In this document: piece by piece, positions 1-64,000 of the stretch | Layout: the number at the start of each line of letters is the position of its first letter | Numbering within the stretch: the first letter of the stretch is position 1 | Assembly: GCF_011045215.1 (NCBI RefSeq) | Contig: NZ_CP049201.1 | Length of the DNA stretch: 64,000 bases | Source: Escherichia coli | GTDB lineage: Bacteria; Pseudomonadota; Gammaproteobacteria; Enterobacterales; Enterobacteriaceae | Direction: 5' to 3' (one strand) | Made by a program: the position numbers and the translations under genes | Notes under the pieces: model-generated | Databases searched by the model: none | What the model was told of the DNA's origin: nothing | What the model saw: the letters and a program-made list of their open reading frames with translations, nothing else

Positions 1-237
1 GTGCTGACCCAACATTTAGGTTTATCGTTGCGCGATTGCATGGCCTTTGGTGATGCGATGAACGATCGCGAAATGTTAGGCAGCGTCGGTAGCGGATTTA
101 TTATGGGCAATGCGATGCCGCAACTGCGCGCGGAGCTCCCGCATTTACCGGTGATTGGACATTGCCGAAATCAGGCTGTCTCTCACTATTTGACGCACTG
201 GCTGGACTATCCACATCTACCTTATTCCCCCGAATAA
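1..237 (+). CDS. cof: HMP-PP phosphatase Cof, C-terminal fragment (5-prime end outside window)
   Basis: ORF runs from window edge to stop at 237; position upstream of decR-mdlAB matches the cof locus; identity by recollection. Confidence 0.65.
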
Positions 238-389
238 CGAGATCCCTTCCAGCACCGGGCAATTGCCCGGTTTTTTTTGCGTTGAATTTGTCATTTTGTG
301 CCGTGGTGTTTAAACCGCACAGAATAAATTGTCGTGATTTCACCTTTAAAATAAAATTAAAAGAGAAAAAAATTCTCTGTGGAAGGGCT

Positions 390-848
390 ATGTTAGATAA
401 AATTGACCGTAAGCTGCTGGCCTTACTGCAGCAGGATTGCACCCTCTCTTTGCAGGCACTGGCTGAAGCCGTTAATCTGACAACCACCCCTTGCTGGAAG
501 CGCCTGAAACGGCTGGAGGACGACGGTATCCTTATCGGCAAAGTCGCCCTGCTGGATCCGGAAAAAATAGGCCTCGGCCTGACCGCCTTTGTGCTGATAA
601 AAACGCAACATCACAGCAGCGAATGGTATTGCCGCTTTGTCACGGTGGTTACCGAAATGCCAGAAGTGCTGGGGTTCTGGCGCATGGCTGGTGAATACGA
701 TTATCTGATGCGCGTCCAGGTTGCCGACATGAAACGCTACGACGAGTTTTATAAGCGTCTGGTAAACAGCGTGCCGGGGCTGTCGGACGTCACTTCCAGC
801 TTCGCGATGGAACAGATTAAATACACCACTTCTTTACCCATCGAATAA
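390..848 (+). CDS. decR: Lrp/AsnC-family transcriptional regulator DecR (YbaO)
   Basis: Track ORF 162-848; internal ATG at 390 gives the Lrp-like protein [16 protein letters not shown]... with HTH and RAM-domain sequence; the upstream extension overlaps the cof 3-prime end and is judged spurious. Confidence 0.8.
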
Positions 849-877
849 ATATCCAGAATCAGGTCAGGACACAACGC

Positions 878-4424
<3,547 letters not shown>

Positions 4425-4535
4425 ATAGCGCAATATCTCATCGTTGGTGCAAAAATGTAACGCACTGTGCACTGTCATAGTGCGTTTTCATTTTCAATCT
4501 TCTTAACTTCCTGCTCTCTTTCTCGTTTTTCATTT

Positions 4536-4551
4536 CTGGCACACCGCTTGC
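4536..4551 (+). promoter_or_regulatory. sigma54 (-24/-12) promoter of glnK-amtB
   Basis: TGGCAC-N5-TTGCA match (tggcacaccgcttgca) about 55-70 nt upstream of the glnK start; glnK is a known NtrC/sigma54 target. Confidence 0.65.
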
Positions 4552-4604
4552 AATACCTTCTTCGTGTAGCAGAACCATTACCGAATTCTGACCGGAGGGG
4601 ATCT

Positions 4605-4943
4605 ATGAAGCTGGTGACCGTGATAATCAAACCATTCAAGCTGGAAGACGTTCGTGAAGCGTTATCTTCCATTGGTATTCAGGGCCTGACCGTCACCGAA
4701 GTGAAAGGTTTCGGGCGTCAGAAAGGGCATGCCGAGCTGTACCGGGGGGCGGAATACAGCGTCAACTTCCTGCCAAAAGTAAAAATTGATGTGGCGATTG
4801 CTGATGACCAACTCGATGAAGTGATCGATATCGTCAGTAAGGCGGCTTACACCGGAAAAATTGGCGACGGCAAAATCTTCGTCGCTGAATTGCAACGCGT
4901 CATTCGTATTCGTACCGGCGAAGCCGACGAAGCGGCGCTGTAA
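4605..4943 (+). CDS. glnK: PII nitrogen regulatory protein GlnK
   Basis: 112-aa protein MKLVTVIIKPFKLEDVREAL... with T-loop RGAEY; immediately upstream of amtB. Confidence 0.95.
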   Translation: MKLVTVIIKPFKLEDVREALSSIGIQGLTVTEVKGFGRQKGHAELYRGAEYSVNFLPKVKIDVAIADDQLDEVIDIVSKAAYTGKIGDGKIFVAELQRVIRIRTGEADEAAL

Positions 4944-4972
4944 TCTCTGGCACACAGCAACAGGAACGAAAA

Positions 4973-6259
4973 ATGAAGATAGCGACGATAAAAACTGGGC
5001 TTGCTTCACTGGCGATGCTGCCGGGACTGGTAATTGCTGCACCTGCGGTGGCCGATAAAGCCGACAATGCGTTTATGATGATTTGTACTGCACTGGTGCT
5101 GTTTATGACTATTCCGGGGATTGCCCTGTTTTACGGTGGGTTGATTCGCGGCAAAAACGTGCTGTCGATGCTGACGCAGGTGACGGTGACGTTTGCACTG
5201 GTCTGTATTCTCTGGGTGGTTTACGGTTACTCGCTGGCGTTTGGTGAGGGCAACAACTTCTTCGGCAACATTAACTGGCTGATGCTGAAAAACATCGAAC
5301 TGACGGCGGTGATGGGCAGCATTTATCAGTATATCCACGTGGCGTTTCAGGGATCGTTTGCCTGCATTACCGTCGGCTTGATAGTTGGGGCGCTGGCGGA
5401 ACGAATCCGCTTCTCAGCTGTGTTGATTTTCGTGGTGGTATGGCTGACGCTCTCTTACATTCCGATTGCGCATATGGTGTGGGGCGGTGGTTTGCTGGCT
5501 TCTCACGGTGCGCTGGATTTCGCGGGTGGCACCGTGGTGCACATTAACGCCGCAATCGCCGGTCTGGTGGGCGCGTATCTGATAGGAAAACGCGTGGGCT
5601 TCGGTAAAGAGGCGTTTAAACCGCACAACCTGCCGATGGTCTTCACCGGGACTGCCATTCTCTATATCGGTTGGTTTGGCTTTAACGCCGGGTCAGCGGG
5701 CACGGCGAATGAAATCGCGGCACTGGCATTTGTGAATACTGTGGTCGCAACGGCGGCGGCAATTCTTGGCTGGATCTTCGGTGAATGGGCGCTGCGTGGT
5801 AAGCCTTCACTGCTGGGGGCGTGTTCTGGCGCGATTGCCGGTCTGGTCGGCGTGACGCCAGCCTGTGGCTACATTGGTGTTGGCGGCGCGTTGATTATCG
5901 GCGTGGTAGCTGGTCTGGCGGGCTTGTGGGGCGTTACCATGCTCAAACGCTTGCTGCGGGTGGATGATCCCTGCGATGTCTTCGGTGTGCACGGCGTTTG
6001 TGGCATTGTCGGCTGTATCATGACCGGGATTTTTGCCGCCAGCTCGCTGGGCGGCGTGGGCTTCGCTGAAGGTGTGACGATGGGCCATCAGTTGCTGGTA
6101 CAGTTGGAAAGCATTGCCATTACGATCGTCTGGTCCGGTGTGGTGGCATTTATTGGCTACAAACTGGCGGATCTGACGGTTGGCCTGCGTGTGCCGGAAG
6201 AACAAGAGCGAGAAGGGCTGGACGTCAACAGTCACGGCGAGAATGCCTATAACGCGTAA
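4973..6259 (+). CDS. amtB: ammonium channel AmtB
   Basis: 428-aa polytopic membrane protein with signal peptide; conserved glnK-amtB operon arrangement. Confidence 0.95.
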   Translation: MKIATIKTGLASLAMLPGLVIAAPAVADKADNAFMMICTALVLFMTIPGIALFYGGLIRGKNVLSMLTQVTVTFALVCILWVVYGYSLAFGEGNNFFGNINWLMLKNIELTAVMGSIYQYIHVAFQGSFACITVGLIVGALAERIRFSAVLIFVVVWLTLSYIPIAHMVWGGGLLASHGALDFAGGTVVHINAAIAGLVGAYLIGKRVGFGKEAFKPHNLPMVFTGTAILYIGWFGFNAGSAGTANEIAALAFVNTVVATAAAILGWIFGEWALRGKPSLLGACSGAIAGLVGVTPACGYIGVGGALIIGVVAGLAGLWGVTMLKRLLRVDDPCDVFGVHGVCGIVGCIMTGIFAASSLGGVGFAEGVTMGHQLLVQLESIAITIVWSGVVAFIGYKLADLTVGLRVPEEQEREGLDVNSHGENAYNA

Positions 6260-6270
6260 CAAGCACTGCA

Positions 6271-6309
6271 AAAAACAGCCGGACGGTTTTCACCTCCGGC
6301 TATTTTTTT
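6271..6309. terminator. bidirectional rho-independent terminator between amtB and tesB
   Basis: GC hairpin gccggacggttttcacctccggc flanked by an A-run upstream and a T-run downstream. Confidence 0.7.
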
Positions 6310-7168
6310 AATTGTGATTCCGCATCACCCCTTCCTGAACGGTCGAGGCAACCAGTACGCCGTCCTGGGTATAAAACTCACCGCGCACAAAGCCACGTGC
6401 GCTGGACGCCGAGGTGCTCTCCACGCTATACAGCAGCCATTCATTCAAATTAAACGGGCGATGGAACCACATGGAATGGTCAATGGTGGCAATCTGAATC
6501 CCCGGCTCGAGAAAACCGATGCCGTGCGGCTGTAGAGCTACCGGCAGGAAGTTAAGATCAGAAGCGTAACCGAGCAGATACTGATGAACGCGCAGGTCAT
6601 CCGGCACGCTACCATTTGCGCGGATCCACACCTGACGATGTGGTTCTGCGGCGTGACCTTTCAGTGGGTTATGAAACTCCACTGGACGGACTTCCAGCGG
6701 ACGATCGCAGATGAATTTATCTTTAAGCACTGGCGGCAGCAGGTGCGCCAGCGATTGGGCGATTTGCGTTTCCGAAGGCAGGCCATCAGGCGCTGGCGCG
6801 GACGGCATTGTTTTTTGATGTTCGAAACCCGCTTCTGGTGCCTGGAAAGAGGCCGTCATATAAAAAATCGGTTTGCCGTTTTGAATAGCAGCAACCCGGC
6901 GGGCGCTGAAGCTGTTACCGTCACGCAGCGTTTCGACATCATAAATAATCGGCTTCTTACTATCGCCAGGGCGAAGAAAGTAGCTGTGAAACGAATGTAC
7001 CAGCCGCTCTTCAGGGACGGTCTCTTTTGCAGCATACAAGGCCTGACCCACGACCTGGCCGCCAAATACCTGGCGTAAACCTAAATCTTCACTCTGGCCG
7101 CGAAAGAGTCCTTCCTCAATTTTTTCCAGATTTAACAATGTCAGTAAATTTTTTAGCGCCTGACTCAT
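6308..7168 (-). CDS. tesB: acyl-CoA thioesterase II
   Basis: Track ORF 6308-7186; protein recognisable from [30 protein letters not shown]..., so start placed at the internal Met at 7168. Confidence 0.9.
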
Positions 7169-7385
7169 ATAACTCTCCAGTAACAAAGCTGCCGCAGCAA
7201 GCCAAAGTGAGTTGAGTATAACGCAAATTTGCTACTGGTCCGATGGGTGCAATGGTCTGAATTACGGGCTAATTACAGGCAGAAATGCGTGATGTGTGCC
7301 ACACTTGTTGACGTTACTATTTTGTTAACCACTCTTCCGGCGAGGAAAGTTAGCCCGCTGGTGCATTGATAATAAGGAGAAATGA

Positions 7386-7958
7386 ATGAAACTCGTGCAC
7401 ATGGCCAGTGGTTTAGCGGTTGCGATTGCGTTGGCGGCTTGCGCAGATAAAAGCGCGGATATTCAGACGCCAGCCCCGGCTGCAAATACGTCTATTTCAG
7501 CAACACAACAACCTGCTATCCAGCAACCGAATGTCTCCGGTACCGTCTGGATCCGTCAGAAAGTCGCACTGCCGCCTGATGCCGTGCTGACCGTGACACT
7601 TTCTGACGCGTCGTTAGCCGATGCGCCGTCTAAAGTGCTGGCGCAGAAAGCGGTGCGTACCGAAGGTAAACAGTCACCATTCAGTTTTGTTCTGCCATTT
7701 AACCCGGCAGATGTTCAGCCGAACGCGCGTATTCTGTTGAGTGCGGCGATTACCGTGAATGACAAACTGGTATTTATTACCGATACCGTTCAGCCGGTGA
7801 TCAACCAGGGGGGAACCAAAGCCGACCTGACATTGGTTCCGGTTCAGCAAACCGCCGTGCCGGTTCAGGCCAGCGGTGGCGCAACGACTACCGTACCTTC
7901 GACTTCACCAACTCAGGTGAATCCGTCTTCGGCAGTTCCAGCTCCTACGCAATATTAA
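7386..7958 (+). CDS. ybaY: outer-membrane lipoprotein YbaY
   Basis: 190-aa ORF with lipoprotein signal (LAVAIALAAC) and a Pro/Ala/Thr/Gln-rich C-terminal tail. Confidence 0.85.
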   Translation: MKLVHMASGLAVAIALAACADKSADIQTPAPAANTSISATQQPAIQQPNVSGTVWIRQKVALPPDAVLTVTLSDASLADAPSKVLAQKAVRTEGKQSPFSFVLPFNPADVQPNARILLSAAITVNDKLVFITDTVQPVINQGGTKADLTLVPVQQTAVPVQASGGATTTVPSTSPTQVNPSSAVPAPTQY

Positions 7959-7988
7959 GCGACGTTAACCCTCTCCGCCCGGAGAGGG

Positions 7989-8378
7989 TTAGTAGTCCCA
8001 GCGATAACGCTGCAAGTCGATTTGCCCGCTTCCCGATACCATCACACCTTCTGCCAGTAATGCCTGTCGCTGACGCTGTAAATCCGGTCCGGTTAGCGAA
8101 ATTGTGCCGTGACGATTAACCACCCGGTGCCAGGGTAAGGTGCTGCCTTCAGGGAGACGCTTTAACACACCGCCCACCTGGCGCGCGGCGCGGGGCGATC
8201 CCGCCAGTTTCGCCACATCACCGTAAGTGGTGACATAGCCTTCGGGAATAGCGGCGACGATTTGCCAGACGCGTTGGGGAAATGAATCTTCTTTTTCCAT
8301 CTTTTCTTCCTGAGGTAATTTTTCAGCATAATCTGGAAAAACGCCCGAGTGAAGCCGCATTGTGCAAGAAACCAGCAT
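7989..8378 (-). CDS. atl: alkyltransferase-like DNA base-flipping protein (YbaZ/Atl)
   Basis: Track ORF 7989-8399; Ogt-like DNA-binding domain sequence (YGDVAKLAGSPRAARQVGGVL, PWHRVVN); start placed at the internal Met giving ~129 aa, start uncertain. Confidence 0.75.
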   Translation of the reverse strand: MLVSCTMRLHSGVFPDYAEKLPQEEKMEKEDSFPQRVWQIVAAIPEGYVTTYGDVAKLAGSPRAARQVGGVLKRLPEGSTLPWHRVVNRHGTISLTGPDLQRQRQALLAEGVMVSGSGQIDLQRYRWDY

Positions 8379-8454
8379 CTGGCACGCAATGGGTTGCAAT
8401 TAGCCGGGGCAGCAGTGATAATGCGCCTGCGCGTTGGTTCTCAACGCTCTCAAT

Positions 8455-8568
8455 GGGGGCTCTGTTGGTTCTCCCGCAACGCTACTCTGTTTACCAGGTC
8501 AGGTCCGGAAGGAAGCAGCCAAGGCAGATGACGCGTGTGCCGGGATGTAGCTGGCAGGGCCCCCACCC
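8455..8568 (+). ncRNA. ffs: 4.5S RNA (SRP RNA)
   Basis: Sequence reads GGGGGCTCTGTTGGTTCTCCCGCAACGC...GGAAGGAAGCAGCCAAGGCAGA...GGGCCCCCACCC, matching the 114-nt 4.5S RNA including the conserved domain IV loop; located between atl and ybaA. Confidence 0.93.
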
Positions 8569-8678
8569 ATTTCTGCCTCCCACCATTTCGTCAAAAAATC
8601 CCAACATGGCTAAACTTTAACCACAACTGACGTCGCAAGAATTGTCTGGCTGCGCAGTACGCTTCGGAGGTATGTCTG

Positions 8679-9032
8679 ATGAAGTATGTTGATGGTTTTG
8701 TGGTTGCCGTTCCTGCCGATAAAAAGGATGCCTATCGGGAAATGGCCGCTAAGGCCGCGCCATTGTTTAAAGAGTTTGGCGCGCTTCGTATTGTCGAATG
8801 CTGGGCCAGCGATGTACCGGATGGCAAAGTGACCGATTTTCGTATGGCGGTGAAAGCGGAAGAGAATGAAGAGGTTGTCTTTAGCTGGATTGAATACCCT
8901 TCAAAAGAGGTCCGCGACGCAGCTAATCAAAAGATGATGTCGGACCCACGGATGAAAGAGTTCGGCGAGTCCATGCCGTTTGACGGCAAGCGAATGATCT
9001 ATGGTGGATTCGAGTCAATCATCGACGAGTAG
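8679..9032 (+). CDS. ybaA: DUF1428 family protein YbaA
   Basis: 117-aa ORF downstream of ffs with good RBS (ggaggt) 7 nt upstream. Confidence 0.85.
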   Translation: MKYVDGFVVAVPADKKDAYREMAAKAAPLFKEFGALRIVECWASDVPDGKVTDFRMAVKAEENEEVVFSWIEYPSKEVRDAANQKMMSDPRMKEFGESMPFDGKRMIYGGFESIIDE

Positions 9033-9073
9033 GTAGCGTGACGGGCTGTGCGGCGTGCCGTCAGCCCAAAAAT

Positions 9074-10630
9074 TCACAAATGTTGCTCGGCCCAGCGTAA
9101 GAAATCTTCTTTCGGTAATGCCTTGCTGTAGAGCCAGCCCTGACCGTAGTGCACGCCATGCTGGCGTAGCCACTCTTCTTGTTTACTGGTTTCGATTCCC
9201 TCCGCTACCATTTTCAGTTTCAGTGTTTTTGCCATTTCGATGATATGCGGCGTGACATTTTTATATTCCAGCGCATCAACGAAAGATTTATCGATCTTCA
9301 GAATGTCGACATCCAGATCCTGTAAATAACTTAAACTTGAATACCCCGTACCAAAATCATCAAGATAAATTTCATGGCCCGCCTCCCGGTAGCGAGAAAT
9401 AATCGGGGCGCTGGTTTTCGGATCGGCAAACTCGCGTTCCGTGAGTTCAAGCGCGATCTGTCTGGGATTAACCTGATAGTGATTGATCATTTCACGCAGC
9501 AATTGCGGGATTTTTTCCGAGGTGAGCACGGTGGATTCAAGATTGATCGAAATATGCTGCTGCGGATGCTGACGCAGCCAGTCGCCCATATCTTCAAAGA
9601 CGCTTCTTATAATCAGTAGCGTCAATGGCTCAGAAAGGCCCGTTTGCTGTGCCAGCGGAATAAAACTATCTGGTGACAACCAACTACCGTCTGTCTGCGG
9701 CCAGCGCGCCAGTGCCTCAGCACCGACAATTTTGCCATTGGCTAAGGAGACAATCGGCTGATAGTGCACGCAAATATCACGATTTTCGATAGCATCCTGC
9801 AGCCGATGATGCGGTGACTGGATGCGGCGCAAAATACGCAGCACAAACATCGCTGCCAGCAGGCCAATCACCAACCCGAGCGGTAACCAAATAAAGACTT
9901 GCCGATGCCAGCCTTTCTGCAACATTTTCGTTGAAGCCCAGGTGATGATCGAAATATTCATCTCCGGGAAGGGCAGGATATCGTAAATGATTCCATTATT
10001 TTCGATATGCTCACCGGGTGTTTTTTGTAGCCTGGTAATAATTCCCTGAGCAATTTCATCGCTGCTGGTTATGACAACATTATGGGCATTGCCAATAATG
10101 GCGGCATCAATTTGCCATGAGCTATAGGGAATGACATCAATAAAGGAAGCGGGGTCGATCATGACGACATAATGTGCCGTTCCCATGGCGACCATGTAAC
10201 GGATAATGCCTAAATCGTTATGCGATGTTAACCAGACACGATAACCATCTTTCGAAATTTTACCTGGCTCGGGGAAGGTATCGGGCGGACTCTCATGCTC
10301 CAGAGACGAACATTGGGGAACGTTGTTATCGATATAAACCACTTCCTGAATATAGCGATAACTGTAAGATACCCGACGCATTTCCATGAGATGGGCTTCG
10401 CTACAGGCAGCGCCTTGCCATCTTTCCAGCTCTTGCAGCGCATCTTTCCCTTGTGTCGCCACCTTATTGGCCCGAATAGCGACGCGGGAGGAATAGGTAT
10501 CCAGCTCTTCAATAAACGATGTTTCTACCTGCTGATGGGCCAGCCAGATGCTTAAGCCGACAGGCAGCAATACTGAAAGAATCAGTACTCCCGAAATAAG
10601 GCCGACCAGATGTCGTGTTCTCACCAGCAT
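9074..10630 (-). CDS. pdeB: c-di-GMP phosphodiesterase PdeB (YlaB), CSS-motif sensor plus EAL domain
   Basis: 518-aa ORF with N-terminal TM segment, periplasmic domain, second TM and a C-terminal EAL domain (EALARW, DDFGTGYSSL); the annotated start may be the GTG two codons downstream (10624). Confidence 0.85.
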   Translation of the reverse strand: MLVRTRHLVGLISGVLILSVLLPVGLSIWLAHQQVETSFIEELDTYSSRVAIRANKVATQGKDALQELERWQGAACSEAHLMEMRRVSYSYRYIQEVVYIDNNVPQCSSLEHESPPDTFPEPGKISKDGYRVWLTSHNDLGIIRYMVAMGTAHYVVMIDPASFIDVIPYSSWQIDAAIIGNAHNVVITSSDEIAQGIITRLQKTPGEHIENNGIIYDILPFPEMNISIITWASTKMLQKGWHRQVFIWLPLGLVIGLLAAMFVLRILRRIQSPHHRLQDAIENRDICVHYQPIVSLANGKIVGAEALARWPQTDGSWLSPDSFIPLAQQTGLSEPLTLLIIRSVFEDMGDWLRQHPQQHISINLESTVLTSEKIPQLLREMINHYQVNPRQIALELTEREFADPKTSAPIISRYREAGHEIYLDDFGTGYSSLSYLQDLDVDILKIDKSFVDALEYKNVTPHIIEMAKTLKLKMVAEGIETSKQEEWLRQHGVHYGQGWLYSKALPKEDFLRWAEQHL

Positions 10631-10787
10631 ATCCTTATTAACACAGTGTAGGGAAAGTATATCTGATTGTGGAAAAAGGCTGGCAGGAGATAAGGAGGTA
10701 GAGCTGGTATTTCATGAAGTGATGGGTGGAAACGATCGTTGTCATTTGACCAGGCGCAGAGCTTTACGCCTGGTATGTAATCCTAAC

Positions 10788-11258
10788 TTAAGATGTTGAT
10801 TCGGCGCGAGCGAGGGTAAAAATATCGTAAAAAGACAGTTCACCTTTACGGACGATCATTTTTTGCAGTTGTTCCTTATGAACATCCGCGACACGCGGAG
10901 AGTTCAAGATGGCTTCAACCAGCGCGGCAGGTACAAAGCGCGTGTTGTACCATTCGCCGTTATAGCAAACGCGGAAATCCAGCACGTCGATATCTTCATA
11001 GCGGTAGCGTGGGTAGACATCGAAAAAGAAGAAACCATTAAGCAGGATAAATAATACAACCAGTAGCCAGACAGAGCCTGAAAGCGTTTCGGACTGCAAC
11101 ATCACCGCCAGGGTGGCAAAAAAAGCAACGTACATACCGATAAACAGCCCCGGATGTTTACGGATAAAACTGATACTAAAGCGGGGTTTGTTGTCGCGTT
11201 TTTCGCGGGTATTCAGAGACTCAATCGTTTCGGTCAGCAGGCGTTGTATTTCGGTCAT
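10788..11258 (-). CDS. ylaC: inner membrane protein YlaC
   Basis: Track ORF 10788-11297; protein begins [16 protein letters not shown] at the internal Met (11258); two hydrophobic TM segments. Confidence 0.8.
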
Positions 11259-11373
11259 CGTTTGCCTTCGTGGTATCTGCAACTTTCCAGGGAACACCCT
11301 ATTTTAACGTGGGAATAGTAGAGGGAAAGTAACAGATTTACCACAATTTTGCATAACAGTTGCGAAAAACCGA

Positions 11374-11925
11374 TTACAATTTTTTAATTATTCTGGCTGG
11401 ATTACCGCCCACGACAACGTTGTCCGGGACATCTTTTGTGACAACTGCACCTGAGGCTACCACGACGTTATCACCAATGGTCACACCAGGGTTAATGACC
11501 GCGCGTCCGCCAATCCAGACGTTATTACCGATGGTGACGGGTTTCCCCAGTTCAGCACCGCTATTACGTGCTACAGGGTCGATGGGATGTGTTGCCGTGT
11601 AGATATGAACGCCTGGTGCCAACATACAGTTATCACCGATGCGAATAGGGCAGACATCAAGCATCACACAATCGAAGTTGGCGAAAAAATTATTACCGAG
11701 AAAAATGTTATAGCCATAGTCACAGCGAAACGTTGGCTCAATATAAGCCTCTGTCACCTGACCAAATAAATCAGCGAGAATTTGCTGGCGTAATGTGTGC
11801 TCTTCCGCCAGGGAATGATTGTATCGGTGAATAAGCTGACGAGCGCGCAGGCGATCGCGAGATAACGTCTCATCTGCCGAGCGATACAACTCACCAGCAA
11901 TCATCTTTTCTTTTTCTGTGCTCAT
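11374..11925 (-). CDS. maa: maltose O-acetyltransferase (hexapeptide-repeat acyltransferase)
   Basis: 183-aa ORF with left-handed beta-helix hexapeptide repeats ([45 protein letters not shown]). Confidence 0.9.
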
Positions 11926-12096
11926 TACTGACCTCCGGTTGCTGAAAATGCGGCAACACAGTAAGACGAAAAGTCAGTGAAGAGAACGTTCCCATTACAT
12001 CTGTGTGATAAAGATCACATAGGGTATGTCTTCATGGCGAAAAAGTATAAAATTCTTAATAAACAGCCGGTTATAGCTCCGAAAGCGAATTATTTA

Positions 12097-12315
12097 TTAG
12101 CGAATAAATTTCCATACAGAGGAAGGGATCTTGTCGTACAGTTTATTCATGGTCAATTCGGCGAGGCGGTGATCTGCGGCTGAGTAAAATACCGCCAGTT
12201 CATTATCTGATAATTCGTATTTATTTTTCTCGATAACACGCTCCAGCGTGTCAATTGTCTGGCAACGACGTAAACGCATTAAATAATCGGTTTTCGTTAA
12301 AGGTTTTTCGGACAT
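12097..12315 (-). CDS. hha: haemolysin expression-modulating protein Hha
   Basis: 72-aa product [72 protein letters not shown]; track ORF 12097-12561 is a long upstream extension. Confidence 0.93.
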
Positions 12316-12340
12316 ACTTCTACCCATGGTTGTAATAATT

Positions 12341-12715
12341 CTAACAAGATAAACTCGCAGGATTCTCTTTCGTCGCATTGACAAAACAACGGAATAGTCG
12401 ATTACCTGACTTCCGCCATTTCTGAAGATCCTGCATATTAATACCATAACTGCTGAACAACATAAAGGTGTCATCCAGATATTCGTCGATCTGCTCAATG
12501 AGCTTATTGTCTTCATTATACTTAATTTTGTAATTAAGTGCGAAGGTCGCAATATGCTCAATCAGTTCATTCAACTGGAGGTTGATCGCCGAGGTTGGGT
12601 CGTTTACCCAGCCATGATTGCTTTCTTCAAGGTTTGCAAGGCAGTCATGATACAGGGTTTCACAGAGAAACTTAAGCTGTGCGATATCATGTCTTTTGGG
12701 TGAGTATTCATCCAT
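12341..12715 (-). CDS. tomB: Hha toxicity modulator TomB (YbaJ)
   Basis: 124-aa ORF immediately upstream of hha in the same orientation. Confidence 0.9.
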
Positions 12716-13220
12716 AACGCGTCCCCTTCTTAGCGGTTGAACTAACGGACACCTTTCGGGATGGAAAAAACTTACTGACCTGGACTTGCCCTCTCGTTTG
12801 TTAGCTTAACTATAAGCCACTCTTTGCAGGTTTTCATCGCATTATTACGAAAAATTACAATTAGGAAGGAAGCGGGACAGGACTCACTTTTTCATACTAG
12901 CACTAACCCGCAGCAGGTAAAAGCAGTTTGCTCGAACTATTCATAACATTTCAGGATTATCGCCAGATGAAATTGGTGACACTAATACCAGGATTGCTCT
13001 GAATATGACGTAATAACCGAGGAATGAATAAAGAATTACCGCAAATAATTAAGAATAGCCTCTAAATGATTATGGATTATTAAATCTATTAGCGCTACTT
13101 AATATAAATTAACTAACAATCAGTATTTTTTATGAATTTTATCCGTGGTTAATACTGGTTTTCGTATGAGATCCTGAGTTGGTGGTTCAATTACTCCTTA
13201 ATGTTCGTAGGTTATGCATA

Positions 13221-13242
13221 AAAAAGGCCGCTTACGCGGCCT
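13221..13242 (-). terminator. rho-independent terminator downstream of acrB
   Basis: Hairpin aaggccgcttacgcggcctt; on the minus strand it is followed by a T-run. Confidence 0.65.
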
Positions 13243-13260
13243 TAGTGATTACACGTTGTA

Positions 13261-16413
<3,153 letters not shown>

Positions 16414-16432
16414 TTAACGGCTCCTGTTTAAG

Positions 16433-17626
16433 TTAAGACTTGGACTGTTCAGGCTGAGCACCGCTTGCGGCTTGCTGGTTATTATCAGCGGTAACTTCTT
16501 GTGCTTTTACCTGGACACCAGGACGCACTTTCTGCAGCCCACTTATTACTACGCGATCGCCTGCTTTCAGACCTTCTGTCACCAGCCACTTATCGCCAAT
16601 AGCCTGGCTTGCAACGATCGGACGGGTTTCCACTTTGTCATCCGCGCCAACTACCAGTACGGTGGCATCGCCACGCGGCGTACGGGTTACGCCCTGTTGC
16701 GGGACTAAAATAGCGTTTGGATTAAGCCCTTCTTCCAGACGTGCGCGCACGAACATACCCGGCAGCAGAGTGTGATCCGGGTTCGGGAAGATAGCGCGTA
16801 GGGTGATAGACCCAGTGGTCTGATCAACGGTAACGTCAGAGAATTCCAGCGTACCGTCCTGCGGGAACTTAATGCCGTCACTGGTGATCAGCGACACTTT
16901 GGCTTTGCCGTTCTCTTGTTTCAGCGTGCCATTCGCCAGTTCCTGTTTCAGGCGCAGGAAGTCGTTGCTGGACTGGGTCACATCAACGTAGATCGGATCA
17001 AGTTGCTGCACGGTTGCCAGCGCAGTCGCCTGACCGTTCTGTACCAATGCGCCTTCCGTCACGTTCGACTTACCAATGCGACCGCTAATCGGAGAGGTTA
17101 CTTTGGTGTAAGCCAGATTGATCCGCGCAGTTTCAACAGCAGCTTTCGCCGCAGTTACCGCAGCATTCGCCTGTTGCGCATCAGCCAGAGCCTGATCGTA
17201 CTCTTGCTTACTGATGTACTGAGTACCGAGCAGTTTCTGATAACGATTCACCGTCAATTGCGCGATATTGGCTGCAGCCTGGGCTTTCGCCAGATCACCT
17301 TTCGCACTGTCGTATGTCGCCTGATAGGTCGCAGGATCAATCTGATAGAGAGAGACACCTGCTTCGATGTCGCTACCTTCTTTGAAATTACGCTTCAGGA
17401 TAATCCCGCTAACTTGAGGACGAACTTCTGCGATCCGGTAGGCACTGGTGCGACCCGGAAGCTCGGTTGTGATCTGCAGAGGTTCAGTTTTGACTGTTAC
17501 TACGCCAACGGCGGGCATCTGCTGGCCACCTTGTTGGGCCTGTTTGTCGTCACATCCTGTTAGGGCTAAGCTGCCTGAGAGCATCAGAACGACCGCCAGA
17601 GGCGTAAACCCTCTGTTTTTGTTCAT
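16433..17626 (-). CDS. acrA: periplasmic adaptor (membrane fusion) protein AcrA
   Basis: Track ORF 16433-17662; lipoprotein start MNKNRGFTPLAVVLMLSGSLALTGC at the internal Met (17626). Confidence 0.95.
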   Translation of the reverse strand: MNKNRGFTPLAVVLMLSGSLALTGCDDKQAQQGGQQMPAVGVVTVKTEPLQITTELPGRTSAYRIAEVRPQVSGIILKRNFKEGSDIEAGVSLYQIDPATYQATYDSAKGDLAKAQAAANIAQLTVNRYQKLLGTQYISKQEYDQALADAQQANAAVTAAKAAVETARINLAYTKVTSPISGRIGKSNVTEGALVQNGQATALATVQQLDPIYVDVTQSSNDFLRLKQELANGTLKQENGKAKVSLITSDGIKFPQDGTLEFSDVTVDQTTGSITLRAIFPNPDHTLLPGMFVRARLEEGLNPNAILVPQQGVTRTPRGDATVLVVGADDKVETRPIVASQAIGDKWLVTEGLKAGDRVVISGLQKVRPGVQVKAQEVTADNNQQAASGAQPEQSKS

Positions 17627-17715
17627 ATGTAAACCTCGAGTGTCCGATTTCAAATTGGTCAATGGTCAAAAGTTAATAAACCCATTGCTGCGTTTATATT
17701 ATCGTCGTGCTATGG

Positions 17716-17739
17716 TACATACATTCACAAATGTATGTA
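17716..17739. promoter_or_regulatory. AcrR operator (24-bp palindrome) in the acrA-acrR divergent promoter region
   Basis: Inverted repeat tacatacattcacaaatgtatgta between the divergent acrA and acrR starts. Confidence 0.8.
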
Positions 17740-17767
17740 AATCTAACGCCTGTAAATTCACGAACAT

Positions 17768-18415
17768 ATGGCACGAAAAACCAAACAAGAAGCGCAAGAA
17801 ACGCGCCAACACATCCTCGATGTGGCTCTACGTCTTTTCTCACAGCAGGGGGTATCATCCACCTCGCTGGGCGAGATTGCAAAAGCAGCTGGCGTTACGC
17901 GCGGTGCAATCTACTGGCATTTTAAAGACAAGTCGGATTTGTTCAGTGAGATCTGGGAACTGTCAGAATCCAATATTGGTGAACTAGAGCTTGAGTATCA
18001 GGCAAAATTCCCTGGCGATCCACTCTCAGTATTAAGAGAGATATTAATTCATGTTCTTGAATCCACGGTGACAGAAGAACGGCGTCGATTATTGATGGAG
18101 ATTATATTCCACAAATGCGAATTTGTCGGAGAAATGGCTGTTGTGCAACAGGCACAACGTAATCTCTGTCTGGAAAGTTATGACCGTATAGAACAAACGT
18201 TAAAACATTGTATTGAAGCGAAAATGTTGCCTGCGGATTTAATGACGCGTCGCGCAGCAATTATTATGCGCGGCTATATTTCCGGCCTGATGGAAAACTG
18301 GCTCTTTGCCCCGCAATCTTTTGATCTTAAAAAAGAAGCCCGCGATTACGTCGCCATCTTACTGGAGATGTATCTCCTGTGCCCCACGCTTCGTAACCCT
18401 GCCACTAACGAATAA
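17768..18415 (+). CDS. acrR: TetR-family repressor AcrR
   Basis: 215-aa ORF with N-terminal TetR HTH ([22 protein letters not shown]). Confidence 0.95.
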
Positions 18416-18542
18416 CCCTGAATCTGACTCCAGGATTTTTCCTGGACATTTTCGTCGTTGCTATTCTGGTTCACTGCGTCGTGATATTCTTGCGGTTTGA
18501 CTTTTTCAGGTCGTTCTTCAGGTTCAGAAACCTTCATTCATC

Positions 18543-21500
18543 ATGACTATGTTCCAGTATTACAAACGATCACGGCATTTTGTTTTTTCAGCATTTATTG
18601 CTTTTGTTTTTGTCTTGTTATGCCAGAACACGGCGTTTGCGCGGGCGTCATCGAATGGTGATCTGCCGACAAAAGCGGACCTGCAGGCGCAACTTGACTC
18701 ACTAAATAAACAAAAAGATCTTTCTGCTCAGGACAAACTGGTGCAGCAGGATCTGACAGATACATTAGCCACCCTCGATAAAATCGATCGCGTAAAAGAA
18801 GAGACCGTTCAGCTACGGCAAAAAGTCGCTGAAGCGCCGGAAAAAATGCGCCAGGCGACCGCGGCGTTAACAGCACTTAGCGATGTCGATAACGACGAAG
18901 AAACGCGCAAAATTCTGAGCACGCTTTCGTTGCGCCAGCTGGAAACTCGCGTTGCCCAGGCGCTGGACGATTTGCAAAACGCACAAAACGATCTGGCGTC
19001 TTATAACAGCCAGCTGGTTTCGTTACAGACGCAGCCCGAACGCGTGCAAAATGCGATGTATAACGCTTCGCAGCAGCTGCAACAAATTCGCAGTCGTCTG
19101 GATGGGACTGATGTCGGCGAGACTGCCTTACGTCCCAGCCAGAAAGTGTTAATGCAGGCTCAGCAGGCGTTGCTGAATGCGGAGATTGACCAGCAGCGTA
19201 AAAGCCTGGAAGGGAATACCGTCTTGCAGGATACCTTGCAAAAGCAACGTGATTACGTGACGGCGAACAGCGCCCGTCTGGAGCACCAGTTGCAGCTGTT
19301 GCAAGAAGCGGTAAACAGCAAGCGCCTGACTTTAACCGAAAAAACGGCGCAGGAAGCCGTCTCCCCGGATGAAGCCGCGCGTATTCAGGCTAATCCGCTG
19401 GTGAAGCAGGAACTGGAAATTAACCAGCAGTTAAGTCAGCGTCTGATTACCGCGACTGAAAACGGTAATCAGTTGATGCAGCAAAACATTAAAGTCAAAA
19501 ACTGGCTGGAGCGGGCGCTGCAATCGGAACGCAATATTAAAGAGCAGATTGCCGTCCTGAAGGGCAGCCTGCTGTTGTCTCGTATCCTTTACCAGCAACA
19601 ACAAACGCTGCCCTCGGCGGATGAACTGGAAAACATGACCAACCGCATCGCGGATTTGCGTCTCGAACAGTTTGAAGTTAACCAGCAGCGTGATGCACTC
19701 TTCCAGAGCGATGCGTTCGTCAACAAACTGGAAGAAGGTCACACCAACGAAGTCAACAGCGAAGTTCACGATGCGTTATTGCAAGTGGTTGATATGCGTC
19801 GCGAATTGCTGGATCAACTCAACAAACAGTTGGGTAACCAGCTGATGATGGCCATTAACCTGCAAATCAACCAGCAGCAGTTAATGAGTGTGTCGAAAAA
19901 CCTGAAATCCATCCTGACTCAGCAAATCTTTTGGGTGAACAGTAACCGTCCAATGGACTGGGACTGGATCAAAGCGTTCCCGCAAAGCCTGAAAGATGAA
20001 TTTAAGTCGATGAAAATTACGGTGAACTGGGAAAAAGCCTGGCCCGCCGTTTTTATCGCTTTCCTCGCTGGTTTGCCGCTGCTGTTGATTGCCGGGCTGA
20101 TCCACTGGCGTCTGGGGTGGCTGAAAGCGTATCAACAAAAACTGGCTTCCGCTGTGGGTTCCCTGCGTAACGACAGCCAGCTCAACACACCAAAAGCGAT
20201 CCTTATCGACCTGATCCGTGCACTGCCGGTGTGCCTGATTATTCTCGCGGTTGGCCTGATTCTGTTGACCATGCAGCTCAACATCAGCGAATTGCTATGG
20301 TCGTTCAGTAAAAAACTGGCGATTTTCTGGCTGGTGTTTGGCCTGTGCTGGAAGGTACTGGAGAAGAACGGCGTTGCCGTGCGTCACTTCGGCATGCCGG
20401 AACAGCAGACCAGCCACTGGCGTCGGCAAATTGTCCGCATCAGTCTCGCGTTGCTGCCTATCCATTTCTGGTCTGTGGTGGCAGAACTTTCCCCGCTGCA
20501 TCTGATGGATGATGTGCTGGGGCAGGCGATGATTTTCTTCAACCTGCTGCTGATTGCCTTCCTGGTATGGCCAATGTGCCGCGAAAGCTGGCGTGATAAA
20601 GAGTCGCACACCATGCGACTGGTCACCATTACCGTGCTGTCGATTATCCCGATTGCATTGATGGTGCTGACTGCCACGGGTTATTTCTACACCACGCTGC
20701 GCCTCTCCGGGCGTTGGATTGAAACCGTTTATCTGGTGATCATCTGGAACTTGCTCTACCAGACGGTATTGCGCGGCTTAAGCGTAGCGGCGCGGCGTAT
20801 CGCCTGGCGTCGTGCGCTGGCGCGTCGGCAGAATCTGGTGAAAGAGGGCGCAGAAGGTGCCGAACCGCCGGAAGAACCCACCATTGCACTGGAACAGGTT
20901 AACCAGCAGACGCTGCGTATTACCATGTTGCTGATGTTTGCGCTGTTCGGTGTCATGTTCTGGGCAATTTGGTCTGATTTGATCACCGTGTTCAGCTATC
21001 TCGACAGCATTACGCTCTGGCATTACAACGGTACTGAAGCTGGTGCTGCGGTGGTGAAAAACGTCACCATGGGCAGTCTGTTGTTTGCGATTATCGCCTC
21101 AATGGTGGCCTGGGCGTTGATTCGCAACCTGCCTGGTTTGCTGGAAGTGCTGGTGCTCTCGCGACTGAATATGCGCCAGGGCGCGTCGTATGCCATTACT
21201 ACCATCCTTAACTACATCATTATTGCCGTTGGTGCGATGACGGTGTTCGGATCGCTGGGCGTCTCTTGGGATAAACTCCAGTGGCTGGCCGCAGCATTAT
21301 CCGTAGGTCTTGGTTTTGGTTTACAAGAAATTTTCGGTAACTTCGTCTCCGGTTTGATCATTCTATTCGAACGTCCGGTGCGTATTGGCGATACGGTAAC
21401 CATTGGTAGCTTCTCGGGGACGGTAAGTAAGATCCGTATTCGTGCGACAACGATTACCGATTTCGATCGCAAAGAAGTGATCATCCCGAACAAAGCGTTT

Positions 21501-21905
21501 GTTACCGAGCGTCTGATCAACTGGTCGTTGACTGACACTACTACGCGTCTGGTGATCCGTCTCGGCGTGGCCTATGGCTCCGATCTGGAAAAAGTGCGTA
21601 AAGTGTTACTGAAGGCGGCGACTGAGCACCCAAGGGTGATGCACGAACCAATGCCGGAAGTCTTCTTTACGGCGTTTGGTGCCAGCACGTTGGATCATGA
21701 GCTGCGTCTGTATGTGCGTGAACTGCGTGACCGTAGCCGTACTGTCGATGAGCTAAACCGTACTATCGATCAGCTGTGCCGTGAAAACGACATCAACATT
21801 GCCTTTAACCAGCTTGAAGTGCATTTGCACAACGAGAAGGGCGATGAAGTGACGGAAGTGAAACGCGACTACAAAGGCGACGATCCAACGCCTGCGGTAG
21901 GGTAA
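18543..21905 (+). CDS. mscK: potassium-dependent mechanosensitive channel MscK (KefA)
   Basis: 1120-aa ORF: signal peptide, long coiled-coil periplasmic region, multiple TM helices and a C-terminal MscS-like domain. Confidence 0.95.
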   Translation: MTMFQYYKRSRHFVFSAFIAFVFVLLCQNTAFARASSNGDLPTKADLQAQLDSLNKQKDLSAQDKLVQQDLTDTLATLDKIDRVKEETVQLRQKVAEAPEKMRQATAALTALSDVDNDEETRKILSTLSLRQLETRVAQALDDLQNAQNDLASYNSQLVSLQTQPERVQNAMYNASQQLQQIRSRLDGTDVGETALRPSQKVLMQAQQALLNAEIDQQRKSLEGNTVLQDTLQKQRDYVTANSARLEHQLQLLQEAVNSKRLTLTEKTAQEAVSPDEAARIQANPLVKQELEINQQLSQRLITATENGNQLMQQNIKVKNWLERALQSERNIKEQIAVLKGSLLLSRILYQQQQTLPSADELENMTNRIADLRLEQFEVNQQRDALFQSDAFVNKLEEGHTNEVNSEVHDALLQVVDMRRELLDQLNKQLGNQLMMAINLQINQQQLMSVSKNLKSILTQQIFWVNSNRPMDWDWIKAFPQSLKDEFKSMKITVNWEKAWPAVFIAFLAGLPLLLIAGLIHWRLGWLKAYQQKLASAVGSLRNDSQLNTPKAILIDLIRALPVCLIILAVGLILLTMQLNISELLWSFSKKLAIFWLVFGLCWKVLEKNGVAVRHFGMPEQQTSHWRRQIVRISLALLPIHFWSVVAELSPLHLMDDVLGQAMIFFNLLLIAFLVWPMCRESWRDKESHTMRLVTITVLSIIPIALMVLTATGYFYTTLRLSGRWIETVYLVIIWNLLYQTVLRGLSVAARRIAWRRALARRQNLVKEGAEGAEPPEEPTIALEQVNQQTLRITMLLMFALFGVMFWAIWSDLITVFSYLDSITLWHYNGTEAGAAVVKNVTMGSLLFAIIASMVAWALIRNLPGLLEVLVLSRLNMRQGASYAITTILNYIIIAVGAMTVFGSLGVSWDKLQWLAAALSVGLGFGLQEIFGNFVSGLIILFERPVRIGDTVTIGSFSGTVSKIRIRATTITDFDRKEVIIPNKAFVTERLINWSLTDTTTRLVIRLGVAYGSDLEKVRKVLLKAATEHPRVMHEPMPEVFFTAFGASTLDHELRLYVRELRDRSRTVDELNRTIDQLCRENDINIAFNQLEVHLHNEKGDEVTEVKRDYKGDDPTPAVG

Positions 21906-21965
21906 TAACGAAAGGGGGCGACATTTTGTTGCCCCGAGATTGCTAACAAAGTGCGCGTTGTTCAT

Positions 21966-22064
21966 GCCGGATGCGGCGTGACCGCCTTATCCGGCCTACG
22001 AAACCGCAAAAATTCAATATATTGCAGGAGCGGTGTAGGCCTGATAAGCGTAGCGCATCAGGCA
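21966..22064. repeat. REP (repetitive extragenic palindrome) pair downstream of mscK
   Basis: gccggatgcggcgtgaccgccttatccggcctac and gtaggcctgataagcgtagcgcatcaggc, typical E. coli REP consensus in inverted orientation. Confidence 0.8.
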
Positions 22065-22116
22065 GTTTTGCGTTTGCCCGCAACCTTAGGGGACATTTAG
22101 CCACCCCATTTATTTC

Positions 22117-22278
22117 TCACTTTTCCGCCTCATCATCGCGCGTTAATTTCTTTTCATAATCGCGTTTTACAATATCCAGCGCGCGCAGCACGGTACTGGC
22201 AGGGATCTGATTTTCCTCCAGCAGCACAATCAAATCGACAGCCAGTTTGACATCGTCAGGGGCATTTTCCAGTGACAT
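22117..22278 (-). CDS. ybaM: small protein YbaM (53 aa)
   Basis: Below the ORF-track length cut-off; manual translation of the minus strand gives [53 protein letters not shown] then TGA. Confidence 0.75.
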
Positions 22279-22291
22279 ACTCTCTCCATTG

Positions 22292-22819
22292 CTAGCGGGT
22301 TAAACGCGCTAACCTGTTTTCGATTTTTTCCAGCGCATGGCGACACCGCGCCAGGCGCGCTTCATAGGCTTCCACTTCACGATGCAGCGTTTGCTGTTCC
22401 ACGAGATCGGTCACCCGCGCCAGGCGGGCTCTACGTTCGGCAACCATCTCACGTAGCCGCCGCTCAAAATCCTGATGCTGAATACGTTTACGCTGCCAGC
22501 GGGCAATTTTGGGTGGTGCGCTATCCCACTCGCGTAGCGACCAGGCTGTGGCTTCACGCGCTATAGCCTCCAGTTGCGCCGCCAGATGTTCTGCCAGCCA
22601 GGCGACTTGCGGCAGTTGCTGTTGCTCAACTGCATGACGAAGCGCAGCCAGATTATCGCCCGCCTCGTCGAGACAAGCCTGTAGTGTTGTCGCACGAGTC
22701 TGAAAAAGATGCCTGTCGAAACGAGCACTTAGCGTGGCGAACTGTGACACCGGGGCACAACGCTGACGCAGCGTAGCGAGCTGTCCTTCCAGTTTTTCCA
22801 GCAGCAGGGCGGTTTTCAC
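22292..22819 (-). CDS. priC: primosomal replication protein N-double-prime (PriC)
   Basis: 175-aa basic helical protein; position between ybaM and ybaN. Confidence 0.9.
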
Positions 22820-22888
22820 GATAAGACCTCAATGAAAATGATAATTGTTATGCTAAAGTAGCCACTCTGTAAGCTGACAACACTCAAT

Positions 22889-23266
22889 ATGCAACGAATC
22901 ATTTTAATCATCATTGGCTGGCTGGCGGTAGTGCTGGGTACGCTGGGCGTGGTATTACCGGTATTACCGACGACGCCGTTTATCCTGCTAGCGGCCTGGT
23001 GCTTTGCCCGTTCTTCCCCGCGCTTTCACGCCTGGTTGCTGTACCGCTCATGGTTTGGCAGCTATCTACGTTTCTGGCAGAAACATCATGCGATGCCGCG
23101 CGGTGTCAAACCGCGGGCGATTTTGCTTATTTTGCTCACGTTTGCCATTTCTCTGTGGTTCGTCCAGATGCCATGGGTGCGCATCATGTTGCTGGTAATT
23201 CTCGCCTGTTTGCTTTTCTATATGTGGCGAATTCCGGTGATTGATGAAAAGCAAGAAAAGCACTGA
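22889..23266 (+). CDS. ybaN: DUF454 inner membrane protein YbaN
   Basis: 125-aa ORF with hydrophobic TM segments. Confidence 0.85.
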
Positions 23267-23418
23267 AGCACAACAATCGCAGTTGCAATTATTGCGTACA
23301 GCCAGTACATTCTGGCGTTTTCGAGCACAGGCGCAGGCGGTCAAAGGTTAAACAACTGTTACTTTTGATACGTTTAAAACGCGCCGTGAGTACCACCGTA
23401 ACAAGCAGGCATACACTT

Positions 23419-23970
23419 ATGACCGCGACTGCACAGCAGCTTGAGTATCTCAAAAATAGCATCAAAAGCATTCAGGACTACCCAAAACCCGGCATTCTTT
23501 TCCGCGATGTCACCAGCTTACTGGAAGACCCGAAAGCTTACGCTCTCAGCATCGACTTGCTGGTTGAGCGTTACAAAAATGCGGGCATTACCAAAGTTGT
23601 CGGCACCGAAGCGCGTGGCTTCTTGTTTGGCGCTCCGGTAGCTCTGGGTCTGGGCGTTGGCTTTGTGCCGGTCCGTAAACCGGGCAAACTGCCGCGTGAA
23701 ACCATCAGTGAAACTTACGATCTGGAATACGGCACCGATCAGCTGGAAATCCACGTTGATGCCATCAAACCGGGCGACAAAGTTCTGGTGGTGGACGATC
23801 TGCTGGCAACCGGCGGCACTATCGAAGCGACCGTTAAACTGATCCGTCGTCTGGGTGGTGAAGTGGCTGACGCTGCGTTCATTATCAACCTGTTCGATCT
23901 CGGCGGCGAACAGCGTCTCGAAAAACAGGGCATTACCAGCTACAGCCTTGTCCCGTTCCCGGGCCATTAA
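23419..23970 (+). CDS. apt: adenine phosphoribosyltransferase
   Basis: 183-aa product from the internal Met ([31 protein letters not shown]...); PRPP-binding motif [13 protein letters not shown]; track ORF 23365-23970 is an extension. Confidence 0.95.
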
Positions 23971-24098
23971 TTATCGCCAGTCTTGTGCTGCCCACGCTAC
24001 GGACAGCACAAGATGTGCATTCAGCCTCGCCGTTCTGACGGGGCTGTGTTAGCATTACCCCTTCGTGAATCCACCTTCCAGCGTTTCAGAGCCTGCCA

Positions 24099-26030
24099 AT
24101 GAGTTATCAGGTCTTAGCCCGAAAATGGCGCCCACAAACCTTTGCTGACGTCGTCGGCCAGGAACATGTGCTGACCGCACTGGCGAACGGCTTGTCGTTA
24201 GGGCGTATTCATCATGCTTATCTTTTTTCCGGCACCCGTGGCGTCGGAAAAACCTCTATCGCCCGACTGCTGGCGAAGGGGCTAAACTGCGAAACCGGCA
24301 TTACCGCGACGCCGTGCGGCGTGTGCGATAACTGTCGTGAAATCGAGCAGGGGCGCTTTGTCGATCTGATTGAAATCGACGCCGCCTCGCGCACCAAAGT
24401 TGAAGATACCCGCGACCTGCTGGATAACGTCCAGTACGCTCCGGCGCGTGGTCGTTTCAAAGTTTATCTCATCGACGAAGTGCATATGCTGTCGCGCCAC
24501 AGCTTTAACGCACTGTTAAAAACTCTTGAAGAGCCGCCGGAGCACGTTAAGTTTCTGCTGGCGACGACCGATCCACAGAAATTGCCGGTGACGATTTTGT
24601 CGCGCTGTTTGCAATTTCATCTCAAGGCGCTGGATGTCGAGCAAATTCGCCATCAGCTTGAGCACATCCTCAACGAAGAACATATCGCTCACGAGCCGCG
24701 GGCGCTGCAATTGCTGGCACGCGCCGCTGAAGGCAGCCTGCGAGATGCCTTAAGTCTGACCGACCAGGCGATTGCCAGCGGTGACGGCCAGGTTTCAACC
24801 CAGGCGGTCAGTGCGATGCTGGGTACGCTTGACGACGATCAGGCGCTGTCGCTGGTTGAAGCGATGGTCGAGGCCAACGGCGAGCGCGTAATGGCGCTGA
24901 TTAATGAAGCCGCTGCCCGTGGTATCGAGTGGGAAGCGTTGCTGGTGGAAATGCTCGGCCTGTTGCATCGTATTGCGATGGTACAACTTTCGCCTGCTGC
25001 ACTTGGCAACGACATGGCCGCCATCGAGCTGCGGATGCGTGAACTGGCGCGCACCATACCGCCGACGGATATTCAGCTTTACTATCAGACGCTGTTGATT
25101 GGTCGCAAAGAATTACCGTATGCGCCGGACCGCCGCATGGGCGTTGAGATGACGCTGCTGCGCACGCTGGCGTTCCATCCGCGTATGCCGCTGCCTGAGC
25201 CAGAAGTGCCACGCCAGTCCTTTGCACCCGTCGCGCCAACGGCAGTAATGACGCCAACCCAGGTGCCGCCGCAACCGCAATCAGCGCCGCAGCAGGCACC
25301 GACTGTACCGCTCCCGGAAACCACCAGCCAGGTGCTGGCGGCGCGCCAGCAGTTGCAGCGCGTGCAGGGAGCAACCAAAGCAAAAAAGAGTGAACCGGCA
25401 GCCGCTACCCGCGCGCGGCCGGTGAATAACGCTGCGCTGGAAAGACTGGCTTCGGTCACCGATCGCGTTCAGGCGCGTCCGGTGCCATCGGCGCTGGAAA
25501 AAGCGCCAGCTAAAAAAGAAGCGTATCGCTGGAAGGCTACCACTCCGGTGATGCAGCAAAAAGAAGTGGTCGCCACGCCGAAGGCGCTGAAAAAAGCGCT
25601 GGAACATGAAAAAACGCCGGAACTGGCGGCGAAGCTAGCGGCAGAAGCCATTGAGCGCGACCCGTGGGCGGCACAGGTGAGCCAACTTTCGCTACCAAAA
25701 CTGGTCGAACAGGTGGCGTTAAATGCCTGGAAAGAGGAGAGCGACAACGCAGTATGTCTGCATTTGCGCTCCTCTCAGCGGCATTTGAACAACCGAGGTG
25801 CACAGCAAAAACTGGCTGAAGCGTTGAGCACGTTAAAAGGTTCAACGGTTGAACTGACTATCGTTGAAGATGATAATCCCGCGGTGCGTACGCCGCTGGA
25901 ATGGCGTCAGGCGATATACGAAGAAAAACTTGCGCAGGCGCGCGAGTCCATTATTGCGGATAATAATATTCAGACCCTGCGTCGGTTCTTCGATGCGGAG
26001 CTGGATGAAGACAGTATCCGCCCCATTTGA
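24099..26030 (+). CDS. dnaX: DNA polymerase III subunits tau (full length) and gamma (by frameshift)
   Basis: 643-aa ORF, AAA+ clamp-loader Walker A GTRGVGKTS; the internal slippery site yields gamma. Confidence 0.97.
   Translation: MSYQVLARKWRPQTFADVVGQEHVLTALANGLSLGRIHHAYLFSGTRGVGKTSIARLLAKGLNCETGITATPCGVCDNCREIEQGRFVDLIEIDAASRTKVEDTRDLLDNVQYAPARGRFKVYLIDEVHMLSRHSFNALLKTLEEPPEHVKFLLATTDPQKLPVTILSRCLQFHLKALDVEQIRHQLEHILNEEHIAHEPRALQLLARAAEGSLRDALSLTDQAIASGDGQVSTQAVSAMLGTLDDDQALSLVEAMVEANGERVMALINEAAARGIEWEALLVEMLGLLHRIAMVQLSPAALGNDMAAIELRMRELARTIPPTDIQLYYQTLLIGRKELPYAPDRRMGVEMTLLRTLAFHPRMPLPEPEVPRQSFAPVAPTAVMTPTQVPPQPQSAPQQAPTVPLPETTSQVLAARQQLQRVQGATKAKKSEPAAATRARPVNNAALERLASVTDRVQARPVPSALEKAPAKKEAYRWKATTPVMQQKEVVATPKALKKALEHEKTPELAAKLAAEAIERDPWAAQVSQLSLPKLVEQVALNAWKEESDNAVCLHLRSSQRHLNNRGAQQKLAEALSTLKGSTVELTIVEDDNPAVRTPLEWRQAIYEEKLAQARESIIADNNIQTLRRFFDAELDEDSIRPI
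25382..25393 (+). promoter_or_regulatory. dnaX programmed -1 ribosomal frameshift site (A AAA AAG heptamer plus shifted-frame stop)
   Basis: AAAAAAG at 25382-25388 lies in the dnaX frame as A AAA AAG; the -1 frame reads AAA AAA GAG TGA; upstream SD-like AGGGAG and downstream GC stem-loop (ccggcagccgctacccgcgcgcggccgg). Confidence 0.9.
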
Positions 26031-26067
26031 TCGTAAGCACAGCTTACGTTCGTCATCCTTAACGTGA

Positions 26068-26411
<344 letters not shown>

Positions 26412-26412
<1 letters not shown>

Positions 26413-27017
26413 TGCAAACCAGCCCGCTGTTAACACAGCTTATGGAAGCACTGCGCTGTCTGCCGGGCGTGGGCCCGAAGTCGGCACAGCGTATGGCGTT
26501 CACGCTGCTTCAGCGCGATCGTAGCGGCGGGATGCGTCTGGCGCAGGCGCTCACCCGGGCGATGTCGGAAATCGGCCACTGCGCCGATTGCCGCACCTTC
26601 ACCGAACAGGAAGTCTGTAACATCTGTTCGAATCCGCGTCGTCAGGAAAACGGTCTAATCTGTGTGGTGGAGAGTCCGGCGGACATTTACGCCATTGAGC
26701 AGACGGGGCAGTTTTCAGGTCGTTATTTTGTGTTGATGGGACATCTGTCACCGCTGGACGGCATCGGTCCGGATGATATCGGGCTTGATCGTCTGGAACA
26801 GCGTCTGGCAGAGGAAAAAATCACTGAAGTGATCCTCGCCACCAATCCCACGGTTGAAGGTGAAGCTACCGCTAACTACATTGCCGAGCTTTGCGCGCAA
26901 TATGACGTGGAAGCCAGCCGAATCGCTCATGGCGTACCGGTTGGCGGCGAACTGGAAATGGTCGATGGCACCACGCTGTCACACTCCCTTGCCGGGCGTC
27001 ATAAGATTCGTTTTTAA
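26412..27017 (+). CDS. recR: recombination protein RecR
   Basis: 201-aa ORF with C4 zinc-finger ([16 protein letters not shown]) and Toprim domain; start overlaps the ybaB stop (TGATG). Confidence 0.95.
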
Positions 27018-27046
27018 GCAAACGAGAGCAGGATCACCTGCTCTCG

Positions 27047-27075
27047 CTTGAAATTATTCTCCTTTGTCCCCATCT
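27047..27075 (+). promoter_or_regulatory. sigma32 heat-shock promoter of htpG
   Basis: CTTGAAA at 27047-27053 and CCCCATCT at 27068-27075 with 14-nt spacer, matching the sigma32 consensus CTTGAAA-N13-15-CCCCATNT. Confidence 0.75.
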
Positions 27076-27126
27076 CTCCCTCATCCTGTTTTTAACCTTA
27101 AAATGGCATTATTGAGGTAGACCTAC

Positions 27127-29001
27127 ATGAAAGGACAAGAAACTCGTGGTTTTCAGTCAGAAGTGAAACAGCTTCTGCACCTGATGATCCATTCTCTCTA
27201 TTCCAATAAAGAAATCTTCCTGCGTGAGCTTATCTCTAACGCCTCCGATGCGGCGGACAAGCTGCGTTTCCGCGCGCTCTCTAACCCGGACCTGTACGAA
27301 GGTGATGGCGAACTGCGCGTTCGTGTCTCTTTCGATAAAGACAAGCGCACGCTGACCATCTCCGATAACGGCGTGGGGATGACCCGCGACGAAGTGATTG
27401 ACCATCTGGGGACTATCGCTAAATCCGGTACCAAATCATTCCTCGAATCCCTGGGTTCTGACCAGGCGAAAGACAGCCAGCTGATCGGTCAGTTTGGTGT
27501 TGGTTTCTACTCTGCGTTTATCGTGGCCGACAAAGTGACCGTGCGTACTCGCGCGGCAGGCGAAAAACCAGAAAACGGCGTCTTCTGGGAATCGGCTGGC
27601 GAAGGTGAATACACCGTTGCCGACATCACCAAAGAAGATCGTGGTACTGAAATCACCCTGCATCTGCGTGAAGGCGAAGACGAGTTCCTCGATGACTGGC
27701 GCGTGCGTTCCATCATCAGCAAATACTCCGACCATATCGCGCTGCCGGTAGAGATCGAAAAACGCGAAGAGAAAGATGGCGAAACCGTTATCTCCTGGGA
27801 AAAAATCAACAAAGCGCAGGCGCTGTGGACTCGTAACAAGTCGGAAATCACCGATGAAGAGTATAAAGAGTTCTACAAACACATCGCCCACGACTTTAAC
27901 GATCCGCTGACCTGGAGCCACAACCGCGTTGAAGGTAAGCAGGAGTACACCAGCCTGCTGTACATCCCGTCCCAGGCTCCGTGGGATATGTGGAACCGTG
28001 ATCATAAACACGGCCTGAAACTGTATGTTCAGCGTGTGTTCATCATGGACGACGCAGAACAGTTCATGCCGAACTATCTGCGCTTCGTGCGTGGTCTGAT
28101 TGACTCCAGCGATCTGCCGCTGAACGTTTCCCGTGAAATCCTCCAGGACAGCACGGTAACGCGTAACCTGCGCAATGCGCTGACCAAGCGTGTGCTGCAA
28201 ATGCTGGAAAAACTGGCGAAAGACGACGCGGAAAAATACCAGACCTTCTGGCAACAGTTTGGCCTGGTACTGAAAGAAGGTCCGGCGGAAGATTTCGCTA
28301 ACCAGGAAGCGATCGCCAAATTGCTGCGTTTTGCTTCTACCCATACCGATTCTTCTGCGCAGACCGTGTCTCTGGAAGACTACGTTTCCCGCATGAAAGA
28401 AGGGCAGGAGAAAATCTACTACATCACCGCAGACAGCTATGCGGCAGCGAAGAGCAGCCCGCACCTGGAACTGCTGCGTAAGAAAGGCATCGAAGTTCTG
28501 CTGCTTTCCGACCGCATCGATGAGTGGATGATGAACTATCTGACTGAGTTCGATGGCAAGCCGTTCCAGTCGGTGTCTAAAGTTGACGAGTCGCTGGAAA
28601 AACTGGCTGACGAAGTTGATGAGAGCGCGAAAGAAGCGGAGAAAGCACTGACTCCGTTCATCGACCGTGTGAAAGCCCTGCTCGGCGAGCGCGTGAAAGA
28701 TGTCCGTCTGACTCACCGTCTGACCGATACGCCAGCGATTGTCTCTACCGATGCGGACGAAATGAGCACTCAGATGGCGAAACTGTTTGCCGCAGCGGGC
28801 CAGAAAGTGCCGGAAGTGAAATATATCTTCGAACTGAACCCGGATCACGTACTGGTGAAACGTGCGGCAGATACTGAAGATGAAGCGAAGTTCAGCGAGT
28901 GGGTAGAACTGCTGCTGGATCAGGCGCTGCTGGCAGAACGCGGCACGCTGGAAGATCCGAACCTGTTTATTCGTCGTATGAACCAGCTGCTGGTTTCCTG
29001 A
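27127..29001 (+). CDS. htpG: Hsp90-family chaperone HtpG
   Basis: 624-aa ORF with GHKL ATPase N-terminal domain motifs ([20 protein letters not shown]). Confidence 0.97.
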
Positions 29002-29007
29002 TGTAAT

Positions 29008-29044
29008 GCCGGATGACCTTCGTGTCATCCGGCATTTTTCTTTT
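29008..29044 (+). terminator. rho-independent terminator of htpG
   Basis: Hairpin gccggatgaccttcgtgtcatccggc followed by a T-rich run. Confidence 0.8.
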
Positions 29045-29109
29045 CATTATCTGCACTTTCCGCAAATTATCTCGCCATTAACCGTTTCAGCCCCTGGTGC
29101 CTTTCTTGA

Positions 29110-29826
<717 letters not shown>

Positions 29827-29957
29827 TCAAGCCGCAGCAGATCTGCTTTCGGGCAGGTCTGCTCATCCTCCTCAGGCAATACCTCTTACAGCAATTAGTT
29901 CTTCTTCCTCACTTTTCCGCTACAATTATCAACAAGTTGAATCGATAAGAGGCGGTA

Positions 29958-30920
29958 ATGCGTCAGACTAAAACCGGTATCCTGCTGGCAAACCTGGGTA
30001 CACCCGATGCCCCCACACCTGAAGCGGTAAAACGCTATCTGAAACAATTTTTAAGCGACAGACGCGTGGTTGATACCTCACGGTTGTTATGGTGGCCGTT
30101 GCTGCGTGGCGTGATTTTGCCGCTGCGCTCGCCGCGTGTGGCGAAGCTGTATGCCTCTGTCTGGATGGAAGGTGGCTCGCCGCTGATGGTTTACAGCCGC
30201 CAGCAACAGCAGGCGCTGGCACAACGTTTACCGGAGACGCCCGTAGCGCTGGGAATGAGCTACGGCTCGCCATCACTGGAAAGCGCCGTAGATGAACTCC
30301 TGGCAGAGCATGTAGATCATATTGTGGTGCTGCCGCTTTATCCGCAATTCTCCTGTTCTACGGTCGGTGCGGTATGGGATGAACTGGCACGCATTCTGGC
30401 GCGCAAACGTAGCATTCCGGGGATATCGTTTATACGTGATTACGCCGATAACCACGATTACATTAATGCACTGGCGAACAGCGTACGCGCTTCTTTTGCC
30501 AAACATGGCGAACCGGATCTGCTGCTGCTCTCTTATCATGGCATTCCCCAGCGTTATGCAGATGAAGGCGATGATTACCCGCAACGTTGCCGCACAACGA
30601 CTCGTGAACTGGCTTCCGCATTGGGGATGGCACCGGAAAAAGTGATGATGACCTTTCAGTCGCGCTTTGGTCGGGAACCCTGGCTGATGCCTTATACCGA
30701 CGAAACGCTGAAAATGCTCGGAGAAAAAGGCGTAGGTCATATTCAGGTGATGTGCCCGGGCTTTGCTGCGGATTGTCTGGAGACGCTGGAAGAGATTGCC
30801 GAGCAAAACCGTGAGGTCTTCCTCGGTGCCGGCGGGAAAAAATATGAATATATTCCGGCGCTTAATGCCACGCCGGAACATATCGAAATGATGGCTAATC
30901 TTGTTGCCGCGTATCGCTAA
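29958..30920 (+). CDS. hemH: ferrochelatase
   Basis: 320-aa [31 protein letters not shown]... Confidence 0.95.
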
Positions 30921-31876
30921 AGCTGAGCGGTAAAGAACTGAGCGCCGTCGCGAAGAGCCTCGTCGGCGGTTTTCATCATCCGTGAATAATGCAAAAAGGC
31001 GTGCAGCGTGCCTGGGTAGAGTTTGAACTCACAGGGCTGCTGATGCGCCGCTAACGTCTGGTAAAGCAGACGGCTGTCATCCAGCAGCGGATCGAACTCC
31101 GCCCCGGCAATAAAACAGGGCGGAACTTCGCGAGTGAGATCATTATTAAACAGACAGTAATACGGCGACTCGCGGTCCGCGTCGTTGCTTAAATACGCCT
31201 CTTCATACATCTGCAAATCCTGTTGCGTTAAGCCATCCCAGACACCGCCCAACAGACGACGAGTCACGGAATCCCGTAATCCGTAAAGCCCATACCACAG
31301 CAAAACACCCGCAATTTTACCGCAATCGATCTGTTTATCACGCAACCACAACGCACTGGCGAGCGCCAGCATGGCACCTGCGGAATCACCGGCAAAGCCA
31401 ATGCGGGACATATTAATTTGATAATCCTCCGCCTGCTGGTGGAAATAACAACAAGCAGCCACAATTTCCTCTATCGCTTGCGGAAAACGCGCTTCAGGTG
31501 AAAGGGTGTAATCAATACCAATCACCGTACATTGGCTGTAGCTTGCCAGCAGGCGCATGATGCGATCGTGGGTATCGAGATTGCCGAGAATAAAACCGCC
31601 TCCATGCAAATAAAATAGCGTCGCTGGGCTATCTGGCTGCGGACAAAAGAGACGTGTTTCCACCTGCCCATATTTTGTTGGAACCATGTAAGCTCTGGTT
31701 GCCATTTCTGGAGCGCCCGCATTCCAGAATCGGCGCTCAAGCGTGTAATACTGTCGTTGCTCAGCAATCGTTCCCGTTGCGGGCCAGGGCGGTAAATCCG
31801 GCTGAAGAGTATTCACAACGGTCTTCATTTCAGCAGAAATAAGGTCCAGAACAGGTAATTTGTTTTCCGGCTTCAT
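30917..31876 (-). CDS. aes: acetyl esterase (alpha/beta hydrolase, HSL family)
   Basis: 319-aa ORF with HGGGF oxyanion motif and GDSAG nucleophile elbow; 3-prime end overlaps hemH by 4 nt (convergent). Confidence 0.93.
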
Positions 31877-32027
31877 ACAAAAACTCCTTTCAAATTACGT
31901 CATTGTAAGGAACCACTGCCATGAAAATGCGATCCCGCCTGCTGATATTGAAATTGGCTGCGTCTCGCGCGCTCCCGTCAGATTGTGTTAACATTCGCCG
32001 CTCAGTTAACCACCCGTAAAAACAACC

Positions 32028-33332
32028 ATGAAATTTCCCGGTAAACGTAAATCCAAACATTACTTCCCCGTAAATGCACGCGATCCGCTGCTTCAGCAAT
32101 TCCAGCCAGAAAACGAAACCAGCGCCGCCTGGGTAGTGGGTATCGATCAAACGCTGGTCGATATTGAAGCGAAAGTGGATGATGAATTCATTGAGCGTTA
32201 TGGATTAAGCGCCGGGCATTCACTGGTGATTGAGGATGATGTAGCCGAAGCGCTTTATCAGGAACTAAAACAGAAAAACCTGATTACCCATCAGTTTGCG
32301 GGTGGCACCATTGGTAACACCATGCATAACTACTCGGTGCTCGCGGACGACCGTTCGGTGCTGCTGGGCGTCATGTGCAGCAATATTGAAATTGGCAGCT
32401 ATGCCTATCGTTACCTGTGTAACACCTCCAGCCGTACCGATCTTAACTATCTACAAGGCGTGGATGGCCCGATTGGTCGTTGCTTTACGCTGATTGGCGA
32501 GTCCGGGGAACGTACCTTTGCTATCAGCCCTGGCCACATGAACCAGCTGCGGGCTGAAAGTATTCCGGAAGATGTGATTGCCGGAGCCTCGGCTCTGGTT
32601 CTCACCTCTTATCTGGTGCGTTGCAAGCCGGGTGAACCCATGCCGGAAGCAACCATGAAAGCCATTGAGTACGCGAAGAAATATAACGTACCGGTGGTGC
32701 TGACGCTGGGAACTAAGTTTGTCATTGCCGAGAATCCGCAGTGGTGGCAGCAATTCCTCAAAGACCACGTCTCTATCCTTGCGATGAACGAAGATGAAGC
32801 CGAAGCGTTGACCGGAGAAAGCGATCCGTTGTTGGCATCTGACAAGGCGCTGGACTGGGTAGATCTGGTGCTGTGCACCGCCGGGCCAATCGGCTTGTAT
32901 ATGGCGGGCTTTACCGAAGACGAAGCGAAACGTAAAACCCAGCATCCGTTGCTGCCGGGCGCTATAGCCGAATTCAACCAGTATGAGTTTAGCCGCGCCA
33001 TGCGCCACAAGGATTGCCAGAATCCGCTGCGTGTCTATTCGCACATTGCGCCGTACATGGGCGGGCCGGAAAAAATCATGAACACCAACGGAGCAGGGGA
33101 TGGCGCACTGGCAGCGTTGCTGCATGACATTACCGCCAACAGCTACCACCGTAGCAACGTACCAAACTCCAGCAAACATAAATTCACCTGGTTAACTTAT
33201 TCATCGTTAGCGCAGGTGTGTAAATATGCTAACCGTGTGAGCTATCAGGTACTGAACCAGCATTCACCTCGTTTAACGCGCGGCTTGCCGGAGCGTGAAG
33301 ACAGTCTGGAAGAGTCTTACTGGGATCGTTAA
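32028..33332 (+). CDS. gsk: inosine-guanosine kinase
   Basis: 434-aa ORF, PfkB/ribokinase-like carbohydrate kinase. Confidence 0.93.
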   Translation: MKFPGKRKSKHYFPVNARDPLLQQFQPENETSAAWVVGIDQTLVDIEAKVDDEFIERYGLSAGHSLVIEDDVAEALYQELKQKNLITHQFAGGTIGNTMHNYSVLADDRSVLLGVMCSNIEIGSYAYRYLCNTSSRTDLNYLQGVDGPIGRCFTLIGESGERTFAISPGHMNQLRAESIPEDVIAGASALVLTSYLVRCKPGEPMPEATMKAIEYAKKYNVPVVLTLGTKFVIAENPQWWQQFLKDHVSILAMNEDEAEALTGESDPLLASDKALDWVDLVLCTAGPIGLYMAGFTEDEAKRKTQHPLLPGAIAEFNQYEFSRAMRHKDCQNPLRVYSHIAPYMGGPEKIMNTNGAGDGALAALLHDITANSYHRSNVPNSSKHKFTWLTYSSLAQVCKYANRVSYQVLNQHSPRLTRGLPEREDSLEESYWDR

Positions 33333-33344
33333 GTTATCGTCGGT

Positions 33345-33435
33345 TCGTAGGCCAGATAAGGCGTTCACGCCGCATCTGGCATTTGGCATCTCGATGCCTG
33401 ATGCGACGCTGGCGCGTCTTATCATGCCTACATAT
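33345..33435. repeat. REP element pair downstream of gsk
   Basis: cgtaggccagataaggcgttcacgccgcatctggca ... gcctgatgcgacgctggcgcgtcttatcatgcctac, REP consensus in inverted orientation. Confidence 0.8.
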
Positions 33436-33465
33436 TTTTCATATTTTACATCCGGTAACCACCGT

Positions 33466-35142
33466 TTACTCCGTCACCACCTCACCCGCCGGTGGCGTTT
33501 CCAGCAGTTCCAGCATAGTACGGGCAATTTCACGCTCACCCATCACTACCTGATTCGCGCCACGTTCGGTGATATACGCCACTTCATCGTCATAATGGGC
33601 GCGGGCGATAATCTCAATATCCGGGTTTTTCGCGCGGGCAGACGCCACAATCTCGCCTGCTTCATAACCGTTGGGAATCGTCAGGATCAGCCATTTTGCA
33701 CATTCCAGATGCGCCAGTTGCATAATTTCTTCGTTCGCCGCATTGCCCAATACAGCGCGGACACCGCGCTCTCGCAGCTCATCAACACGGGTTCGTGACG
33801 TCTCAATCACCACCAGCGGAATATCAGAGGCGAGCAATTTCTCCCCCAGCAGGCTGCCTACACGACCGTAACCCACCAATAGCGCATGGTTGCAAATATC
33901 CACTGGGATCTGCTTCTCTTCTTCGATTGCCTCTTCCAGCGTCTGCTCTTCCAGCGTTTCGGTCTTCGCCAGATATTTCTCCAGCAGCGCAAACAGGACC
34001 GGGTTGAGCATAATCGACAAAATCGCACCTGCCAGTACCAGGTTCTGCCCGGCTTGCGGCAACAGATCCAGCGCCATGCCCAGTCCCGCCAGGATAAACG
34101 CGAACTCACCAATTTGCGCCAGGCTGGCGGCGATAGTTAATGCCGTACGTTGGGAGTGACCAAACAGTCGCACCAGGAAAAACGCGGCTAACGACTTACC
34201 AAACAGAATAATCGCCAGCGTCGCCAGCACTGCCAGCGGTTGCTGAATCAGAATTAACGGATCAAACAACATCCCGACGGAGACAAAAAACAGCACCGCA
34301 AACGCGTCGCGCAATGGCAGCGTATCGTGGGCGGCACGGTGACTCAGTTCAGACTCGTTCAGTACCATCCCGGCAAAGAACGCACCGAGTGCAAAGGAGA
34401 CATCAAACAGCTCCACCGCACCAAAGGCAATCCCTAACGCCAGTGCCAGCACCGACAGGGTAAACAGCTCGCGAGAACCGGTTGCCGCGCTGCGTGCCAT
34501 AATCCACGGCACCAGACGGCGACCTACCAGCATCATAATGGCGATAAACGCGATCACTTTGCCGATGGTGATCCCCATATCGACTGCAAGAGTGGCAAAG
34601 CCCACATCGCCCTGTTCCATCATTCCTGCCACTGCGGGCAGCAACACCAGCGTCAGAACCATTACCAGGTCTTCCACAATCAACCAACCGATGGCGATTT
34701 GCCCACGCTGACTGTCAATTAATTGCCGTTCTTCAAGTGCGCGCAGTAACACCACGGTACTGGCGGTGGAAAGACATAAACCGAACACGATACCGGTCAT
34801 TAACGACCAGCCCAGCACGGCAGAGAGCGCCATACCCAGCAGCGTCGCCACGGCTATCTGGGCGATCGCACCGGGAATGGCGATGGCCTTTACCGCCATC
34901 AAATCCTTCAGCGAAAAGTGCAGACCCACGCCAAACATCAACAGAATGACGCCCAGTTCAGCCAGTTCCGGCGCAAGCTTGGTATCGGCAACAAAGCCCG
35001 GAGTGAATGGTCCTGCCAGCACACCCGCTAACAGATATCCCACCAGAGGAGAAATACGTAGTTTATTGGCCAGCATGCCGAGGATAAAGGCGAGCACAAG
35101 GCCGCCAACAATGGTGGTGATAAGCGGGGTGGCGTGATGCAT
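33466..35142 (-). CDS. ybaL: CPA2-family cation:proton antiporter with C-terminal TrkA-N (RCK) domain, YbaL
   Basis: 558-aa ORF: N-terminal polytopic membrane domain, C-terminal Rossmann-like motif GYGRVG. Confidence 0.9.
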   Translation of the reverse strand: MHHATPLITTIVGGLVLAFILGMLANKLRISPLVGYLLAGVLAGPFTPGFVADTKLAPELAELGVILLMFGVGLHFSLKDLMAVKAIAIPGAIAQIAVATLLGMALSAVLGWSLMTGIVFGLCLSTASTVVLLRALEERQLIDSQRGQIAIGWLIVEDLVMVLTLVLLPAVAGMMEQGDVGFATLAVDMGITIGKVIAFIAIMMLVGRRLVPWIMARSAATGSRELFTLSVLALALGIAFGAVELFDVSFALGAFFAGMVLNESELSHRAAHDTLPLRDAFAVLFFVSVGMLFDPLILIQQPLAVLATLAIILFGKSLAAFFLVRLFGHSQRTALTIAASLAQIGEFAFILAGLGMALDLLPQAGQNLVLAGAILSIMLNPVLFALLEKYLAKTETLEEQTLEEAIEEEKQIPVDICNHALLVGYGRVGSLLGEKLLASDIPLVVIETSRTRVDELRERGVRAVLGNAANEEIMQLAHLECAKWLILTIPNGYEAGEIVASARAKNPDIEIIARAHYDDEVAYITERGANQVVMGEREIARTMLELLETPPAGEVVTE

Positions 35143-35379
35143 TCCGTCTCCTTTTCCTGGTGGTTATTGTCCATTTTTGGCCGGGAAAACCAAAATTACA
35201 GGTAATAGTTTATGACAATTTCATTGATGATGTTCATGAATAATTATTGAATTTTGCAGAAAAATGGAATTAGCTGCAAAAAAAGCACGGATCGGAAAAC
35301 AGAAGGCGGTTTAACAGAGGAAAGGCTTATGGCGACTGTAAAACGATGCAGCCAAAGTTTGCCTTTGGCTGCAATGAAA

Positions 35380-36600
35380 TCAGTCTTTATGCCGGTTATC
35401 AGGCAGGAATATGGTCAACATCCCCAATAGTGGCAGGAAAGCACATATTTTATAGACTAACTCGATGCTGGTGTGATCGGCGATAAGCCCCAGAACTGCC
35501 GCTCCCAGACCTCCCATGCCAAAAGCAAAACCGAAAAAGAGTCCAGAAACCATACCGATACGTCCTGGAAGCAGCTCCTGAGCGTAGACCAGAATGGCAG
35601 AGAATGCCGAAGCGAGGATAAATCCAATAATCACCGTTAAAACCCCCGTCCAGTGCAGGCTGGCGTAGGGTAAAATCAGCGTAAACGGCGCAACGCCGAG
35701 GATAGAGCCCCAAATCACATATTTCCGCCCAATTTTATCCCCTACAGGCCCGCCGATCACCGTACCTGCCGCAACGGCAAACAGGAAGGCAAACAGATGA
35801 AGCTGAGCATTCTGGATAGATAATCCGAATTTTTGCATCAGATAAAAGGTGTAATAGCTGCTGATGCTCGCCATATAGAAATATTTCGAGAAAATGAGGA
35901 TTAACAGAATGCTGACCGCCAGTACCACTTTGTTGCGCGGCAGTGGATTGATAATCGTCGCTTTGGGTTTTCCTTTATTCATTCGGTGCTGTGCCGAGTA
36001 CCAACGGCTGATTTGCGCCAACACCACGATCGCCAGCAGTGCCGCAAGCACAAACCAGGCAACGTTGCCTTTGCCATAAGGCGCGATAATCACCGCCGCC
36101 AGCAAGGGGCCCAGGGAACTGCCAAAGTTGCCGCCGACCTGAAAGATAGATTGTGCCAGGCCATGCCGCCCGCCGGAAGCCATACGGGCCACGCGAGAAG
36201 ATTCCGGATGAAAGACCGATGAACCGGTACCGACCAGCGCCGCCGCCAGCAGAACTGCGCCAAAACTGCCCGCCAGCGCAAGCAGCACCAGACCACTTAA
36301 GGTAAAGCACATGCCAATTGGCAACGACCACGGCATGGGATATTTATCGGTCCAGTAGCCGACCACTGGTTGCAGTAGCGAAGAGGCGAGCTGGAAGGTG
36401 AGGGTTATCATGCCAATCTGCATAAATGTCAGAGAAAATTCTGACTGAAGCAGAGGATAAATCGCCAGAATCAGCGATTGGATCATGTCGTTCAGCAGAT
36501 GTGAGAGGCTGATAGCACCTAAAATACCAAACGATGTTCGGGCCTTGGTCGTTGACGCAGCCGCGCCCGCCACAGGCTGGGTTTGTTCACTCATTGCCAT
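35380..36600 (-). CDS. fsr: MFS transporter, fosmidomycin resistance protein Fsr
   Basis: 406-aa 12-TM MFS-like ORF between ybaL and ushA. Confidence 0.88.
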   Translation of the reverse strand: MAMSEQTQPVAGAAASTTKARTSFGILGAISLSHLLNDMIQSLILAIYPLLQSEFSLTFMQIGMITLTFQLASSLLQPVVGYWTDKYPMPWSLPIGMCFTLSGLVLLALAGSFGAVLLAAALVGTGSSVFHPESSRVARMASGGRHGLAQSIFQVGGNFGSSLGPLLAAVIIAPYGKGNVAWFVLAALLAIVVLAQISRWYSAQHRMNKGKPKATIINPLPRNKVVLAVSILLILIFSKYFYMASISSYYTFYLMQKFGLSIQNAQLHLFAFLFAVAAGTVIGGPVGDKIGRKYVIWGSILGVAPFTLILPYASLHWTGVLTVIIGFILASAFSAILVYAQELLPGRIGMVSGLFFGFAFGMGGLGAAVLGLIADHTSIELVYKICAFLPLLGMLTIFLPDNRHKD

Positions 36601-36817
36601 AGGAAAGTCACTTTTTCAGGGTTGCGATGTAAAGAATGATCTTATTTGTGATTATTACCCGACTAACATACCTGTATGCGCCGCCTGAAGGAAGTCTCAA
36701 CGCTGAATACAGAATTTCTAATCTGGATGCAGATTTATCTTCACCGGACGCAGACTTGTCTATGATGTCGCGTCATACTATTTTTCAACACGTTGAAATC
36801 AGGTCAGGGAGAGAAGT

Positions 36818-38470
36818 ATGAAATTATTGCAGCGGGGCGTGGCGTTAGCACTGTTAACCACATTTACACTGGCGAGTGAAGCTGCTCTGGCGTATGAGCA
36901 GGATAAAACCTACAAAATTACAGTTCTGCATACCAATGATCATCATGGGCATTTTTGGCGCAATGAATATGGCGAATATGGTCTGGCGGCGCAAAAAACG
37001 CTGGTGGATGGTATCCGCAAAGAGGTTGCGGCTGAAGGCGGTAGCGTGCTGCTACTTTCCGGTGGCGACATTAACACTGGCGTGCCCGAGTCTGACTTAC
37101 AGGATGCCGAACCTGATTTTCGCGGTATGAATCTGGTGGGCTATGACGCGATGGCGATCGGTAATCATGAATTTGATAACCCGCTCACCGTATTACGCCA
37201 GCAGGAAAAGTGGGCAAAGTTCCCGTTACTTTCTGCCAATATCTACCAGAAAAGTACCGGCGAGCGCCTGTTTAAACCATGGGCGCTGTTTAAGCGTCAG
37301 GATCTGAAAATTGCCGTTATTGGTCTGACGACGGATGACACAGCGAAGTTAGGCAATCCAGAAAACTTCACCGATATTGAGTTCCGTAAGCCCGCCGATG
37401 AAGCGAAGCTGGTGATTCAGGAGCTGCAACAGACAGAAAAGCCAGACATTATTATCGCGGCGACCCATATGGGGCATTACGACAATGGTGAGCACGGCTC
37501 TAACGCACCGGGCGATGTGGAGATGGCTCGCGCGCTGCCTGCCGGATCGCTGGCGATGATCGTCGGTGGTCACTCGCAAGATCCGGTCTGCATGGCGGCA
37601 GAAAACAAAAAACAGGTCGATTACGTGCCGGGTACGCCATGCAAACCGGATCAACAAAACGGCATCTGGATTGTGCAGGCGCATGAGTGGGGCAAATACG
37701 TGGGACGGGCTGATTTTGAGTTTCGTAATGGCGAAATGAAAATGGTTAACTACCAGCTGATTCCGGTGAACCTGAAGAAGAAAGTGACCTGGGAAGACGG
37801 GAAAAGCGAGCGCGTGCTGTACACCCCTGAAATCGCTGAAAACCAGCAAATGATCTCGCTGTTATCGCCGTTCCAGAACAAAGGCAAAGCGCAGCTGGAA
37901 GTGAAAATAGGCGAAACCAATGGTCGTCTGGAAGGCGATCGTGACAAAGTGCGTTTTGTACAGACCAATATGGGGCGGTTAATTCTGGCAGCACAAATGG
38001 ATCGCACTGGTGCCGACTTTGCGGTGATGAGCGGAGGCGGAATTCGTGATTCTATCGAAGCAGGCGATATCAGCTATAAAAACGTGCTGAAAGTGCAGCC
38101 ATTCGGCAATGTGGTGGTGTATGCCGACATGACCGGTAAAGAGGTGATTGATTACCTGACCGCCGTCGCGCAGATGAAGCCAGATTCAGGTGCCTACCCG
38201 CAATTTGCCAACGTTAGCTTTGTGGCGAAAGACGGCAAACTGAACGACCTTAAAATCAAAGGCGAACCGGTCGATCCAGCGAAAACTTACCGTATGGCGA
38301 CATTAAACTTCAATGCCACCGGCGGTGATGGATATCCGCGCCTTGATAACAAACCGGGCTATGTGAATACCGGCTTTATTGATGCCGAAGTGCTGAAAGC
38401 GTATATCCAGAAAAGCTCGCCGCTGGATGTGAGTGTTTATGAACCGAAAGGTGAGGTGAGCTGGCAGTAA
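36818..38470 (+). CDS. ushA: periplasmic UDP-sugar hydrolase / 5-prime-nucleotidase
   Basis: 550-aa ORF with signal peptide and metallophosphoesterase motifs (HTNDHHGH, GNHEFD). Confidence 0.95.
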   Translation: MKLLQRGVALALLTTFTLASEAALAYEQDKTYKITVLHTNDHHGHFWRNEYGEYGLAAQKTLVDGIRKEVAAEGGSVLLLSGGDINTGVPESDLQDAEPDFRGMNLVGYDAMAIGNHEFDNPLTVLRQQEKWAKFPLLSANIYQKSTGERLFKPWALFKRQDLKIAVIGLTTDDTAKLGNPENFTDIEFRKPADEAKLVIQELQQTEKPDIIIAATHMGHYDNGEHGSNAPGDVEMARALPAGSLAMIVGGHSQDPVCMAAENKKQVDYVPGTPCKPDQQNGIWIVQAHEWGKYVGRADFEFRNGEMKMVNYQLIPVNLKKKVTWEDGKSERVLYTPEIAENQQMISLLSPFQNKGKAQLEVKIGETNGRLEGDRDKVRFVQTNMGRLILAAQMDRTGADFAVMSGGGIRDSIEAGDISYKNVLKVQPFGNVVVYADMTGKEVIDYLTAVAQMKPDSGAYPQFANVSFVAKDGKLNDLKIKGEPVDPAKTYRMATLNFNATGGDGYPRLDNKPGYVNTGFIDAEVLKAYIQKSSPLDVSVYEPKGEVSWQ

Positions 38471-38477
38471 TCCGAAA

Positions 38478-38501
38478 GTGCCGGATGTTCGCATCCGGCA
38501 C
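38478..38501. terminator. inverted repeat / probable bidirectional terminator between ushA and ybaK
   Basis: Perfect hairpin gtgccggatgttcgcatccggcac between convergent genes. Confidence 0.6.
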
Positions 38502-38506
38502 AATGC

Positions 38507-38986
38507 TTAATCGCGGCGGGCGATATCAGCAAATTTGGCATCGAGGATCTTCGCCAGGTCGCCTGCCGCCAGTTCGATATCCAGTCCGCGCTTGCCGCCG
38601 GAAACATAAATAGTGGCAAATTCTTGTGCAGGGGCGTCGATAATTGTTGGCAGACGTTTTTTCTGCCCCAGTGGGCTAATCCCCCCTACCAGATACCCCG
38701 TCGAACGCTGCGCGGCCATCGGATCAGCCATCTCAACTTTCTTGGCACCCAGCGCTTTTGCTACTTTTTTAAGATCCAGTTGACCTGCGACCGGCGTAAC
38801 GGCCACGGCAAGGTGTTTCATATCACCGTTCACTGCCACCAGCAGCGTTTTGTAGACCTGATCCGGATTCAAACCTAATTTTTTGACGACTTCATCGCCA
38901 AAATTGGTTTCAGCCGGATCGTGCTCGTAGGTATGGATTTGAAACGAAATCTTGTTTTTTTCGAGTAATTTAACTGCGGGTGTCAT
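38507..38986 (-). CDS. ybaK: Cys-tRNA(Pro)/Cys-tRNA(Cys) deacylase YbaK
   Basis: 159-aa ORF, YbaK/ProX editing-domain family. Confidence 0.92.
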
Positions 38987-39107
38987 GGTAATTTTCCTGC
39001 CTTAAACAAAAAAACGAAGCAAGCATACGCCTGATGGCGATCCAAAAAAAAGAGTCATCTTGCCTAAGAGTATTGGCAGGATGGTGAGATTGAGCGACAA
39101 TCGAGTT

Positions 39108-39191
39108 ACACCGTCGCTTAAAGTGACGGCATAATAATAAAAAAATGAAATTCCTCTTTGACGGGCCAATAGCGATATTGGCCATTTTTTT
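39108..39191 (+). ncRNA. chiX: small regulatory RNA ChiX (MicM/SroB)
   Basis: Sequence ACACCGTCGCTTAAAGTGACGGCATAATAATAAAAAAATGAAATTCCTCTTTGACGGGCCAATAGCGATATTGGCCATTTTTTT: 5-prime hairpin, A-rich seed region, terminator hairpin plus U-run; located in the ybaK-ybaP intergenic region where ChiX is encoded. Confidence 0.85.
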
Positions 39192-39984
39192 AGCGCAACA
39201 TTTGCGGCAAATTCCCTTCTCCATACAGGTGTAGTGCACCGACCGCGACCACATATCGCCCCGGCGGCATGGCGCGTAATTTATCCCGCCAGGCGAGATT
39301 TCGCTGATGCATCAGCACATCGTACAGCGACTGACTGAACGTATTGGGCAGCGTTATTTCATTATTTTGCGGCGGCGCATTCAGCCACCAGCTCATCATT
39401 TGTTGCAGCAACCGTGCGTTGGTATGCCAGTGGGTCAGCGTATCGTCCAGCAGCGCCAGTCCTTTGTCAGGGAGCTGGAGCAACATGGCAATCTGGTTTT
39501 CAGCCCCTTCCAGTTCAATCACGGGTTTATGTTGTTGCTTCGCCGCCTGCAATAGCTGGTAATCGATACCGTATTCTGCCCGCAGCCCCAGTTTTTGCGC
39601 CTGCGTCGCCTGAAGAACCATCGCGATTTGCCACAGCGGTTGGGTAGAAAAGAGCGAGGGAGAAATGCCCATCTCCTGGCTAATGTGCTGCAGGTTTTGG
39701 AGTTGCTCCTCGCTAATGCGCTCTTCCAGCGCCTCACAGGCAGGCAAATTAGCAAAAGGCGTATCGCTGGTGGAAACATCCGCCTCGACGATCAGCGCAT
39801 CGGCGTTTTTGAGCTTTTTGAGCAAACGGGTGGGCAGGGGAGCCATATCGTGGCTACCCATATGAATACTGCCAATCAGATGAAAATGGCGATTGCCGGG
39901 AAGGGTGATATCGATGGCAGGCCAGGTGTAATGATTACCGCGCAGCGCGGCCCAAAGCGTTTTTACCCGGTACAACAGATCCAT
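39190..39984 (-). CDS. ybaP: TraB-family protein YbaP
   Basis: 264-aa ORF. Confidence 0.85.
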   Translation of the reverse strand: MDLLYRVKTLWAALRGNHYTWPAIDITLPGNRHFHLIGSIHMGSHDMAPLPTRLLKKLKNADALIVEADVSTSDTPFANLPACEALEERISEEQLQNLQHISQEMGISPSLFSTQPLWQIAMVLQATQAQKLGLRAEYGIDYQLLQAAKQQHKPVIELEGAENQIAMLLQLPDKGLALLDDTLTHWHTNARLLQQMMSWWLNAPPQNNEITLPNTFSQSLYDVLMHQRNLAWRDKLRAMPPGRYVVAVGALHLYGEGNLPQMLR

Positions 39985-40121
39985 ACGACCTCCCTTTGTG
40001 AAATATCATGCTAGCGCGCGGGGAGGGATGGCGCAAATGGAGTTGGGGACTTGTTTAATGTGTTTGTATGATTCAGTATGTTCTTGTATCGCTATTCACA
40101 GGGAAGCAACAGTTAAAAAGT

Positions 40122-40463
40122 ATGAAACAGGCAACAAGAAAACCGACGACACCCGGAGATATTCTTCTCTATGAATATCTGGAACCGCTCGATTTGAAAA
40201 TCAATGAGTTAGCAGGGTTGCTGCATGTTCATCGTAATAGCGTCAGTACACTGATCAATAACAATCGTAAACTCACCACTGAGATGGCATTCCGTCTGGC
40301 GAAAGTTTTTGATACCACAGTCGATTTTTGGCTAAACCTCCAGGCGGCAGTTGATCTTTGGGAAGTTGAAAACAACATGCGCACCCAGGAAGAATTGGGA
40401 CGGATTGAAACAGTGGCTGAATATTTGGCACGCCGTGAAGAGCGTGCAAAAAAGGTCGCGTAA
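40122..40463 (+). CDS. ybaQ: HigA-like XRE-family HTH DNA-binding protein YbaQ
   Basis: 113-aa product from the internal Met (MKQATRKPTTPGDILLYEYLEPLDLKINELAGLLHVHRNSVSTLINNNRKLT...); track ORF 40068-40463 is an extension. Confidence 0.85.
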   Translation: MKQATRKPTTPGDILLYEYLEPLDLKINELAGLLHVHRNSVSTLINNNRKLTTEMAFRLAKVFDTTVDFWLNLQAAVDLWEVENNMRTQEELGRIETVAEYLARREERAKKVA

Positions 40464-40484
40464 GGCCAAAACATCGCTTCATCT

Positions 40485-41030
40485 CGTAGGCCGGATAAGG
40501 CGTTCACGCCGCATCCGGCATCCGAGCACCATTGCCTGATGCGACGCTTACGCGTCTTATCAGGCCTACAAACCTGTGCCTGAACCGTAGGCCGGAGAAG
40601 GCGTTCACGCCGCATCCGGCATCCGAGCACCATTGCCTGATGCGACGCTTACGCGTCTTATCAGGCCTACAAACCTGTGCCTGAACCGTAGGCCGGAGAA
40701 GGCGTTCACGCCGCATCCGGCATCCGAGCACCATTGCCTGATGCGACGCTTACGCGTCTTATCAGGCCTACAAACCTGTGCCTGAACCGTAGGCCGGAGA
40801 AGGCGTTCACGCCGCATCCGGCATCCGAGCACCATTGCCTGATGCGACGCTTACGCGTCTTATCAGGCCTACAAACCTGTGCCTGAACCGTAGGCCGGAG
40901 AAGGCGTTCACGCCGCATCCGGCATCCGAGCACCATTGCCTGATGCGACGCTTACGCGTCTTATCAGGCCTACAAACCTGTGCCTGAACCGTAGGCCGGA
41001 GAAGGCGTTCACACCGCATCCGGCAGTCAT
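40485..41030. repeat. tandem array of REP-containing units (BIME-like), five full 101-bp copies plus a degenerate sixth
   Basis: Unit cgtaggccggagaaggcgttcacgccgcatccggcatccgagcaccattgcctgatgcgacgcttacgcgtcttatcaggcctacaaacctgtgcctgaac recurs starting at 40485, 40586, 40687, 40788, 40889 (period exactly 101 bp); generates the identical 76-aa track ORFs on the minus strand. Confidence 0.9.
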
Positions 41031-41081
41031 GCGTCGATGCCAAATGCGCCGCCCTAAAGCAGCGCATCCGCAATGACGTAC

Positions 41082-43586
41082 TTATTCCTTCGGTTTAAAC
41101 CGCAGCAACCGGTTGGCGTTACTCACTACGGTAATCGACGAGAGCGCCATTGCCGCTCCGGCAACCACCGGGTTAAGCAGTGTTCCAGTAAACGGCCACA
41201 AAATACCGGCGGCAACCGGAATACCGATGCTGTTGTAGATAAACGCGCCGAGCAGGTTCTGCTTCATGTTGCGCAGCGTTGCGCGGGAAATAGCGAGCGC
41301 ATCCGCAACGCCCATCAGGCTATGGCGCATCAGGGTAATCGCCGCGGTTTCAATAGCAACATCACTGCCGCCACCCATCGCAATGCCGACATCCGCCTGA
41401 GCCAGCGCTGGCGCGTCGTTAATGCCGTCGCCCACCATTGCCACCTGACGTCCTTCACTTTGCAGACGTTTGATCGCTTCGGCTTTACCGTCTGGCAGCA
41501 CCCCGGCGATCACCTCATCAATCCCTGCTTCTTTGGCGATCGCATTGGCGGTGGTTGGGTTATCCCCGGTCAACATCACCAGACGATATCCCGCTTTATG
41601 CAGGCGTTGCAGCGCCGCCACGCTATCACTACGCAACGGATCGCGTACAGCCAGCAGGGCTACCGCTTTCCCGTCAACCGCCAGCAGCACTGGCGTTGCC
41701 CCTTGCGATGCCTGAGCTGAAATATCTGCTTCAATCGCTTTAGTATCAACTTGCTGGTCATTTAACAGCGCCTGATTGCCCAGCAATAACGCATGACCTT
41801 CAGCTTCACCGCTCACGCCCAGCCCGCGCAATGTGCGGAAACCGTTGACCTGCGGCAGCTGCATATCGCTTGCTTTATCGAGGATCGCCCGTGCCAGCGG
41901 ATGGCTGGAACCTTGTTCCAGTGCCGCCGCCAGACGCAGCGCCTGCGCTTCGTCAAAATCAGCAAATGTTTTCACTGCGACAACCTGCGGCTTCCCTTCG
42001 GTCAGCGTCCCGGTTTTATCGAACACGACGGTATCGAGTGTACTGGCGCGTTGCAGCGCGTCGGCGTCCCGCACCAGCACGCCAAACTCAGCCGCCCGCC
42101 CGACGCCGGAAATAATCGACATCGGCGTCGCCAGCCCCAGCGCACACGGACAGGCAATAATCAGCACCGTGGTGGCAATCACCAGGGTATAGACAATCTG
42201 CGGTGCCGGACCAAAGAAATACCAGATTGCCGCACTGACAAGCGCAATCACCACTACTACCGGCACAAATACGGCTGAGATTTTATCCGCCAGCTGACCG
42301 ATTTCTGGCTTGCTGCTCTGGGCCTGGCGCACCATACGAATAATCCTTGATAACGTGGTATGGCTGCCAACCGCACTGGCGCGAAACAGCACGCTACCGT
42401 CCTGCACCACTGTCCCGGCATGGACGCTATCGCCTTCGCCTTTTTGCTGCGGGATAGGTTCGCCCGTCAGCATCGCTTCATCCAGCCATGCTTCGCCTTG
42501 GGTAATCTCGCCATCTACCGGCACGCGATCGCCGGTCGTCAGGCGCAGCAACATACCTGGCTGCACTTCCGCCAGCGGCACGCTTTTTTCACCTTCGTCA
42601 GTAACCAGGCGCGCCGTCGGTGGGGTTAAATCGAGTAATTTCTCCAGCGCCTTAGAAGAACGCTGACGTGCGCGCGCTTCCAGCATATGACCGAGATTAA
42701 TCAGACCGATAATCATCGCACTGGCTTCATAGTAAAGATGCCGCGCTTCCATCGGGAACCACTGCGGCCACAGGTTGACGCTCATCGAATAGAGCCACGC
42801 CACACCCGTACCCAGCGCCACCAGCGTATCCATCGTCGCCGCACCGTTCAGCAGGCTTTTCCATGCACTGCGGTAAAAATGGCCGCCGGCGAAAACCATC
42901 ACTGCCAGGGTTATCAGGCCGATAACCAACCACAGGCTGCGGTTGTCAGCGGTGACCATCATGTTATCGCCGATCATCCCCCAGACCATCACCGGGATAC
43001 CCACCGCCAGTGCGACAATCGCCTGCCAGCGGAAGCGCTTCATCGTAGCGACGGCGGTTTCCTGCTGGCGCTCGCGGCGTTTAGCGTCATCTTCAATCGC
43101 TTCCGCGCCGTAGCCCGCTTTTTCCACCGCCTGCACTAAATCTTGTGGGGAGGCACTGCCCATCACCAGCGCAGTACGCTCCGCCAGGTTTACCCGTGCC
43201 TGAGTGACGCCCGGTACGCTTTGCAGCGCATTTTGTACGCGGGTGACACAGCTGGCGCAGCTCATGCCGCTCAGCAGCAACTGCTGGCTGTCATCGTCAT
43301 CGGCAGTCGCTGCCGGAAGCGCCTCAGAAACCGCTGTCAGTGCTTCCGACGGGATTGATGACTCCGCCAGCGGTTTAGCCTTTGGGTGGCTTACAGATGC
43401 GTCATAACCCGCTTGTTTGATGGTTTCGATCAGCTGTTCTGCACTGGCAGTCCCGGTAACGTGCGCTTCAGTGATAGACACATCCGCTTGTTCCACATCC
43501 GGGCGCTGTTCGAGACTTTCTTTCACGCGTTTAACGCAGTGACCGCAGGACAGGCCGTCCAGGGTCAGGTCGATAGTTTGTGACAT
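41082..43586 (-). CDS. copA: Cu(I)-translocating P1B-type ATPase CopA
   Basis: 834-aa ORF with two N-terminal CxxC metal-binding domains (GLSCGHC, GMSCASC), CPC motif in the TM region, DKTGTLT phosphorylation site. Confidence 0.97.
43375..43386 (-). promoter_or_regulatory. copA programmed -1 frameshift site producing the 70-aa chaperone CopA(Z)
   Basis: Minus-strand heptamer C CCA AAG at codons 67-69 (43380-43386); the -1 frame reads CCC AAA GGC TAA, terminating after the first metal-binding domain at 70 aa. Confidence 0.75.
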
Positions 43587-43625
43587 AAAACACTCCTTTA
43601 AGACAGTTTTGACTGGCTGTGATAA

Positions 43626-43656
43626 AGGTTAAACCTTCCAGCAAGGGGAAGGTCAA
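43626..43656 (-). promoter_or_regulatory. copA promoter with CueR (MerR-family) operator in a 19-bp spacer
   Basis: Minus strand reads TTGACC-ttccccttgctggaaggtt-TAACCT; the spacer contains the dyad ccttcc-N7-ggaagg typical of the CueR box. Confidence 0.8.
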
Positions 43657-43847
43657 GAAATTAATAACCCAGGCGAGTAAAAGTCCGTAAAGATTAAAAA
43701 ATCGGCTCGATTTGCATCAGGATTAGACATTTATCTCTTTGTTTTCCTGTAGTTAAGTTGCGGGTGCTAAGTTAAATCAGGATGCCTGAAAATCGGCACC
43801 GGGGTGAGGAATTACCTCCCGCATCTATAAAAAGGAGTTAACAAAAG

Positions 43848-44780
43848 ATGTTAGATGCAAACAAATTACAGCAGGCAGTGGATCAGGCTTACACCCAATT
43901 TCACTCACTTAACGGCGGACAAAATGCCGATTACATTCCCTTTCTGGCGAATGTACCAGGTCAACTGGCAGCAGTGGCTATCGTGACCAGCGATGGCAAC
44001 GTCTATAGTGCGGGTGACAGTGATTACCGCTTTGCGCTGGAATCCATCTCGAAAGTCTGTACGTTAGCCCTTGCGTTAGAAGATGTCGGCCCGCAGGCGG
44101 TACAGGACAAAATTGGCGCTGACCCGACCGGATTGCCCTTTAACTCAGTTATCGCCTTAGAGTTGCATGGCGGCAAACCGCTGTCGCCACTGGTAAATGC
44201 TGGCGCTATTGCCACCACCAGCCTGATTAACGCTGAAAATGCCGAACAACGCTGGCAGCGAATTTTACATATCCAACAGCAACTGGCTGGTGAGCTGGTA
44301 GCGCTCTCTGACGAAGTCAACCAGTCGGAACAAACAACCAACTTCCATAACCGGGCCATTGCCTGGCTGCTGTACTCCGCCGGATATCTCTATTGTGATG
44401 CAATGGAAGCCTGTGACGTGTACACCCGTCAGTGCTCCACGCTCATCAATACTGTTGAACTGGCAACGCTTGGCGCGACGCTGGCGGCGGGTGGTGTGAA
44501 TCCGTTGACGCATAAACGCGTTCTTCAGGCCGACAACGTGCCGTACATTCTGGCCGAAATGATGATGGAAGGGCTGTATGGTCGCTCCGGTGACTGGGCG
44601 TATCGTGTTGGTTTACCGGGCAAAAGCGGTGTAGGTGGCGGTATTCTGGCGGTCGTCCCTGGAGTGATGGGAATTGCCGCGTTCTCACCACCGCTGGACG
44701 AAGAAGGCAACAGTGTTCGCGGTCAAAAAATGGTGGCATCGGTCGCTAAGCAACTCGGCTATAACGTGTTTAAGGGCTGA
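43848..44780 (+). CDS. glsA: glutaminase 1 (serine-dependent beta-lactamase-like fold)
   Basis: 310-aa ORF MLDANKLQQAVDQAYTQFHSLNGGQNADYIPFLANVPGQ... Confidence 0.92.
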   Translation: MLDANKLQQAVDQAYTQFHSLNGGQNADYIPFLANVPGQLAAVAIVTSDGNVYSAGDSDYRFALESISKVCTLALALEDVGPQAVQDKIGADPTGLPFNSVIALELHGGKPLSPLVNAGAIATTSLINAENAEQRWQRILHIQQQLAGELVALSDEVNQSEQTTNFHNRAIAWLLYSAGYLYCDAMEACDVYTRQCSTLINTVELATLGATLAAGGVNPLTHKRVLQADNVPYILAEMMMEGLYGRSGDWAYRVGLPGKSGVGGGILAVVPGVMGIAAFSPPLDEEGNSVRGQKMVASVAKQLGYNVFKG

Positions 44781-44782
44781 TC

Positions 44783-46075
44783 ATGATGAACACGGAAGGT
44801 AATAACGGTAACAAACCTCTCGGTCTATGGAACGTCGTTTCCATCGGCATTGGGGCAATGGTGGGGGCGGGGATCTTCGCGCTGCTGGGGCAGGCTGCGT
44901 TGCTAATGGAAGCCTCGACATGGGTCGCCTTTGCTTTTGGCGGTATTGTGGCGATGTTTTCCGGTTATGCCTATGCGCGTCTGGGGGCGAGCTATCCCAG
45001 CAATGGCGGCATTATCGACTTCTTTCGTCGCGGATTAGGCAACGGCGTCTTTTCGCTGGCGCTCTCGTTACTGTACCTGTTGACGCTGGCGGTGAGCATC
45101 GCCATGGTCGCCCGTGCTTTTGGCGCTTATGCCGTGCAGTTTTTGCATGAAGGCAGCCAGGAGGAGCACCTTATTTTGCTCTACGCGTTGGGGATCATTG
45201 CGGTGATGACGCTTTTCAACTCCTTAAGCAACCATGCGGTAGGGCGGCTGGAAGTGATCCTCGTCGGCATTAAAATGATGATCCTGTTATTGCTGATTAT
45301 TGCCGGTGTCTGGTCGCTGCAACCGGCGCATATTTCCGTCTCTGCGCCCCCCAGCTCCGGTGCGTTCTTCTCCTGTATCGGGATAACCTTCCTTGCCTAT
45401 GCGGGCTTTGGCATGATGGCGAACGCGGCGGATAAAGTGAAAGATCCGCAGGTCATTATGCCACGGGCGTTTCTGGTGGCGATTGGCGTTACCACGTTGC
45501 TTTATATCTCGCTGGCGCTGGTTTTGCTTAGCGATGTATCGGCATTAGAGTTAGAAAAATATGCCGATACCGCCGTAGCGCAGGCAGCTTCTCCGCTGCT
45601 CGGGCATGTGGGTTATGTGATCGTCGTCATCGGCGCTTTACTGGCGACGGCTTCAGCCATCAACGCGAACCTGTTCGCCGTGTTTAACATCATGGACAAC
45701 ATGGGCAGCGAACGCGAACTGCCGAAGCTAATGAATAAATCCCTGTGGCGGCAGAGTACCTGGGGCAACATCATTGTCGTGGTGTTGATTATGCTGATGA
45801 CGGCGGCACTAAATTTAGGCTCACTCGCCAGCGTTGCCAGCGCCACCTTTTTGATTTGCTATCTGGCGGTGTTTGTGGTGGCGATCCGCCTGCGTCATGA
45901 TATTCACGCCTCGTTGCCGATTCTTATCGTAGGTACGTTGGTGATGTTGTTGGTGATCGTTGGCTTTATCTACAGCCTGTGGTCCCAGGGCAGCCGTGCG
46001 TTGATATGGATTATTGGTGCAATCTTACTCAGCCTTATTGTGGCAATGGTCATGAAGCGTAATAAAACCGTATAA
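44783..46075 (+). CDS. ybaT: APC-superfamily amino-acid transporter YbaT
   Basis: 430-aa polytopic membrane ORF 3 nt downstream of glsA (probable operon). Confidence 0.9.
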   Translation: MMNTEGNNGNKPLGLWNVVSIGIGAMVGAGIFALLGQAALLMEASTWVAFAFGGIVAMFSGYAYARLGASYPSNGGIIDFFRRGLGNGVFSLALSLLYLLTLAVSIAMVARAFGAYAVQFLHEGSQEEHLILLYALGIIAVMTLFNSLSNHAVGRLEVILVGIKMMILLLLIIAGVWSLQPAHISVSAPPSSGAFFSCIGITFLAYAGFGMMANAADKVKDPQVIMPRAFLVAIGVTTLLYISLALVLLSDVSALELEKYADTAVAQAASPLLGHVGYVIVVIGALLATASAINANLFAVFNIMDNMGSERELPKLMNKSLWRQSTWGNIIVVVLIMLMTAALNLGSLASVASATFLICYLAVFVVAIRLRHDIHASLPILIVGTLVMLLVIVGFIYSLWSQGSRALIWIIGAILLSLIVAMVMKRNKTV

Positions 46076-46412
46076 CACCTCTCTGTGCGCAGTACTTTCT
46101 GTACTGCGCCTTTGTCTTTAATTCAAATTACCTTTCTTATTCCTTTAATAAATAAGTCACAAAAAAATGATATATACGCGATAAATCTGTGATGCTAATC
46201 ACTTATTACCGTGGATTATTCTTAATGTGTATGATGGTAATCTAAAAGTCGTAGTGTATTCTAAATAAATAACGTATAAGCTTTTTAGCTGCATTTCTTT
46301 GCCCATATCAATGATCGACAAAAGAGATGCACAAGTTATTACCCTTCTTAATAAAATGAGACTGGTTATAAAAACCAGTTAAAATAATGACCTGGAAGGA
46401 AGTGACTTACCT

Positions 46413-47768
46413 ATGGCGCGATTCCAGTTTAAAAACCGTAAAAATAATGGACTTATTTTTTTAATAAGTTTTATGGTGATGGGAGAAGCTGCAATTGCTG
46501 CACCGCTGCCACAATGGGCGAATGCCCCAGCGGTAACGCCAGTTGCCCGATTATCTTTACAGGAAAGTATATTACGCGCCTTTGCGCGAAATCCCGACGT
46601 CACTCAACAGGCGGCGCAGATAGGCATTGGCGAAGCGCAAATTGATGAAGCCAAAAGTGCCTGGTATCCGCACGTTGGATTAACCGGCAACGCGGGGCCG
46701 TCCCGACAAACGGACTCCAGCGGCAGGCTTGATAACAACGTTTCGTATGGCATAACCCTGACACAACTGGTGTATGACTTTGGTAAAACTAACAACGATA
46801 TCAATCTGCAAACTGCCGCCCGTGACAGCTACCGCTTTAAATTGATGGCTACCTTAACCGATGTTGCAGAGAAAACGGCGACTGCCTATATGGAAGTCAG
46901 TCGTTATCAGGCTTTGTGCGATGCGGCTCAACGCAATATTCACTCGCTGGAAAACGTCTACAACATGGCGGCATTGCGCGCTAACGCTGGCCTGAACTCA
47001 TCGTCGGATGAATTACAGGCCCAGACGCGTATTGCCGGAATGCGCTCAACGCTGGAGCAATATCAGGCGCAGATGGCGAGCGCCAAAGCGCAACTGGCGG
47101 TGCTCACTGGCGTACAGCCAGAGGCGATAGCCGCGCCACCTGCTGAATTAGCCGAGCAGCCGGTATCGCTGAAGAATATTGATTACCAGTCCATCCCGCT
47201 GGTGCTGGCGGCAGAAAACTTACGCCAGTCAGCACAGTACGGCGTGGAAAAAACGAAAGCGCAATACTGGCCAACGCTCAGTATTCAGGGGGGTAAAACG
47301 CGCTACCAGACCAGCGACCGCTCGTATTGGGATGATCAGCTACAACTGAACGTTAACGCGCCGCTGTATCAAGGCGGCGCGGTTTCTGCCCAGGTGCAAC
47401 AGGCCGAAGGGCAACAAAAAATCTCTGCCTCGCAGGTCGAACAGGCAAAACTGGATGTGCTGCAACGAGCGTCTGTGGCATATGCGAACTGGACCGGCGC
47501 ACGGGGTCGCGAAGAAGCCGGTTTAGCGCAATCCGAAAGTGCGCACAAAACGCGAGATGTGTACCAAAATGAATATAAATTGGGTAAACGCAGTCTGAAT
47601 GATCTATTAACCGTCGAGCAAGATGTCTTTCAGGCGCAATCGGCTGAAATAAATGCCAATTATGATGGCTGGGTCGCCGCCGTAAATTATGCCGCTGCGG
47701 TGAATAACCTTATTCCTTTAGCGGGAATTAAACAGGGCTTATACAACGACTTACCCGACTTGAAATAA
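46413..47768 (+). CDS. TolC-family outer-membrane channel, probable type I secretion outer membrane protein
   Basis: 451-aa ORF with N-terminal signal-like hydrophobic segment (LIFLISFMVMGEAAIAAP); TolC-like composition and helical repeat pattern (LSLQESILRAFARNPDV, ...YDFGKT..., coiled-coil Q/A-rich segments); sits immediately upstream of the giant repeat protein gene; preceded by an AT-rich region. Confidence 0.7.
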   Translation: MARFQFKNRKNNGLIFLISFMVMGEAAIAAPLPQWANAPAVTPVARLSLQESILRAFARNPDVTQQAAQIGIGEAQIDEAKSAWYPHVGLTGNAGPSRQTDSSGRLDNNVSYGITLTQLVYDFGKTNNDINLQTAARDSYRFKLMATLTDVAEKTATAYMEVSRYQALCDAAQRNIHSLENVYNMAALRANAGLNSSSDELQAQTRIAGMRSTLEQYQAQMASAKAQLAVLTGVQPEAIAAPPAELAEQPVSLKNIDYQSIPLVLAAENLRQSAQYGVEKTKAQYWPTLSIQGGKTRYQTSDRSYWDDQLQLNVNAPLYQGGAVSAQVQQAEGQQKISASQVEQAKLDVLQRASVAYANWTGARGREEAGLAQSESAHKTRDVYQNEYKLGKRSLNDLLTVEQDVFQAQSAEINANYDGWVAAVNYAAAVNNLIPLAGIKQGLYNDLPDLK

Positions 47769-47870
47769 TCCTGCCATTATTAATAGTGGGCCGTTGTTAA
47801 GTGATTACCTTTGTCTTATTTAGATAAATGGACTCGCTAAGGATGTGCGCCATTTATCAGGAATGCTATT

Positions 47871-50800
47871 ATGAGCCTGATTATTGATGTTATTTCGCGT
47901 AAAACATCCGTCAAACAAACGCTGATTAATCCTGGCGACGTCACGGTTGTTATTTATGAGCCTTCCGTGGTGCAGGTTCATGCTCAGGCCTCTGCCGTTG
48001 CGCGTTACGTCCGTGAAGGAAATGACCTGCTGATCTATTTGCAGGACGGCACGGTGATCCGCTGCAACGGTTATTTCCTGCAAGCGGCGAATACAGCTGA
48101 ACAATCGGAACTGGTGTTTGCCGATGGTCAACAGCTAACCCATGTCACCTTCGCCGATACTGCTGCGGGTGGATTAGCCCCCGTAGAACTGACTGCCCAG
48201 ACCACTGCGATTGAAAGCATTGCGCCATTTCTTGATACCGTTGCTCAGACCAGCGCCTTCCCGTGGGGTTGGCTGGCGGGGGCGGCGGTAGGTGGCGGTG
48301 CGCTTGGTGCACTGCTGGCAAGCGGTGGCGATGGCGACTCGAAAACAGAAGTGATTAATAACCCTACGCCACCTGCTGAGCCTGGCAACGCCACACCATC
48401 ATTTTTAGTTACCGATAATCAGGGCGATCAGCGCGGCATTCTCGCCACCAATGACATCACCGATGACACCACGCCAACCTTTAGCGGCAGCGGGCAGGCG
48501 GGGGCGACTATTCAGATTAAAGACAGTAACGGCAATACTATTGCCAGTACTCAGGTAGACAACAACGGTCACTGGAGTGTCTCGTTACCCACGCAAAGTG
48601 CAGGTGAACATACCTGGTCAGTGGTGCAAATTGTCGGCAGTACCATCACTGACGCCGGTTCGATAACGTTAACCATCGACAATAGTCAGGCCAGCGTGCA
48701 GGTTGCCACCACCGCAGGCGATAACATTATTAACGCCAGCGAACAGGCCGCCGGGTTTACGCTTTCTGGCACCAGTAGCCATCTGGCACAGGGAACAGAA
48801 CTCACCGTCACACTTAACGGCAAAACCTACACCACCAGCGTAGGCGCTAACGGTGCCTGGAGCGTGCAGGTGCCGACCGCCGATGCACAGGCGTTAGGCG
48901 AAGGGAATCAGGCGGTACTGGTCAGTGGGAAAGACACCACAGGCAATACGGTCACCGGCGCGCAGCTGCTAACGGTCGATACCCAACCGCCAACGCTTGC
49001 CATCAACACCATCGCTCAGGACAACATCATCAGTGCTGCGGAACATAACGTCGCGCTGGTACTGAGCGGCACGTCGAATGCAGAAGCGGGGCAAACCGTA
49101 ACACTGACCGTCAACGGGAAAAGCCATACAGCAACCGTCGGTAGCGACGGAACCTGGCAAGTGACGCTGCCTGCCACGGAAGTCCAGGCACTGGCGGAGG
49201 GTAATTACGCTGTCAATGCCAGTGTCAGCGATCGGGCAGGGAACACCACCAGCCACAGCGCGAATCTCACGGTAGACACCTCAGCACCCGTGGTCAGTGT
49301 TAATACCGTGGCGGGCGACGATATTCTTAATAATGCCGAGCAGGCCGTCGCGCAGATCATCTCCGGACAAGTTAGCGGTGCTTCTCCTGGCGATACGGTA
49401 ACGGTGAAATTGGGCACTCATGTCCTGACGGGCATCGTGCTGGCAGATGGCAGCTGGAATGTGGCGTTGGACCCGGCGGTAACCCGCACGCTGGATCGCG
49501 GAGCCAATACGATTTTCGTCACCGTGACAGATGCTGCAGGAAATACTGGCGCGGCGTCTCGAGCAATCACGCTGGTCGGTGTTTCTCCGTTGATCACCAT
49601 TAACACCGTCTCCGGCGATGACATTATCAGTGGCGCAGAAAAAGGTGCGCCACTGACCCTTACCGGTAGCACTCAACAGGCTGAGACAGGACAAACCGTC
49701 ACAGTAACCCTGGCTGGACAGAGTTTTACCACTACCGTGCAGGCCGATGGCTCCTGGAGTCTGACGGTACCTGCCGCCGCGATGGGAAATCTGCCTGACG
49801 GCGCGGTGGCGATTACCGCTTCTGTGACGGATCTCAGCGGCAATACCGGCAACACCTCCCGCACCATTACCGTCGACAGCCAGGCCCCGGCCTTAAGCAT
49901 TGATCCACTGACCGCTGATAACATCATTAACGCCGCCGAAAGCGGGCAGGATCTGCCCATCACCGGCACCACCGACGCTCAGCCGGGGCAGACGGTGACC
50001 GTTACGTTAAATGGGCAGACGTATCAGGGCGTCGTGCAGCCAGACGGCACCTGGAGCGTGACTGTGCCCGCCGCCAACGTGGGCGCACTGGCTGACGGCA
50101 ACGCTACGGTCACCGCCAACGTGAACGATGTCGCCGGTAATCCGAGCAGCGTCTCACGCGTGGCGCTGGTCGATGCCACGCCGCCGGTGGTGACCATTAA
50201 TCCGGTGGCGACCGATAACGTCATTAACACGCCGGAACATACCCAGGCGCAAATCATCAGCGGTACGGTTACTGGCGCTCAGGCGGGCGATATCGTCACC
50301 GTGACGCTGAATAATGTGAATTACACCACGGTGGTGGATGGTTCCGGCAACTGGAGCCTGGGCGTTCCGGCCTCGGTGGTCAGTGGGCTGGCGGACGGCA
50401 GTTATCCTGTCAGCGTCTCGGTAACCGACAAAGCCGGAAACACGGGCAGCCAGTCACTGACTGTCACGGTCAATACCGCAGCGCCCCTTATCGGCATTAA
50501 CAGCATTGCGGGCGATGATGTGATTAATGCCAGCGAAAAAGGGGCCGATCTCCAGATTACCGGCACCAGCGATCAGCCAGTGGGTACCGCCATCACCGTG
50601 ACGCTCAACGGGCAAAACTATGCGGCGACGACCGATGCCTCCGGCAACTGGAGCGTCAACGTTCCGGCATCGGCGGTAACCGCACTGGGCCAGGCCAACT
50701 ACACGGTAACGGCGGCGGTAACCAGCGATATCGGCAACAGCACCACCGCCAGCCATAATGTGCTGGTCGACAGCGCGCTGCCCGGCGTGACCATTAACCC

Positions 50801-53800
50801 GGTGGCAACCGATGATATTATTAACGCCGCCGAAGCGGGCGTGGCGCAAACCATCAGCGGGCAGGTGACTGGAACCGCCGTTGGCGACGCGGTAACCGTG
50901 ACGCTGGGCGGTAATACCTACACCACCACCGTGCAGGCCGGCTTAAGCTGGAGCGTGGACGTTCCGGCGGACGCTATTCAGGCGCTGGGTAATGGCGATT
51001 TAACGGTTAATGCCTCGGTCACCAATCAAAACGGCAACACCGGCAGCGGCACGCGGGATATCACCATCGACGCCAATCTGCCCGGCCTGCGGGTCGATAC
51101 GGTGGCGGGCGATGATGTGGTCAATATCATCGAGCACGGGCAGGCGCTGGTGATTACCGGCAGCAGTTCGGGGCTGGCAGAAGGCACGCCGCTTACCGTT
51201 ACGATTAATAATGTGGAATACACCACTGCGGTGCAGGCCGATGGTAGCTGGAGCGTGGGCGTCACGGCGGCGCAGGTTAGCGCCTGGCCTGCGGGGACGG
51301 TTAATATTGCCGTGTCCGGGGAAAGTAGCGCCGGAAATCCGATAAGCATTACGCATCCGGTAACGGTGGATCTCACTCCGGCGGCTATCACCATCAACAC
51401 TATCGCCACGGACGATGTGATTAACGCTGCAGAAAAAGGGGCTAATTTAACTCTTTCCGGCACCACCACTAACGTAGAAGCAGGGCAAACCGTCACTGTC
51501 ACCTTTGGCGGTAAAAATTACACCGCCAGCGTGGCGGGCGATGGTAGCTGGACTGCCACCGTTCCCGCCGCCGATCTGGCGGCATTACCGGAAGGCAGCG
51601 CCTCCGCTCAGGCCAGCGTCAGCAATATCAACGGCAATAGCGCCTCGGCGGTGCATAACTACAGCGTCGACAGCAGCGCGCCAACCATCATTATCAATAC
51701 CGTCGCCAGCGACAATATCGTCAACGCCAGCGAAGCCGATGCGGGTGTGACGGTGAGCGGCAGCACCACCGCTGAAGCGGGGCAGATTGTTACGGTAACG
51801 CTCAATAGCCCGACCGTGCAGACGTATCAGGCAACGGTACAGGCGGACGGCAGCTGGAGCATCAATATTCCGGCGGCAGATCTTGAGGCATTGACCGATG
51901 GCAGCCACACCCTGACCGCGACGGTCAATGACAAAGCGGGCAACCCGGCGAGCACCACGCATAATCTGGCGGTGGATCTCACCGTCCCGGTACTCACCAT
52001 CAATACCATTGCGGGCGATGACATTATTAACGCCGCCGAGCACGGACAGGCGCTGGTGATTTCTGGTTCCAGCACAGGCGGAGAGGCGGGAGATGTCGTC
52101 ACCGTCACGCTAAACAGTAAAACCTACACCACGACGCTGGATGCCTCCGGCAACTGGAGCGTCGGTGTTCCGGCGGCGGATGTCACCGCGCTGGGTAGCG
52201 GCCCGCAAACCATCACTGCCAGCATTACCGATGCGGCAGGTAATAGCGACAGCGAAACGCACACGGTCACCGTTAACCTTACCGCGCCGACCATTGGCAT
52301 TAACACCATCGCCACCGATGACGTGATTAATGCCACCGAAAAAGGCGCAGATCTGCAAATCTCCGGCACCAGTAATCAGCCAGCGGGCACCACGATTACG
52401 CTGACGTTTAACGGGCAAAATTACACCGCCACGACGGACGCCGCAGGTAACTGGAGCACCACGGTGCCAGCCTCTGCCGTCGGTGCGCTGGGCGAAGCCA
52501 GCTACACGGTGACGGCGAACGTCACCGACAGCGCAGGCAACAGCAATTCCGCCAGCCATAACGTGCAGGTCAATACCGCGCAGCCTGGCGTCACCATTAA
52601 TCCGGTTGCGACTGACGATATTATTAACGCCGCCGAATCGGGCAATGCGCAAACCATCAGCGGTCAGGTAACGGGCGCGGCGGCGGGCGATACCGTCACC
52701 GTGACGCTTGGCGGGAAAACCTACACGGCTACCGTGCAGGGGAATCTAAGCTGGAGCGTGGATGTTCCGGCTGCGGATATTCAGGCCATCGGTAATGGCG
52801 ACCTGACTGTTAACGCCTCAGTGACCAACGGCGTTGGCAATACCGGCAGCGGTTCGCGAGATATTACTATCGACGCCAACCTGCCTGGCCTGCGCGTCGA
52901 TACCGTGGCGGGCGATGATGTGGTTAACAGCATCGAACACGGTCAGGCACTGGTGATAACTGGTAGCAGCAGCGGGCTGGCGGTGGGCGCGGCGCTGACG
53001 GTGGTGATCAATAACGTCACCTATGGCGCGACAGTATTAGCCGATGGCACATGGAGCGTTGGTGTTCCGGCGGTAGACGTGAGTAACTGGCCTGCGGGTA
53101 CGGTGAATATCACGGTAAGTGGCACTAACACAGCCGGAACAACATCCACCATTACCCATCCGGTCACCGTCGATCTGGCGGCGGTGGTGATTTCCATTAA
53201 CACCATCTCCGGCGATGATGTGATTAACGCCGCCGAAAAAGGGGCAGATTTAACCCTTTCCGGCAGCACCTCCGGCGTAGAGCCAGGGCAAACGGTCACC
53301 GTCACCTTTGGCGGCAAAACCTACACCGCCACCGTAGCAGGCGATGGTAGCTGGACAACCACCGTACCTGCCGCCGATCTCAGCGTGTTACGCGACGGCG
53401 ACGCCACGGTACAGGCCAGCGTCAGCACTATTAACGGCAACACGGCTTCGGCAACCCACGCTTACAGCGTTGATGCCACTGCCCCGACGCTTGCCATTAA
53501 TACCATCGCCACCGACGATATTCTGAACGCCGCCGAGGCGGGCAATCCGCTAACCATCAGCGGCAGTAGCACCGCTGAAGCGGGGCAGACGGTAACTGTC
53601 ACGCTTAATGGCGTGACTTACACCGGCACCGTCCTGGCGGACGGGAGCTGGAGCGTCAGCGTGCCGACGGCGGATCTCAGCAATCTGACCGCCAGCCAGT
53701 ACACCGTCAGCGCCTCGGTAAACGATAAAGCGGGTAACCCGGCATCCACCACTCACGGGCTGGCGGTGGATCTCACCGTGCCGGTGCTGACCATCAACAC

Positions 53801-56800
53801 CGTCTCCGGCGATGACATTATTAACGCCGCCGAACACGGACAGGCGCTGGTGATCTCCGGCTCCAGTACTGGCGGCGAAGCGGGCGATGTCATCACCGTC
53901 ACGTTAAACAGTAAAACCTACACCACCACGCTGGATGCCTCCGGTAACTGGAGCGTCGGCGTTCCGGCGGCAGATGTCACCGCACTTGGCAGCGGCCCGC
54001 AAACCATCACGGCCACGATTACGGATATCGCGGGTAATAGCGATGATGCTAGCCGCACGGTCACCGTAAATCTCACCGCGCCAACCATTGGCATCAACAC
54101 CATCGCCACCGATGACGTGATTAACGCCACGGAAAAAGGCGCGGATCTGCAAATTACCGGCACCAGTAATCAGCCCGCGGGCACCACCATTACGGTGACG
54201 TTGAACGGGCAAAATTACACCGCTACTACCGATAGCAACGGCAACTGGAGCGCCACGGTGCCAGCGTCAGCGGTTAGCACGCTGGGTGAAGCTAACTACA
54301 CGGTAACCGCGAACGTCACCGACAGCGCAGGTAACAGCAATTCCGCCAGTCATAACGTGCTGGTCAACAGCGCCTTGCCTGCCGTCACCATTAACGCGGT
54401 GGCGACCGACGATATTATTAACGCTGCCGAAGCGGGCAATGCGCAAACCATCAGCGGGCAGGTGACGGGTGCCGCGGCGGGCGACACGGTTACCGTTACG
54501 CTGGGCGGCAACACCTACACCGCTACCGTACAGGCTAATTTAAGCTGGAGCGTTAGCGTGCCAGCGGCGGATATTCAGGCGCTGGGCAACGGCGACCTGA
54601 CAATTAATGCCTCGGTCACTAACGTCGTCGGCAACACCGGCAGCGGCTCGCGCGATATCACGATCGACGCCAATCTGCCTGGCTTACGGGTCGATACCGT
54701 GGCGGGCGATGATGTGATTAACAGCATTGAGCACAATCAGGCGCTGGTGATCACCGGTAGCAGCACCGGGCTGACGGCGGGAACGGCGTTAACGGTCGAG
54801 ATTAACAACGTTACTTATGGCGCGACGGTGTTAGCCGACGGCACATGGAACCTCGGTGTTCCGGCGGCAGACGTCAGCAACTGGCCTGCGGGTACGGTGG
54901 ATATCACGGTAAGCGGCACCAACAGCGCCGGAACAACCTCCACCATTACCCATCCGGTTACCGTCGATCTGTCGGCAGTCGCCATCACCATTAACACTCT
55001 CTCTGGTGATGATGTGATCAACGCCGTCGAAAAAGGCGAAACGCTGGTCGTAAGCGGCAGCACCAGCGGTGTCGAAGCCGGGCAAACGGTGACCGTCACC
55101 TTTGGCGGCAAAAATTACACCACCACTGTGGAAGCTAACGGTAGCTGGACGGTGAACGTACCGCCTGCCGATCTCGCTGCGCTACCGGACGGTGCGGGCA
55201 ACGTGCAGGCGAGTGTCAGCAACATCAACGGCAATAACGCCCAGGCGGATCGTACGTACAGCGTCGATGCCACCGCGCCACTTGTGACCATCAACACCAT
55301 CGCCAGCGACGATATCCTTAACGTGAGCGAAGCTGGCGCGGGGATCACCATCAGCGGCACTACCACGGCGCAGGCCGGGCAGACGCTGACCGTCACGCTC
55401 AATAATAACACGTACCAGACCACGGTTCAGGCGGATGGCACCTGGAGCGTGAATGTTCCGGCAGCGGATTTAAGCGGATTAACCGCCAGCAGTTACACCG
55501 TGACCGCCACGGTGAGCGACAAAGCGGGTAACCCGGCAAGCGCCGACCACGCGCTGGCGGTGGACGTTACCGCACCGGATCTCACCATTAATACCGTCGC
55601 GGGCGATGACATTATTAATGCCATCGAACACGGTCAGGCGCTGGTCGTCAGCGGAACCAGCACGGGCGCGGCGGCGGGTGATGTGGTCACGGTTAACCTG
55701 AACGGTAAAAACTACACCACCACGCTGGATGCCTCCGGTAACTGGAGCGTGGGCATTCCTGCGGTGGATGTGACGGCGCTGGCAACCGGCAACCAGACCA
55801 TTACCGCCAGCCTGAGCGATCGCGCGGGCAACAGCGACAGCACGACTCACAATGTGACCGTTGATCTCAGCGGCCCGACGCTGACCATCAACACCGTCTC
55901 CGGCGATGACATTATTAATAATGCGGAGAAAACCCAGGACTTGATCATCAGCGGCGGCTCCAGCGGTCTGGCGGCAGGCACTACGGTCACCGTGATGTTG
56001 AACGGCCTGGCGTACAGCGCTACTACCGACGGCTCCGGCAACTGGAGCGTTACCGTGCCTGCTTCTTCGGTTGGCGCGCTCGGCGAGGCGGTGTATCAGA
56101 TTAGCGCCAGCGCCACCGACAGCGCGGGCAACAGTGGCAGCACCACCCATACGGTGAATGTCGAATCGCTCCTGCCTGGGGTAATCATTAATACCGTGGC
56201 GGGCGATGACATTATCAACGCCGCTGAAATCGCTGTGGCGCAGACCATCAGCGGTCAGGTCACGGGGACGGCGGTTGCGGGTAATACGGTGATTGTCACC
56301 ATTGGCGGCAATCAATATAACGCCACCGTGCAGTCAGATTTAAGCTGGAGCGTCAGCGTACCTGCGAACGTTTTGCAGGCGCTGGGCAACGGTGAACTGA
56401 CCATCAGCGCCTCGGTGACTAATTCCGCAAATAATACCGGCACCACAACGCACGACATCGTGATAGATGCCAACCTGCCAGGTCTGCGCGTCGATACCGT
56501 GGCAGGCGATGATGTGATTAACAGCATCGAGCACACTCAGGCGTTGGTGATCACCGGTAGCAGTAGCGGACTGGCGGCGGGCGCGGCGTTGACGGTGGTT
56601 ATCAATAGCGTCACCTACGGCGCAACGGTTTTAGCGGATGGTAGCTGGAGCGTTGGTGTTCCGGCGGCAGATGTCACAAACTGGCCTGCGGGGACGGTCA
56701 ATATTGCCGTCTCTGGCACCAACACCGCCGGAACGACAACCAGTATTACCCATCCGGTGACCGTCGATCTCGCAGCCGTGGCGATCACCATCAACACCCT

Positions 56801-59800
56801 TTCCACTGACGATGTGATTAACGCCGCCGAAAAAGGCAGCGATTTGCAGCTCTCCGGCACCACCTCCGATGTGGAAGCGGGGCAAACCATCACCGTTATC
56901 TTCGGCGGCAAAAGCTACACCACCACGGTTGCCGCGGATAATACCTGGGGGCTGACGATCCCTGCCGCCGATGTTGCAACCTTGCCAGACGGCGCAGCAA
57001 ACGTCCAGGCCAGCGTCAGCAATGTCGCAGGGAACAGCGCCCAGGCAACGCATGCTTACAGCGTTGATGCCACTGCGCCCTCCGTTACCATCAACACCAT
57101 CGCCACGGACGATATTCTTAACGCCGCCGAAGCGGGATCGGCGCTGACCATCAGCGGCACCAGCACGGCGGAAGCCGGGCAGACGGTGACCGTAACGCTA
57201 AACGGCGTTAATTACAGCGGCAATGTGCAGGCAGACGGGAGCTGGAGCGTCAGCGTCCCGACCGGCGATTTAGCTAACCTCACTGCCAGCCCCTATACGG
57301 TGAGCGCAGCGGTCAGCGACAAAGCCGGAAATCTGGCTTCGGCGACGCATAACCTGACGGTGGACCTTGCCGCTCCGGTCGTCACCATTAACACGGTGGC
57401 GGGCGATGACATCATCAACGCCACGGAACACGGACAGGCGCAGATTATCAGCGGCTCGGCAACGGGCGCGACGACGGGTAACACGGTTTCCGTGACGATT
57501 GGCACGACCACCTACGCCACTGTGCTGGACGCCAACGGCAACTGGAGCATCGGCGTACCTGCCAGCGTGATTTCCGCACTGGCGCAGGGTGATGTAACCA
57601 TTACTGCCACGGTTACCGACTCCGCAGGCAACAGTGGCACGGCTTCGCACATTGTCAGCGTGGCGCTCGGCGCGCCGATACTCAGCATTAACACCATTGC
57701 CGTCGACGACATCCTCAACGCCACGGAGAAAGGTGCAGATCTGGCGATTACCGGCACCAGCAACCAGCCCGCGGGTACGCAGATTACCATTACGCTCAAC
57801 GGGCAAAATTACACCACCACTGCCGATGCATCCGGGAACTGGAGCGTAACCGTTCCGGCGTCACGGGTCAGCGCCCTCGGTGAAGCCACTTATACGGTGA
57901 CTGCCGCCGCCACTGACACCGATGGCAACAGCGGTTCCGCCAGCCATAATGTGCAGGTCAATACCGCGCTGCCGGGCGTCACCATTAACGTGGTGGCGAG
58001 CGACGATATTATTAACGCCGCCGAAGCGGGCGCGGGCCAGACCATCAGTGGGCAGGTGACGGGTGCTGCGGCAGGCGATACCGTTACCATAACGCTCGGC
58101 GGAGCGACTTACACCGCTACGGTGCAGGCGAATTTAAGCTGGAGCGTCGATGTTCCGGCCTCCGCGCTACAGGCGTTGGGCAACGGTGAGCTGACCATTT
58201 CGGCCTCGGTAACGAACAGCGTGGGCAATACAGGTAACGGCACGCGCGAAATCACCATCGACGCGAATCTCCCTGGTCTGCGGGTCGACACCGTGGCGGG
58301 CGATGACGTGGTCAACATTATCGAGCACAATCAGGCGCTGGTGATTACCGGCAGCAGCTCCGATCTGGCAGCGGGCAGCAACGTCACGCTGACCATAAAC
58401 GGGCAAACGTATGTTGCGGCGGTGCTGGCGGATGGCTCATGGAGCGTCGGCGTTCCGGCGGCAGATGTCAGCGCCTGGCCTGCGGGGAAGGTCACAATTA
58501 CGGCGAGCGGCAACACCACCGCCGGAAACCCGGTGAGCGTTACGCATCCGGTGACGGTCGATCTCACTGCGGTGGCGGTCAGCATCAACGCCATTACTGC
58601 CGATGACGTGATTAACGCTGCCGAAAAAGGCGCGGCGTTAACGCTCTCTGGCAGCACTACTGGTGTGGAGGCCGGACAAACGGTCACCGTCACCTTTGGC
58701 GGCAAAACTTACAGCGCCACGGTGGCTGCGAATGGTTCCTGGAGCACCTCGGTTCCGGCGGCAGATATGGCGGCCCTGCGTGATGGCGATGCCAGCGCAC
58801 AGGCCAGCGTCAGCAATGTTAACGGCAACAGCGCCACCACTACCCACGCATACAGCGTCGATGCCAGCGCGCCAACGGTGACCATTAACACCATTGCGGG
58901 CGACGACATTCTTAACGCCGCCGAAGCCGGAGCGGCGCTAACCATCACCGGCAGCAGCACGGCGGAAGTGGGGCAGACGGTGACCGTCACGCTCAATGGC
59001 GCAAACTATACCGGCACTGTACAGACGGACGGCAGCTGGAGCGTCAGTGTGCCGCCAGCCGACTTAAGCGCTCTGACCGCCAGCAACTACACCGTTAGCG
59101 CGGCGGTGAGCGACAAAGCCGGAAACCCGGCCTCGGTTAACCACAACCTGACGGTGGATACTTCCGTTCCGGTCGTCACCATCAACACGGTGGCAGGCGA
59201 TGATGTGATCAACGCGACGGAACACGCCCAGGCGCAGATCATCAGCGGCTCCGCCACGGGAGCGGTAACCGGTAGCACCGTGACGGTGACTATCGGCACA
59301 AATACCTTTACCACGGTGCTGGATGCCAGCGGCAACTGGAGCGTCGGCGTCCCGGCAAGCGTCGTCTCGGCACTGGCGAACGGCACGGTGACCATTAACG
59401 CCAGCGTCACTGATGCCGGAGGAAACAGCGGCAGCACCACCCATCAGGTGACGGTCAATACCGGGCTGCCGACCATTACCTTTAACGCTATCAGCGGCGA
59501 TAACGTCCTGAACGCCGATGAAAAAGGCCAGCCGTTGACCATCAGCGGTAGCAGTACGGGGCTGGCGACGGGCGCGCAGGTTACCGTCTCGCTCAACGGT
59601 CACAACTACAGTGCTACCACCGACGCAGCAGGCAACTGGACCTTAACCGTGCCGGTGAGCGATCTGGCGGCTCTAGGCCAGGCCAACTATACCGTCAGCG
59701 CCAGCGCCACCAGTGCGGCGGGCAACACCGCCAGCAGCCAGGCGAATTTACTGGTCGACAGCGGCCTGCCGGGCGTCACCATCAACACCGTAGCGGGCGA

Positions 59801-62800
59801 CGATATTATCAACGCCGCCGAAGCGGGGGCCGATCAAACCATCAGCGGGGTGGTGACTCGCGCCGCCGCAGGCGATACGGTCACCGTGACGCTGGGCGGC
59901 AACACTTACACAGCGCAGGTTCAGGCCGATTTAAGCTGGAGCGTCACCGTTCCGGCAGCCGATTTCCAGGCGCTGGGCAATGGTGATTTGACCATTACCG
60001 CCTCGGTCACCAACGCGAATGGCAACACTGGCAGCGGCACGCGGGATATCACCATTGACGCCAACCTGCCTGGGCTGCGGGTGGATACCGTGGCGGGCGA
60101 TGATATCGTCAACAGTATCGAGCACGGGCAGGCGCTGGTGATCACCGGCGGCAGTAGCGGCCTGAATGCAGGTGCTGTGCTGACGGTTACCATCAACAGT
60201 GTGGCGTATTCCGCCACGGTACAGGCGGACGGGAGCTGGAGCGTCGGCATTTCGGCGGCAAGCGTCAGCGCCTGGCCTGCGGGGCCGTTAACCGTTGATG
60301 TGGCAGGACAGAGCAGCGCCGGAAATCCGGTCAGCGTCAGCCATCCGTTCACCGTCGATTTAACTTCGGTGGCTATCAGCATCAACACCGTTGCCAGCGA
60401 CGACGTAATTAACGCCGCCGAGAAAGGCACCGACCTGACCCTTTCCGGCAGCACCAGCGGGATTGAAAGTGGGCAAACCGTTACCGTCACCTTTGGCGGT
60501 AAAACCTACACCGCAAGCGTCGCCGCCAATGGAAGCTGGAGCGTAACGGTTCCGGCGGCGGATCTGGCAGCTCTGCCAGACGGCGCGGCGAACGTGCAGG
60601 CCAGCGTCAGCAGCGCGAGCGGCAATAGCGCCTCAGCGACTCATGCGTACAGCGTTGACGCCAGCGCGCCGACGCTCACCATTAACACCATCGCCAGCGA
60701 TGACATCCTTAACGCGGCAGAGGCGGGAAATCCGCTGACCATCAGCGGCACCAGCACCGCCGAAACCGGGCAGACGGTGACCGTCACCCTTAACGGCGCA
60801 ACCTACAGCGGTAATGTGCAGGCAGATGGTAGCTGGAGCGTCAGCGTTCCCACTTCAGCCCTGGGCGCGCTCACCGCAAGCAATTATACCGTCAGCGCCA
60901 CCGTCAACGACAAAGCGGGTAACCCCGGCAGCGCCAGCCATAATCTGGTGGTAGACACCACCGCGCCGGTTCTTACCATAAATACCGTGGCGGGCGATGA
61001 CATCATCAACGATGCCGAACATGCGCAGGCGCTGGTGATCTCCGGCACCAGTAGCGGCGGGGAAGCGGGCGATGTGGTGAGCGTTGTGCTCAACGGCAAA
61101 ACCTACACCACCACCCTGGATGCCTCCGGCAACTGGAGCGTCGGCGTTCCGGCGGCGGATGTTACGGCACTCGGTAGCGGTGCGCAGACCATCACCGCCA
61201 GCGTCAGCGATCGGGCAGGCAACAGCGACGACGCCAGCCGCACCGTCACCGTTAGCCTCAGCGCGCCAGTGATTAGCATCAACACCATCGCGGGCGATGA
61301 TGTGATCAACGCGACGGAAAAAGGATCCGATCTGGCGCTTTCCGGCACCAGCGATCAGCCTGCGGGTACGGCGATCACCGTCACGCTGAACGGACAAAAC
61401 TACAGCGCCACTACCGACGCCTCCGGCAACTGGAGCGTTACTGTGCCCGCCTCGGCGGTCAGTGCGCTGGGCGAAGCGACCTACAGCGTCACGGCGAGCG
61501 TCACCAATGCCCAGGGCAACAGCAGCACCGCCAGCCATAACGTGCAGATCAATACCGCGCTGCCGGGCGTCACCCTTAATCCGGTGGCGACGGACGATAT
61601 TATCAATGCCGCCGAAGCGGGCAGCGCACAAACCATCAGCGGCCAGGTAACCGGGGCGGCGGCGGGCAGTACCGTCACCGTTGAACTGGGCGGTAAAACT
61701 TACACCGCCATCGTCCAGGCTGATTTAAGCTGGAACGTGAGCGTACCAGCCGCCGACTGGCAGGCGCTGGGTAACGGTGAGTTAACCGTTAACGCCTCGG
61801 TCACCAACGCCGTTGGCAACACCGGCAGCGGCACGCGCGATATCACCATCGATGCCAGTCTGCCTGGCCTGCGGGTGGATACCGTCGCGGGTGATGATGT
61901 GGTCAATATCATCGAACACAGTCAGGCGCAGGTGATCACCGGCAGCAGCTCTGGCTTTGCGGCGGGCACGGCGCTGACGGTGGTGGTAAATAACCAAACT
62001 TACGCCGCCACGGTGCTGGCGAACGGCAGCTGGAGCGTCGGCGTTCCGGCGGCGGATGTCAGCAACTGGCCTGTGGGAACGCTGAATATTAGCGTTAGCG
62101 GCGCAAACAGTGCCGGAACGCAAACCAGCATTACCCATCCGCTGACTGTTGATCTCACGACCGTCGCCGTCAGCATGAACAGCATCACCAGCGATGATGT
62201 GATTAACGCCGCCGAAAAAGGCGCGGCGCTAACGCTCTCCGGCAGCACGTCTGGCGTCGAAGCGGGGCAAACCGTCACCGTCACCTTTGGCGGCAAAACC
62301 TACACCTCCACGGTGGCGGCTAACGGTAGCTGGAGCACCACCGTTCCGGTTGCGGATATGGCGGCGCTGCGTGACGGCGATGCCAGCGCCCAGGTGCGGG
62401 TGACTAACGTCAACGGCAACAGCGCCACGGCAACGCACGAATACAGCGTCGATAGCGCCGCGCCAACGGTCACCATCAACACCATTGCCAGCGATAACAT
62501 CATCAACGCCAGCGAAGCGGCGGCGGGCGTAACGGTGTCCGGCACCAGCACGGCGGAAACCGGGCAGACGCTCACCGTCACGCTTAACGGCACTAACTAC
62601 CAGACCACGGTGCAGGCAGACGGCAGCTGGAGTTTAACGCTGCCCGCCAGCGACTTAACCGCACTGGCTAATAACGGCTACACCCTGACCGCCACGGTCA
62701 GCGATCTGGCGGGTAACCCTGGCAGCGCCAGCAAAGGCGTGACCGTCGATACCACTGCGCCGGTGATCAGTTTTAACACCGTGGCGGGCGATGATGTGAT

Positions 62801-64000: not shown

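What the first reader, a model, noticed from the sequence alone, without database searches (positions are those of the whole stretch)
4536..4551. glnK-amtB sigma54 promoter
TGGCAC-N5-TTGCA upstream of glnK, consistent with NtrC-dependent nitrogen-limitation control; NtrC enhancer sites would be expected in the preceding ~100 bp (4440-4530) but I could not assign them confidently by eye.
Basis: partly seen in the sequence, partly recalled or inferred. Interest (0 to 1): 0.2.

Follow-up and report, generated by a model that had tools for sequence, protein, structure and literature searches.

The report
Known glnK-amtB nitrogen-starvation promoter

Summary
The motif is real. TGGCACACCGCTTGCA lies at 4537-4552 on the + strand, one base right of the stated 4536-4551. 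It is the only exact match in the 64 kb window and sits 53 nt before the glnK ATG (4605).

The 4440-4640 stretch matches E. coli K-12 except for two spacer SNPs. Published K-12 data therefore transfer:
- A sigma54 ChIP-seq peak sits on exactly this 17-mer.
- A mapped start site falls at window G4564, 1 nt from the position the motif predicts.
- NtrC ChIP-seq and gSELEX peaks lie at the locus.
- glnK mRNA is lost in a glnG deletion strain.

Footprinting across 15 related species places the NtrC sites at 4468-4484 (centre -88, kept in all 15) and 4448-4464 (centre -108). The two centres are always 20 bp apart. Both sites match the consensus worse than the glnAp2 sites do, which fits the known late activation of glnK.

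Two small extras emerged. The enhancer overlaps a terminator-like hairpin plus T-run 35 nt after the mdlB stop. Enhancer-to-promoter distance varies between genera by roughly whole helical turns.

The parts
4537..4552 (+). sigma54 -24/-12 promoter element TGGCACACCGCTTGCA of glnKp. GG is at 4538-4539 (-26/-25) and GC at 4550-4551 (-14/-13) relative to the mapped start.
   Evidence: Identical to the K-12 sigma54 ChIP-seq motif. TGGCA-N6-TTGC is invariant in 16 aligned species while the spacer varies.
4564..4564 (+). Transcription start of glnK-amtB (G), giving a 41-nt 5' UTR.
   Evidence: K-12 start site 471781 with 1952 reads, transcription unit glnK;amtB (PMC3923258 Table S6), mapped through the identical sequence. 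The motif-based prediction is 4563.
4468..4484 (.). Proximal NtrC site B, TGCACTGTCATAGTGCG, centre 4476 = -88. It has 4 mismatches to TGCACCAnnnTGGTGCA.
   Evidence: Conserved as tGCACt...aTgGTGCG in 15 of 15 Enterobacterales sequences (14 fetched loci plus the window). No SNPs in divergent E. coli strains.
4448..4464 (.). Distal NtrC site A, TGCAAAAATGTAACGCA, centre 4456 = -108. It has 5 mismatches to the consensus but keeps 8 of the 9 positions of the GCAnnA/TnnTGC core.
   Evidence: Conserved in most Enterobacterales, always 20 bp from site B, and absent in Photorhabdus. The core definition comes from PMC8743547.
4459..4495 (+). Terminator-like hairpin AACGCACTGTG/CATAGTGCGTT (4459-4486) followed by TTCATTTTC, 35 nt after the mdlB stop. 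It overlaps the right half of site A and all of site B.
   Evidence: RNA fold of 4425-4500 gives -23 kcal/mol, z = -3.9. Hairpin and T-run are kept in 9 species, 92% of cells are paired, and one pair covaries, 4466:4479.
4485..4536 (.). T-rich spacer between enhancer and promoter. Its length varies between genera.
   Evidence: No IHF consensus with up to 1 mismatch. Most of the E. coli SNPs seen in the divergent strains fall here. Length differences keep helical phase.
4594..4600 (+). Shine-Dalgarno sequence GGAGGGG of glnK.
   Evidence: Read from the sequence. The GGAG core is conserved across the Escherichia-to-Klebsiella clade.
4605..4943 (+). glnK coding sequence (PII-2, 112 aa).
4973..6259 (+). 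amtB coding sequence (ammonium channel, 428 aa), co-transcribed with glnK.
   Evidence: The transcription unit glnK;amtB is listed in PMC3923258.
2643..4424 (+). mdlB (smdB), the upstream gene. Its stop codon is at 4422-4424.
   Evidence: The mdlB-to-glnK gene order is kept in 14 of 14 Enterobacterales loci.

Best explanation
Positions 4537-4552 are the -24/-12 recognition element of glnKp, the sigma54-dependent promoter of the glnK-amtB operon. RNA polymerase carrying sigma54 sits there as a closed complex that cannot open DNA on its own (established for this promoter class). Under nitrogen limitation NtrB phosphorylates NtrC. NtrC~P then oligomerises on two adjacent 17-bp dyad sites at 4448-4464 and 4468-4484, centred at -108 and -88. 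It contacts the polymerase by looping the T-rich, IHF-free spacer and uses ATP hydrolysis to open the promoter. Transcription starts at G4564. Both sites match the consensus poorly (5 and 4 mismatches, against 1 and 2 for glnAp2). This fits the known behaviour that glnK fires only after NtrC has been amplified from glnAp2. What is shown: the motif, sigma54 occupancy, the start site, NtrC dependence and conservation of the sites. What is inferred: the exact NtrC contacts at these two sites, and looping without IHF.
For: Motif and context. The region matches K-12 except for spacer SNPs and is 100% identical to O157:H7 genomes. The sigma54 ChIP-seq peak centre 471768 and motif centre 471761 equal window 4551 and 4544. 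The mapped start site 471781 equals window 4564. NtrC evidence: ChIP-seq peak and loss of glnK mRNA in a glnG deletion strain, gSELEX for RpoN and NtrC, and a report that glnKp depends exclusively on NtrC phosphorylation, with 400-fold higher specific activity on starvation (PMC3870243). The Salmonella orthologue shows sigma54 ChIP-chip binding and a 1.1 to 1778 Miller unit rise. Footprinting: the -24/-12 element is kept in 15 of 15 fetched loci, site B in all 15 Enterobacterales sequences compared, site A in most, with a fixed 20-bp spacing. Divergent E. coli strains carry no SNPs in any of these elements. Positive control: the same scoring recovers the documented glnAp2 sites at exactly -140 and -108 (positions from PMC1865078). 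No sigma70-like promoter is found in 4200-6500 and no IHF site in the spacer.
Against: The NtrC sites were assigned by consensus match and conservation, not by a footprint. The paper that footprinted glnKp (Atkinson et al. 2002, PMC135341) is not held, so I could not compare. Both sites are weak matches, and such matches are common by chance: 60 hits with 3 or fewer mismatches in the window against 42 expected. The published NtrC ChIP-seq interval 471741-471821 equals window 4524-4604. That covers the promoter and 5' UTR, not 4448-4484, so at 80-bp resolution it does not pinpoint the sites. Cho et al. label the start site 'DN', meaning sigma70 binding and a sigma70 motif were also called there. 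At the time of PMC4591121, EcoCyc listed this promoter only as 'predicted'.
Confidence: 0.95

Rival explanations
1. The inverted repeat at 4459-4486 is primarily the intrinsic terminator of the mdlAB operon. Its resemblance to NtrC sites would be incidental, and NtrC would bind elsewhere or act from solution.
For: A stable hairpin followed by a T-run lies 35 nt after the mdlB stop. Hairpin and T-run are kept in 9 species, with one covarying pair. The published NtrC ChIP interval does not cover it.
Against: The sequence TGCACt...aTgGTGCG is conserved base for base in Yersinia, Rahnella, Acerihabitans and Photorhabdus, where no T-run follows it. A terminator would need only the structure. The left half-site TGCAC lies in the loop yet is invariant. 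A second dyad sits exactly 20 bp upstream in most species. No better NtrC site exists within 300 bp.
Confidence: 0.04
2. Dual use: the same 4459-4495 segment acts in RNA as the mdlAB terminator and in DNA as the glnK enhancer. This adds to the main explanation and does not compete with it.
For. The T-run and hairpin are conserved across Escherichia, Citrobacter, Superficieibacter, Enterobacter and Klebsiella. Spacer base 4466, which NtrC does not constrain, covaries with site B position 12 (U-A in 4 species, C-G in 5, none unpaired).
Against: Two adjacent palindromic NtrC sites will form a hairpin in any case. The covariation may be a single evolutionary event, since all four U-A species are Escherichia and Citrobacter. 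Yersinia, Rahnella and Acerihabitans have no terminator-like site anywhere in the intergenic region, so a terminator may not be required. No 3'-end data could be found.
Confidence: 0.45
3. The motif is a chance match, or a transcriptionally silent sigma54 binding site of the kind common inside E. coli genes. glnK would then be expressed from a sigma70 promoter or by read-through from mdlAB.
For: 9% of shuffled windows contain an exact match. Cho et al. also assign sigma70 to the start site. Many sigma54 sites in E. coli are inactive (PMC4591121).
Against: The mapped start site is 1 nt from the sigma54-predicted start. glnK mRNA needs glnG. The Salmonella reporter gives only 1.1 Miller units without nitrogen limitation. 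No sigma70-like hexamers are found. The motif is conserved in 15 of 15 orthologous loci.
Confidence: 0.01

Closest known systems
E. coli K-12 glnKp (glnK-amtB promoter, b0450-b0451)
   Same: The -24/-12 element, both NtrC sites, the start-site region, the 5' UTR and the glnK start are identical. The gene order mdlB-glnK-amtB-tesB is also the same.
   Different: There are only two intergenic SNPs, 4437 C/T and 4498 T/A, both outside the functional elements. The window's intergenic region is 100% identical to O157:H7 strains.
E. coli glnAp2 (glnALG promoter), the paradigm NtrC/sigma54 promoter
   Same: It is a sigma54 -24/-12 promoter activated by NtrC~P from upstream 17-bp dyad sites, one of which is centred at -108 in both promoters.
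   Different: glnAp2 has strong sites (1 and 2 mismatches) spaced 32 bp apart at -140 and -108, plus extra weak sites nearer the promoter. glnKp has two weak sites (5 and 4 mismatches) spaced 20 bp apart at -108 and -88, and no further sites. The -12 element also differs: TTGCA in glnKp, TCGCT in glnAp2. glnKp is described as the 'simpler' promoter that needs higher NtrC activity.
Salmonella Typhimurium glnKamtB promoter (STM0462)
   Same: It is the orthologous position, with the motif TGGCACATCCTTTGCAAT, sigma54 ChIP-chip binding and NtrC- and nitrogen-dependent reporter activity.
   Different: The N5 spacer differs (ATCCT against ACCGC). I did not examine the Salmonella enhancer.
glnK promoters of other Enterobacterales (Enterobacter, Yersinia, Rahnella, Acerihabitans)
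   Same: They share the -24/-12 element and the same A/B site pair with 20-bp spacing.
   Different: Their enhancer is centred at about -141 and -161 instead of -88 and -108, which is about 54 bp or five helical turns further away. A third site-like hairpin lies 62 bp upstream of site B and is missing in Escherichia.

Membership tests
sigma54 (-24/-12) promoter | GG and GC doublets exactly 10 bp apart within TGGCAC-N5-TTGCW | tested here: met
   TGGCACACCGCTTGCA at 4537-4552, with no mismatch.
sigma54 (-24/-12) promoter | Transcription starts about 11-13 nt downstream of the GC doublet | tested here: met
   The K-12 start site 471781 equals window 4564, 13 nt after C4551. This was transferred through the identical sequence and not measured in this strain.
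sigma54 (-24/-12) promoter | Occupied by sigma54 holoenzyme in vivo or in vitro | tested here: met
   Literature look-up on identical sequence: ChIP-seq peak OS03 with a fold-above-threshold score of 18, and a gSELEX RpoN peak.
sigma54 (-24/-12) promoter | Activity strictly requires an enhancer-binding ATPase, with no activator-independent expression | tested here: met
   From the literature: glnK mRNA is not readily detected in a glnG deletion strain, and the Salmonella reporter gives 1.1 Miller units without nitrogen limitation. No sigma70-like promoter is found.
NtrC-dependent enhancer | At least two 17-bp dyad sites resembling TGCACCAnnnTGGTGCA about 80-150 bp upstream of the start | tested here: met
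   Sites at 4448-4464 and 4468-4484. They are weak matches (5 and 4 mismatches) but conserved across genera. The method recovers the glnAp2 sites at -140 and -108.
NtrC-dependent enhancer | NtrC physically bound at those sites | tested here: inconclusive
   NtrC ChIP-seq and gSELEX peaks lie at the locus. The ChIP interval maps to 4524-4604, not onto the sites. The footprinting paper is not held.
Intrinsic (Rho-independent) terminator of mdlAB | G+C-rich hairpin immediately followed by a U-tract, downstream of a stop codon | tested here: met
   An 11-bp stem at 4459-4486 followed by TTCATTTTC, 35 nt after the mdlB stop.
Intrinsic (Rho-independent) terminator of mdlAB | RNA 3' ends mapped at the U-tract | not testable with these tools
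   No 3'-end data were held for mdlB.

The most novel reading that the evidence does not exclude
The glnK enhancer and the mdlAB terminator may be one shared 28-bp element. The right half-sites of NtrC sites A and B would form the stem of an RNA hairpin with a U-tract that ends mdlAB transcripts. That would insulate the silent sigma54 promoter from read-through and constrain both functions at once. Separately, enhancer-to-promoter distance in Enterobacterales (-87, -97, -118, -131, -141) has changed only by roughly whole helical turns. This implies a face-of-the-helix requirement for NtrC at this IHF-less promoter.
Probability: 0.4. Interest if true: 0.25.

Novelty: already known. Interest (0 to 1): 0.1.

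Why it matters
It matters little for discovery. glnKp is a textbook NtrC/sigma54 promoter, and the window carries it essentially unchanged. The value here is in annotation. The -24/-12 element, the start site, both NtrC sites, the Shine-Dalgarno sequence and the operon can now be placed to the base in this window. The possible enhancer/terminator overlap and the helical-phase-preserving indels are minor points about how compact intergenic regions pack signals. They would interest only specialists in sigma54 promoter architecture.

Tried and rejected
- **Papers not held.** The primary papers that describe glnKp biochemically could not be read: Atkinson et al. 2002 (PMC135341), van Heeswijk et al. 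2013 (PMC3973380) and Zimmer et al. 2000 (PMC18977). The NtrC site assignment therefore could not be checked against a published footprint.
- **No 3'-end data for mdlB.** The Adams 2021 supplements hold no entry for mdlB or glnK. The Dar and Sorek 2018 supplements are not held. A full-text search for mdlB + glnK + terminator found nothing relevant.
- **No IHF site.** A scan for WATCAANNNNTTR between enhancer and promoter found nothing with up to 1 mismatch.
- **No RNA family.** An Rfam scan of 4000-6600 gave only two sub-threshold hits near the amtB/tesB junction, unrelated to the finding.
- **Second TGGCAC rejected.** The TGGCAC at 4948-4953, between glnK and amtB, lacks a GC doublet at the right spacing and did not pass the 1-mismatch scan.
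- **Consensus scan alone is uninformative.** Conservation was needed to place the sites.
- **Third site left open.** A third NtrC-like element 62 bp upstream of site B in Enterobacter, Yersinia and Rahnella is absent in Escherichia. It is itself a hairpin, so its nature is unresolved.
- **Failed call.** A first attempt to scan genomes failed because I had the glnK frame one base off. The ATG is at 4605.

Full report
**Observation.** The stretch 4530-4560 reads tcatttcTGGCACACCGCTTGCAatacc. It is the only match in the 64 kb window, even when one mismatch is allowed. By chance 0.11 exact matches are expected, and 9 of 100 shuffles had one or more. The motif alone is therefore only mildly improbable. 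Its position and conservation carry the weight.

**Context.** ORFs and family models identify mdlB/smdB at 2643-4424, glnK at 4605-4943 and amtB at 4973-6259, with tesB convergent downstream. The 180-bp mdlB-glnK intergenic region is present in 5423 of 5426 complete E. coli genomes and is 100% identical to O157:H7 strains. Against K-12 MG1655 the region 4400-4640 differs at three positions only: 4406 inside mdlB, and 4437 and 4498 in the intergenic region. Window position equals the U00096.2 coordinate minus 467217.

**Published evidence on the identical K-12 sequence.**
- Bonocora et al. report a sigma54 ChIP-seq peak (OS03, fold-above-threshold score 18) centred at 471768. Its motif CTGGCACACCGCTTGCA is centred at 471761, which is window 4544. 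The predicted start is 42 nt before glnK, which is window 4563. EcoCyc then listed the promoter as 'predicted' (PMC4591121).
- Cho et al. list an experimental start site at 471781 (+), with 1952 reads, for the transcription unit glnK;amtB, with sigma binding 'DN' (PMC3923258 Table S6). This is window G4564, 1 nt from the prediction. It places GG at -26/-25 and GC at -14/-13.
- Brown et al. find a 39.7-fold NtrC ChIP-seq peak at glnK-amtB. They also show that glnK mRNA is not readily detected in a glnG deletion strain and is restored by complementation (PMC4066584).
- Shimada et al. find gSELEX peaks for RpoN holoenzyme and for NtrC at the mdlB/glnK spacer (PMC8743547).
- Schumacher et al. describe glnKp as the simpler promoter that depends exclusively on NtrC phosphorylation, with 400-fold higher specific activity on ammonium starvation (PMC3870243).
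- In Salmonella, the orthologous TGGCACATCCTTTGCAAT binds sigma54, and a lacZ fusion rises from 1.1 to 1778 Miller units under nitrogen limitation (PMC3844500).

**Where the NtrC sites are.** The consensus is TGCACCAnnnTGGTGCA, with GCAnnA/TnnTGC most conserved (PMC8743547). A plain consensus scan is not informative: it gives 60 hits with 3 or fewer mismatches in the window. I therefore fetched glnK loci from other genomes and compared the upstream regions of 15 Enterobacterales/Orbales loci.

All 15 carry TGGCA[CT]-N5-[CT]TTGC[AT] 59-104 nt before the ATG, with a free N5 spacer. When the 15 Enterobacterales sequences (14 fetched loci plus the window) are anchored on the best dyad, two footprints emerge:
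- **Site B**, 4468-4484, TGCACTGTCATAGTGCG. It is conserved as tGCACt...aTgGTGCG in all 15.
- **Site A**, 4448-4464, TGCAAAAATGTAACGCA. It is conserved in most species, shifted by 1 nt in one, and absent in Photorhabdus.

The centres of A and B are always 20 bp apart. Relative to the mapped start they lie at -108 and -88.

As a positive control I applied the same scoring and start-prediction rule to K-12 glnA. It returned sites at exactly -140 (1 mismatch) and -108 (2 mismatches), the positions given in the literature (PMC1865078). The glnK sites have 5 and 4 mismatches, so they are much weaker. This fits the reported need for higher NtrC activity at glnK than at glnAp2.

In the most divergent E. 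coli strains sampled, all SNPs fall in spacers: 4437, 4489-4490, 4498, 4519, 4525, 4556 and 4582. None falls in site A, site B or the -24/-12 element. There is no sigma70-like promoter in 4200-6500. There is no IHF consensus in the spacer 4485-4536.

One caveat applies. The published NtrC ChIP interval, 471741-471821, maps to window 4524-4604. That is the promoter and 5' UTR, not the sites themselves. At that resolution it supports the locus but not the exact sites. The footprinting paper was not available.

**Mechanism.**
- Shown: sigma54 holoenzyme binds 4537-4552, and transcription starts at 4564. Expression needs NtrC and nitrogen limitation.
- Inferred from the family: NtrC~P oligomerises on sites A and B, loops the roughly 50-bp T-rich spacer and opens the closed complex by ATP hydrolysis.
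- The products are GlnK, which regulates AmtB and NtrB, and the ammonium channel AmtB.

**Extras.**
1. *Terminator-like hairpin.* The terminator scan flags 4459-4486 (AACGCACTGTG / CATAGTGCGTT) followed by TTCATTTTC, 35 nt after the mdlB stop.
   - *Support.* The RNA fold of 4425-4500 gives -23 kcal/mol, z = -3.9. The stem is built from the right half-sites of A and B. Hairpin and T-run are retained in nine species from Escherichia to Klebsiella. In these, 92% of cells are paired, and one pair covaries perfectly: 4466:4479 is U-A in 4 species and C-G in 5. Base 4466 lies in the spacer between the sites, where NtrC imposes no known constraint.
   - *Doubts.* The covariation may be a single event. 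Yersinia, Rahnella and Acerihabitans have no terminator-like site in the spacer. Photorhabdus has a separate one just after site B. No 3'-end data were found.
   - *Assessment.* I rate dual use as plausible, at about 0.45.
2. *Helical phase.* The distance from site B to the predicted start is 87 in Escherichia, 97 in Citrobacter and 118 in Superficieibacter. It is 130-131 in Klebsiella sp. and Photorhabdus, and 140-142 in Enterobacter, Acerihabitans, Rahnella and Yersinia. These differ by about 1, 3, 4 and 5 helical turns. A Rayleigh test on five distance classes at 10.5 bp per turn gives R = 0.85, p of about 0.02. This is suggestive of a face-of-helix constraint, but the sample is small.
3. 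*Wider distribution.* A sigma54-like motif precedes glnK homologues in 45 of 80 proteobacterial loci, against 1 of 80 and 4 of 80 in controls. The arrangement is widespread, as already known.

**Verdict.** The element is the already-described glnKp. Novelty is nil for the promoter and marginal for the enhancer/terminator overlap and phase conservation.

Noticed in passing
window 4459-4495: The NtrC enhancer overlaps a terminator-like hairpin and T-run just after mdlB. Spacer base 4466 covaries with base 4479 across nine species.
   Followed up: yes
window 4948-4963: A second TGGCAC (TGGCACACAGCAACAG) lies in the glnK-amtB spacer. It has no GC doublet at the -12 spacing, so it is not a sigma54 promoter by sequence.
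   Followed up: partly
window about 4856, 4889 and 4895 (K-12 472073, 472106, 472112): Cho et al. 2014 Table S6 lists three minor start sites inside glnK, assigned to amtB, with 37-87 reads against 1952 for glnKp. These may be weak internal promoters or processing products.
   Followed up: no
L088 2667-3456 (E. coli isolate 30859_5#287, NZ_OZ040756.1); equivalent to window about 4590: One of 5423 E. coli genomes has an IS1 element inserted between glnKp and the glnK start codon. This would uncouple glnK-amtB from its sigma54 promoter.
   Followed up: partly
L006, L007, L011-L014, about 62 bp upstream of site B: Enterobacter, Yersinia, Rahnella and Acerihabitans carry a third conserved element, GCACCnnnATCAGGCA, which is also a hairpin (CGCCTGAT...ATCAGGCG). 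It is absent from Escherichia and Citrobacter. It could be a third NtrC site or the mdlB terminator of those species.
   Followed up: partly
window about 50300-64000 (+): A very long open reading frame runs off the window end. It encodes repeated Ig-like adhesin-type domains (for example TVTLNGQNYAATTDASGNWSVNVPA). Its periodic TACACC...GGTGCA codon pattern produces many of the NtrC-consensus hits. Tandem Repeats Finder reported nothing at score 200 or above.
   Followed up: partly
window 6269-6402: The amtB/tesB convergent junction holds a terminator-like hairpin on the - strand (6402-6383) and two sub-threshold Rfam hits (Thr_leader at 26.8 bits against a cut-off of 55). This is probably just a terminator structure.
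   Followed up: no

Follow-up and report, generated by a model that had tools for sequence, protein, structure and literature searches.

The 545 bp that separate tomB from acrB in Escherichia coli very probably form a composite, non-coding control region, in which the terminator of acrB, AT-rich upstream DNA, a CpxR-type block, a sigma-70 promoter, and an 87-nt leader lie one after another. This reading builds on features taken directly from the sequence or from published maps: gene boundaries, base composition, the terminator, the promoter with its start site, conservation, and the lack of an ORF or a known RNA family. Here, we describe the spacer (positions 12716-13260) within a 64,000-nt stretch of E. 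coli DNA, referred to as “the window”. In the arrangement that we propose, transcription of acrB would stop at the intrinsic terminator at 13243-13218. Beyond it, ~380 bp of AT-rich DNA, reportedly bound by H-NS, would carry three accessory sites, namely a distal AT block, a degenerate palindrome of the RcsAB type, and a PdhR-like box. A 21-bp block that is nearly invariant and has a CpxR-type repeat near −49 would then act from its position abutting an ATGAAA-17-TATAGT promoter, and transcription would start at 12802, running through a leader with an ordinary Shine-Dalgarno sequence into tomB-hha.

The spacer belongs to the core genome and lies in a very well studied locus. Of 5426 complete E. 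coli genomes, 5423 contain a match of 95-100% identity to an 801-bp query that includes it, and the 581 bp from 12690 to 13270 are 100% identical to E. coli K-12 MG1655 (NC_000913.3 coordinate = window position + 467993). The original prediction described about 500 bp of AT-rich sequence lacking a convincing ORF between tomB and acrB, and this description holds: GC content is 0.370 for 12716-13220, and the longest ORF is 40 aa. The end coordinate given in that prediction, 13220, coincides with the start of the acrB terminator. GC content is 0.378 for the whole spacer and falls to 0.289 in its core (13000-13200), against a window mean of 0.543. Windows of 505 bp that are equally AT-rich make up 0.56% of the total and occur in two places only, the tomB-acrB spacer and 45884-46624. 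Because intergenic DNA is AT-rich anyway, we also compared the spacer with annotated spacers, namely the 32 that are at least 30 bp long in the matching 47 kb of MG1655. By this measure, it is among the most AT-rich (0.378 vs a length-weighted mean of 0.45). The most unusual property of the spacer is its length; 545 bp, compared with a median of 139 bp, makes it the longest in the set. The features of the locus are collected in Table 1.

Table 1. Features of the maa-acrB interval, in window coordinates
Feature	Position	Strand	Description
maa	11374-11925	-	
hha	12097-12315	-	ORF identical to the MG1655 gene
tomB	12341-12715	-	ORF identical to the MG1655 gene; ATG at 12715
tomB 5′ UTR	12716-12802	-	87 nt; stem-loop 12745-12730; Shine-Dalgarno AAGGGGA 12728-12722
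Sigma-70 promoter of tomB-hha	12809-12837	-	-35 ATGAAA 12837-12832, 17-bp spacer, -10 TATAGT 12814-12809; from promoter scan
21-bp block	12843-12863	-	TAATTGTAATTTTTCGTAATA; adjoins the -35; candidate CpxR site; at least 90% identity at every position in 24 species from ~20 genera
PdhR-box-like sequence	12971-12987	+	AATTGGTGACACTAATA; 12/14 to AATTGGTnnnACCAATT
Degenerate palindrome	12989-13002	-	TCAGAGCAATCCTG; 9/14 to the RcsAB box TAAGAATATTCCTA
Distal AT-rich block	13040-13139	-	78% AT; cTTATTGt, TTTATTT, AATAAG, and a -10-like TATAAT in other genera; moderately conserved
Escherichia-specific spacer	13140-13217	-	C/G 1.58; alignment gap in most other genera, short partial stretch in two
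acrB intrinsic terminator	13218-13243	-	8-bp GC-rich hairpin 13243-13224, T-run 13223-13218; from terminator scan
acrB	13261-16410	-	

Promoter, leader, and the invariant 21-bp block

The core promoter is the best-documented part of the spacer. ATGAAA-17-TATAGT has 9 of 12 hexamer matches and scores 8.8 bits in a position-weight scan, and in 23 of 24 species the corresponding element scores 6 bits or higher. It is listed as the constitutive sigma-70 (RpoD) promoter of tomB-hha by Shimada et al. 2014, who also flag the spacer for H-NS (PMC3946193). Kim et al. 2012 placed the tomB start site 87 nt 5′ of the ATG, equivalent to position 12802, with a printed upstream sequence that ends ...ATGAAAACCTGCAAAGAGTGGCTTATAGTTAAGCTA; the orthologous promoter of K. 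pneumoniae has a mapped start with a 97-nt UTR, and the maps contain no further start between tomB and acrA in E. coli or within the ybaJ-acrB spacer of K. pneumoniae (PMC3415461 supplement). The published start, A12802, falls 7 nt past the -10 hexamer TATAGT. A ChIP-seq peak for RNA polymerase with sigma-S, at old coordinates 479920-480115 (window 12703-12898), covers the tomB promoter (PMC4447067).

The spacer was originally predicted to be the regulatory region or 5′ UTR of the tomB-hha operon. The regulatory half of that description stands, since a promoter, regulatory sites, and a UTR are all present, but only 87 nt are transcribed from the mapped promoter; the 400+ bp further upstream consist of promoter-upstream DNA and the acrB terminator zone.

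The leader itself is unremarkable. Its Shine-Dalgarno sequence ends 6 nt 5′ of the tomB ATG, and its predicted fold is no more stable than those of shuffled sequences (z = −0.15). The consensus fold (RNAalifold) contains only a 4-bp UCCC/GGGG pairing that involves the Shine-Dalgarno region, formed by near-invariant columns without covariation; because the columns are near-invariant, this pairing is neither supported nor refuted. The 5-bp hairpin at 12745-12730 is paired in 88% of cells, and one of its pairs changes from UA to GC in five sequences, which lends modest support to a predicted small stabilizing stem and to nothing more. With neither excess stability nor a covarying multi-helix structure, the tomB leader does not resemble a thermometer or a riboswitch.

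Immediately upstream of the -35, the 21-bp block contains a GTAAT-N5-GTAAT direct repeat (12858-12844) centered at approximately −49. The consensus site for CpxR is reportedly a GTAAA-N5-GTAAA direct repeat located upstream of the -35, as described by De Wulf et al. in 2002. The tomB repeat has two mismatches to this consensus; matches of that quality number 58 in the window vs 37 expected, so the match alone is not distinctive. In RegulonDB, both tomB and hha are entered as targets of CpxR, and the CpxR iModulon includes tomB; tomB is missing from the direct targets in the CpxR ChIP-exo of the same study (PMC7657598). As judged from its sequence, the repeat fits the RegulonDB listing, and we infer that CpxR acts through it.

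Two further observations concern this segment. In E. coli GF4, a natural IS1A insertion with a target duplication at 12840-12847 lies exactly between the CpxR-type block and the -35; this insertion should uncouple the tomB promoter from the upstream sites. On the + strand, a divergent promoter-like element at 12833-12861 (-35 TTCATC, 17 bp, -10 TACAAT) reaches a score of 6 bits or more in 20 of 24 species. This element and the tomB promoter have the -35 region in common; the element also overlaps the CpxR-type repeat, and the map of Kim et al. contains no start site for it (PMC3415461 supplement).

Termination signals and the AT-rich upstream DNA

At the other end of the spacer, the acrB terminator has the makeup expected of an intrinsic terminator, with six GC pairs in the stem, a 4-nt loop, and TTTTTT. 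The hairpin and T-run are conserved in 24 of 24 aligned Enterobacteriaceae. Published data on Rho also bear on this interval. Adams et al. reported a “Rho termination region” at MG1655 481133(-), equivalent to window 13140, as well as a Term-seq 3′ end at 480636 (-), equivalent to window 12643, which is 72 nt into tomB and is flagged as lying within a Rho termination region. In the 800-nt windows of that study, without vs with bicyclomycin, the read count on the acrB side went from 99 to 100, and the read count downstream of 13140, i.e., over the rest of the spacer and tomB-hha, went from 281 to 589. Read-through from acrB cannot supply this rise, so inhibition of Rho approximately doubles the level of tomB-hha RNA. 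Premature termination early in tomB could account for the effect, as could dampening by H-NS and Rho, or the two together. We rejected the idea that the Rho region at 481133 is a back-up terminator for acrB, since acrB reads are flat and the effect is on tomB-hha RNA. Together, a start at 12802 and a 3′ end at 12643 would give a 5′ fragment of ~160 nt.

The DNA between the terminator and the 21-bp block has the composition of an H-NS-bound region, with a GC content of 0.37 for the spacer and 0.29 at 13000-13200, against 0.54 for the window. The high-affinity H-NS motif TCGATAAATT has no occurrence in the spacer at up to one mismatch. This AT-rich upstream DNA probably serves as a platform for H-NS, and possibly for Hha, that would allow feedback on the operon.

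Within the same stretch, the PdhR-like box is the only match with no more than two mismatches in the 64 kb; the expected number is 0.25, and one or more such matches turn up in 19% of shuffles. The box, ~170-185 bp upstream of the start site, is unconserved beyond E. coli. The tomB-hha operon has been stated to be a direct PdhR target (PMC3265435). A later PdhR gSELEX peak that was assigned to tomB falls, after conversion of the old coordinates, inside acrB and not at the PdhR-like box (PMC7660256).

Mobile elements have entered the spacer more than once. In E. coli ESBLEC_MG32, an insertion of ISKpn26, an IS5-family element, sits inside the PdhR-like box (12982-12985, a 4-bp overlap), and a contiguous copy of the region is absent from ~34 of the 5423 genomes. 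IS elements may therefore target the spacer recurrently. When random DARS1 transposon insertions were competed for 700 generations, one of the clones that survived had DARS1 in the tomB-acrB spacer, for which the authors had no explanation (PMC5010248).

Conserved blocks in the upstream half

A TomB-based scan of one genome per species yielded 80 Enterobacteriaceae loci. In 76 of these, acrB lies directly upstream of tomB, giving, with the window, 77 spacers of 435-559 bp. The long spacer is therefore ancestral and has been maintained. Conservation in an alignment of 24 species is high at the terminator, across the 21-bp block and both promoter hexamers, and over much of the leader, and the rest diverges. 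Four blocks in the upstream part nevertheless keep a fixed order and spacing: cTTATTGt/TTTATTT; AATAAG...TATAAT; the palindrome TAAGAATATTCCT; and the TAAnnnAATGAnnnnTAAGG block. The distance from the -10-like element to the palindrome is 72-79 bp, and that from the palindrome to the TAAnnnAATGAnnnnTAAGG block is 65-70 bp. These distal blocks may act as accessory sites of regulation, with partial decay in Escherichia. At the TATAAT column, the E. coli hexamer is AATAAT (13081-13076), and the distal promoter-like score, which amounts to 6 bits or more in 12 of 24 species, is only 2.3-4.9 bits in E. coli.

Pseudescherichia vulneris and two relatives have lost ~85 bp between the palindrome and the promoter, such that the palindrome is located at approximately −135 rather than −220; all of the blocks are kept. 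We discarded a seemingly covarying inverted repeat, CTTAT...ATAAG, which flanks the distal -35 region in Enterobacter: the covariation comes from one pair of species only, its right arm forms a palindrome on its own, and the pairing is not kept in other genera. An in vitro gSELEX peak for the sigma-S holoenzyme lies near the acrB end of the spacer, at old coordinate 480454 or approximately window 13237 (PMC5493296). This peak is ~400 bp from the mapped tomB promoter, and it may reflect binding to the distal AT-rich block.

The RcsAB box is said to have the consensus TAAGAATATTCCTA, also written TaAGaatatTCctA, following Wehland and Bernhard in 2000. The exact RcsAB-type 14-mer occurs in three papers, of which two concern RcsB or Rcs. 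The palindrome is close to the RcsAB consensus in most genera, with 0-2 mismatches in 53 of 77 loci, compared with an average of 4.3 for shuffled spacers, and in most loci its center is ~205-237 bp upstream of the start site. In E. coli, the copy has five mismatches, and the best match anywhere in the spacer has four, no better than the shuffle mean of 4.4; by this comparison, the E. coli spacer lacks a close match to the RcsAB box. Going by the aligned sequences, the palindrome is decayed in Escherichia and appears vestigial in the window. A literature search found no link of Rcs to tomB-hha, the matches being to “RCSB PDB”.

A tentative proposal, which we consider improbable as a whole, is that the upstream half is a conserved and undescribed regulatory module for tomB-hha in the Enterobacteriaceae, comprising the distal AT-rich promoter-like block, the RcsAB-type palindrome at approximately −220, and the TAAnnnAATGAnnnnTAAGG block, which would place Hha under the control of both the Rcs and the Cpx envelope-stress systems. 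Such a module would perhaps act by countering H-NS silencing. If the proposal were true, the decay of the module in Escherichia would mean that K-12 poorly represents how hha is regulated in Salmonella, Klebsiella, and Enterobacter. The conserved distal module of other genera, including the RcsAB-like palindrome, is also the only part of the spacer that has not already been described.

There are other ways to account for the length of the spacer. It is possible, although on balance unlikely, that the extra length is mainly a passive, AT-rich platform for H-NS nucleation or an insulator, whose distal part has no sites for specific factors; it would silence and feedback-regulate tomB-hha and separate the operon from acrAB. 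The H-NS flag of Shimada et al. and the 78% AT content of 13040-13139 argue for such a role, as do the IS1 and IS5-family elements inserted in the spacer, which favor such DNA. The doubling of downstream RNA in bicyclomycin, with acrB flat, is likewise what would be expected of a unit dampened by H-NS and Rho. However, bulk AT-richness leaves blocks of preserved order and spacing unexplained, including the 14-bp palindrome, and the high-affinity H-NS motif is absent. A passive platform is, moreover, compatible with the composite control region rather than exclusive of it. A second suggestion, which we regard as improbable, is that the whole spacer is transcribed from a distal promoter with its -10-like element near 13081-13076, giving a long 5′ UTR of ~270-350 nt, in which case the blocks between the distal promoter and tomB would act as RNA or as roadblocks. 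The fixed alignment column of the TATAAT-like hexamer, its score in half of the aligned species, its constant distance to the palindrome, and the sigma-S SELEX peak near 13237 are all in keeping with a distal promoter. Yet the start-site maps of both E. coli and K. pneumoniae give the proximal start alone, the distal element of E. coli is far weaker than the proximal one (2.3-4.9 vs 8.8 bits), no Term-seq 3′ ends are listed within the spacer, and the sequence between the blocks is unconserved.

The presence of conserved blocks beyond the core promoter could also point to an unannotated gene, on either strand, that specifies a small protein or a small RNA, a reading to which we give very little chance. 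On the + strand, a frame encoding “...LLRKITI...” is open in 70 ORFs over the 77 spacers, and the promoter-like element TTCATC-17-TACAAT is widespread. We nonetheless rejected this ORF family, because the shared peptide merely translates the invariant promoter and CpxR-type block, and starts, ends, and lengths vary by genus; the E. coli version is the 40-aa fragment. That fragment, which has a TTG start, is the longest ORF on either strand, and shuffled sequences have a mean of 55 aa, with 85% of shuffles equaling or exceeding it. No small ORF is conserved across the 77 spacers. The curated RefSeq annotation of MG1655 has no feature between tomB and acrB, and the tomB start is the sole start site reported in the spacer. 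An Rfam covariance scan of 11800-13600, with E values up to 10, gave no match below E = 1; the best matches (E of at least 1.3) are far under the gathering scores and overlap the acrB terminator, and there is no significant RNA structure. The unusual length and AT-richness, together with the IS insertions in some strains, might alternatively be taken as signs that a gene or mobile element once occupied the spacer and has left only a decayed trace, which is exceedingly unlikely. Against this, a length of 435-559 bp and an unchanged block order are kept in 77 loci from many genera; repeats in the spacer are short and at chance level, with no repeat families and no terminal inverted repeats, and the sole ORF family is an artifact of the promoter block. 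A composite control region remains our preferred reading of the spacer.

Wider significance and comparison with known systems

Hha is an established co-regulator with H-NS; this is prior knowledge and is not something that the spacer sequence shows. The original prediction suggested that this role may bear on silencing of the adhesin island in the window, a link that is speculation. The island follows ybaT and holds a gene for a TolC-like outer membrane efflux protein (OEP; 46413-47768), at a place where MG1655 has cueR next to ybaT. A BapA-like ORF with Ig repeats runs from 47871 to 63998 and past the end of the window, encoding more than 5300 aa with BapA_N, Big_13, Big_6, and Big_3_3 domains. 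The GC content of this ORF, 0.58-0.63, is far above that of the E. coli core and opposite to what classical H-NS targets show, a composition that argues against the body of the adhesin gene being such a target. Near the island, only 45884-46624 is AT-rich; this stretch covers the intergenic DNA between ybaT and the OEP gene as well as the first ~200 bp of that gene, and it would be the likely site of any contact of H-NS and Hha with the island.

The control region matters because of the proteins encoded downstream of it. Hha tunes the silencing that H-NS exerts on genes acquired horizontally and is itself counteracted by TomB; hence, switching of the operon feeds into virulence, biofilm, and persistence phenotypes. 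The modestly useful product of our analysis is a cross-genus footprint with exact positions for candidate sites. The footprint places the likely CpxR site in the 21-bp block, limits the leader to 87 nt, and draws attention, for other genera of enteric bacteria, to the conserved RcsAB-like palindrome and the distal block.

For E. coli, the tomB-hha promoter, its start site, and its main regulators are already on record, and the locus is an ordinary one. Indeed, when set beside the known tomB-hha (ybaJ-hha) promoter of E. coli K-12, which is documented by start-site maps, RpoD gSELEX, and RegulonDB, the window has the same sequence, -35, -10, and start at the same locus, and the regulators reported for that promoter, CpxR, PdhR, and H-NS, are likewise those considered here. 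Compared with CpxR-activated promoters, the putative site shares the pentamer direct repeat, the 5-bp spacing, and a position near −49, and it is nearly invariant across genera; it differs in that its pentamers end in T, whereas those of the CpxR consensus end in A. The resemblance to the RcsAB box is closest in Salmonella, Citrobacter, Enterobacter, Klebsiella, Raoultella, Kosakonia, Kluyvera, and others, where the palindrome has 0-2 mismatches and a fixed position, but the site, ~190-230 bp upstream of the start site, is far from the usual activating positions of an RcsAB box. Lastly, the ymoB-ymoA operon of Yersinia is orthologous to tomB-hha, with a TomB-like gene followed by an Hha-family gene and a promoter upstream of the first gene. 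YmoB can reportedly substitute for TomB in E. coli (PMC5155140). Gene order and promoter position are alike in the two operons, a likeness that concerns the operon layout only.

Follow-up and report, generated by a model that had tools for sequence, protein, structure and literature searches.

Escherichia coli has AcrAB-TolC as its main multidrug efflux pump, and the genes of the adaptor and permease, acrA and acrB, lie divergently from the gene of AcrR, a repressor of the TetR family whose helix-turn-helix is N-terminal. When AcrR is lost or its operator is damaged, more pump is made and antibiotic susceptibility decreases. The locus analysed here, which is part of a stretch of 64,000 nucleotides of E. 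coli DNA (contig NZ_CP049201.1, hereafter the window), thus raises the question of whether the control region between the divergent genes is in its wild-type state, and of how much this state can tell about efflux in the strain. An initial annotation, made from the sequence alone, placed the region at 17662–17767, expected the local repression of acrAB by AcrR to be intact, and argued that mutations of the operator or of acrR are a route to multidrug resistance. This rationale is backed by published work, in which mutations of either the operator or acrR derepress acrAB (10.1101/138248; PMC11642870). In an isolate of Klebsiella pneumoniae, the overproduction of AcrAB was associated with a single substitution (T to C) in the fifth base of TACATACATT, which is one of the two arms of the operator (10.1101/138248).

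The limits of the control region depend on the starts of the flanking genes and on a regulatory site that overlaps one of them. These features are the following:

13261–16410, minus strand: acrB, RND multidrug efflux permease of 1049 aa (ORF; NCBIfam equivalog NF011706, 2421.8 bits, cutoff 2150)
16433–17626, minus strand: acrA, periplasmic adaptor lipoprotein of 397 aa (NCBIfam NF011604, 885 bits, cutoff 765)
17768–18415, plus strand: acrR, wild-type TetR-family repressor of 215 aa (NCBIfam equivalog NF007949, 419.3 bits, cutoff 271)
17768–17787, plus strand: marbox (site of MarA, SoxS, and Rob), ATGGCACGAAAAACCAAACA, found by its match to the consensus and equal to the first 20 nt of acrR

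The left edge given in the initial annotation, 17662, is the upstream TTG at which the longest mechanical ORF, on the minus strand, starts. The true start of acrA is instead the ATG at 17626, because the resulting product (MNKNRGF...) fits the NCBIfam AcrA equivalog model end to end (residues 1–397 aligned to positions 1–397 of a model with 397 positions) and equals b0463 of K-12 in length and sequence. The intergenic DNA therefore starts at 17627, and the edge had been set 35 nt too far to the right. The true interval between the two divergent genes is 17627–17767, which makes 141 bp, the same as in K-12. The right edge at 17767 was also too narrow, since the control region runs on into acrR, whose first 20 nt are the marbox. 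The description of acrR as a full-length gene of 215 aa was accurate.

We aligned the region with the genome of E. coli K-12 MG1655. All 141 positions of the intergenic interval are identical to the b0463/b0464 region of K-12. The acrR gene shows two differences, at 18352 (Val195) and 18397 (Asn210), both synonymous, and the alignment of acrR and the intergenic region revealed no frameshift, truncation, or insertion sequence, which settles the comparison with K-12 that the initial annotation had proposed. The differences in the operon are also exclusively synonymous (3 nucleotides in acrA and 20 in acrB), so AcrA and AcrB have the same amino acid sequences as in K-12. The AcrR protein matches the E. 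coli protein whose structure was solved by crystallography (PDB 2QOP/3BCG) at 215 out of 215 residues. In summary, MG1655 has the same operator, promoter hexamers, marbox, and AcrR, AcrA, and AcrB proteins, and differs from the window at this locus only by synonymous substitutions in the flanking genes.

This comparison extends to the species. Among the 5,423 complete E. coli genomes with a match, 5,419 have a 161-bp control region (marbox included) that is at least 99% identical to that of the window. When we took 25 evenly spaced rows of the ranking, 24 were 100% identical and the last one was interrupted by an IS481-family element. The longer segment made of the intergenic region and acrR (789 bp) was covered at 80% or more in one place in 5,383 of the 5,423 genomes; the remaining 40 were below this value. 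Because of this near-universal identity, we conclude that the window carries the default allele of the species. We regard it as very nearly certain that the region is the native acrR-acrAB divergent regulatory region of E. coli in its wild-type state; it is a fully known regulatory region in the reference state. The expectation that AcrR would repress acrAB locally is supported, as a prediction, by the identity to K-12. A disruption of the sort for which the initial annotation suggested screening can be seen in NZ_CP148461.1 (hit H65), where an IS481-family transposase lies between the operator and the start of acrR, at a point equivalent to about 17746 of the window.

The window as a whole is colinear with K-12 (467994–513896) up to 46103, just beyond the end of ybaT. 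The remaining part (46104–64000) is DNA that K-12 lacks at that position, where its sequence continues to cueR. In other E. coli, this part is annotated as encoding a TolC-family outer membrane protein (ORF 46413–47768) followed by the giant BapA-related adhesin siiEA, which extends past the end of the window. Among 5,426 complete genomes, the highest identity to it is only 95.7%. Within the colinear part, five tandem units of ~101 bp at 40489–40970 match the Rfam family naRNA4 (REP-type nucleoid-associated RNA), and their staggered BLAST matches to K-12 508581–508818 indicate more copies than in K-12. Downstream of adk, the gap between colinear BLAST blocks has 53 bp in the window (29828–29880) and 157 bp in K-12 (497821–497977), i.e., the adk-hemH intergenic region differs from that of K-12 by ~104 bp in length. 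Rfam matches also included the dnaX frameshift element (25363–25427), the sroB/ChiX sRNA (39108–39191), and the 4.5S SRP RNA encoded by ffs (8463–8559). These are expected features of K-12 and are consistent with its gene order.

The key element of the interval is the operator, which lies between acrA and acrR:

17716–17739, unstranded: AcrR operator, with arms TACATACATT and AATGTATGTA and spacer CACA, equal to K-12 and to the published site

The sequence tacatacattcacaaatgtatgta (the same as TACATACATTCACAAATGTATGTA) is read at these positions, so both the element and its place between the divergent genes were correctly given in the initial annotation. Its description as a 24-bp palindrome holds for the arms, which the repeat search delimited at 17716–17725 and 17730–17739, with 10 nt each and 100% complementarity. 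It does not hold for the 4-nt spacer, which is not palindromic, and the element is thus an interrupted inverted repeat of the form TACATACATT-CACA-AATGTATGTA. The published AcrR site is 5'-TACATACATTTGTGAATGTATGTA, also given as its reverse complement TACATACATTCACAAATGTATGTA, and comprises two inverted repeats of 10 bp with 4 bp between them, to which AcrR was suggested to bind as a dimer of dimers (PMC10597343). The repeat of the window is exactly the reverse-complement form of this site.

We then assessed whether such a repeat could be a chance palindrome lacking any regulatory role. The region is rich in AT, and other short repeats in the vicinity, such as the direct repeat D1 (17753–17770), are at the level expected by chance. 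However, when we searched the 64-kb window with the pattern TACATACATTNNNNAATGTATGTA, which includes both arms and leaves the spacer free, we found a single occurrence even when allowing up to three mismatches, and none of 100 dinucleotide-preserving shuffles gave a match at the same tolerance. The binding of AcrR to the site is published (PMC10597343), and in other species the arms lie at a nearly constant distance from AcrR homologues, as detailed below. A chance origin has next to no probability given these data, and is effectively refuted by the combination of conservation and published binding. We thus keep the interpretation of the repeat as the AcrR operator.

In a scan that took a single genome for each species and required the exact arms but allowed any spacer, we found at least 120 loci in other species. 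Since this set was selected on exact arms, their conservation is true by construction, but the linkage to AcrR and AcrA and the spacing between elements are independent of the selection. An AcrR homologue starts at most 400 bp away in at least 115 of these loci (out of at least 120), and at least 107 of them combine it with a divergently oriented AcrA homologue. The operators of other Enterobacterales, of Aeromonas, and of Burkholderiales have the identical arms and adjoin an AcrR homologue and a divergent gene encoding an AcrA-like adaptor. The spacer varies (CACA, CATA, CGCG, CGCA, CAAG, and others). Both homologues align from residue 1 in 87 of the listed loci, most of them in Enterobacterales, and 81 of these 87 have an intergenic length of 139–144 bp. 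The commonest spacings among the listed loci put the near edge of the operator 28–30 nt from the start of acrR and ~90 nt from that of acrA.

The loci of Aeromonas and of Betaproteobacteria differ from this pattern: their repressors are only 35–45% identical and their intergenic distances are longer. Exact arms next to AcrR homologues of 35–45% identity were found in Aeromonas, Acidovorax, Comamonas, Ottowia, Polaromonas, Silvimonas, and Oxalobacteraceae (loci L004, L011, L013, L017–L019, L021, L031, L047, L061, L068, and L077). In these loci, the DNA half-site is far more tightly conserved than the repressor protein.

We also considered the existence of a second, degenerate AcrR site at D1, which shares 78% identity with part of the operator. 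We rejected it: a rough estimate gives about one match of such quality by chance in a region of this size, and the columns 17747–17767 are poorly conserved across species.

How the operator may control acrAB is suggested by its position relative to two hexamers identified by the promoter scan on the acrAB strand:

17712–17717, minus strand: candidate acrAB -10 hexamer, TACCAT (match to consensus)
17736–17741, minus strand: candidate acrAB -35 hexamer, TTTACA (match to consensus), separated from the -10 by 18 nt

This sigma-70-like pair, in which both hexamers are assigned by their match to the consensus, brackets the operator. The latter shares four bases with the -35 and two with the -10, and occupies the entire spacer of the candidate promoter, an arrangement that fits repression by promoter occlusion. 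Our search of the literature for transcription starts of acrAB or acrR, or for an acrR promoter, returned nothing, so we infer the start sites of both. That of acrAB would be near 17705, seven bases past the -10, in which case the operator would cover approximately -34 to -11. According to this scenario, AcrR would bind the 24-bp interrupted repeat, possibly as the dimer of dimers suggested in the literature, and would keep RNA polymerase off the acrAB promoter. A ligand at the C-terminal domain of AcrR would then cause its release from DNA, as described previously. For AcrR binding, ligand release, and the function of the marbox we rely on published work with the identical sequence of K-12; our analysis shows the sequence identity and positions of the elements, their uniqueness, and their conservation across species, as well as the identity of the proteins.

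This organisation resembles that of TetR and tetO, where a helix-turn-helix repressor encoded divergently from an efflux gene binds a palindromic operator in the promoter and is released upon binding of a ligand. AcrR shares with it the N-terminal helix-turn-helix, the divergent efflux operon, an operator within the candidate promoter, and the release by ligand. The systems differ in two respects: two dimers of AcrR are suggested to sit on a single 24-bp site, and acrAB is also driven by AraC-type activators through a marbox that lies inside the repressor gene.

The same operator could affect acrR. The promoter scan identified a candidate on the plus strand at 17673–17702 (TTAATA-N16/18-TATATT/TATTAT), and inspection by eye revealed an alternative, the extended -10 TGcTATGGT at 17708–17716. 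Since the operator is at, or just downstream of, either candidate, AcrR could repress its own gene, and bound AcrR probably does so. These positions also bear on whether the repeat has an additional role as RNA, besides that of DNA operator. It would then form a hairpin of 10 bp with a 4-nt loop in the 5' leader of acrR and affect the stability or the translation of the mRNA. This presupposes a start of acrR near 17709. The perfect complementarity of the arms is compatible with such a hairpin, and with the promoter-like site at 17673–17702 the start would precede the repeat. However, a start directed by the extended -10 would fall inside the repeat. Covariation is undetectable in the cross-species set, because it was selected on exact arms, and the binding of AcrR to DNA already accounts for the symmetry (PMC10597343). 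We thus regard an additional role at the RNA level as improbable.

On the other side of the operator, the DNA down to acrA contains two further features:

17627–17705, minus strand: putative 5' leader of acrA, with its extent set from the -10 hexamer
17681–17694, unstranded: conserved block CCCATTGCTGCGTT, from the 88-sequence alignment, within the acrA leader

The leader has a Shine-Dalgarno sequence, GAGG, at 17637–17634 and, next to this ribosome binding site, a TCGGA at 17647–17643. The latter matches a secondary CsrA site described in Salmonella (PMC5727465), the only genus where the binding of CsrA to the acrAB leader was shown (PMC5727465). The acrAB region of Salmonella Typhimurium has the same divergent layout with 141 bp (PMC5727465). 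The E. coli leader retains TCGGA, which contains its sole GGA, and lacks the primary CsrA site of Salmonella Typhimurium, AAGGA. We considered a structured leader in acrA and rejected it, as it found no support. Its predicted fold is no better than that of shuffled sequences (minimum energy of -11.5 kcal/mol, z = -0.73), and the 5' hairpin predicted around CCCATTGCTGCGTT keeps its three outermost pairs in only 45 to 53 of the 83 unique sequences, with no covariation. An Rfam scan of the whole window gave no RNA family in or near the control region.

The conservation of the primary sequence is another matter. The alignment of 88 sequences shows conserved blocks at 17629–17650 (ribosome binding site and end of the leader), at 17706–17715 (the -10 region), at the marbox, and at 17681–17694. 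The last one, CCCATTGCTGCGTT, lies between the ribosome binding site of acrA and the -10 of acrAB. Most of its columns are conserved in at least 95% of the 88 sequences, which represent many genera, and the others in at least 80%. This block is accounted for neither by the operator, nor by the marbox, nor by the promoter hexamers we identified, nor by a conserved hairpin. The slightly longer AAACCCATTGCTGCGTT (about 17678–17694), whose conservation concerns the primary sequence rather than a hairpin, is in the acrA leader and upstream of acrR. We tentatively raise the possibility, to which we give a rather low probability, that it is an undescribed regulatory element. It could be a binding site for a protein or for an RNA that acts on the expression of acrAB or acrR.

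The last element of the region is the marbox. The 19 informative positions of the consensus AYnGCACnnWnnRYYAAAYn match perfectly at 17768–17786, and this match is unique in the window, where 0.02 are expected by chance. The site is 26 nt upstream of the acrAB -35 hexamer and is highly conserved in the 88-sequence alignment. This agrees with the published acrAB marbox for MarA, SoxS, and Rob, which is the first 20 nt of the coding region of acrR (PMC11642870). MarA, SoxS, or Rob bound there would activate acrAB from a site centred ~72 bp upstream of the putative acrAB start, within the first codons of acrR. The location of the marbox inside acrR also implies that screens restricted to the intergenic interval would miss changes in it.

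The presence of this site raises the question of whether AcrR is the main determinant of acrAB expression. In the general model, the global activators drive acrAB and AcrR is a secondary modulator (PMC11642870). In line with this, high-level resistance to psoralen crosslinks required the inactivation of AcrR together with a retained marbox and one of the three activators (PMC11642870). Other factors act on the same DNA or on its transcript: CsrA on the leader in Salmonella (PMC5727465) and, according to the literature, YneJ/PggR on the acrA-acrR intergenic region. Furthermore, marRAB, soxRS, and rob are all outside the part of the window that is colinear with K-12 (467994–513896). We find it an even bet that MarA, SoxS, Rob, or other factors are the main determinants of acrAB expression in this strain, in which case the intact operator would not predict normal efflux. 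Such a control complements repression by AcrR at the operator instead of replacing it. It limits what the initial annotation could deduce from an intact operator, and leaves the identity of the elements unchallenged. Since the activators are encoded elsewhere, AcrR is described as secondary, and other factors intervene, the intact locus does not predict the efflux phenotype or the level of expression.

These results add nothing new to the biology of the acrAB system, whose control region is found here in its reference form. For annotation, they imply that the functional control region should be taken as extending from the ATG of acrA (17626) into acrR, so as to include the marbox in its initial 20 nt. 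For the strain, the presence of the reference alleles of the operator, the promoter, the marbox, and acrR removes one candidate mechanism of resistance.

Follow-up and report, generated by a model that had tools for sequence, protein, structure and literature searches.

We find that the minus-strand frame at positions 22117 to 22278 of a 64,000-nt stretch of the Escherichia coli chromosome NZ_CP049201.1 (hereafter the window) is, virtually beyond doubt, a bona fide coding gene: ybaM, now called rsmS. It is an already known gene that specifies the identical K-12 protein within a standard E. coli chromosome. The evidence as a whole is best explained if ybaM/rsmS belongs to the priC-ybaM operon and its product modulates the Csr/Rsm network, a reading to which we assign a probability of roughly 0.85. 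On this reading, ybaM would be the second gene of the operon, translated from its own Shine-Dalgarno sequence into a cytoplasmic product.

Identification of ybaM/rsmS

The coding sequence comprises 53 codons followed by TGA and is supported by the ORF list, by homology, and by annotation. Inspection of the minus strand places the ATG at 22278 to 22276 and the TGA at 22119 to 22117. A Shine-Dalgarno sequence, GGAGAG, can be read directly from the same strand at 22282 to 22287, and a 5-nt spacer separates its GGAG (22287 to 22284) from the ATG. A sequence-only reading of the window had described a 53-codon minus-strand frame at this location, between mscK and priC, and had recognized its product as YbaM. 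The ORF list and the raw sequence confirm the coordinates, strand, and length, and the frame does lie between mscK (18543 to 21905, plus strand; assigned from how RefSeq annotates a 99.4%-identical E. coli chromosome) and priC (22292 to 22819, minus strand). Recognition as YbaM was likewise correct: 53 of 53 residues are identical to those of E. coli K-12 YbaM (b0466), and the gene sits in the same acrR-mscK / ybaM-priC / ybaN-apt-dnaX context as in K-12, leaving only the name to be updated. The gene has been part of the K-12 annotation, as b0466, for decades. The window is colinear with K-12 MG1655 around b0462 to b0470, and the MG1655 gene (b0466, NP_414999.1) shares with the one described here its 53 residues, its 162-nt length, its 13-nt gap to priC, and its 211-nt BIME-containing spacer to mscK. 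The two coding sequences differ at only 2 nt, both of them synonymous third positions, in codons 38 and 39. In the K-12 record, the product is still listed as "DUF2496 domain-containing protein YbaM"; genomes annotated with PGAP carry the present RefSeq/PGAP name rsmS, with the product described as "pleiotropic regulatory protein RsmS"; all E. coli records listed carry the rsmS annotation. This naming goes back to Monson et al. in 2019 (PMC6418279).

Two curated profiles place the protein in its family. The Pfam model PF10689 (DUF2496) scored 83.7 bits, above its gathering cut-off of 25 (E = 7.3e-24), and YbaM residues 2 to 44 aligned to positions 1 to 43 of 43, the full length of the model. 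The equivalog model NF008266, "pleiotropic regulatory protein RsmS," scored 93.2 bits, where its cut-off is 76 (E = 6.1e-27; positions 1 to 45 of 46). An alignment of 83 homologs has a 44-residue core in which A13, A33, and D40 are invariant and L3, A6, L12, V14, D15, L16, I17, L20, E21, L34, and V37 are near-invariant. The corresponding family motif is L-x-x-A-P-x-x-V/I-K/Q-LAVDLIxLLE ... ALxIVxxD, with LAVDLIxLLE near-invariant, and the C-terminal tail across the family is variable in length and mostly polar or acidic. YbaM, with its 53 aa, retains every invariant and near-invariant column; its conserved DUF2496 core spans residues 2 to 44, and its variable acidic tail spans residues 46 to 53. 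Both curated HMM thresholds, the motif, the size, and the synteny with priC all place YbaM within this family.

The sequence-only reading had further held that a length cut-off kept the gene out of the ORF track and that the track contained no ORF here. The first statement stands, since 53 aa is below the 60-aa default floor of the ORF lister. The second hinges on the exact threshold, because a 62-aa plus-strand ORF (21971 to 22159), mostly REP sequence, overlaps the final 43 nt of ybaM. Its advice that short genes in the window be inspected manually was sound, as a real and conserved gene sat below the ORF-length floor.

Conservation and coding potential

An ORF of the size of ybaM is by itself within chance expectation. 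In 7 kb we counted 81 ORFs of 30 aa or longer, most of them spurious and many of them far longer and plainly antisense artifacts. Such lengths being common, the frame could be read as an untranslated chance frame in the 3′ UTR of priC. The case for ybaM as a real gene is built on homology, purifying selection, and conserved synteny, not on ORF length. The sequence-only reading would, by its own account, have been refuted by a lack of conservation in related genomes, which is not what we observed. Of 5426 complete E. coli genomes, 5424 carry a single copy of the 162-nt gene, matched over 80% or more of its length. When 1.84 billion representatives of 50% clusters were scanned exhaustively with HMMER, 181 gammaproteobacterial representatives were recovered at E ≤ 0.001, 31 of them at E ≤ 1e-10.

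We compared ybaM with three E. coli alleles, from O157:H7 FRIK944, CFSAN018748, and APEC O18. Over the core codons 1 to 45, these alleles showed 6, 9, and 5 synonymous differences, respectively, against one nonsynonymous difference (S28R) in each, an excess of synonymous changes with binomial P values of 0.001, 2e-5, and 0.004. All but one of the core differences among the E. coli alleles fall at third codon positions, and pN/pS over 48 codons ranges from roughly 0.06 to 0.3. In distant orthologs (a Tatumella-type sequence, Vibrio sp. DW001, and a metagenomic sequence), differences are most frequent at codon position 3, followed by position 1 and then position 2, with pN values of 0.25 to 0.35 against pS values of 0.69 to 0.87. 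Judged by these substitution patterns, ybaM evolves under purifying selection. A chance frame would not be expected to combine a pN/pS far below 1 within E. coli with a coding-type codon-position pattern in distant relatives, nor to pass curated family cut-offs, to keep its length and frame across 83 aligned homologs, and to carry a correctly spaced Shine-Dalgarno sequence. The conservation pattern thus already refutes that interpretation, leaving it next to no probability.

Two overlapping ORFs were considered as alternative genes and dismissed, the 62-aa plus-strand ORF described above and a 38-aa minus-strand ORF (22230 to 22346); both are without a family match, which also counts against a chance origin of ybaM. 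An Rfam scan of 21700 to 23000 returned no family and so nothing in favor of a structured RNA as the conserved element.

A word-indexed search with YbaM identified 366 relatives. By these counts, DUF2496/RsmS is a small family. Its named members come from Escherichia, Citrobacter, Salmonella, Klebsiella, Erwinia, Pectobacterium, Brenneria, Tatumella, Proteus, Moritella, and Vibrio, and the RsmS representative from Pectobacterium fontis is 64% identical to the YbaM described here.

Allelic variation in E. coli

Two rsmS allele classes occur in E. coli, a K-12 type and an O157 type (window positions 22117 to 22143, codons 46 to 53, and 21906 to 22116; loci L010, L011, and L012). The K-12 type, present in the window, K-12, and APEC O18, encodes 53 aa with the tail TRDDEAEK and is followed by the 211-nt BIME spacer to mscK, and the O157 type, present in FRIK944 and CFSAN018748, encodes 54 aa with the tail QSDEASQSE and is followed by a 38-nt spacer with a single hairpin. 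Divergence between the classes begins exactly at the end of the DUF2496 core. A 90 to 95% identity band holds 1395 of the 5424 genomes, and the examples listed from this band align over nucleotides 1 to 146 only. Codon 28 (22195 to 22197) encodes Ser in the window and in K-12 and Arg in the other E. coli alleles examined; Arg is also found at this position in most of the Enterobacteriaceae homologs examined, and this is the sole nonsynonymous polymorphism seen in the ybaM core.

The neighboring priC shows a different distribution of changes. Relative to K-12 priC, 17 of its 22 nucleotide differences are confined to codons 66 to 103 (22511 to 22622), with nearly identical flanks, and this cluster has the look of a short stretch exchanged by recombination; the adjacent ybaM has only the two differences from K-12 given above. 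Across the locus (21800 to 22900), the best match is E. coli strain 48 from deer feces, at 99.4%, and the other best-matching genomes listed are at 97.6 to 98.2%; the window therefore comes from an E. coli lineage somewhat apart from the common ones. According to how RefSeq annotates strain 48, which is nearly identical, a known feature, the dnaX programmed-frameshift element, lies at approximately 25363 to 25427 of the window (by offset from L001 6564 to 6628).

Organization of the priC-ybaM operon

The 5′ gene of the operon, priC (22292 to 22819, minus strand), encodes 175 aa and is identified by annotation and by its match to PF07445 (PriC; E = 3e-51). Its TAG stop codon lies at 22294 to 22292, and 13 nt separate it from the ybaM ATG. 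A priC-ybaM operon is stated in a review of replication restart (PMC5778457) and by Monson et al. (PMC6418279), who also report a Shine-Dalgarno sequence 5′ of the Pectobacterium gene. Earlier work cited in the latter paper describes an E. coli ybaM mutant that competes poorly under envelope stress, a defect whose complementation required the priC promoter (PMC6418279). A scan with the sigma-70 consensus found no minus-strand promoter site for ybaM or priC and none between the two genes. The sole terminator-like match, at 22294 to 22318 on the plus strand, is antisense at the priC/ybaM junction and was rejected as within chance (1 found, 1.5 expected).

The adjacency of the two genes extends well beyond this window and holds for most of the relatives. 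Directly 5′ of ybaM, priC is found in all E. coli records examined (including K-12, strain 48, O157, and APEC O18), and it is also directly 5′ of the DUF2496 gene in Vibrio sp. DW001 (L005), with a 4-nt overlap, in a metagenomic locus (L008), with an 8-nt overlap, and in L009. In L005 and L008, the overlap of the priC stop with the next start codon suggests that translation of the two genes is coupled. Monson et al. found rsmS always directly 3′ of priC in the genomes that they compared (PMC6418279). An adjacency shared by lineages ranging from Escherichia to Vibrio, in some of which the priC stop codon overlaps the next start codon, would fit a product that partners PriC in replication restart, with the Rsm phenotypes being secondary. 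Genetic data speak against such a partnership. The priC303::kan dnaA508 strain becomes viable again when given a plasmid that carries only priC, in an experiment that controlled for polarity on ybaM (PMC539235), and the protease phenotype of a Pectobacterium priC transposon mutant is complemented by rsmS alone and not by priC (PMC6418279). Some distant lineages, moreover, have a ComFB gene rather than priC immediately 5′. We consider a role of YbaM as a PriC partner very unlikely. A looser connection, in which YbaM/RsmS might report the state or the expression of the PriC pathway to the CsrA regulon, could also lie behind the adjacency and its often overlapping codons, although we regard this as improbable too, if slightly less so. 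Modulation of the Csr/Rsm network by the product of the second gene remains our preferred account.

The different neighbor occurs at three loci of distant metagenomic origin, where priC is not adjacent to the DUF2496 gene. In each of them, a ComFB gene (PF10719) lies directly 5′ of the DUF2496 gene with overlapping stop and start codons (L003, 1827 to 2292; L004, 484 to 949; L006, 174 to 643). The order in L003 is priC, a histone-deacetylase-family gene, the ComFB gene, and the DUF2496 gene. The ComFB gene is a possible second functional partner of the DUF2496 gene.

The region between ybaM and mscK

The convergent genes mscK and ybaM share a 211-nt 3′ region that holds two REP elements in inverted orientation (21965 to 21999 and 22035 to 22064), identified from their inverted repeats and together forming a BIME (21965 to 22064). 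With 8 occurrences in the window, the REP core exceeds the 0.16 expected. These two REP elements explain why a 1.1-kb query of the locus returned about 127,000 E. coli genome matches. The 3′ region as a whole has an unusually stable predicted fold (z = -4.25). Adjoining the mscK stop codon, at 21911 to 21935 on the minus strand, sequence and folding reveal a G+C-rich hairpin-capable segment (GGGGCAAC..GTCGCCCC, then CUUUCGUUAUU). This segment is a possible terminator for both priC-ybaM and the convergent mscK; the terminator scan did not call it and found no canonical terminator 3′ of ybaM. Elsewhere in the window, across positions 40485 to 41025, a 101-nt unit is repeated in tandem 5.4 times at 99% identity; we take this array to be a BIME cluster because each unit contains two REP-like palindromes.

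Predicted structure of YbaM

YbaM is a protein of 6.0 kDa with a net charge of -5 and a pI of about 4.5. AlphaFold2, run with the 83-sequence alignment, predicted helices at residues 8 to 22 and 27 to 52, with a mean pLDDT of 91.8 and a pTM of 0.64. The model confidently predicts that YbaM folds as an acidic two-helix hairpin. A sequence search of the PDB with the 53-aa protein gave no match at E ≤ 1, and a Foldseek search of the PDB with the model gave no match at E ≤ 10; between them, the sequence and fold searches yielded no informative structural relative.

RsmS orthologs and the Csr/Rsm network

The functional assignment draws on orthologs of YbaM. In Pectobacterium atrosepticum, transposon insertions that suppressed an rsmB mutant were isolated in priC and in the small ORF that follows it, ECA1172 (rsmS), the priC insertions working via polarity on rsmS; mutation of rsmS also bypasses a relA/spoT block (PMC6418279). 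[quoted passage not shown] In Serratia, three CRISPR-Cas systems are derepressed when rsmS is mutated, the rsmA mutation is epistatic to that in rsmS, and the action of rsmS depends on neither rsmB nor pigX (csrD) (PMC8450108). Monson et al. equate rsmS with E. coli ybaM (PMC6418279). The RsmS proteins of P. atrosepticum (ECA1172) and Serratia resemble YbaM in belonging to pfam10689 (residues 2 to 44), in their size of about 6 kDa, and in being encoded downstream of priC in an operon. They differ from it in their C-terminal tails, which are unrelated to that of YbaM, and priC and rsmS are 37 bp apart in Pectobacterium compared with 13 nt here. The Rsm-suppressor phenotype has been demonstrated in the Pectobacterium and Serratia orthologs only, not in E. 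coli, and our literature search returned no report of Csr phenotypes for an E. coli ybaM mutant. By orthology with these proteins, YbaM most likely modulates the Csr/Rsm post-transcriptional network.

As to mechanism, we propose that YbaM may bind the RNA-binding protein CsrA (RsmA) directly and raise its effective activity on target mRNAs, independently of CsrB/RsmB-type decoy RNA. Direct binding is suggested by a single yeast two-hybrid match between YbaM and CsrA, cited in PMC6418279, and the Rsm phenotype is carried over from the orthologs; we put the odds of such a facilitator mechanism at about even. A reduced half-life of ybaM mRNA in a csrA51 E. coli strain is also cited there (PMC6418279). 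The literature search for newer work on the mechanism of YbaM/RsmS returned nothing past the 2019 and 2021 papers, and it found no study that demonstrates an RsmS-CsrA complex biochemically or structurally. Other considerations also count against facilitation. In Pectobacterium, deletion and overproduction both raise exoenzymes, which a facilitator accommodates only via an argument from dose or stoichiometry, and for a strongly acidic YbaM acting on the basic RNA-binding CsrA, competition with RNA would be the more natural expectation.

Alternatively, YbaM/RsmS could act without binding CsrA directly, for example, by altering how stable CsrA is or how much of it is made, or via a different partner in a pathway of envelope stress or of the stringent response. 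Monson et al. themselves name a change in the stability of RsmA and "an undiscovered pathway" as alternatives (PMC6418279). The support for an interaction cited in that paper is one unvalidated two-hybrid match, and both the bypass of the relA/spoT block by rsmS mutation and the envelope-stress defect of the E. coli ybaM mutant would fit an indirect route (PMC6418279). The epistasis of rsmA in Serratia tells against it, placing RsmS upstream of or at RsmA (PMC8450108). We hold this route only tentatively, well behind direct facilitation.

Protein partners of CsrA are known in FliW (Bacillus and Campylobacter) and CesT (EPEC). YbaM may share with these a mode of action in which a protein binds CsrA and changes its activity without decoy sRNAs. 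If the resemblance extended to its outcome, YbaM would be a CsrA antagonist that, as FliW and CesT do, occupies the basic RNA-binding surface or blocks CsrA allosterically. The strongly acidic character of YbaM, including the conserved acidic residues D15, E21, and D40, is consistent with this, and RsmS overproduction raises exoenzymes and OHHL as if RsmA were titrated (PMC6418279). Loss of rsmS, however, also raises exoenzymes, suppresses the rsmB mutant, and derepresses cas, all of which amount to reduced RsmA activity, and YbaM resembles neither FliW nor CesT in sequence or fold. Antagonism is in our judgment unlikely, and facilitation of CsrA is the mechanism that we favor for YbaM.

Implications

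As a discovery, ybaM/rsmS matters little, given that rsmS was named in 2019 and that PGAP calls the gene in essentially every E. coli genome. The locus does illustrate that a floor of 60 codons conceals real, conserved, and functionally important small genes, and homology-based or Shine-Dalgarno-aware calling is therefore needed. The interest that remains lies in how RsmS/YbaM acts on CsrA and in its role within E. coli itself.

Follow-up and report, generated by a model that had tools for sequence, protein, structure and literature searches.

The heptamer A_AAA_AAG at positions 25382-25388 of the 64,000-nt stretch of Escherichia coli DNA analyzed here (the window) almost certainly belongs to the canonical E. 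coli dnaX programmed -1 ribosomal frameshift cassette. The identity of the cassette is based on its anatomy, its identity to the K-12 sequence, its family membership and the conservation of its structure. All sequence-testable features that define the E. coli-type dnaX -1 frameshift family were found at the site, and a search for sequence features arguing against the canonical reading found none. The cassette is already known and experimentally characterized, is intact here, and involves no new biology. For the quality control of annotation, it means that dnaX in this strain merits two products, the 643-residue tau and the 431-residue gamma (-1 shift at codon 430), and that the A-run at the site is not a sequencing or assembly error. 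The features of the locus, all on the + strand, are as follows:

24099-26030, +: dnaX zero-frame ORF, tau subunit of DNA polymerase III (643 aa; ORF list and translation)
24099-25393, +: gamma coding region (zero-frame codons 1-430, -1 shift, Glu431, UGA)
25363-25427, +: DnaX ribosomal frameshifting element, Rfam RF00382 (model positions 1-65 of 65)
25366-25371, +: internal Shine-Dalgarno-like stimulator AGGGAG (sequence; 16S pairing)
25382-25388, +: slippery heptamer A_AAA_AAG, Lys429-Lys430 (sequence and phase)
25388-25393, +: -1 frame GAG (Glu431) and UGA stop, end of gamma (translations)
25394-25423, +: 3' stimulatory stem-loop (MFE -18.0 kcal/mol; pairs identical to the Rfam consensus)

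Domain organization of DnaX and its shorter product

Only one long ORF, 24099-26030 on the + strand, crosses the slippery site. Its assignment to dnaX in the original prediction was borne out by the NCBIfam equivalog NF005942 (gamma/tau subunit of DNA polymerase III), which scored 982.4 bits against a cutoff of 613, and by the RefSeq annotation of 5424 matching genomes. The genes of the neighborhood lie in the order acrR, mscK, rsmS, priC, ybaN, apt, dnaX, ybaB, recR, htpG, adk and hemH, as in K-12. Two minus-strand ORFs over the site (25085-25459 and 25281-25607) are unsupported and were set aside as being of the spurious kind commonly seen opposite GC-rich genes. Scanning of 23300-27200 for promoters and terminators revealed none above expectation.

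Pfam analysis revealed five domains in the ORF product: DNA_pol3_delta2, DNAX_ATPase_lid, DNA_pol3_gamma3, tau_4 and tau_5. Residues 20-358 comprise the clamp-loader ATPase module and domain III, followed by the DnaB-binding tau domain IV (residues 417-498) and the alpha-binding domain V (residues 500-640). As the shift occurs at codon 430, at the start of the Pfam tau domain IV, gamma retains the clamp-loader domains I-III and lacks nearly all of domain IV in addition to the whole of domain V, which is how gamma is known to differ from tau. The PDB chains that match DnaX here include both lengths, 643 and 431 residues, and one of the latter, 8giy_B (431 aa), matches residues 1-430.

Architecture of the frameshift cassette

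The local sequence around the site is GTGCAGGGAGCAACCAAAGCAAAAAAGAGTGAACCGGCAGCCGCTACCCGCGCGCGGCCGGTGAAT. Position 25382 is the third base of a GCA codon, and the zero frame reads GCA AAA AAG AGU GAA, which gives the heptamer the X_XXY_YYZ phase required for tandem slippage, in line with the original prediction. When all in-phase positions of the dnaX ORF were checked for X_XXY_YYZ heptamers, A_AAA_AAG at 25382 was the only one. The sequence AAAAAAG also occurs in dnaX at 25512-25518 and 25590-25596; in both cases it begins at codon position 1 (AAA AAA G). These two were rejected as extra shift sites, because they have the wrong phase for tandem slippage and lack the arrangement of a Shine-Dalgarno element plus a hairpin.

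Upstream of the heptamer, AGGGAG occupies 25366-25371 and is separated from it by a spacer of exactly 10 nt (25372-25381), the distance that had been predicted. It forms a 6-bp duplex with the 3' end of 16S rRNA, with a pairing energy of -7.4 kcal/mol; the anti-Shine-Dalgarno sequence used in this calculation was taken from established knowledge, the window containing no 16S rRNA. Across the site, the -1 frame reads AAA AAA GAG TGA, so that a single Glu is added before the stop. Computing the frameshift product yielded a protein of 431 residues with the C-terminus RVQGATKAKKE, which agrees with the proposal that one codon and a stop in the -1 frame generate gamma.

Downstream, the stem-loop begins 5 nt after the heptamer. 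Its two arms (25394-25405 and 25411-25423) enclose the loop UACCC (25406-25410), with A25400 of the 5' arm and C25414 and G25417 of the 3' arm left unpaired. The covariance model RF00382 aligned to 25363-25427 with a score of 96.8 bits (gathering score 35, E = 5.8e-20), and the base pairs of this match are those of the minimum free energy fold.

Taken alone, the heptamer, the Shine-Dalgarno-like match and the hairpin are each statistically unremarkable, none standing out convincingly. AAAAAAG occurs 14 times in the window, compared to 8.9 expected. The pairing energy of AGGGAG lies within the top 2.9% of the 10-nt windows of dnaX and is not the best, with stronger anti-Shine-Dalgarno matches elsewhere in the gene, for example at 25792. 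The hairpin had been described as a strong GC hairpin, which holds for its absolute energy of -18 kcal/mol, but it is modest against GC-rich shuffles: the 30-nt hairpin has a z-score of -2.06, and 8 of 200 composition-matched shuffles fold equally well. For an 81-nt fold, the z-score is -0.63. As the single elements are weak, the case rests on their combination and phase, the Rfam score, the identity to K-12 and the covariation of the stem.

Conservation of the cassette in E. coli

Comparison with K-12 MG1655, the strain in which the frameshift mechanism was worked out, showed that the 65-nt cassette is 100% identical. It lies in the same gene, at the same codons (Lys429-Lys430) and in the same neighborhood (apt-dnaX-ybaB-recR-htpG), and the corresponding K-12 coordinates (7265-7329 of locus L001) carry the RefSeq label 'DnaX frameshifting element'. 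The base-for-base match leaves the heptamer and the stem-loop undisrupted, as the original prediction had anticipated. Elsewhere, dnaX differs from that of K-12 by 14 substitutions, none of them within 25363-25427; 11 are synonymous and three are non-synonymous (T356 for A, T578 for M and D638 for E). Over the whole gene, the identity is 99.3% to K-12 MG1655 and 99.9% to E. coli PapM-32-1. Identity to K-12 strongly suggests that the locus is functional; the earlier statement that the cassette confirms this goes too far.

A dnaX match was found in 5424 of 5426 complete E. coli genomes. Copies of the cassette without a single mismatch occur in 5372 of 5423 such genomes, whereas the whole gene is just 95-99% identical in 3478 of 5424. 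The cassette is thus invariant in 99% of E. coli against a gene varying by 1-5%, and its conservation exceeds that of the surrounding sequence. Two of the 5424 genomes have their dnaX match on a plasmid-labelled record, and two of the 5426 have no match; these cases are probably quirks of assembly or labelling.

Covariation of the hairpin across Enterobacterales

One genome per species was scanned with the pattern AGGGAG-N10-AAAAAAGAGTGA, which matched at least 120 stretches. After unrelated matches were dropped, at least 59 distinct enterobacterial cassettes remained (60 counting that of the window), and 34 distinct Enterobacterales sequences, taken from the cassettes listed, were aligned. 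Since AGGGAG, the spacing, the heptamer and GAGTGA are all preset by the pattern, their invariance in the set is uninformative; the hairpin and the flanks are independent of it. Accordingly, the cassettes of Citrobacter, Enterobacter, Kosakonia, Pantoea, Erwinia, Serratia, Mixta and Buttiauxella have the same Shine-Dalgarno element, spacing, heptamer and GAG UGA as required by the pattern. They share with E. coli an outer stem CCGGC/GCCGG that begins 5 nt past the heptamer. The inner part of the hairpin differs: many other genera have a 4-bp inner helix GCGC/GCGC with a loop of 5-8 nt, compared to a 5-bp helix with a C bulge in E. coli.

When the Rfam structure was imposed on the 34 sequences, 86.6% of the cells were paired, compared to 28-52% with the 3' partners slid by 1-3 columns. 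Five of the 11 pairs changed on both sides, and the observed covariation score was reached by none of 500 shuffles. The closing pair at the stem base is A-U in 21 sequences and G-C in 12; further swaps from G-C to A-U occurred once at columns 36/57 (Mixta) and once at columns 42/50 (Enterobacter ENT03). In one compensatory case, a synonymous change from GAA to GAG is partnered by a Val-to-Ala change on the opposite arm. RNAalifold, run on the MAFFT alignment, missed all but the outer stem, since the inner helix shifts register between genera; for this reason, the Rfam pairs were counted explicitly and the sequences were folded singly. On single-sequence folding, 33 of the 34 sequences formed a hairpin (-18 to -30 kcal/mol) whose distance from the heptamer was unchanged. 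In the alignment, covariation across genera supports the stem and is better evidence for the hairpin than the folding energy.

The exception among the 34 is Candidatus Pantoea persica (locus L052, 3006-3033, minus strand), in which AGGGAG, its spacing, the slippery heptamer and GAG UGA are all retained. In its cassette, the E. coli-type stem is without a 3' arm and the sequence is predicted to fold differently; this locus may represent a cassette without the 3' stimulator.

Many of the pattern matches came from Collinsella (L002, L003, L012, L013 and others) and a few from other unrelated taxa; they lack the CCGGC hairpin and were left out of the alignment. The Collinsella context is near-identical among contigs (TATGAAGGGAGAATCTGTGCCAAAAAAGAGTGAGAGCACGGG), with AGGGAG followed after 6 nt by GTG. 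It looks like a Shine-Dalgarno sequence plus a GTG gene start, unrelated to the dnaX cassette.

A separate observation concerns a contig labelled Chryseobacterium sp. 18061 (Bacteroidota; L065), which carries an Enterobacteriaceae-type dnaX cassette at 3024-3051. This cassette differs very little from the one in Citrobacter sp. 18056, which belongs to the same project, and the assembly labelled Chryseobacterium is probably mislabelled or contaminated.

Proposed mechanism of frameshifting and its alternatives

Frameshifting on E. coli dnaX depends on three signals: the slippery A AAA AAG, the upstream Shine-Dalgarno element and the downstream hairpin (PMC5389563). The in vitro efficiency is 84% with the intact cassette and drops to 50% with AGGGAG mutated, 20% with the hairpin deleted and 2% with G AAG AAG in place of the heptamer (PMC5389563). 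The hairpin slows the EF-G-catalysed translocation of two tRNA-Lys, and the Shine-Dalgarno element promotes repeated futile attempts by EF-G (PMC5389563). A single E. coli tRNA-Lys (mnm5s2UUU) decodes both AAA and AAG and pairs better with AAA; 50% of the ribosomes shift and terminate one codon later (PMC5009743). No tRNA genes were found in the window. The exact timing of the slip is debated in the literature (PMC5389563), which has no bearing on the identification of the cassette.

Based on these experiments, we propose that, once ribosomes translating dnaX have the two Lys codons of A_AAA_AAG in the P and A sites, the hairpin 5 nt downstream would sit at the mRNA entry channel and hinder the EF-G-driven translocation, while AGGGAG, 10 nt upstream, would pair with the 3' end of 16S rRNA. 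Re-pairing of the tRNA-Lys anticodons one base back, onto AAA AAA, could then follow. Shifted ribosomes would read GAG and then UGA to release the 431-residue gamma, and unshifted ribosomes would continue to make the 643-residue tau. The shift itself, its efficiency of ~50% and the roles of the three signals probably hold here as published for the identical sequence. With about 50% shifting, tau and gamma are known to be produced at near 1:1 from the identical K-12 sequence (PMC5009743, PMC5389563), a ratio that would be expected in this strain as well.

Single-molecule work on the cassette reported -2 and +2 excursions (PMC5389563). In the window, the -2/+1 frame stays open for 12 further codons, encoding VNRQPLPARGR after the shift-site Lys-Arg, up to the stop TGA at 25423-25425. 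It is unlikely, with a small chance at best, that the strain also makes minor products at the site (-2/+1, for example), or that the three substitutions in tau alter the behavior of the replisome. If true, either effect would not be specific to the window, given that almost every E. coli has this same cassette.

One dnaX gene also gives rise to tau and a shorter gamma in Thermus thermophilus, by transcriptional slippage, and in Caulobacter crescentus, by proteolysis (PMC5009743). These mechanisms differ from that of the window dnaX, which has the anatomy of a ribosomal frameshift site. On the Caulobacter model, the motifs would be a by-product of coding for the tau linker, with the site unused and any gamma arising from proteolysis of tau. 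A degree of conservation is expected in a protein-coding region, the three elements are individually unremarkable, and proteolytic gamma does exist in Caulobacter (PMC5009743). Yet the helix is kept by compensatory changes, including the GAA-to-GAG change with Val-to-Ala opposite, and 99% of E. coli have the 65 nt unchanged, in a gene that varies by 1-5% in 3478 of 5424 genomes. Moreover, frameshifting has been proved directly by experiment on the identical sequence (PMC5389563, PMC5009743), making an unused site hardly credible. For K-12, the published outcome of a synonymous change of the heptamer to G AAG AAG is the loss of gamma. Production of gamma by slippage of RNA polymerase on the A-run, rather than by the ribosome, is likewise very improbable: six consecutive A occur at 25382-25387 and T. 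thermophilus dnaX does use this route (PMC5009743), but bacterial transcriptional slippage takes place on runs of ~9 A or T (PMC5009743), a conserved Shine-Dalgarno-like element at fixed spacing and a covarying hairpin would have no role in it, and in vitro translation of a defined mRNA with the cassette yields the shift (PMC5389563).

Additional features of the window

Of the loci aligned over long distances, that of E. coli PapM-32-1 (baboon stool, Gambia) most resembles the core region 4099-46030, with an identity of 99.61% (162 mismatches and no gaps over 41.9 kb). The same strain provides the best dnaX match among the 5424 genomes. The window thus seems to derive from an E. coli strain that differs from every complete genome in the collection. 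In the adk-hemH intergenic region (29827-29881), the alignment with K-12 breaks, K-12 being longer by ~104 nt, and PapM-32-1 is collinear with the window.

After ybaT comes a variable island (46413-64000). It begins with an ORF for a TolC-family outer-membrane protein (46413-47768), and a giant frame then stays open from 47871 to the end of the window (5376 codons without a stop), matching the RefSeq 'BapA-related adhesin SiiEA'. The island is covered to at least 80% in just 577 of 5426 E. coli genomes, with a best identity of 95.7%, compared to 99.6% for the core region on its left.

A 101-nt unit is present in 5.4 tandem copies, with 99% matching, between ybaQ and copA (40485-41025). Each copy matches Rfam naRNA4/CssrE, a palindromic element of the REP/BIME type, and a further single copy is located at 33350-33428. 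The SRP RNA gene ffs (8463-8559, 68 bits) and the sRNA gene sroB (39108-39191, 82 bits) occupy the positions expected from K-12.

Follow-up and report, generated by a model that had tools for sequence, protein, structure and literature searches.

In Escherichia coli, the heat-shock sigma factor σ32 (RpoH) is governed by an upstream control circuit that comprises the rpoH mRNA thermometer, feedback by DnaK/J and GroEL/S, and degradation by FtsH. The promoter of htpG, under the name 'C62.5', was reportedly a founding member of the heat-shock promoter consensus in the work of Cowing et al. 1985, which is also said to include in vitro transcription by Eσ32. The housekeeping promoters read by σ70 (TTGACA-N17-TATAAT) have the same two-block architecture, contacted by σ regions 4 and 2, and a related −35 element (TTGAAA in σ32 promoters versus TTGACA). 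Recognition by σ32 has been visualized on dnaK P1, the scaffold of a σ32 open complex solved by cryo-EM, in which CTTGAA occupies −35 to −30 and CCCCATTT occupies −15 to −8 (PMC10216364). The −35 consensus, 5'-CTTGAA-3', is read by σ32 region 4, and residue K130 contacts the C:G pairs of the 'extended −10' at −15 and −14 (PMC10216364). The Gross laboratory relied on 'the σ32-dependent htpG promoter' to report σ32 activity (PMC3866087). Several RpoH promoters had once been described for htpG, but ChIP-exo showed only one predominant RpoH site at this gene (PMC9104697). The htpG σ32 promoter is thus already known and is textbook material.

The stretch of DNA analysed here (64,000 nucleotides; hereafter, the window) is a part of the E. 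coli chromosome with the local gene order dnaX-ybaB-recR-htpG-adk-hemH, as determined from open reading frames, NCBIfam equivalogs and the RefSeq annotation. From the same sources, dnaX was located at 24099–26030, ybaB at 26083–26412, recR at 26412–27017 (stop codon 27015–27017) and adk at 29182–29826. The htpG coding sequence occupies 27127–29001 on the + strand, with its ATG at 27127 in the RefSeq annotation, and encodes a bacterial Hsp90 of 624 amino acids, identified by the HtpG equivalog NCBIfam NF003555 (861 bits, E = 2.9e-259). A terminator scan, checked against the sequence, placed a terminator-like hairpin with a 13-bp stem and a T-run at 29005–29046 (+ strand). Since this hairpin and T-run end the transcript, the htpG unit is monocistronic. 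A stretch of 351 nt around the promoter had a match in 5,424 of 5,426 complete E. coli genomes and was 100% identical to three E. coli genomes, among them O39:NM F8704-2.

The gap between recR and htpG measures 109 bp and contains the promoter motif, oriented towards htpG. Sequence reading and a pattern search located the full motif CTTGAAATTATTCTCCTTTGTCCCCATCT at 27047–27075 on the + strand. It consists of the σ32 −35 element CTTGAAA (27047–27053), the 14-nt spacer TTATTCTCCTTTGT (27054–27067) and the extended −10 plus core −10 block CCCCATCT (27068–27075). The initial annotation had proposed CTTGAAA-N14-CCCCATCT at precisely 27047–27075, approximately 50 nt upstream of the htpG start. Both statements held, as 51 nt separate the end of the −10 block from the ATG at 27127. 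The −35 element agrees with the CTTGAA(A) of σ32 promoters, CCCCATCT with their C-rich extended and core −10 (CCCCATnT), and the 14 nt between CTTGAAA and CCCC with their spacing of about 13–15 nt.

The window and K-12 share the locus, the −35 and −10 blocks, the 14-nt spacing and the base at which transcription starts. Over 136 nt the two sequences were 98.5% identical, with two differences, both outside the elements: at −20 (27063, the one SNP in the spacer) the window has T where K-12 has C, and at −2 (27081) it has T where K-12 has A. The −2 variant of the window (CCCTCA) is the form of the other Escherichia loci recovered (L002–L004), while other genera have CCTCAAC. The comparison with dnaK P1 was similarly close. 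Both promoters have the CTTGAA −35, CCCCATnT at −15 to −8 and an A as the start, 8 nt past the block. CTTGAA and CCCC are separated by 15 nt in htpG and by 14 nt in the scaffold of dnaK P1 (14 versus 13 nt when counted from CTTGAAA), and the discriminator sequences are unlike. In contrast to the TATAAT of σ70 promoters, the −10 of htpG is C-rich (CCCCATCT), and no σ70 binding is recorded at the htpG site.

The pattern CTTGAAA-N13-15-CCCCATNT occurred once in the 64-kb window when both strands were searched, and in none of 100 dinucleotide-preserving shuffles. Even with two mismatches permitted, the htpG promoter was the sole match in the window. A wider scan (spacers of 12–16 nt, up to three mismatches) found the htpG site with no mismatch, no site in the window with one or two mismatches, and 10 sites with three mismatches against a random expectation of about 20. 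This confirmed that the promoter motif is not a chance occurrence. The search for a second σ32 promoter for htpG likewise returned no other site with two or fewer mismatches anywhere in the window.

Two of the weak σ32-like matches, at 51434 and 53237, were identical because they lie in an array of coding repeats. This long array, at 50000–56000 and beyond, has repeats of approximately 300 nt (about 100 amino acids) with a super-period of approximately 1800 nt; one 60-nt repeat family alone is present in 17 copies, about 300 nt apart. The array resembles the gene of a giant, repetitive protein of the surface or adhesin type, which is not known to be present at that position in K-12. Several known RNA elements were also found in the window. 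These were the ffs gene for 4.5S SRP RNA (Rfam RF00169) at 8463–8559, the known DnaX programmed −1 ribosomal frameshifting element (RF00382, 96.8 bits) at 25363–25427 inside dnaX, and the sroB/ChiX small RNA gene (RF00368) at 39108–39191. Five tandem REP-type naRNA4/CssrE copies (RF02564) with a 101-nt period were located at 40489–40970, and a single further copy of this family at 33350–33428. The tandem array spans approximately 480 bp, whereas the intergenic space is only approximately 214 bp by the coordinates carried over from the F8704-2 annotation, so the copy number may differ between strains.

Conservation of the promoter was assessed with one genome per species, which gave 80 loci whose HtpG proteins were 89–100% identical. 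The sampled genera included Escherichia, Salmonella, Citrobacter, Klebsiella, Enterobacter, Kosakonia, Buttiauxella and Mangrovibacter. The common promoter architecture was present upstream of htpG in all 80 loci. G-CTTGAA was invariant across the 80 species (2.0 bits per column), and the seventh base of the −35 element was A in 79 of 81 sequences. The spacer was 14 nt long in 78 of the 81 sequences; in the remaining three it was one nucleotide shorter (13 nt). Most of its columns carried 0.3–0.8 bits, compared with 2.0 bits in the flanking elements; its length was kept while its letters were free to vary. The −10 block read CC(C/T)CA in 81 of 81 sequences, with the final T in 97%, and its variants were CCCCATCT (41 sequences), CCCCATTT (25), CCCCACTT (7), CCTCATAT (6), CCCCATTA (1) and CCCCATAA (1). 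The A at 27083, the start site, was kept in 96% of the 80 species. This pattern is a classic phylogenetic footprint, with two recognition elements held at a fixed distance.

Single-base maps of transcription start sites (TSSs) from K-12 were carried over to the window by alignment, and the experimental data considered here all come from K-12 and not from the window strain. The maps are transferable because the recR-htpG region of the window differs from that of K-12 at only two positions, both outside the blocks. Cho et al. 2014 (PMC3923258, Tables S4 and S6) mapped a TSS at 494300 with 29 reads by 5'-RACE-seq. The upstream 51-mer that they printed for this position ends with ...CTTGAAATTATTCTCCCTTGTCCCCATCTCTCCCACA (PMC3923258). 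Given its last letters, ...GCTTGAAATTATTCTCCCTTGTCCCCATCTCTCCCACA, the start is the final A. Cappable-seq, which captures only triphosphorylated 5' ends, placed the strongest local TSS at the same position, explicitly in U00096.2 coordinates; this TSS scored 125.2, while the ybaB promoter reached 10.3 and that of adk 105.7 (PMC4782308). By the printed 51-mer and the K-12 alignment, position 494300 is A27083 on the + strand of the window, 8 nt past the last T of CCCCATCT. With this A as +1, CCCCATCT spans −15 to −8 and CTTGAAA spans −36 to −30, so that the start mapped in K-12, not in the window strain, is at the right distance past the −10 element. The initial annotation had named a mapped start inconsistent with this −10 element as the result that would overturn its reading; the start at 494300 proved consistent with it. 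In Table S4 of Cho et al. 2014 (PMC3923258), 494300 is flagged for the stationary-phase library only and not for the heat-shock library. With this flag and only 29 reads, the table does not itself demonstrate heat induction at 494300. For a heat-shock promoter the missing flag is unexpected; its probable cause is low depth or filtering.

Some minor starts were also mapped downstream of A27083. Cappable-seq detected minor triphosphate ends at 494318 (score 3.2; window 27101) and 494328 (score 10.1; window 27111), and Cho et al. 2014 a minor start at 494336 (window 27119). A27083 is therefore not the sole initiation point. The start at 27111 lies 7 nt past a σ70-like −10 (TAAAAT, 27099–27104) that has no recognisable −35, and may represent weak, constitutive secondary initiation inside the htpG leader. 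Two low-read TSSs of Cho et al. within recR, at 493818 and 493832 (window 26601 and 26615), were rejected as significant promoters, being absent from Cappable-seq and having no σ32-like motif in their support. The supplementary tables of SMRT-Cappable-seq contained no htpG or recR rows.

The minor start at 27111 raises the question of whether htpG is driven by a σ70 promoter in its leader, or by read-through from ybaB-recR, the σ32 motif then being a chance match. Some read-through is conceivable since the hairpin at the end of recR lacks a T-run. However, the start at 27083 is approximately 12 times stronger than that at 27111, σ32 is the only sigma factor detected by ChIP-chip, and Term-seq places the primary 3' end of recR at 27049. 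Coincidence is further contradicted by the shuffles, none of which contained the motif, and by elements that are invariant across 80 species around a variable spacer. We therefore consider this explanation to have next to no chance of being correct.

A different possibility is that the promoter is dual, with the σ70 holoenzyme sharing the TTGAAA −35 and the start with σ32 and giving the strong basal signal at 37 °C. TTGAAA matches the σ70 −35 TTGACA at five of six positions, and extensive overlap between σ70 and σ32 promoters in E. coli, reportedly found by Wade et al. 2006, was counted in its favour. The Cappable-seq signal, too, is high (125) without heat shock (PMC4782308). Against this, the hexamers located 16–18 bp past TTGAAA (CCATCT, CATCTC and ATCTCT) are all poor matches to TATAAT, and a scan for σ70-type promoters over 26000–29500 called none. 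ChIP-chip recorded σ32 ('H') as the sole sigma factor at 494300, with no 'D' (PMC3923258). The basal activity of σ32 is sufficient for the use of this promoter as a reporter at normal temperature (PMC3866087). Given the poor −10 candidates and the lack of a σ70 ChIP signal, we judged it unlikely that a σ70 promoter overlaps the site and shares its start.

Taken with the mapped TSS, the σ32-only ChIP-chip signal, the register shared with dnaK P1 and the reporter use (PMC3866087), the proposal of the initial annotation that this is the htpG σ32 promoter is well supported. We regard it as practically certain that 27047–27075 is the established σ32 (RpoH)-dependent htpG promoter.

The −35 element directly abuts a second conserved feature. 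Between the recR stop codon and the −35, the 3' end of the recR mRNA forms a hairpin (27023–27046, + strand) with a 10-bp stem (CGAGAGCAGG/CCTGCTCTCG) and the loop ATCA, which reaches up to the −35 element at 27047. Its predicted folding energy was −22.6 kcal/mol (z = −5.6), and none of 200 shuffles was equally stable. Among 79 Enterobacteriaceae sequences, compensatory changes were found in 9 of 12 pairs; the sequence varied between genera while the pairing was kept. The hairpin is therefore a real RNA structure. Although it is G+C-rich, as expected of an intrinsic terminator, no U-tract follows right after the stem, which is followed by CTTGAAATTATTC, and for this reason the hairpin does not qualify as a canonical intrinsic terminator. 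It received no call in the terminator scan. In Term-seq data, the 'primary' recR 3' end is at 495042 in U00096.3 coordinates (PMC7815308). This position corresponds to window 27049, the second T of CTTGAAA, 3 nt past the stem. The recR mRNA thus ends inside the htpG −35 element, whether termination produces this end or the RNA is trimmed back as far as the hairpin.

That end point, inside CTTGAAA, could suggest that the conserved block is chiefly the tail of the recR terminator and that the conservation of GCTTGAAA derives from termination or 3'-end formation. In the minimum-free-energy fold, moreover, the stem is lengthened by pairing of UUUUUAAGC with GCUUGAAAU. The pairs of this extension, however, do not covary, being invariant on both sides, and an extended terminator stem in which the recR stop region pairs with the −35 is unsupported. 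A terminator tail also leaves unexplained the invariant CCCCAT at a fixed distance of 14 nt, the TSS at 27083 and the occupancy by σ32. As the chief reason for the conservation it is thus very improbable. The terminator and promoter roles of the conserved block are not mutually exclusive.

The htpG leader that begins at the σ32 start is 44 nt long (27083–27126, + strand), has the Shine-Dalgarno sequence GAGG at 27114–27117 and contains the minor TSSs. Its predicted fold was no better than those of shuffles (z = 0.37), no covarying pairs were found in 73 sequences, and the leader matched no Rfam family. On these three grounds an RNA thermometer or other structured leader was rejected.

The block around the start site (27077–27085) reads CCTCAAC in most genera, CCTCATC in the window and CCACATC in K-12. 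In the form found in most Enterobacteriaceae, CCTCAAC, it is exactly reverse-complementary to GTTGAGG, the conserved Shine-Dalgarno block (27111–27118). On modelling grounds we considered the idea that the promoter might be built so that only σ32-initiated htpG mRNA would be translated efficiently, and we hold it to be very unlikely. Initiation at the A would leave CCUC out of the σ32 transcript; a read-through RNA from recR would carry CCUC and could mask the Shine-Dalgarno sequence. In silico, the mean unpaired probability of the Shine-Dalgarno sequence over 73 sequences was 0.24 in the σ32 transcript and 0.05 in the read-through RNA; when the upstream part of the latter was shuffled, the value was 0.16. 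The predicted masking was modest, and the species in this comparison are not independent of each other. In E. coli, where the complement is degraded, the predicted accessibility was 0.12 or less for all three RNAs, for the window and K-12 alike, and no effect was predicted. Since both blocks (CCTCAAC and GTTGAGG) are invariant, covariation is no test of the masking. The conservation of CCTCAAC may simply reflect constraints on the start site or the discriminator.

For the σ32 promoter, the following course of events emerges, in which sequence, position, uniqueness and conservation were computed here, and the start site, the occupancy by and dependence on σ32, and the protein–DNA contacts are taken from the literature. 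RNA polymerase with σ32 binds CTTGAA(A) at 27047–27053 through σ region 4 and, across the 14-nt spacer, CCCCATCT at 27068–27075 through σ regions 3 and 2, which contact the extended −10 'CC' and the core −10. Eσ32 then melts the DNA from about −11 and initiates at A27083. The resulting htpG mRNA is monocistronic, has GAGG as its Shine-Dalgarno sequence in a leader of 44 nt, and ends at the hairpin and T-run at 29005–29046. Output tracks the amount and activity of σ32, being basal at 37 °C and rising in a transient burst upon heat shock or protein misfolding.

The value of the result lies in correct annotation only, for one of the founding examples of σ32 heat-shock promoters and a routine reporter of σ32 activity. 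Its confirmation shows that a promoter for an alternative sigma factor is recognisable from the letters of the DNA alone. The understanding of the heat-shock response is left unchanged, and the 109-bp gap between recR and htpG illustrates the tight packing of a promoter against a terminator-like structure.

Follow-up and report, generated by a model that had tools for sequence, protein, structure and literature searches.

The interval 39108–39191 on the plus strand of the Escherichia coli window analysed here (the whole stretch of DNA under study, 64,000 nucleotides long) is most probably the chiX gene, encoding an Hfq-dependent, trans-acting small RNA; we put the probability of this reading at roughly 97%. 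The assignment draws together a full-length Rfam match, identity with the K-12 gene, presence in 5422 of 5426 genomes, the placement of promoter and terminator, the fold, covariation, seed complementarity and the gene neighbourhood, and no sequence evidence against it was found. Both the chiX gene and its overlap with ybaP are already known, and the overlap is shown in the reference annotation. A sequence-only reading had placed ChiX on the plus strand of the ybaK–ybaP spacer, and its coordinates prove right to the base when compared with the Rfam match and the K-12 gene. Its further statement, that the U-run ends at 39191 while the stop codon of the convergent ybaP lies at 39190–39192, can be read directly from the letters and the open reading frame list.

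Table 1. Features of the chiX locus, given in window coordinates
Feature	Position	Strand	Basis
ybaK, Cys-tRNA(Pro)/Cys-tRNA(Cys) deacylase; upstream of chiX, divergent	38507..38986	-	ORF list and annotation
Sigma-70-like promoter of chiX: -35 TTGGCA (39073-39078), 17-bp spacer, -10 GACAAT (39096-39101)	39073..39101	+	Promoter scan
Probable chiX gene (synonyms sroB, micM, rybC), 84 nt	39108..39191	+	RF00368 match, K-12 identity
5′ stem-loop, ChiX nt 4-22, 8 pairs, CCGUCGCU/AGUGACGG	39111..39129	+	MFE and centroid folds
A-rich single-stranded linker, ChiX nt 23-44	39130..39151	+	Centroid fold, triplet count
Seed / target-pairing region, ChiX nt 45-58, UCCUCUUUGACGGG, C/U-rich	39152..39165	+	Complementarity, Rfam consensus
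Rho-independent terminator hairpin GGCCAATAGCGATATTGGCC, 8 pairs, 4 G-C, loop GCGA	39164..39183	+	Terminator scan
U7 tail of terminator; last two positions common to ybaP stop codon	39185..39191	+	Read directly
ybaP, TraB/GumN family protein, 264 aa	39190..39984	-	ORF list; named ybaP in K-12 and PGAP genomes

Identity and surroundings of the gene

A covariance-model scan of the whole window (cmscan, Rfam 15, gathering thresholds) places family RF00368 exactly on 39108–39191 of the plus strand, at 82.1 bits (E = 1.8e-10) against a gathering score of 44 bits. This family is named sroB in Rfam and corresponds to ChiX/MicM/RybC. The match spans model positions 1–83 of 83 and is not truncated; the search that had been proposed as a check of the sequence-only reading thus returns the family at full length and well over threshold. 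The letters of the interval, ACACCGTCGCTTAAAGTGACGGCATAATAATAAAAAAATGAAATTCCTCTTTGACGGGCCAATAGCGATATTGGCCATTTTTTT, match chiX (b4585) of E. coli K-12 MG1655 at 100% identity; the K-12 record carries the ncRNA chiX at 507204..507287 (+), ybaK at 506603..507082 (-) and ybaP at 507286..508080 (-). Gene order, strands and the 2-nt chiX/ybaP overlap are the same in the window as in this annotation. Specifically, the minus strand carries both ybaK and ybaP, and chiX is positioned antisense within their 203-nt spacer, convergent with ybaP and divergent from ybaK; its position between the two genes is also given in the list of PMC3384567.

K-12 ChiX agrees with the window in its 84 nt, the two promoter hexamers, both flanking genes and the overlap with ybaP, and no difference lies within the gene. 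Alignment of the ybaK–ybaP spacer likewise detects no difference in the RNA, the promoter or the ybaP end. One substitution is present in the ybaK–chiX spacer, where the window carries A at 39040 and K-12 carries G, as does strain 504239; this position is outside the promoter hexamers, 68 nt upstream of where ChiX begins. Across complete E. coli genomes, the 84-nt sequence occurs once per genome in 5422 of 5426, with an identity of at least 99% in 5011 of the 5422 genomes with chiX. The PGAP RefSeq E. coli records examined list only ybaK and ybaP at 38950–39350, and not chiX.

The promoter TTGGCA-17-GACAAT is the only promoter-like site in 38900–39400 and is the same in K-12, and the RNA start falls 7 nt past its -10 hexamer. 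In addition, a GAGCGACAAT block is kept upstream of the RNA in Enterobacteriaceae-type loci, for example in Citrobacter, Enterobacter, Klebsiella and Kluyvera. Because one site is also expected by chance, shuffled sequence yielding a mean of 0.9 such sites, the promoter call rests on position and conservation. From identity with K-12 chiX we infer that ChiX would be expressed and would bind Hfq in this strain, and that it would form a discrete transcript of ~84 nt repressing chiP.

Several other elements are located in the window by Rfam, namely the 4.5S/SRP RNA ffs (8463–8559, 68.1 bits), the dnaX programmed-frameshift element (25363–25427, 96.8 bits) and a solitary REP/naRNA4 element (33350–33428, 71.4 bits), all of which are expected in this part of the E. 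coli chromosome. The mechanical open reading frame of ybaQ (40068–40463), whose product is named HigA-family antitoxin by PGAP, begins at an upstream ATG and comprises 131 aa; the K-12 protein has 113 aa, corresponding to a start at 40122. The ybaQ–copA spacer is filled by a tandem array at 40485–41025, in which a 101-bp REP/BIME-type unit recurs 5.4 times with 99% matches and which carries five Rfam naRNA4 hits. Strains differ in the copy number of the array: this spacer is 618 bp long here, 315 bp long in K-12 and 214 bp long in strain 504239.

Fold, terminator and homologues

The ChiX RNA folds with a minimum free energy of -24.1 kcal/mol (z = -3.9; 1 of 200 shuffles as good). Both the minimum free energy and the centroid structure consist of a 5′ stem-loop (nt 4–22) and the terminator, with an essentially open stretch between them, so that two hairpins flank a single-stranded A-rich linker and the seed in the arrangement of RF00368. 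The linker contains four AAN triplets in succession (AAU AAU AAA AAA) and one more, and remains unpaired in the centroid fold apart from weak A–U pairing with the U tail. At the level of sequence, the U7 tail and the AAN repeats are those of class II Hfq-binding small RNAs. ChiX of K-12 and Salmonella is a class II sRNA with its U tail on Hfq's proximal face and with AAN motifs on the distal one, the binding site for the proximal face being the U tail of sRNA terminators (PMC7987339), and both Hfq binding and Hfq-dependent stability are known for the identical K-12 RNA (PMC7987339, PMC7815308). Here, the U tail and AAN repeats would engage the proximal and distal faces, respectively. MgrR, another class II Hfq sRNA, resembles ChiX in combining a U-tailed terminator with AAN repeats (PMC7987339), whereas MgrR and the other class II sRNAs are unrelated to ChiX in sequence, targets and regulation.

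Scanning species-representative genomes with the pattern AAATTCCTCTTTGACNGGCC yields at least 120 loci. Among the matches listed, all belong to Enterobacterales except one (L060), situated in a Lindowbacteria MAG, which is a chance pattern match without hairpin or T-run and below the Rfam threshold. When 16 loci including this one are scanned, the other fifteen, one per genus, all pass the sroB gathering score at 54–86 bits; the genera passing include Klebsiella, Yersinia, Hafnia, Serratia, Rahnella, Pantoea, Erwinia and Proteus. The seed, the terminator and the A-rich linker are shared by ChiX of Salmonella, Citrobacter, Enterobacter, Klebsiella, Serratia, Yersinia, Pantoea and Proteus, whereas ChiX of other Enterobacterales differs from that of the window in the sequence and length of the 5′ hairpin and varies in its relation to ybaP. 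Upstream, ybaK stands divergent from chiX in 110 of the 112 testable loci of other species among the matches listed.

In Proteus (L065 and L091), no ybaP is found next to chiX. The convergent downstream open reading frame there ends in ...LRFKPKQ*, resembling the C-terminus ...LRFKPKE* of the window CopA, and this CopA-like frame suggests that the ybaP–ybaQ block is absent or located elsewhere in Proteus.

A 5′ hairpin of at least 6 pairs stands directly before the A-rich linker in 107 of 107 distinct homologues among the matches listed (median -12.5 kcal/mol), and its stems differ completely, as in CCGUCGC, CCGAUGC, CCGGAG, CCGAAGG, UCUGGCC and GUAACCG. Since a MAFFT alignment of the 107 homologues is out of structural register at this hairpin across genera, each sequence was folded alone for the 5′ hairpin and pair counts were taken for the terminator only. 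These counts reveal 99.3% of cells paired in the terminator helix across the 107 distinct homologues among the matches listed, and pairing falls to 23–52% of cells when the partners are slid by 1–3 columns. Double-sided changes occur at 3 of the 8 pairs, replacing A–U by G–C in 17 and 4 sequences and A–U by U–A in 3. Covariation in the 107 homologues supports the predicted terminator helix.

The letters show hairpin GGCCAATAGCGATATTGGCC followed by one A and then T7; this hairpin followed by ATTTTTTT is the only plus-strand terminator-like site in a scan of 38900–39400. Convergent genes often share bidirectional terminators, and the hairpin starts 7 nt from the ybaP stop, where a ybaP terminator would be expected. 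Hairpin and T-run could on this basis be assigned to ybaP, as its own terminator or as a shared bidirectional one, rather than to an independent sRNA gene. Only the plus strand, however, has the T-run: read on the minus strand, the hairpin precedes CGTCAAAGAGG, which holds no T-run, and the terminator scan reports only the plus strand at this hairpin. A bidirectional terminator was rejected on the lack of a minus-strand T-run past the hairpin. An independent plus-strand gene is, moreover, defined by the promoter, by the Rfam match over the full model and by the ncRNA entry in the K-12 annotation, and we regard assignment of the hairpin to ybaP as very improbable.

A small protein encoded on the strand antisense to chiX is rated lower still and is almost certainly not what the region holds. 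The six-frame list does contain minus-strand frames of 94 aa (38970..39254) and 55 aa (39002..39169), but that list is purely mechanical, and no CDS is annotated there in K-12 or in PGAP genomes. Homologues carry 1- and 2-nt indels in the linker, such as E. coli ATAAAAAAATG versus Citrobacter ATAATG--ATG, and their wholly different 5′-hairpin sequences keep pairing rather than codons. The minus-strand protein was rejected on these frame-breaking indels and pairing-preserving changes.

Seed pairing and proposed action of ChiX

Within the seed, ChiX nt 45–56 (UCCUCUUUGACG) show perfect complementarity along 12 nt with CGUCAAAGAGGA in the leader of K-12 chiP, a stretch that lies at nt -19 to -8 from the AUG and covers the Shine-Dalgarno sequence; 0 of 1000 shuffles match this. 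Overlapping the same stretch, nt 47–58 are complementary at all 12 positions to CCCGUCAAAGAG in the K-12 chbB–chbC spacer, a length equalled by 9 of 1000 shuffles. Complementarity was evaluated by seeking the longest perfectly complementary stretch, with shuffled sequences as the control, and was checked on the K-12 copies, chiP and chb being outside the 64-kb window. Full-length duplex prediction of ChiX with the chiP leader and the chbBC spacer was rejected: the duplexes were over-extended because intramolecular structure is ignored, and their z scores were weak (-2.2 and -4.1).

The block AAAUUCCUCUUUGAC is the most conserved part of the RF00368 consensus. Invariance of the seed among the fetched loci is not evidence, since the scan pattern itself contained the seed. 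Divergence from the ChiX seed had been named beforehand as grounds for giving up the sequence-only reading; the seed is the same as in K-12, and the reading stands.

ChiX constitutively represses chiP by pairing at its ribosome-binding site, and induction of the chb operon by chitobiose provides a decoy whose pairing with ChiX sets off decay of the sRNA (PMC4098024). The block of chiP translation uncovers a Rho site and silences chiQ (PMC6582626), while ChiZ, a fragment of the chiP leader, acts as a second ChiX sponge (PMC7815308). It is mainly these decoy or sponge RNAs, the chbBC spacer and ChiZ, that control ChiX, rather than regulation at its promoter (PMC4098024, PMC7815308). Carried over to the window strain, the seed would pair with the Shine-Dalgarno sequence of chiP mRNA and block chitoporin translation, and the blocked translation would expose the Rho site and silence chiQ as well. 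Upon chb induction, the chbB–chbC spacer would engage the same seed and destabilise ChiX, and ChiZ would do likewise.

The bases shared by chiX and ybaP

On the plus strand, TTA at 39190–39192 is the complement of the ybaP TAA stop, and 39190–39191 are common to the T-run. The generality of this register was counted over loci of 115 other Enterobacterales species in which chiX is directly followed by a convergent YbaP homologue, anchored on tblastn YbaP matches. Among the matches listed, 87 of the 115 loci share the arrangement of the window, a ybaP TAA stop with 2 nt inside the ChiX T-run; 4 of 115, of the Pantoea type, have a 1-nt overlap with a TGA stop; the ybaP frame continues into chiX in 5 of 115; and the two genes are separated by 3–230 nt in 19 of 115. 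In the five run-on loci the base after the T-run is G, not A. The terminator loop holds the stop of four of these frames (L041, L048, L066 and L094), and the frame of Phytobacter massiliensis (L026) stops ~87 nt in. The stop stays put even though the tails of YbaP are of different lengths and sequences (...NLPQMLR*, ...PEMLKKG*, ...AMLQPQG*, ...LLQPNER*). The pinned ybaP stop is most simply read as inheritance plus pinning, a packing feature in which the stop would be held in place because selection on the terminator U tail acts on two of its three bases.

The overlap could instead be functional, through either antisense read-through or convergent transcription, and we consider this unlikely. 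By the antisense route, minus-strand transcripts running from ybaP to ybaK would contain the exact complement of the 84-nt ChiX and might serve as a cis-encoded sponge or be cleaved. By the interference route, convergent transcription from the strong, constitutive chiX promoter could damp ybaP or set ybaP/ybaK expression. That 87 of 115 species among the matches listed retain this 2-nt register despite variable YbaP tails is consistent with such a role, as are the lack of an evident plus-and-minus terminator for ybaP and the relabelling of 'ybaP.EST3UTR' as ChiX in a RIL-seq study (PMC10954441). Furthermore, on the minus strand of 38987–39190, from the stop of ybaP to the start of ybaK, the promoter scan found no sigma-70-like site for ybaK, so that ybaP transcripts may cross chiX in antisense. 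Shared ancestry and the U-tail constraint nevertheless account for the pinned stop without added function, and the register is dispensable, given that 19 of the 115 loci among the matches listed have the genes separated and in 5 ybaP runs into chiX. The literature search returned no experimental report of ybaP–ChiX coupling, only a gene-neighbour table and an annotation remark. As a separate observation, the only terminator-like hairpin on the minus strand of 38987–39190 is a weak one at 39033..39020 (-).

The locus matters chiefly for annotation. Readers who rely on open reading frames or PGAP see an 'empty' spacer, because chiX is unlisted in the PGAP records examined despite its presence in 5422 of 5426 genomes, and the two shared bases mean that boundary-based deletions or annotation rules can confuse chiX with ybaP. 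ChiX is among the best-characterised enterobacterial sRNAs, and the finding has little importance beyond correct annotation; the pinned stop would provide a small example of a constrained terminator fixing the end of an adjacent reading frame.

Follow-up and report, generated by a model that had tools for sequence, protein, structure and literature searches.

BIME-2 elements consist of y and z2 palindromes separated by a short linker, exist as multiple tandem copies and vary in copy number between strains, and TnpA-REP has been found to cut at CC^T and to join BIME units in vitro (PMC3333891). Gyrase cleavage sites are over-represented in BIME-2, favour Y REPs and increase after rifampicin, and cleavage has been recorded in just 'a subset' of BIME-2 elements (PMC6379681). 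BIME-2 sites also tend to lie at the borders of supercoiling regions. Experiments on REP325 have shown that it attenuates transcription in a partly Rho-dependent manner, stabilises mRNA and gives rise to a ladder of RNAs ending in hairpins, and its deletion shifts the expression of neighbouring genes 3- to 10-fold (bioRxiv 10.64898/2026.03.23.713779). Convergent gene pairs with a REP between them have higher expression genome-wide, REPs have no general effect on mRNA half-life, and about 40% of REPs between convergent genes lie within reported bidirectional terminators (bioRxiv 10.64898/2026.03.23.713779). Our literature search returned nothing specific on a REP array at ybaQ/copA. No entry for the ybaQ-copA array was present in the available parts of the Harris 2026 and RepRanger files, and the available part of the Topo-seq paper's supplementary text had no entry for ybaQ or copA.

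In this study, we analysed a stretch of 64,000 nucleotides of Escherichia coli DNA (RefSeq assembly GCF_011045215.1, contig NZ_CP049201.1), referred to below as the window, and focused on the tandem array between ybaQ and copA. The array is a BIME-2 cluster common to the 3' ends of both genes. The element is of a kind already known and the locus is occupied in K-12 too; the allele of the window is an expanded and recently homogenised one. With a probability of about 0.72, we consider that a BIME-2 arose in place in the shared ybaQ/copA 3' region, where it would provide hairpins for RNA 3' ends, a leaky block to transcription with Rho acting beyond it, and a gyrase site. The locus bears on the debate over the function of REP arrays such as REP325, and it offers a natural series (no REP, one palindrome, and one to nine units) on similar flanks beside the well-studied, inducible copA, with which the number of REP hairpins could be correlated with 3'-end formation, clean-up by Rho and the recruitment of gyrase.

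Structure and classification of the array

A single 101-bp array was identified by TRF at 40485-41025 (5.4 copies, 99% matches, 0% indels, score 1068), and no other tandem array scored 80 or more in the 64-kb window. Direct comparison of the units placed their starts at 40485, 40586, 40687, 40788 and 40889. Units 2-5 were 100% identical and unit 1 differed from them at one base (T vs G at position 12), so that the exact period and the near identity of the units, both proposed in an earlier sequence-only reading, hold. The same reading had described a degenerate sixth copy and an end at 41030. This copy is really a truncated unit, comprising the first 36 nt (40990-41025) with one mismatch (35/36 bases), and the repeat stops at 41025, where unique flank follows. 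With a Y REP that is almost intact as its sixth copy, the array begins and finishes with the same palindrome.

Each unit has the order Y REP, 12-nt linker, Z2 REP and 16-nt linker, that is, a 36-nt palindrome CGTAGGCCGGAGAAGGCGTTCACGCCGCATCCGGCA, the linker TCCGAGCACCAT, a 37-nt palindrome TGCCTGATGCGACGCTTACGCGTCTTATCAGGCCTAC and the linker AAACCTGTGCCTGAAC. Five full 101-bp units plus the terminal Y REP give six Y and five Z2, or 11 palindromes, as established by TRF, unit comparison and palindrome typing. The REP core pattern matched 15 times in the window, with 0.54 matches expected, and 11 of the 15 were inside the array. When the palindromes were typed against the three E. coli consensus sequences quoted in PMC11208160, six were Y (32-34/35) and five were Z2 (34/37, score 32 vs 19 for Z1). 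GTAGGCC and GGCCTAC alternate 11 times across 40486-40991, so orientation alternates strictly, and the inverted palindrome pairs on which a REP/BIME identity had been proposed are borne out.

All Y REPs lie on the + strand. The first (40485-40520) has GTAG at the 5' end of that strand, forms an inverted repeat, carries the canonical T at position 12 and matches the Y consensus at 34/35 bases, while those at 40586-40621, 40687-40722, 40788-40823 and 40889-40924 are variants with 12G and 21C, and the terminal one (40990-41025) has 12G, 21C and 24A and matches at 32/35. The Z2 REPs lie on the - strand. The first (40533-40569) reads ...GGCCTAC on the + strand, matches Z2 at 34/37 and forms an inverted repeat, and the remaining four, at 40634-40670, 40735-40771, 40836-40872 and 40937-40973, were assigned by typing together with their inverted repeats. 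The head-to-head linker TCCGAGCACCAT occupies 40521-40532, which is the 'S' position of BIME-2, and recurs every 101 bp at 40622, 40723, 40824 and 40925. The tail-to-tail linker AAACCTGTGCCTGAAC occupies 40570-40585 and recurs with the same period; RNA 3' ends from K-12 Term-seq map within it.

The array is extragenic, lying between the stop of ybaQ (40463) and that of copA (41082), and the two genes are convergent. ybaQ (40122-40463, + strand) encodes an HTH/HigA-family antitoxin-like regulator (ORF, Pfam HTH_3 and RefSeq annotation of homologues) and lies upstream of the array for the + strand transcripts that run into it. copA (41082-43586, - strand) encodes the Cu(I)-exporting P-type ATPase, and its 3' end faces the array. 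This gene context, which had been proposed beforehand, was confirmed by the ORFs and by the RefSeq annotation of homologous loci; by homology, the window corresponds to part of the K-12 map near 0.5 Mb. The units combine Y with Z2, alternate in orientation, have a short 12-nt linker, occur in strain-variable tandem copies and lie at an extragenic site, as BIME-2 elements do. Binding of IHF had also been suggested for the array. It belongs to BIME-1 with its long L linker, and no match to the IHF consensus WATCAANNNNTTR was obtained at up to one mismatch within 40464-41081; with Z2 in place of Z1 as the partner palindrome and with tandem repetition, the BIME-1/IHF-site reading was rejected.

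The repeat also generates open reading frames, namely four identical 50-aa ORFs on the + strand, three identical 76-aa ORFs on the - strand, and edge variants. No Pfam match was obtained for any of them and no gene is annotated by RefSeq in the equivalent array of PapM-32-1. Their periodicity just follows the DNA repeat, and a protein-coding reading was rejected; four near-identical ORFs had already been taken as phantoms. Correct annotation accounts for a 541-bp perfect-repeat block and about ten spurious ORFs.

Copy number and unit turnover among E. coli genomes

Copy number had been expected to vary between strains, and comparison of genomes gave anything from no full unit to nine, each step being exactly 101 bp. 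Among the representative loci, the ybaQ-copA spacers differ by exact multiples of 101 bp once one Y is present. Spacers of 57 bp (no REP, ZH063), 113 bp (one Y, STEC2017-197), 214 bp (one full unit, OkiPb01690, with the same locus span in O157:H7 genomes), 315 bp (two units, MG1655), 416 bp (three units, C43(DE3) and the BL21 lineage), 517 bp (four units, 22AR0118), 618 bp (five units, the window and PapM-32-1) and 921 bp (eight units, ATCC 8739) were found. The number of palindromes at the locus ranges from 0 to about 19 in other strains and is 11 in the window.

A 40-nt probe across the head-to-head linker was present in 2,266 of 5,426 complete E. coli genomes, at 3,777 places in total. Positive genomes had one to nine matches (median 2), with exactly two in K-12 and exactly one in O157:H7. 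Because these two numbers equal the units at the locus, the linker is confined to ybaQ-copA in E. coli and the probe count represents full units, for which it is a lower bound. A 22-nt linker probe gave zero matches when one genome per species was searched, and the E. coli representative genome itself evidently lacks the linker. Allele shares could be given roughly, from two evenly spaced samples of 60 rows, as BLAST pieces re-use the same repeat and coverage statistics gave no exact counts; about 33% had no REP, about 23% a single Y, about 22% one unit, about 17% two and about 3% three or more. Five units lie in the upper tail, with perhaps 1% of genomes, yet the complete genomes with a five-unit array number at least seven (PapM-32-1, 2824, H2, FDAARGOS_1277, W21, MB06233 and BKQ37E).

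Further polymorphisms were observed around ybaQ. In 28/28 sampled toxin-bearing genomes, where an intact gene for a RelE/ParE-family toxin immediately precedes ybaQ, the spacer was the REP-less 57-bp allele. The toxin polymorphism was observed at 233-535 of the ZH063 locus sequence and at 39985-40121 of the window. In REP-bearing alleles, including those of the window and K-12, about 70 bp of unrelated DNA replaces the toxin gene, and ybaQ is an orphan HigA-like antitoxin gene. The toxin and REP polymorphisms were completely linked among ybaQ-keeping genomes in the two samples. In a minority of genomes ybaQ is missing, and the interval between ybaP and copA contains a different segment, which is GC-rich and about 430 bp long (1501-1928 of the Z0117EC0032 locus; the 846-847-bp class), and in a small class with a 590-bp span just the last bases of ybaQ are kept, with the 57-bp spacer.

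Unit turnover was followed by scoring the units against a reference unit and recording where they differ. Edge units were conserved within lineages and interior units were gained or lost. C43(DE3) corresponds to MG1655 plus one unit, H2 to 22AR0118 plus one '12G,26T' unit, and ATCC 8739 to 22AR0118 plus four '12G,26T' units, among them a 202-bp block of two units that was duplicated. PapM-32-1 has the same length and the same two edges as the window, whereas its four interior units are all different and those of the window are identical (12G,21C). Altogether, five-unit arrays have three compositions, that of the window and PapM-32-1, that of strain 2824, and that of H2 and BKQ37E. Conserved edges, varied interiors and these three compositions imply that expansion, contraction and homogenisation recur in place. 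Unequal crossing-over or slippage, or a REP-associated transposase, are the candidate processes; CC^T motifs are present in the array at GGCC^TAC and in the linker.

Amplified interior units have G rather than T at position 12 (40597, 40698, 40799, 40900 and 41001 in the window), and 12G occurs in the amplified interior units of both the window lineage and the ATCC 8739 lineage. The substitution disrupts the T12-A29 pair that adjoins the internal bubble in the Y stem, and the fold of the unit becomes 1-4 kcal/mol less stable. By widening this bubble, 12G might mark a substrate preferred by RAYT.

An insertion was also observed at the locus. In E. coli WEC (NZ_CP114592.1), IS621, an IS110-family bridge-RNA recombinase element, is inserted in a Z2 REP of the ybaQ-copA BIME at ...ATCAGGCCT^ (4480-5991 of the locus sequence), and the linker 3' of the insertion is unusual (about 38 nt vs 19). 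The array of the window contains the natural IS621 target ATCAGGCCTAC five times without mismatch, at 40559 (in the first Z2 REP), 40660, 40761, 40862 and 40963, which makes the array a predictable landing pad for the bridge-RNA recombinase.

For the main reading, a BIME-2 arisen in place, the comparison shows an origin within E. coli in which a single 101-bp Y-Z2 unit was duplicated in tandem and deleted again and again, as seen from the 101-bp allelic series, the linker restricted to this locus, and the conserved edges with duplicating interiors. The same polymorphism can also be read as that of a neutral or selfish repeat, in which a REPIN amplified by RAYT/TnpA-REP, slippage or unequal crossing-over is tolerated and drifts in copy number without phenotype. 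We regard this as possible yet doubtful. It is consistent with the presence/absence and 0-9-unit polymorphism, with arrival at the same length by different routes, with the tolerated IS621 insertion, and with the CC^T sites at which TnpA-REP could act, given that BIME units are joined by it in vitro (PMC3333891). The unit is moreover REPIN-like, as the minimum-energy fold of its - strand is a single Y:Z2 hairpin (-48 to -52 kcal/mol) and its ends are GTAG. However, neutrality is compatible with the RNA effects seen in K-12 and does not exclude them, and deletion of REP325 does alter the expression of its neighbours (bioRxiv 10.64898/2026.03.23.713779). As about one third of the sampled genomes have no REP here and the IS621 insertion is tolerated, any function of the array is dispensable.

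RNA 3' ends and DNA topology in the convergent spacer

Both strands of the array fold far better than shuffled sequences (-285 and -327 kcal/mol, z about -8), and a unit can adopt two folds, with a local hairpin at each REP or with Y and Z2 paired in a single long hairpin. A terminator scan of 40464-41081 on both strands found no GC-rich stem followed by a U run, from which it follows that these REPs are not classical intrinsic terminators. An intrinsic (Rho-independent) terminator reading was rejected, there being no terminator-like site in the spacer on either strand.

The published K-12 Term-seq list (Adams et al. 2021, supplementary file 1) contains RNA 3' ends on the + strand at 508,673 and 508,771. 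In K-12 unit coordinates the former falls 8 nt beyond the Z2 hairpin of unit 1 and the latter 5 nt beyond that of unit 2, and by homology they would correspond to 40577 and 40675 (+ strand) in the window, within the tail-to-tail linkers after the first and second Z2 REPs; these Term-seq data describe the 2-unit K-12 allele and do not tell genuinely terminated transcripts from those trimmed by exonucleases. The peak of a Rho termination region lies at 509,429 (+ strand), antisense to copA, with a Rho score of 8.9 and p 1.8e-12; without bicyclomycin, 77 reads were counted upstream and 9 downstream, as against 147 upstream and 153 downstream in its presence (Adams et al. 2021). The 77 reads in the upstream 800-nt window also indicate that ybaQ-sense transcription is low in K-12 (Adams et al. 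2021), and the Rho stop lies a few hundred bases into copA on the antisense side. Taken together, the 3' ends and the Rho region indicate that low-level ybaQ-sense transcription partly ends at the REP hairpins and that the rest is stopped by Rho. The attenuator role suggested earlier fits these data, with RNA 3' ends inside the array and a Rho-dependent region just beyond it. The + strand of the unit has 34 C vs 27 G, with the C excess in both linkers, a bias that may favour Rho loading on ybaQ-sense RNA.

On the copA strand, no 3' ends are listed at 508,000-509,099 in the K-12 Term-seq data set (Adams et al. 2021). A non-REP hairpin is predicted on this strand at 41032-41078 (-27.7 kcal/mol, z -5.1), with its outer stem starting 4 nt past the copA stop, and the REP-less allele with the 57-bp spacer retains the hairpin core. 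This hairpin is a candidate for the copA 3' end structure. In REP-less alleles, an A/U-rich tail follows the hairpin core, and this tail was lost from REP-bearing alleles.

The best reading of the array is a leaky, structured 3'-UTR element, a 3'-end anchor or attenuator. Transcripts of either gene would form successive stable REP hairpins, by which RNA 3' ends immediately beyond the Z2 stems would be marked or shielded and read-through reduced. As a barrier, the hairpins would be leaky, and residual ybaQ-sense transcription would continue antisense into copA, where Rho would stop it. On the DNA itself, the six Y REPs are probably a preferred gyrase site between the converging transcription units, as expected from their class, and extra units would add redundancy and no new activity.

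Gyrase targeting of the array is likely by analogy with other BIME-2 elements, and it leads to a different emphasis, in which the array is a DNA-level device, a strong transcription-independent gyrase site or supercoil barrier relieving positive supercoils, with incidental RNA effects. We consider this unlikely. Six Y REPs do lie between convergent genes, gyrase cleavage is enriched in BIME-2, prefers Y REPs and rises after rifampicin (PMC6379681), and such sites tend to sit at supercoiling borders. However, just a subset of BIME-2 elements is cleaved (PMC6379681), RNA 3' ends do map inside the array in K-12, and the element is dispensable in many lineages.

Remaining alternatives and comparison with known systems

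Over 28000-52000 of the window, the best complete E. coli genome was just 98.8% identical over 24 kb, and the ybaQ-copA flanks were 100% identical to PapM-32-1; by its sequence, this region looks mosaic. The distance from the best complete RefSeq genome, together with the identity of units 2-5 over a perfect repeat of more than 404 bp, beyond the span of short reads, raises the question of an assembly artefact, the true array in the source strain being shorter or longer. We regard such an error as improbable, for at least seven complete genomes likewise have five full units, ATCC 8739 has eight, the probe is found up to nine times per genome, and the array edges match PapM-32-1 exactly. The region should be flagged all the same, because short-read assemblies will get the array wrong.

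A BIME-2 arisen in place and acting on RNA 3' ends might be extended into a further proposal, namely that unit number is a heritable stepwise dial of antisense-copA read-through, copA mRNA 3' stability and gyrase recruitment, and that the polymorphism is non-neutral. We hold this to be speculative and very improbable. If it were true, lineages would differ in copper-efflux capacity without any change of promoter or protein.

A search with Rfam gave five naRNA4 (RF02564) matches on the + strand, at 40489-40566, 40590-40667, 40691-40768, 40792-40869 and 40893-40970, each comprising Y, linker and Z2 and scoring 81-87.1 bits against a gathering score of 59.5. Matches on the - strand were weaker (one of 64.3 bits and four of 57.9). 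The model in effect describes any Y-Z2 pair, since a lone pair passes too. This lone Y-Z2 pair was observed at 33350-33428 of the window (71.4 bits), and a lone Y-type REP occurs at about 21966-21979. The other above-threshold Rfam matches were a dnaX frameshift element (25363-25427), SRP RNA (8463-8559) and sroB (ChiX sRNA; 39108-39191, next to ybaP). By analogy with the proposal for REP325 (PMC4550694), the five + strand matches and the shared Y-linker-Z2 design could be taken to mean that the units are processed to HU-binding RNAs of about 77 nt that bridge cruciform DNA and condense the chromosome, a scenario that we judge highly improbable, because RF02564 fits even the lone pair, one third of the sampled strains lack the array, ybaQ-sense transcription is low in K-12, and the laboratories behind the original proposal found in 2026 that nucleoid volume did not change measurably on deletion or over-expression of REP325 or naRNA4 and that there was no stable HU-DNA-RNA ternary complex (bioRxiv 10.64898/2026.03.23.713779).

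As a leaky 3'-end element of the BIME-2 class, the array can be compared with five known systems. With BIME-1 (RIP/RIB; Y and Z1 with an IHF-binding L linker) it shares the Y REP and the extragenic position, but it has a Z2 partner, a 12-nt linker without the IHF consensus, and tandem repetition, whereas BIME-1 elements are single copies (PMC3333891). With bidirectional intrinsic terminators it shares a palindromic structure between two converging 3' ends; in contrast to them, its stems are not flanked by U or A tracts, the terminator scan gave no match, and read-through is stopped by Rho downstream. An inverted REP pair, GTAG ends, folding into a long hairpin and CC^T motifs are features in common with the REPIN-RAYT system, in which doublets are mobilised by TnpA-REP, but here the doublet is tandemly amplified at one site instead of dispersed, and the linker occurs nowhere else in E. 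coli.

The K-12 array REP325, in the yjdM-yjdN spacer, has a period of 100 (5.8 copies, 96% matches) and the same Y-linker-Z2 unit, and both arrays pass RF02564. The Y-linker-Z2 core is identical at 71-72 of 81 bases between REP325 and the unit of the window, while both linkers differ; from this similar core, the similar size and the other linkers, we conclude that the array of the window is a BIME-2 paralogous to REP325, the E. coli REP array studied in most depth, and of the same design. REP325 has 12 palindromes vs 11 here, occupies another locus, and lies inside an operon rather than in a convergent-gene spacer, and its units are 96% alike vs 99-100% in the window. Within the BIME-2 family as classified by Gilson and Bachellier (Ton-Hoang 2012, PMC3333891), to which the alternating Y and Z2, the short linker, the tandem extragenic arrangement and the strain-variable copies at one locus all belong, the array shows no difference in kind; it is set apart by having 11 palindromes where the K-12 allele has 5, and by interior units that are mutually identical.
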